This document shows positions 1 to 11,709 of a stretch of DNA of 11,709 nt, one piece after another. The stretch is taken from positions 1 to 11,709 of the forward strand of contig JBJTQJ010000087.1 of NCBI GenBank assembly GCA_046075565.1, in the 5' to 3' direction. Under the pieces are notes generated by a model. That model saw only the letters and a list, made by a program, of their open reading frames with translations. It was not told the DNA's origin and searched no databases. This stretch comes from Verrucomicrobiales bacterium. GTDB taxonomy: Bacteria > Verrucomicrobiota > Verrucomicrobiia > Verrucomicrobiales > SLCJ01. Within the stretch, counting starts at the first letter, position 1; the number at the start of each line of letters is the position of its first letter. The position numbers and the translations under genes were made by a program.

Positions 1-2
1 TT

Positions 3-185
3 GCCAGGGCCGGCCTGATGCAGGCCTTGCCTGTGCACGACACCCGGGCGGAACTCGACCTCTACCAACTTCTCGCATCCGAGGGAAACCAAGCCCATAG
101 TCGCTACAACGCGCTTATTCGCGAGCTGGTTAGCTTCGAGCGTGCCCTCGACCACCGCCTTGCCAAGGCAAAGCCGAAACCGTAG
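3..185 (+). CDS. 3' end of a small hypothetical protein (5' truncated by the window edge), possibly the helical partner gene found next to DUF6036-type nucleotidyltransferases
   Basis: Frame 3 is open from base 3 to TAG at 183-185: ARAGLMQALPVHDTRAELDLYQLLASEGNQAHSRYNALIRELVSFERALDHRLAKAKPKP*. It is not in the ORF track. The 'ELxLYxLL...AHSRYNALIRELVSFERALD' tail resembles, from memory, a conserved small protein paired with a nucleotidyltransferase; this family link is unverified. Confidence 0.6.
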   Translation, partial: ARAGLMQALPVHDTRAELDLYQLLASEGNQAHSRYNALIRELVSFERALDHRLAKAKPKP

Positions 186-216
186 CGCAACAGGCAGGCG
201 TCAGGGGTCAGTCAAA

Positions 217-234
217 AATCTTCAATCTTCAATC
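217..234. repeat. Short tandem heptamer repeat (AATCTTC)x2.5
   Basis: aatcttc-aatcttc-aatc read directly at 217-234. Confidence 0.75.
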
Positions 235-271
235 CCTCGGTCCCACCGACTCCGGACCAAAGACTAAGGAC

Positions 272-324
272 CCCCGACTCTGTCGGGGCAAGCAAGAGCC
301 CCGACGCTGTCGGGGCAGGCAAGA
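272..324. repeat. Two tandem 26-bp palindromic (REP-like) units, period 27 bp
   Basis: 272-297 CCCCGACTCTGTCGGGGCAAGCAAGA and 299-324 CCCCGACGCTGTCGGGGCAGGCAAGA are identical at 24/26 positions. Each contains a CCCCGAC-N3-GTCGGGG hairpin; the stem extends to 8 bp in copy 2 (298-316). Confidence 0.85.
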
Positions 325-341
325 ACGACGAACCTTCTCCG

Positions 342-364
342 TTTCCGCTTTTCCCGTTTTCCCA
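342..364. repeat. Degenerate pyrimidine-rich 7-8-mer tandem repeat upstream of the flippase start
   Basis: tttccgc-ttttcccg-ttttccca at 342-364, ending 9 nt before the GTG at 374. Confidence 0.55.
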
Positions 365-373
365 CTCGCCCCA

Positions 374-1933
374 GTGACCAGATCCCACCGCATCATCCTG
401 AACATGGCCGCACTCTATGGCAGGGTGTTGGTGTCCATGGTGTTGTCGCTGTTCGCCAGCCGCTATATTCTGGCGGCGCTGGGCGTGGTGGATTTCGGCC
501 TCTACAGTGTCATTGCCGGGATCATGGGGTTCATGGCGTTCCTCAACGGGGCCATGTCCACCAGTTCGCAGCGCCACCTCACCCACGAGCTGGGCCACGG
601 CGACAGGGACCAGCTCAACCGCATTTTTAAAACCTCCCTGCTGTTGCATGCGTCGATCGCGGTTCTTCTTGTGATTCTGGGTGAAACGGCGGGCCTTTGG
701 TTCCTCAATCATGTGCTGAATATTCCAGAGGACAGGCAGGGGGCCGCGTTCTGGATCTATCAATTCACGGTGTTCAGCACGGCGTGCGGTGTGGTTTCCG
801 TGCCCTACAACGCCTTGCTCACGGCGCACGAGGCGCTGGTGGCCGCCTCCCTCATCGGAACCCTCCAGTCGGTGCTGTCGTTCGTGCTGGCGTTGGTGCT
901 CGTCCGGATCCCGGGGGACCGCCTGATCTCCTTCGTCCTGTTCGGCAGCCTCATCACCATTCTCACGACACTGGCCCAGATGGTGCTGTGCCGGCTGCGC
1001 TACCCTGAATCCCGGATACTGGGTGGCAACCAGCCCACTCGCGGGATTTTCAAGGAATTGCTGGGGCTTTCCGGCTGGACCCTGGTTGGGCATCTTTCGT
1101 TCGTCTGCCGTTTGCAGGGCATCGCCTTCCTTTTGAATGTCTTTTTCGGTCCGTTGGTGAATGCCGCCTACGGCATCGCCAACCAGGTCAGCTCCATGAT
1201 GGCCCAGCTCACCCAGGTCATGCAGCAGGCCATCAGCCCGCGCATGGTCAAGCAGGAGGGCGCGGGCAACCGGAAGCGGATGCTGGAGCTGTCCCTATTC
1301 ACCAGCAAATACGGGTTCTTTGTCGCTTGCTTCTGGGGGATTCCGCTCTTTGTCGAGATCGAGACCGTGCTTTCACTCTGGTTGAAAAATCCGCCGCAGC
1401 ACACCGCCACCTTCTGCCGCATCGTGCTGCTGATTTTTGCCGCGGACCAGTTGTCGTCCGCCTATGGAACCACGGTGCTGGCTCTGGGAAAACTCGCGCG
1501 CTACCAAACGATCATTTGCGGCATCCATCTCGCCACGCTGCCACTGGCGTACCTGTTGCTCAAAATGGGATTCAACCAGAACTACTGCTTGCTGGCATCC
1601 TTGTTCACCATGATCGTAGCCTCCGCATCACGTGGTAGGGTTGTTCAGACGCTGGCGGATTTTCCATACTCCACCTGGGTGCGGCAGGTTGCCGTGAGGG
1701 GTGTAATCGCCGTGATGCCCGGAGTCCTGTTTGCCTGGTGCCTTTCCCAACTGCTGGGGCCGTCAGTGGCGCGACTGCTGTTGTTGTCCGTCACCACCGG
1801 GCTGATCACCGCTGCCGGAATTATTCTCATCGGAGTGACACGGGAGGAACGACTGGAATTCCGCGCGCTGCTGCTGTCTCTTCTCGCGAAGGTTACCGGA
1901 GGCGTCAAACCATCGGCATCCATTGGAAACTAA
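374..1933 (+). CDS. wzx: Wzx-type polysaccharide repeat-unit flippase (MOP/MATE-like superfamily)
   Basis: 519 aa, GTG start, TAA stop, hydrophobic throughout with many TM-like segments. The N-terminus 'RIILNMAALYGRVLVSMVLSLFASRYILAALGVVDFGLYSVIAG...FLNGAMSTSSQRHLTHELG' and mid-protein 'LLNVFFGPLVNAAYGIANQV...AISPRMVK' match the flippase subfamily common in polysaccharide loci. Confidence 0.92.
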   Translation: MTRSHRIILNMAALYGRVLVSMVLSLFASRYILAALGVVDFGLYSVIAGIMGFMAFLNGAMSTSSQRHLTHELGHGDRDQLNRIFKTSLLLHASIAVLLVILGETAGLWFLNHVLNIPEDRQGAAFWIYQFTVFSTACGVVSVPYNALLTAHEALVAASLIGTLQSVLSFVLALVLVRIPGDRLISFVLFGSLITILTTLAQMVLCRLRYPESRILGGNQPTRGIFKELLGLSGWTLVGHLSFVCRLQGIAFLLNVFFGPLVNAAYGIANQVSSMMAQLTQVMQQAISPRMVKQEGAGNRKRMLELSLFTSKYGFFVACFWGIPLFVEIETVLSLWLKNPPQHTATFCRIVLLIFAADQLSSAYGTTVLALGKLARYQTIICGIHLATLPLAYLLLKMGFNQNYCLLASLFTMIVASASRGRVVQTLADFPYSTWVRQVAVRGVIAVMPGVLFAWCLSQLLGPSVARLLLLSVTTGLITAAGIILIGVTREERLEFRALLLSLLAKVTGGVKPSASIGN

Positions 1934-1960
1934 AGCCAAACCGGCAAGGAAATCTTACTG

Positions 1961-3118
1961 ATGGAGAAAGAAATGCATATCCAAGCTCCTGTCCTTGAGT
2001 TGGAGGATGGCAACGCCCGCTTGTCCGCCCGGATCCTGTGCGCGGACGCGCCACGCGAATTGTGGTTCTCCATTCCCGAGGAGCACGCCGATTGGTTCGC
2101 GGCGGATCGCTGTGATGGCTTTGTGGTAGCGTTGCTCCTCCAGGCGATGGGGAGGGGGGAAGATATTGTCACGGAATCACCGATGTCCTCCAGGCTGTGG
2201 CACAGCCTTACCCATTCCTTTATTCCCATGATGGCGCGGGCCTTTCCAAAACTGCGCCCCGTGCGGATCCGGCCGGCTTCTCTAACAACGGTCGGGACAT
2301 CTGGCACCGGAGTGGCGACAGGATTCTCGGCCGGCATTGATTCGTTCGCAGCCGTCATCAAGCATCTCGTCCGGGAGGAAGCCGCGGATCACCGGGTCAC
2401 CGATTTCCTTTTTCACAATGTTGGGTCACATGGCCCCGGGGAGCCGGAAGCCTGCCGACGCATTTTCAGGAAGCGATTTGAGGTGGGAAGACCCTTCACC
2501 GAGGAGGCTGGAATCCCCTTTGTTCCCGTGGACTCCAATCTCGGGGACATCTTTCCCATTGATTTCGTGAAAACCCACACGGCCCTGAACGCGGGCGTGC
2601 TGCTTGTGTTGCAGAACCGGTTCCGCCGCTATTTCTATGCGTCCACTTACAAGTATGCGGACTGCAAGGTGGCGCATGTGAGCGATATCTCATACATGGA
2701 CCCCATGGCAGTCCACCTGCTGTCCACCGAGGGGCTTGAATGTGTCTCCACGGGTTGCGAGATGTCTAGGGTGGAGAAGACCAAGCTCGTTGGTTCCTAC
2801 GAGCCCTCGCAACGCTATCTGAACGTTTGTGTCGATCCGGACGGCGACGGCAGGAATTGCTCGGTCTGCTTCAAGTGCAGGCGCACCATGCTCACGCTCG
2901 AACTGCTGGGTTTGGACCACCTCTATAACAAGGTATTCGATTTCGGAAAATTCGCCCGGGTCCGCCGTCGTTACATGAAGGAGATCATCCTTCACTACCC
3001 GAACTCCTTCGAGGCGGAAATCGCGGAGGCGTTTTTTGTTCCGCGCTCGCGCGCATGGAAATGGTTGATCCGCACGGGTGGCTGGATTCGCAAACACCGA
3101 CAATACAAGGCGAAATGA
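1961..3118 (+). CDS. Uncharacterised PP-loop (adenine nucleotide alpha-hydrolase-like) protein with a QueC-type C-terminal Cys4 motif
   Basis: 385 aa; an alternative start is the ATG at 1973, preceded by GGAG. It has a PP-loop-like 'GFSAGIDS' (S123-S128, nt 2327-2344), 'SRVEKT', and 'LNVC-x9-C-x2-C-x2-C' (C290/C300/C303/C306, nt 2828-2878). Its stop overlaps the next start (ATGA). Confidence 0.75.
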   Translation: MEKEMHIQAPVLELEDGNARLSARILCADAPRELWFSIPEEHADWFAADRCDGFVVALLLQAMGRGEDIVTESPMSSRLWHSLTHSFIPMMARAFPKLRPVRIRPASLTTVGTSGTGVATGFSAGIDSFAAVIKHLVREEAADHRVTDFLFHNVGSHGPGEPEACRRIFRKRFEVGRPFTEEAGIPFVPVDSNLGDIFPIDFVKTHTALNAGVLLVLQNRFRRYFYASTYKYADCKVAHVSDISYMDPMAVHLLSTEGLECVSTGCEMSRVEKTKLVGSYEPSQRYLNVCVDPDGDGRNCSVCFKCRRTMLTLELLGLDHLYNKVFDFGKFARVRRRYMKEIILHYPNSFEAEIAEAFFVPRSRAWKWLIRTGGWIRKHRQYKAK

Positions 3119-3993
3119 CATCACTTTCATCATCATTCAAAAAACTGGCCAAAGGGAAGCTGGTTGATCCGCTGCGGCGGATAACCTTCGAGACCGTTTA
3201 CCGGGGGTATCTGCCCCTCTACTATTGCGACACACCCAACTGGGGGGATGCCCTCAGTCCGATTCTTTGCGCCAAGCTGTCCGGCAAGCCGGTCAAGAAG
3301 ATGCTATGGCAGCATCAGAAGCGCTTCCTCGCCATCGGCAGCATTTTGGAAAATGCCAATGCCCGCGCAGAGGTTTGGGGAAGCGGCTTCATCTGGCCGG
3401 ACGGAAAACTCGACGAGGCCCCGGGGGCTGTGCACGCCGTGCGCGGGCCCCAGACGAGGGCGAAACTCCGGGCCATGGGCATCGATTGCCCCGAGGTGTA
3501 TGGAGATCCGGCCCTTCTCTTCCCCTACTTCTATGATCCAGTGGTCGAGAAAAAATACGAGGTCGGCGTGATTCCGCATTTCAGTGACAAGGATACCGAA
3601 TGGGTCAGGAATTTGCCCCGGGACCCGTCCGTCCGCATCATCAACGTCGAGGGCGGCATTGAGGAATTCGTCCGCGAGGTGAAATCCTGCGAGTTGATCC
3701 TCTCCAGTTCGCTGCACGGCATCATCTGCGCCGATGCCTATGGTATTCCAAACATGTGGGTGAAATTGTCCGACATCCTCTATGGAGGAAACTTTAAATT
3801 CCGGGATTACTATGAATCCGTGGGCAGGGACTCCCCCGAACCGGTGACACCGGATGTCCATACCCCGCTGGCGGAATTGACCCGGCGCTTCCGCCCCTAC
3901 ACGCCGAAGATCGAATTGCGCCCCTTGGTCAATGCCTGTCCCTTCATCAGCGCAAAGGTGCGTGATGACCTGCTGCGGCGAATGAAGGCGTGA
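3115..3993 (+). CDS. Polysaccharide pyruvyl transferase family protein (ExoV-like)
   Basis: The start is placed at the ATG at 3115 (ATGA overlap with the upstream stop), giving 292 aa. Motifs: 'NWGDAL', 'AIGSIL', 'VWGSG', 'AVRGP', 'GDPALL', 'GVIPH', 'SSSLHGII.ADAYGIP', 'FKFRDYY'. Confidence 0.92.
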   Translation: MTSLSSSFKKLAKGKLVDPLRRITFETVYRGYLPLYYCDTPNWGDALSPILCAKLSGKPVKKMLWQHQKRFLAIGSILENANARAEVWGSGFIWPDGKLDEAPGAVHAVRGPQTRAKLRAMGIDCPEVYGDPALLFPYFYDPVVEKKYEVGVIPHFSDKDTEWVRNLPRDPSVRIINVEGGIEEFVREVKSCELILSSSLHGIICADAYGIPNMWVKLSDILYGGNFKFRDYYESVGRDSPEPVTPDVHTPLAELTRRFRPYTPKIELRPLVNACPFISAKVRDDLLRRMKA

Positions 3994-4042
3994 CGATGTG
4001 CAGTCGACGCCTGGCCCAAAGACAATCCATGAATCGCGAGTC

Positions 4043-4903
4043 ATGATCCGCGCCATTTTCAAGCGATACAAGTTTCACCCGCGGCGCTGGCTCCTGGGAC
4101 TGATTTCCTATTTGCGCTTCATTGGTTACATCCGGCCGTCCCTCGGGGCAGGCAAGGAGGTGGACTACCGCATCTGGCGGAAACTTTTCCTGAACGCGTG
4201 GGAACCCCGCGAGCTTTCTTTTCCCGTCGGAAAGAGGATTCTCGCCATCTCCCCGCATTCCGATGACGAGGCCATCGGTGCGGGCGGCCTGCTCTGGGCC
4301 CACCGCGATGTGGCCGATATTCATGTCGTCCTCGTCACGGATGGGGCCGCCTATGGAGCCGTCCAGCGGGAGGGGTAAACTCTGGAAGAGGCCCGCGCCG
4401 CCCTGGTTGAGGAAAGGAAGAACGAGCTCAGGAAGACCGCGGATGCGTTGCGTGCGAAATCGCTCTCCTTCCTCGATCTTCCGGACCGTGCAGTCGTGAT
4501 TGACGACGACTCCGTTGCGAAACTCCGCAAGGTGTTGGACGAGGTCGATCCCGATGTGGTTCTCCTGCCATGGTTCCTGGACAACCACCCGGATCATCGT
4601 TCGGTCAACCGTCTCTTTTCGCGGGCATGCACGAACCGGAATCCGCTCGTGCTCGGATACGAAATCTGGGCCGTGCTTGATCCAAACGCTTATTTTGACA
4701 TCACCGACCAGTTGGACGCGAAAATCTCTCTCATCGAGAACTACGCAACCCAGATAGGAGAGGTTGACTACATGACCTTCGCGCGTGGCTTGGCATGGGT
4801 GCGTGGCTATCAGTTGATCCGGAAAAACGGCCGCAAAGCGGCAGAGGCTTATGTGGCGCTTCCGGCCGAAGACTACCGGGAGCTGGTGGACGAAGTGCTG
4901 TAG
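4043..4903 (+). pseudogene. PIG-L/LmbE family de-N-acetylase interrupted by an in-frame TAA (4376-4378)
   Basis: ORFs 3998-4378 and 4448-4903 are in the same frame. Reading through TAA gives ...VQREG*TLEEARAALVEERKNELRKTADALRAKSL... The 5' part has 'ISPHSDDEAIGAGG' (PHxDD) and 'VTDG'. The 3' part has 'DNHPDH', 'YEIW', 'DIT...K...Y.TQ' and 'AEAY'. The likely start is ATG 4043 (GTG 3998 is possible). The gene may be intact if the stop is a sequencing error. Confidence 0.85.
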
Positions 4904-4915
4904 GCTTGAAATTCG

Positions 4916-5946
4916 ATGCAAATCTCTGTCATCGACGGGAGGAGTTTGACGGCTGACCATGTCGAAGCTTGGTCAGCCATCCAGAGCTCGGTGCCGGAGT
5001 TGGAAAGCCCGTTCTTCCGTCCCGAGTTCACGCAGGCGATTGCCGAGGTCACGGGAGGGAACGTCTTTGTCGGCGTCATTCATGAACCATCAGGCAGGCC
5101 AGGCGGGTATTTTCCGTTCCAGTTGGAGCGTCCGGGATTTGGGAAGAACCTGGAGATGTGTGATTATCAGGGGCTCATTGCGCCCCCGGTCTTGAAATGG
5201 GATGTGAGGGCATTGATTCGAAAGTGCGGACTCAAGGTTTGGGAGTTTGACCATCTATGCACCGCGAACCCGGCTTTTGAGCCATTCCATCTTTATACCA
5301 CCGAGTCCCCAATCATCGACGTTTCGCGCGGGTTCGAAGCCTACAAAGCCTCTCTAAGTCCCGAAGGGCGGCGACACCTTGCCAAGGCGGCGACTTCCGC
5401 GAGGAAGGTTGAGCGCGAAATCGGTCCGATAGCCCTGGTCTCCGACAGCGACGATCCACAGTTGATGACAGCCATGCACCGATGGAGGGCGCAAAAGTAT
5501 GGCCCGCTTCCGGATTGGGCCCGCTCGGCACTGGAAATCATCAGAAACACCCGCACACCTTCCTTCGCCGGGATGCTTTCGGCCTTGTATGCGGGGGATC
5601 GGTTGATGGCCGTGCACTTCGGAATTCGCTCGCGCGGGGTGTTGCATTGGTGGTTTCCATCGTATGCCCCCGGTCTATCCAGCTACGCTCCCGGAATACA
5701 GTTGAATTGAATATGGCGGAGCACTGCGCGGAACATGGTGTTGCCAGGATTGATTTGGGAAAAGGCCTGCAAGATTACAAACGGCGGTTTTCCAATGCCT
5801 CATCCCGGGTTGCCACGGGCTCCGTCGACTTGCCCGTCTTCGCAAACGTCCCCAGAATCCTTCGCCGCAGGTGTTGTAGCCTCGTTCGCCAGTCTCCGAT
5901 CCTGCTGAATCTGGCCAGAGGCATGAAACGCTTGGCTCTCCAATAG
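4916..5946 (+). pseudogene. CelD/BcsL-type GNAT acyltransferase (Acetyltransf_6-like) with a frameshift near 5705
   Basis: ORF 4916-5710 has 'SPFFRPEF', 'GYFPF', 'CDYQGLI', 'SALYAGDRLMAVHFG', 'LHWWFPSY...YAPG'. The expected C-terminus 'LNMAEHCAEHGVARIDLGKGLQDYKRRF' continues in the frame of ORF 5482-5946. Adding 1 nt at CAG TTG AA TTG AAT ATG (5699-5715) restores about 343 aa. Confidence 0.85.
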
Positions 5947-5991
5947 AGCCGGCTCACTTCTGACCGCGAAACATACATAGCGGCCCGCATC

Positions 5992-7800
5992 ATGTATCAA
6001 CTGATCTGGAAAAACCGCCGGCTCTGGAAAGAACATGCCCTGCCGGGCGAGATTGGCGAGGATGTCAGGGAGAGGGAAGTCACCCTCTCCTCAATGCTGA
6101 AATGGGAAGAGCATTGTGTCGAATGCTCCGCGCCAGCGTGTTACACGTCCTGCGGATTGTATGCCGACCGCGGGGATGGCAATTGCCGCAGGTTCAGCTA
6201 CGGTATTTTCCCGCACCCCGGATTCTCCGGACTGTTCGGCTACGGCGCGGATGTCCATTTCAAGCGTTGGGGAAAACTGGAAGCCTTGTGGCCAAAACAA
6301 CCACGGCTCCACTCCATCGCCGTGGCACGCTGGATTGACCGATGCGCGCAAGCTTACGATGCCATTCGGTTGTTCGCGCTCAAGTTGACGCCGAAAGGCA
6401 CGATCTGGAGCCGGAGGGTTCAGCACTGGAGCCTTGAGTGGAAAAAGCGCGCGCTGGAAACGGCGAGCGGTTTGTTTGGAAAAGAATTACCCGCGGATGC
6501 CTTCTATATCCGCTTCTTTTCCCCCGCTCCCTCATCCTTCAACCTGCAATTGGAGTTTATCCAGGACGTTCCGGTATGCCGGCGCAGCATCAGCGTAAAG
6601 CAGGGGTGGAACGAGTTTCTGCTCCCGGCCGCCGAGATCCAGGCTGACCCCGCGAAAAACGAATACGTCCGCCTGTGGGTGGATGCCGACCGCGAGGCCA
6701 GGTTCATTTTCACCTGGTTGGATTTCGTGGTCTTTGCCGGGGAAAAGACGGTGCGGCAGGAGAGCCCGGCTCAGAAAGTGAAATGCGTGGCATGGGATCT
6801 GGACAACACGCTCTGGAAGGGCGTGATCGGTGACGATGGCAAGGACGGCGTGAAGGTGGTTCCCGAGGCAGTCGAGATGATCCATCGCTTGGACCAGCGC
6901 GGTATCTTGCAGACCATCGCCAGCAAGAACGAGCACCAGATCGCGTGGGAAAAAATCACCGAACTGGGCTTGGCTGATTTCTTCCTCTACCCGGCAATCA
7001 ACTGGAACCCGAAGAGCGCGAATCTCCGGCGGATCGCCGGAGAGCTGAACATCAACGTCAACACCTTCGCGCTCATCGATGACTCGGGGTTCGAGCGGGG
7101 CGAGGTGTCCGCGGCCCTGCCCCAGGTGAGGGTTTACGATCCCCAATTCCTTTCCTCCCTGCTAGATCGGCCGGAATTCGATGTCCCTGTGACAATGGAC
7201 ACAAGCTCGCGACGCCTCAAATACATGGAGGAGATCAGCAGGAAATCCGTCCTTCAGAAGTGGGAGGGGGACCTTGACGAATTTCTCCAGGACTGCCGCA
7301 TCGAGCTAAACATCCGAAGCCTCCAAAATCAGGATCAGAAAGACCGCTGTCTTGAATTGCTGCATCGCAGCAATCAATTCCACCTTTCTGGAAAACGCTA
7401 CACCCCGGATGAATTCGAGGCCCTCCTCAGGGACCCTCAATATGACAGCTATGTTCTGGATGTTCGGGATCGCTATGGTGATTACGGGATCGTGGGATTC
7501 GTGTCCATTCGAAACGAGGTTGACGTGGTTACGGTGACCGATTTTGTCATGTCATGCCGGGTGGCGAGAAAGAAGATCGAAAACGCGTTCTTCCATTGGT
7601 ATCTCAACCGGGAGGAGTCCCGCGGCAAAAATGCCCATGCCGTCATGAAGGTGACCGGGAGAAACCAACCCCTCCGGCAGGTGTTCGAGGAATTGAAGTT
7701 CGAGGTCGTTAGGGAGACGGATTCGGAGATCCTGATGCGGGTTGATGTTGCGAGGATCGCGGCCGGGAAACCTCCCATCACGATAAAAACCAGCGAATAG
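5992..7800 (+). CDS. fkbH: FkbH-like glyceryl transferase/phosphatase (HAD-IIIC + C-terminal GNAT-like domain) with an about 260-aa Cys-rich N-terminal extension
   Basis: 602 aa. HAD motif I 'KCVAWDLDNTLWKG' (D269, nt 6796), 'IASKN', 'INWNPKS', 'IDDSGFER', 'RSNQF', 'DRYGDYGIVG', 'FVMSCRV' (C522, nt 7555). The N-terminus carries 'WEEHCVECSAPACYTSC...GNCRRF'. Confidence 0.92.
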   Translation: MYQLIWKNRRLWKEHALPGEIGEDVREREVTLSSMLKWEEHCVECSAPACYTSCGLYADRGDGNCRRFSYGIFPHPGFSGLFGYGADVHFKRWGKLEALWPKQPRLHSIAVARWIDRCAQAYDAIRLFALKLTPKGTIWSRRVQHWSLEWKKRALETASGLFGKELPADAFYIRFFSPAPSSFNLQLEFIQDVPVCRRSISVKQGWNEFLLPAAEIQADPAKNEYVRLWVDADREARFIFTWLDFVVFAGEKTVRQESPAQKVKCVAWDLDNTLWKGVIGDDGKDGVKVVPEAVEMIHRLDQRGILQTIASKNEHQIAWEKITELGLADFFLYPAINWNPKSANLRRIAGELNINVNTFALIDDSGFERGEVSAALPQVRVYDPQFLSSLLDRPEFDVPVTMDTSSRRLKYMEEISRKSVLQKWEGDLDEFLQDCRIELNIRSLQNQDQKDRCLELLHRSNQFHLSGKRYTPDEFEALLRDPQYDSYVLDVRDRYGDYGIVGFVSIRNEVDVVTVTDFVMSCRVARKKIENAFFHWYLNREESRGKNAHAVMKVTGRNQPLRQVFEELKFEVVRETDSEILMRVDVARIAAGKPPITIKTSE

Positions 7801-7899
7801 AGAACCGGAAACGTCATGGTTGGATTAGTATGGGAATCTACCGCAAATCCCCGGATACAACACCTCCAAGCCACAACGCCACAATTCAACAACAAGCTT

Positions 7900-8779
7900 A
7901 TGATAAACAAAATTAGAAACTACTCGAAGTTCCTCTACGGATTGAGCCCGGCGGCTTTGGTGACCATGATTCAGGACGGGCCGGACGCGGCGCGGGCTGT
8001 GGTTCGGCAAACCAGAAAGGCTGCGGAAAACGCAGACCACGTTCACGTGATGTCCTACTGGGATTTTGCCCGGGCCTTTTCCACCCCGAACCAGCTCATG
8101 TTCGATGGAGGTGCCTGGCAGGATGGATGCACCGCCCCGTTGGAGAGATTCTGCCTCGCGCAGCTCATCCGGTTCTTTTCTCCGCGTCAATTGTTGGAAA
8201 TCGGCACATTCAAGGGTTTTACCACCTGCCTCATGTTGGACAACGCGCCGGACAATGCGACCGTCCACACGGTCGATCTTGCCCCCGGAAAGAGAACACA
8301 TGAACCTGACCGCGGCGACCGATGCCCGCCTCATTCATCAGACGGGCATGGGTTCCGCATACCTGCGGCACCCGAAGCATGCCCAGGTTCGCCAGGTTCT
8401 CGGGGATTCCTTCCGTGCCGAGACCTGGGAAAACATACCAAAAACAATTGAGTTTGCCTTTATCGATGCAAGCCATTCCTACGAGGCGGTGAAGAATGAC
8501 ACGGAGCGCGTGTTCAAGACCGCGACGGATGATGTCGTCATCGCGTGGCATGATTATACGGACGAGGATTCCTATGAGCGGGGCATCGGAAAATACATCC
8601 GGGAATTGATGAGCGAGCGGCCGGATATCTTCGTGATTGAGGGGACAACCCTCGCGGTGAGGATTCCCCTCCATGTTCTAAAAAAACAAGCGGCGACAGT
8701 TCCTTCGTTTTATCCCGCCGGTGATTATCTCACCCGTCATCCGCTTGGAGCAACTCCTTGGCTCAGATCGAATCACTGA
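7900..8779 (+). pseudogene. Class I SAM-dependent methyltransferase (Methyltransf_24-like) with a frameshift at about 8279-8286
   Basis: The 5' frame (ORF 7816-8451, likely start ATG 7900) has 'LLEIGTFKGFTT' and 'HTVDL'. The 3' frame (ORF 8066-8779) has 'QVLGDS', 'FAFIDASHSYEAVKNDT' and 'VIAWHDY'. Removing 1 nt from GATCTTGCCCCCGGAA joins them (VDLPPER or VDLAPER), giving about 292 aa. Confidence 0.85.
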
Positions 8780-8827
8780 AGGCTTCCGCATAAAACCGGT
8801 GGATTGGTTCAGATTGGATGTCATGTC

Positions 8828-8884
8828 CAAAAAACACTCGCGCGTTGCCGGCGCGATACAGTTGCCTCAGTTTTTTGATACCAT
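8828..8884 (+). promoter_or_regulatory. Possible regulatory element in the intergenic gap before the GT4 gene (nested inverted repeats plus a candidate extended -10)
   Basis: CAAAAAAC (8828-8835) and GTTTTTTG (8870-8877) form a perfect 8-bp inverted repeat enclosing TCGCGC (8838-8843)/GCGCGA (8851-8856). TGATACCAT at 8876-8884 fits TGnTAnnAT. The repeats are seen directly; the function is a guess. Confidence 0.25.
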
Positions 8885-8902
8885 CTTTACCAAAAACTAA
8901 AA

Positions 8903-10207
8903 GTGGCCCCACTGCATATTCTCCACATCAACACCATGGATCAAGGTGGTGGAGCCGCGCAATTGGCCTTCAATCTGGTCGAGGCGAGCAATGCCGCCGG
9001 ACACAAGGCGACGATGGCGGTTCGCGCGAAGAAGAGCCAAAGGGATTTCGTCAGTCTTATTGAAAACGACGGGAACCGGCATGGGTGGGCCCGCTTTTGT
9101 TTGCGAACGCTTACGAAGAAAAACGGAAGCCAGCGCCTCGCCCGGCTGATTGGCCGGCCATGGGATACCGCCCGGGTTTTATGGGGGCTCGAGGATTTTG
9201 ATTTTCCCGGCATCTGGAAGCTGTTTGAGCGGCTTCCCCACAAGCCGGATCTGCTGCACCTGCATAATCTGCACGGCAACTACTTCGACCTGCGGGCCCT
9301 CCCTTGGCTGAGCCACCAGATCCCCACGGTGGCGACCTTGCATGATGCCTGGATGATGAGCGGTCATTGTTCCCACGGTTTCGACTGCGATCGCTGGCGC
9401 AGCGGTTGCGGCCAGTGCCCGGATCTCAGCATCTATCCAGCCATTCCGCGCGATGCCACCGCTTACAACTGGCGGCGCAAGCAGGCCATTTACGCCAAGA
9501 GCCGACTGCATGTGGTCGCGCCTGCAAAGTGGCTGATGAGTAAAGCCCATGAATCCATGCTGGCGCCGGCCATCGCCACATCCCGGGTGATTCACCACGG
9601 CATCGATCTCTCGGTATTCAAGACCGGAGACCGCGCCCAAGCCCGGCTTGAATTGGGACTGCCCCCGGACGCCACAATCCTGATGTTCGCCGCCGCAGGC
9701 ATCCGGGACAACATTTGGAAGGACTACCAAACCATGCGGCGCGCCTTTGAGTCCTTGGGAAGTTCCTCAGGGCGGCAGGGCCTGCTCTTCCTTGCGGTTG
9801 GGGACGATGGTCCCACGGAAAACATCGGCGGCAACGAACTCCGCTTCATTCCCCATTCCAGCGATCGCGCGCTGCTCGCGAAGTATTATCAGGCATCCGA
9901 TCTCTACGTCCACGGCGCGAAGGCCGAAGCGTGGGGCCTGACCATCACCGAAGCCATGGCCTGCGGCCTGCCGGTCGTGGCAAGCGATGTGGGCGGCATC
10001 CCGGATCAAGTGGCGGAAGGTGAAAGCGGATACCTCATTCCGGTGGGAGACGACCAACTCATGGCCCGGCGGATCGCGATGTTGTTGGACGATCCGTCAC
10101 AGCGGGCGGAGATGGGCCGCTGGGCCTGCAACCGGGCCCACGCCGAATTCGGCATTGCCACAATGACGGCAAGCTACCTGGACTTCTACGCGTCCGTCCT
10201 GGCGTGA
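8903..10207 (+). CDS. Glycosyltransferase family 4, WcaC-like
   Basis: 434 aa, GTG start. Motifs: 'ILHINTMDQGGGAA', 'PDLLHLHNLHG', 'TLHDAW..SGHC...C.RW..GCGQCP', 'VIHHGID', and the GT4 E-x7-E motif 'EAWGLTITEAMACGLPVVASDVGGIPD'. Confidence 0.93.
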   Translation: MAPLHILHINTMDQGGGAAQLAFNLVEASNAAGHKATMAVRAKKSQRDFVSLIENDGNRHGWARFCLRTLTKKNGSQRLARLIGRPWDTARVLWGLEDFDFPGIWKLFERLPHKPDLLHLHNLHGNYFDLRALPWLSHQIPTVATLHDAWMMSGHCSHGFDCDRWRSGCGQCPDLSIYPAIPRDATAYNWRRKQAIYAKSRLHVVAPAKWLMSKAHESMLAPAIATSRVIHHGIDLSVFKTGDRAQARLELGLPPDATILMFAAAGIRDNIWKDYQTMRRAFESLGSSSGRQGLLFLAVGDDGPTENIGGNELRFIPHSSDRALLAKYYQASDLYVHGAKAEAWGLTITEAMACGLPVVASDVGGIPDQVAEGESGYLIPVGDDQLMARRIAMLLDDPSQRAEMGRWACNRAHAEFGIATMTASYLDFYASVLA

Positions 10208-11547
10208 TGAATCCGTCTGCTTGTTATTCTCCCATGATTTCCATTCTCATCGTCGTATCCTGGCATGGCCATCATCCGTCCTACTGCACCCAGTTCATTC
10301 GTGCCTGCGCGTCTTTCAGCGAGAAGGTTTATGCCATCGTGCCCGAAGGCTCCGATCCACTCGACCGGCTTGAGGAATTTCCGGATGTGATTAGCGAAAC
10401 CGTCGTCATCCCATTTGCCAATCGCTATCCCAAATGCGCCTTTGGCGAGCTCCGGGCGCTGGAAAACGATTTCGACGAACTCCGGACCTTGGTTGGTTCC
10501 ATCAAGGATTCGCATCCGGGTTCGAGCGCTTTCATCTTTCATACGGATCTTGGGACCTTGGTTTGGAATTTCCGCCACTTACCCAGGCTCGCTTTCCGGG
10601 CCAGTGAATGGTTTCCCTGGCCATTCGGAGGTCTGTTGATTTCTCCGGATCGCAGATGGCCCTTGGAGGGGATACGGGAATCCTTGTGCCGGGCCATCGG
10701 CAAAGGCGGCCAACCGGGATCGCCCGCCCGTTTGCTGCTCAAGATATCCGGCGCGATGTTGGATATGGCTGGTGCGCTAATGAGGAGTTGCTATCTCAAT
10801 CTCAGGAATCTGGCGTTCAGGAAAAGCACTTGCTGTCAGATCGCCATTGAAGACGAGCGCTATTTGGAACCCCTACGCCTGGCGACTGGCACGAAAACCC
10901 ACTTCCTGCCAGAGACGACATCCGTCGAAGTGGCGGTCCCCGCTCCCGACCTCGTGGGCCGGATCGAGAGCAAGAGGAATGGCTTGGTTGTCGTTGGGAT
11001 CCTGGGAGCGATCAGCCCGAGAAAAGGAATCGATCTGCTGGCTGACGTGATCAAAAACCAGAACACGGATGGTTTCCTTTTCGTCCTTGCCGGGCCATGC
11101 GTGCCTTCGGAATTCCCGCCCGCAATTTCTGACTTCCTGCAAAATGAAATCTCAAATTACGGCAATGTGATTTACAGCCCCCATACCATTGTATCGGAAC
11201 CCGAATTCAATGCCATCATTCAAGCCTGTGACATCCTGTATTGCGCCTACAAGGGTCACATCCATTCCAGCAATGTGATCAGCAAGGCGGCGGCATTCCG
11301 CAAGCCGGTGATTGTGAGCGATGGGGAATTGATGGCCAAACGGGTCAGGGAGTATGGACTGGGCGTCGTTCTTCGCGGACGCAACTCCACGGCCTGCCTT
11401 GAGGCGCTTCGCGAACTCGCGGCCCCCGGTTTCAGGGAAGCCTTCGGCAAGTCCGCCAAATCCGGTCTTTACATGGAGGAGCACTCCTTCGAAAGCCTCC
11501 AACAGGCCATGGCATCGCTCGCCAGAGAACAAACCGGAGAAGCGTGA
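10204..11547 (+). CDS. GT-B fold glycosyltransferase (GT4-like, divergent)
   Basis: 447 aa. The start overlaps the upstream stop (GTGATG; ATG 10207 or 10234 are also possible). It has N-terminal 'HGHHPSY' and a C-terminal Rossmann domain with 'GILGAISPRKGIDLL', 'FVLAG', 'IQACDILYCAY...SSNVISKAAAFRKPVIVSD...VREYGLG'. Confidence 0.82.
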   Translation: MMNPSACYSPMISILIVVSWHGHHPSYCTQFIRACASFSEKVYAIVPEGSDPLDRLEEFPDVISETVVIPFANRYPKCAFGELRALENDFDELRTLVGSIKDSHPGSSAFIFHTDLGTLVWNFRHLPRLAFRASEWFPWPFGGLLISPDRRWPLEGIRESLCRAIGKGGQPGSPARLLLKISGAMLDMAGALMRSCYLNLRNLAFRKSTCCQIAIEDERYLEPLRLATGTKTHFLPETTSVEVAVPAPDLVGRIESKRNGLVVVGILGAISPRKGIDLLADVIKNQNTDGFLFVLAGPCVPSEFPPAISDFLQNEISNYGNVIYSPHTIVSEPEFNAIIQACDILYCAYKGHIHSSNVISKAAAFRKPVIVSDGELMAKRVREYGLGVVLRGRNSTACLEALRELAAPGFREAFGKSAKSGLYMEEHSFESLQQAMASLAREQTGEA

Positions 11548-11578
11548 GAATGCCGCACACAATATTTCATCATCGCCA

Positions 11579-11709
11579 ATGAATTATCGAACAAGAATCT
11601 ATGATGGCTATGCATCCACCATGCAGGATGCAGGAACGGAATTCGATCCTGTCGCCGCGCGCAAGTGGGGGCGGTCTTATCGGCACTACCTGCGCCAATG
11701 GCTTCCGGG
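11579..11709 (+). CDS. 5' end of the next gene, probably a class I SAM-dependent methyltransferase (truncated by the window edge)
   Basis: ATG at 11579 opens MNYRTRIYDGYASTMQDAGTEFDPVAARKWGRSYRHYLRQWLP..., open to the end of the window. The 'YR.RIY..Y...Y..YL..WLP' leader resembles, from memory, the segment preceding the SAM-binding motif in glycan-locus methyltransferases. The motif itself lies outside the window. Confidence 0.55.
   Translation, partial: MNYRTRIYDGYASTMQDAGTEFDPVAARKWGRSYRHYLRQWLP

What the first reader, a model, noticed from the sequence alone, without database searches (positions are those of the whole stretch)
5992..6780. FkbH-like enzyme with an N-terminal ferredoxin-type Cys motif and a possible beta-sandwich domain, and no ACP in the window
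Seen: about 260 aa precede the HAD motif. They contain C42-x2-C45-x2-P-x-C50-x3-C54 plus C65 (nt 6115-6186), then a beta-strand-like segment ('FYIRFFS...FNLQLEF...GWNEFLLP...YVRLWV...FIFTWLDFV'). No ACP-like ORF is visible in the window. Established: CxxCxxPxCxxxC(P) ligates [4Fe-4S] in DmsB/NrfC-type and GltD/dihydropyrimidine-dehydrogenase-type domains, although here Gly follows the last Cys instead of Pro. FkbH/OzmB enzymes form a glyceryl thioester from 1,3-bisphosphoglycerate and pass it to an ACP. Inference: this is a distinct FkbH subfamily with a metal-cluster module and a carbohydrate-binding-like jelly-roll. It might load glycerate onto a sugar or CoA without a dedicated ACP, or alter the C3 acyl unit.
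Basis: partly seen in the sequence, partly recalled or inferred. Interest (0 to 1): 0.75.

Follow-up and report, generated by a model that had tools for sequence, protein, structure and literature searches.

The report
Carrier-free FkbH enzyme with cysteine-rich sugar-binding-like domain
This gene in a polysaccharide cluster encodes an FkbH-type enzyme from a widespread, unstudied branch that has no carrier-protein partner, carries a new N-terminal domain with five invariant cysteines, and probably puts a glycerate group on a deacetylated amino sugar.

Summary
ORF 5992-7800 (602 aa) is an FkbH-domain protein. About 260 residues precede the HAD motif, and they contain C42-x2-C45-x4-C50-x3-C54-x10-C65.

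The five cysteines are invariant in a 56-row alignment. The exact spacing occurs in 208 of 217 homologues. The N-terminal region matches no Pfam family and folds as a single CBM-like beta jelly-roll. The Cys loop and a helical hairpin are inserted into that one domain.

The domain is found in 557 protein clusters, and nearly all the listed full-length proteins are ~600-aa FkbH proteins. On a tree these lie outside the clade of short, ACP-linked FkbH enzymes, but they keep every core catalytic residue.

No ACP gene lies near the 47 related loci or in the window (0 of 48). All 17 control loci with a short FkbH have one. Instead, 37 of 47 loci have an adjacent de-N-acetylase of family YdjC, CE4 or PIG-L. 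The window has a PIG-L gene at 4043-4903, interrupted by a polymorphic TAA stop.

Best reading: an ACP-independent enzyme that takes glycerate from 1,3-bisphosphoglycerate and N-acylates a freshly deacetylated amino sugar. The metal, Fe-S or Zn, is unresolved, and homology to ferredoxins is not supported.

The parts
5992..7800 (+). FkbH-like protein, 602 aa: N-terminal Cys-bearing jelly-roll, then HAD-IIIC phosphatase domain, then GNAT-like domain with C522.
   Evidence: TIGR01686 at 243.8 bits. AF2 model with pLDDT 88.8. Against the 88%-identical relative L006, substitutions fall mainly on third codon positions.
5992..6765 (+). N-terminal domain, residues 1-258: a beta jelly-roll (strands 30-108 and 170-248) with an inserted helical hairpin (109-162). 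No Pfam family.
   Evidence: No Pfam match at E<=10. Model pLDDT 89.4, pTM 0.88. VIA-align Z 9.7 to the chondroitinase ABC N-domain, 9.2 to CBM11, and 8-9 to CBM22/4/30/8. Foldseek E 1e-4. 557 clusters carry the domain.
6115..6186 (+). Cys loop C42-x2-C45-x4-C50-x3-C54-x10-C65, preceded by W38-x-E40-H41. Presumed metal site.
   Evidence: Invariant in 56 of 56 aligned rows. Exact spacing in 208 of 217 homologues. Lower pLDDT of 62-69 in the models.
6778..7704 (+). FkbH core, residues 263-571: HAD motifs D269-x-D271-x-T273, S311, K341, D363-D364; C265; S521-C522-R523 (C522 is nt 7555-7557).
   Evidence: The residues are identical in 46 Cys-type and 19 short ACP-linked FkbH rows. Foldseek matches 3slr, MDP-1 and GNAT acetyltransferases.
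4043..4903 (+). PIG-L/LmbE-family de-N-acetylase gene, interrupted by an in-frame TAA at 4376-4378.
   Evidence: PF02585 matches both halves (28.7 and 36 bits). The intact orthologue L006:9078-9938 scores 87.8 bits. Codon-position substitution pattern. One contig of a sister sample reads C (CAA) at 4376.
4916..5946 (+). PF13480 (FemAB-like GNAT) gene split by a 1-nt frameshift near 5705. In other organisms this protein is fused to the C-terminus of the FkbH protein.
   Evidence: Pfam. The fused homologues P0006-P0008 (967-973 aa) align to 4850-5704 in frame 2 and 5707-5934 in frame 1 at 47-65% identity.
7816..8779 (+). Methyltransf_24 / O-methyltransferase-like gene, split into two overlapping frames between about 8300 and 8365.
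   Evidence: Profile positions 1-35 fall in ORF 7816-8451 and 42-105 in ORF 8066-8779. A contig from another run covers 8234-8413 without gaps.
3055..3993 (+). Polysaccharide pyruvyl transferase.
   Evidence: PF04230, E 3.3e-15. 90% identical to the L006 orthologue.
374..1933 (+). MATE/Wzx-like flippase candidate.
   Evidence: Weak MatE/TIGR00797 matches, below cut-off.
8903..11547 (+). Two GT4 glycosyltransferase genes (8903-10207 and 10204-11547).
   Evidence: PF00534 and PF13692.

Best explanation
The protein belongs to a distinct, ACP-independent branch of the FkbH family that decorates polysaccharides.

Shown: it keeps the full FkbH catalytic core. It carries a private N-terminal jelly-roll domain of carbohydrate-binding-module type, with an invariant five-Cys loop. 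It sits in a polysaccharide gene cluster. Its relatives lack any nearby ACP and are usually adjacent, often overlapping, to a de-N-acetylase gene.

Inferred mechanism: as described for OzmB, a cysteine attacks the acyl phosphate of 1,3-bisphosphoglycerate, and the HAD site removes the 3-phosphate to leave glyceryl-S-enzyme. The carrier cysteine would be C522, or possibly C265. The glyceryl group is then passed not to an ACP thiol but to the free amine of an amino sugar that the neighbouring deacetylase has just exposed. The product is an N-glyceroyl sugar, which the adjacent O-methyltransferase may then methylate. This follows the NodB/NodA logic of deacetylate, then re-acylate.

The jelly-roll most likely holds the glycan or lipid-linked acceptor. 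The Cys loop most likely binds one metal centre through four cysteines and stabilises that domain. My odds are about 0.5 Fe-S, 0.35 Zn and 0.15 neither.
For: FkbH membership and catalytic residues. TIGR01686 scores 243.8 bits. D269, D271, T273, S311, K341, D363, D364, C265 and S521-C522 are identical in 46 Cys-type and 19 short FkbH rows; R523 is kept in 45 of the 46 Cys-type rows and in all 19 short rows.

OzmB mechanism. 1,3-BPG goes to phosphoglyceryl-S-OzmB, then glyceryl-S-OzmB, then ACP (review PMC9057759, passages read).

Distinct branch. The short ACP-linked FkbH proteins form one clade (SH-aLRT 100, branch length 1.13), and all Cys-domain rows lie outside it.

No ACP. PF00550 matched 0 of 339 neighbouring ORFs and 0 of 118 extra ORFs. 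In a six-frame scan with an ACP profile, the best E among 47 loci plus the window was 0.26. All 17 control loci scored E<=6.5e-21, and 7 of those were not in the profile's seed.

Deacetylase link. 37 of 47 loci have an adjacent YdjC (10), CE4 (26) or PIG-L (1) gene. The window has PIG-L at 4043-4903. Three unrelated families filling the same slot point to a function rather than to shared ancestry.

Acceptor domain. The fold is CBM-like.

Subfamily-specific acidic residues D517 and E530 flank C522, where short FkbH proteins have L and G. They are candidate bases for aminolysis; this is inference.

Chemical precedent. N-(D-glyceroyl) amino sugars occur in O-antigens (PMC10609480 table). C. jejuni 11168 makes Pse carrying a 2,3-di-O-methylglyceroyl N-acyl group. 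A deacetylate-then-acylate route was proposed for it (PMC3068675 passages), and its locus holds an fkbH-domain gene, cj1302 (PMC7099621 passage).
Against: There is no biochemical evidence. The acceptor, the acyl group and the metal are all inferred.

10 of 47 loci show no deacetylase.

In this window the PIG-L gene carries a stop codon, and the GNAT and methyltransferase genes are frameshifted. The pathway may therefore be inactive in this strain.

In 9 of 47 loci, in the window, and fused in P0006-P0008, a PF13480 FemAB-like GNAT is linked to the enzyme. This second acyltransferase suggests the chemistry is more complex than one transfer.

A housekeeping ACP encoded elsewhere (the genome has four PF00550 hits) cannot be excluded as carrier.

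The CBM-like fold match is moderate (best Z 9.7; the tool notes that unrelated best hits typically reach 7-8), and a shared fold shows no function.

I could not read the model's coordinates, so I did not check whether the five Cys cluster in space.
Confidence: 0.5

Rival explanations
1. The enzyme forms the same glyceryl-S-enzyme but transfers it to a sugar hydroxyl, giving an O-glyceryl ester such as the one in gellan (recalled). The neighbouring deacetylases would then do an unrelated trimming step.
For: The GNAT-like domain and the thioester could acylate O as well as N. The cluster holds other O-substituent enzymes: a pyruvyl transferase in the window and an AT3-SGNH O-acyltransferase next to FkbH in L006. 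10 of 47 loci lack a deacetylase.
Against: 37 of 47 loci pair the gene with a de-N-acetylase from one of three unrelated families, often with overlapping stop and start codons (for example L010, L013, L017, L020). That pairing would be unexplained if no amine were needed.
Confidence: 0.15
2. It is a conventional FkbH that still loads a carrier protein encoded elsewhere, or one too divergent to detect. The PF13480 GNAT or another enzyme then moves the acyl group to the sugar.
For: The genome encodes ACP-like genes on four other contigs. The C. jejuni flagellar glycan locus with fkbH-domain gene cj1302 is recalled to contain an ACP (not checked here). PF13480 GNATs are linked or fused to the enzyme.
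Against: 0 of 47 loci plus the window have an ACP within up to 10 kb (as far as each contig reaches), against 17 of 17 controls under the same scan. That scan also picked up two unrelated ACP-like genes of the window's own genome, at 3e-6 and 1.5e-5. The Cys-type proteins form a separate branch with different residues around C522.
Confidence: 0.15
3. The Cys loop holds an Fe-S cluster that takes part in the chemistry or its control. It might dehydrate enzyme-bound glycerate to a pyruvoyl or lactoyl unit, or switch the modification with redox state. In this reading it is not a structural metal site.
For: Five invariant Cys plus H41 are more than a Cys4 structural site needs. The x2/x4/x3 spacing recalls the Fe-S motif of DPD/GltD N-domains (recalled). 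Glycerate is a 2,3-dihydroxy acid, the substrate class of Fe-S dehydratases (established knowledge).
Against: No homology to any Fe-S family was detected. Lewis-acid Fe-S dehydratases use three Cys, not five. Natural variants keep only four of the five Cys: P0146 and P0183 lack C50, and P0209 lacks C54. That fits a simple four-ligand site. The loop lies in the acceptor-type jelly-roll, not in the catalytic core.
Confidence: 0.1
4. It is only a HAD-IIIC phosphatase, as automated annotation names it, acting on a phosphosugar, with an acetyl-CoA-using GNAT domain. No glycerate is involved.
For: Source names for homologues include 'HAD-IIIC family phosphatase'. HAD and GNAT folds were found.
Against: It scores far above the FkbH-specific model cut-off. 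It shares all invariant residues with the ACP-linked glyceryl-loading enzymes, including both invariant Cys.
Confidence: 0.07

Closest known systems
OzmB/FkbH glyceryl transferase-phosphatases of methoxymalonyl-ACP pathways (about 350-366 aa)
   Same: Same HAD-IIIC plus GNAT-like core and the same invariant residues: DxDxT, S, K, DD, C265 and SCR. It presumably performs the same first half-reaction from 1,3-bisphosphoglycerate (PMC9057759 passages).
   Different: It has an extra 260-aa N-terminal Cys-bearing jelly-roll. It lies on a separate tree branch. It has no FkbJ-type ACP and no FkbK/FkbI-type dehydrogenases nearby (0 of 48 with an ACP, against 17 of 17 controls). It sits in polysaccharide clusters next to de-N-acetylases. 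Residues near C522 differ: F503, D517, K527 and E530 here, against L, L, R and G in the short enzymes.
BF1531 of Bacteroides fragilis (PDB 3slr), the N-terminal part of a long FkbH-like protein of unknown function
   Same: The HAD domain matches at E 5.5e-26 by profile and is the top Foldseek hit for the full model.
   Different: The match covers only residues 265-382 here against 223-353 of 3slr. The 222 residues before the HAD domain of BF1531 do not match the Cys domain by sequence. 3slr is not among the listed fold matches of the N-domain model.
Beta-sandwich carbohydrate-binding modules (CBM11, CBM22, CBM4, CBM30) and the N-terminal domain of chondroitinase ABC
   Same: The jelly-roll fold aligns over 120-140 residues, with Z 8.4-9.7 and rmsd 3.4-4.2.
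   Different: There is no sequence or Pfam relationship. The domain is cytoplasmic and fused to a transferase. It carries a 5-Cys loop and a 55-residue helical hairpin insert not aligned with those modules.
NodB/NodA of Nod-factor synthesis, and the route proposed for di-O-methylglyceroyl-pseudaminic acid in C. jejuni
   Same: The logic is the same: remove an N-acetyl group, then re-acylate the amine with another acyl group (NodB/NodA recalled; C. jejuni proposal from PMC3068675 passages).
   Different: The acyltransferases are unrelated. Here the acyl donor would be an enzyme-bound thioester made directly from a glycolytic intermediate.

Membership tests
FkbH family (TIGR01686) | Match to the family model above its curated cut-off | tested here: met
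   243.8 bits against a cut-off of 146.65, over residues 263-571.
FkbH family (TIGR01686) | HAD catalytic motifs DxDxT, S/T, K and DD | tested here: met
   D269, D271, T273, S311, K341, D363 and D364 are invariant in 56 rows and shared with the short FkbH proteins.
FkbH family (TIGR01686) | Conserved cysteine for the acyl-S-enzyme intermediate | tested here: met
   C522 (in the SCR motif) and C265 are invariant in both groups. Which of the two carries the acyl group was not determined here.
FkbH family (TIGR01686) | Dedicated ACP partner with the FkbK/FkbI dehydrogenase cassette | tested here: not met
   0 of 47 loci plus the window have an ACP, against 17 of 17 control loci. 3HCDH and acyl-CoA dehydrogenase genes occur only in the control loci.
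FkbH family (TIGR01686) | Forms a glyceryl-S-enzyme from 1,3-bisphosphoglycerate | not testable with these tools
   Needs intact-protein mass spectrometry.
Ferredoxin-type [4Fe-4S] domains (Fer4 clan; DmsB/NrfC; DPD/GltD Fer4_20) | Sequence match to a family model | tested here: not met
   No Pfam family matches residues 1-258 or 34-103 at E<=10. No iron-sulfur protein appears in the PDB sequence search at E<=10.
Ferredoxin-type [4Fe-4S] domains (Fer4 clan; DmsB/NrfC; DPD/GltD Fer4_20) | CxxCxxCxxxCP spacing | tested here: not met
   The spacing is x2/x4/x3. Pro follows the fourth Cys in 49 of 208 homologues, and the window has Gly. The x2/x4/x3 spacing of DPD/GltD is recalled only.
Ferredoxin-type [4Fe-4S] domains (Fer4 clan; DmsB/NrfC; DPD/GltD Fer4_20) | Binds an Fe-S cluster | not testable with these tools
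   Needs metal analysis, UV-vis and EPR.
Beta-sandwich carbohydrate-binding modules | Jelly-roll fold | tested here: met
   Z 9.7 to 8.4 against CBM-type domains over residues 28-256. Foldseek E 1e-4 to 1e-3.
Beta-sandwich carbohydrate-binding modules | Sequence membership in a described CBM family | tested here: not met
   No Pfam match. The Atlas search gave only a sub-threshold lead, 'galactose-binding domain-like', at score 0.83.
Beta-sandwich carbohydrate-binding modules | Binds carbohydrate | not testable with these tools
   Needs binding assays.

The most novel reading that the evidence does not exclude
The N-terminal domain is a new Fe-S-bearing module that does more than hold the acceptor. 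It would convert the enzyme-bound glyceryl thioester (for example by dehydration to a pyruvoyl or lactoyl unit) or gate the reaction by redox state. One polypeptide would then take a glycolytic intermediate, remodel it on an Fe-S centre, and attach it directly to a surface glycan without any carrier protein or CoA.
Probability: 0.1. Interest if true: 0.85.

Novelty: new variant of a known kind. Interest (0 to 1): 0.62.

Why it matters
N-glyceroyl and O-methyl-glyceroyl groups occur on bacterial O-antigens and nonulosonic acids. The paper on Tannerella forsythia states that the genes for the glyceroyl substitution are still unknown (PMC5378307 passages).

An FkbH branch with no ACP, a glycan-binding-type domain and a tightly linked de-N-acetylase gives a concrete, testable candidate for that step. 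It would be a direct route from glycolysis (1,3-bisphosphoglycerate) to glycan decoration.

It also defines an unannotated domain family: 557 clusters at 50% identity, spread across many phyla, with an invariant five-Cys metal site. Automated annotation calls these proteins 'HAD-IIIC family phosphatase', which is probably misleading.

Tried and rejected
- Pfam at E<=10 on the N-domain and on the Cys segment found no family.
- A PDB sequence search with residues 30-110 gave only chance-level hits, E 0.8-1.7.
- The ESM Atlas search gave scores of 0.81-0.84, below the level that counts. The structure search did not run because the Atlas holds no model.
- The search of earlier findings by sequence returned nothing.
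- My first greedy ORF caller hid real genes. It kept a spurious minus-strand ORF (3947-4960) over the PIG-L gene and missed six CE4 genes. Codon-position analysis and a second scan corrected this.
- The Pfam E-value limits for neighbours differed between calls: 1e-3, 1e-5, and 1e-4. I therefore repeated the ACP test uniformly with a six-frame profile scan.
- tblastn with methyltransferases and GNATs from other loci found nothing in the window at E<=1e-3. Only the fused proteins P0006-P0008 matched.
- Literature searches found no paper on this subfamily. The term sets were: 'FkbH, polysaccharide, glycerate' (1 irrelevant paper); 'FkbH, N-terminal domain, cysteine' (0 papers); 'FkbH-like / FkbH' (44 papers, 40 listed; by their titles and abstracts most concern polyketide or peptide natural products); 'HAD-IIIC / subfamily IIIC / FkbH domain / glyceryl transferase' (26 papers). 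The library holds only open-access papers, so this does not prove absence from print.
- I considered complex prediction and did not use it, because the report makes no claim of protein-protein binding.
Full report
**What is in the window.** The window is the whole of contig C87 of a 3.9-Mb, 129-contig assembly, so there is no flanking sequence to consult. It is a polysaccharide biosynthesis cluster read on the + strand:
- 374-1933: a MATE/Wzx-like flippase candidate.
- 1961-3118: an unassigned 385-aa ORF.
- 3055-3993: a pyruvyl transferase.
- 4043-4903: a PIG-L de-N-acetylase.
- 4916-5946: a PF13480 FemAB-like GNAT.
- 5992-7800: the FkbH-like gene.
- 7816-8779: a Methyltransf_24-type methyltransferase.
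- 8903-11547: two GT4 glycosyltransferases.

**The observation.** NCBIfam places the FkbH domain at 263-571 with 243.8 bits against a cut-off of 146.65.

**Conservation of the cysteines.** A search with residues 1-262 found 74 proteins (E<=1e-3 among 1262 candidates). Nearly all are about 600 aa and carry a HAD domain. I aligned the window protein with 55 of these 74. I left out two near-identical sequences, several fragments under 470 aa, and a dozen that looked redundant.
- In these 56 rows, W38, E40, H41, C42, E44, C45, P48, C50, C54 and C65 are invariant, although identity to the window protein falls to 30%.
- Across all 217 homologues held have the exact CX2CX4CX3CX10C spacing and one has a near variant.
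- Of the remaining eight, four are truncated at the N-terminus. P0146 and P0183 lack only C50. P0209 lacks only C54. P0169 deviates in several places.
- So the site tolerates loss of one of the two middle cysteines. That fits a centre with four ligands.

**Fold of the first 260 residues.** No Pfam family matches, even at E<=10. AlphaFold models built on the alignment are confident: full length has pLDDT 88.8 and pTM 0.64, and residues 1-258 alone have pLDDT 89.4 and pTM 0.88.
- The strands at 30-108 and 170-248 form one beta-sandwich. A helical hairpin (109-162) and the Cys loop (pLDDT 62-69) are inserts in it.
- VIA-align against 48,161 chains ranks carbohydrate-binding-type jelly-rolls first. 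The chondroitinase ABC N-domain scores Z 9.7 (132 aligned, rmsd 3.4), a CBM22-containing xylanase 9.4, and CBM11 9.2. CBM8, CBM4, CBM22 and CBM30 score 8.5-8.9, and the alignments span model residues 28-256.
- Foldseek agrees, with E 1e-4 to 1e-3.
- The tool warns that best Z values of 7-8 are common for unrelated models. The fold class is therefore supported, but carbohydrate binding is not shown.
- The rest of the protein matches the HAD domain of 3slr and MDP-1, and GNAT acetyltransferases.
- The N-terminal 222 residues of 3slr (BF1531) do not match the Cys domain.

**Distribution.** phmmer with the N-domain against 1.84 billion representatives found 557 clusters at E<=1e-3 and 345 at E<=1e-10. 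In the 150 listed, the domain almost always sits at residues 1-250. The listed proteins are mostly ~600 aa, and the shorter ones are probably contig fragments. P0008 is 967 aa; P0006 and P0007, the two other 970-aa forms, come. These three longer proteins are FkbH fused to a C-terminal PF13480 GNAT. That GNAT part is 47-65% identical to the gene lying just upstream of FkbH in the window.

**A distinct branch with the same catalytic core.** I built a maximum-likelihood tree of 68 FkbH cores: 46 with the Cys domain, 19 called short and 3 called other. Rows L006, L046, L015 and L058 were dropped because the motif pattern failed or the core was too short.
- All ACP-linked short enzymes fall in one clade (SH-aLRT 100, branch length 1.13).
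- Every Cys-domain row lies outside that clade.
- Three rows labelled short or other lie among the Cys rows. They are truncated or mis-called ORFs whose tblastn matches start at residues 25-48.
- The HAD motifs, C265 and S521-C522 are identical in both groups; R523 is kept in 45 of 46 Cys-type rows and in all 19 short rows.
- Four positions near C522 differ consistently: F503, D517, K527 and E530 here, against L, L, R and G in the short enzymes.

**The ACP question.** A genome-contig scan returned 80 loci, and 47 of them carry the strict Cys motif.
- Pfam scans of 339 ORFs (four called ORFs on each side) found no PP-binding domain.
- A scan of 118 further ORFs of 130 aa or more also found none.
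- In 17 control loci with short FkbH genes, the same procedure found a stand-alone ACP in 10, together with 3-hydroxyacyl-CoA and acyl-CoA dehydrogenase genes, which is the methoxymalonyl-ACP cassette. Here I scanned 87 ORFs of at most 450 aa and dropped 36 longer ones.
- Because my E-value limits differed between calls, I repeated the test uniformly. I built a profile from the 11 control ACPs and ran it over all six-frame segments of 45 aa or more.
- That scan hit 17 of 17 control loci (E<=6.5e-21, including 7 loci not in the seed) and two ACP-like genes elsewhere in the window's own genome (3e-6 and 1.5e-5).
- Among the 47 Cys loci and the window, the best E was 0.26.
- The window's own assembly has PF00550 matches only on other contigs.

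**What sits next to the gene instead.** A de-N-acetylase gene is adjacent in 37 of 47 loci.
- YdjC is adjacent in 10 loci, mostly immediately downstream, with overlapping stop and start codons in loci such as L010, L013, L017 and L020.
- CE4 (PF01522) is adjacent in 26 loci.
- PIG-L is adjacent in L006, the 88%-identical relative of the window.
- In the window, the minus-strand ORF 3947-4960 is spurious. Substitutions against L006 fall on the third codon positions of the + frame.
- That + frame encodes a PIG-L protein whose two halves both match PF02585. It is split by TAA at 4376-4378, where L006 has CAA.
- Other recurrent neighbours are PF13480 GNATs (9 loci plus the window), TylF/Methyltransf_24 methyltransferases (8 loci plus the window) and AsnB-like amidotransferases. 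AsnB-like genes were noted in 5 loci after the first three scans, and one search added L026.
- Ten loci show no deacetylase. Several of these are short contigs, and L029 has an amidase-like DMFA2_C gene instead.

**How it most likely works.** For OzmB, a 366-aa short FkbH, the described route is 1,3-bisphosphoglycerate to phosphoglyceryl-S-enzyme, then glyceryl-S-enzyme, then ACP (review PMC9057759, passages read).
- The window protein keeps all the residues this needs. I infer it makes the same thioester but hands the glyceryl group to an amine freed by the partner deacetylase, giving an N-glyceroyl amino sugar.
- The jelly-roll would bind the glycan acceptor, taking the place of the ACP-docking function.
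- The adjacent methyltransferase could O-methylate the glyceroyl group.
- The chemistry has precedent. An N-(D-glyceroyl) amino sugar occurs in the Pragia fontium O-antigen (PMC10609480, table and reference list seen).
- C. jejuni 11168 makes 5-(2,3-di-O-methylglyceroyl)-pseudaminic acid, for which removal of the 5-acetamido group before re-acylation was proposed (PMC3068675, passages). Its glycosylation locus contains an fkbH-domain gene, cj1302 (PMC7099621, one passage).
- The glyceroyl genes of T. forsythia are reported as unknown (PMC5378307, passages).
- All steps after 'keeps the FkbH residues' are inference.

**The metal site.** Five invariant cysteines in a cytoplasmic enzyme point to a metal. 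I could not tell which one.
- For Fe-S: the x2/x4/x3 spacing recalls DPD/GltD (recalled, not tested). Pro follows the fourth Cys in 49 of 208 homologues. There are more conserved ligand-type residues than a Zn site needs.
- Against ferredoxin homology: there is no family or PDB match, and the loop sits inside a jelly-roll.
- For a simple four-ligand site, Zn or Fe-S: variants that keep four of the five Cys exist.

**State of the locus in this organism.** FkbH is intact, and its substitutions against L006 are biased to third codon positions. Three neighbours are damaged.
- The PIG-L stop is present in contigs of the probable source run and of one other run. One contig of a third run (depth 4.6) reads C, giving Gln. 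This is a weak hint of a polymorphism.
- Contigs from other runs cover 5459-6013 and 8234-8413 without gaps, so the two frameshifts are not peculiar to this assembly.
- Compared with L006, the GNAT gene (4903-5981) is an insertion. The methyltransferase segment (7787-8917) replaces an AT3-SGNH acyltransferase.
- The modification genes around FkbH therefore vary as cassettes between close relatives.

**Verdict.** This is an uncharacterised variant of a known enzyme kind. It has a new Cys-bearing domain, no ACP, and a consistent link to de-N-acetylases that yields a specific, testable function.

Noticed in passing
window 4043-4903 (stop at 4376-4378): A PIG-L/LmbE de-N-acetylase gene is hidden under a longer spurious minus-strand ORF (3947-4960). 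It is broken by an in-frame TAA. The relative L006 has CAA there. One contig of a sister sample reads C at 4376, while contigs of two runs read T. This may be a nonsense polymorphism within the population.
   Followed up: yes
window 4916-5946 (about 5705): The PF13480 FemAB-like GNAT gene has a 1-nt frameshift. Fused homologues align to frame 2 up to 5704 and to frame 1 from 5707. A contig from another run shows the same sequence without gaps.
   Followed up: yes
window 7816-8779 (about 8300-8365): The Methyltransf_24-type methyltransferase is split over two overlapping frames. A contig from another run covers 8234-8413 without gaps. I did not map the exact site.
   Followed up: partly
window 4903-5981 and 7787-8917, against L006 9938-9990 and 11796-13786: Between two 88%-identical loci the GNAT gene is present in one and absent in the other, and the methyltransferase is exchanged for an AT3-SGNH O-acyltransferase. 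The glycan-modification genes are swapped as cassettes around a conserved FkbH gene.
   Followed up: partly
P0006, P0007, P0008 (967-973 aa): These are natural fusions of the Cys-domain FkbH with a C-terminal PF13480 GNAT. They are the fused form of the two adjacent genes in the window. The role of this second acyltransferase is unexplained.
   Followed up: partly
residues 503, 517, 527 and 530 of the FkbH protein (nt 7498-7581): Subfamily-specific residues flank C522: F, D, K and E in Cys-type enzymes, against L, L, R and G in ACP-linked ones. D517 and E530 could serve aminolysis.
   Followed up: no
L026, L027, L030, L033, L058, L067: AsnB-like glutamine amidotransferase genes recur beside the Cys-domain FkbH, together with PF13480 GNAT and TylF-like methyltransferase genes (Nitrosospira and Acidobacteriota loci). 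This suggests a more elaborate substituent in those clusters.
   Followed up: no
L029 8257-10128 (-): One locus that lacks the usual deacetylases has an N,N-dimethylformamidase-like (DMFA2_C) amidase gene next to FkbH. It may be a fourth kind of deacylase in the same slot.
   Followed up: no
P0146, P0183, P0209: Rare natural variants keep four of the five cysteines. Two lack C50 and one lacks C54, with the rest in register.
   Followed up: partly
window 1961-3118: A 385-aa ORF has no Pfam or NCBIfam match even at E<=10. It is 53% identical to its L006 counterpart, far below the 77-90% of its neighbours. It might be a fast-evolving polymerase-type membrane protein.
   Followed up: no
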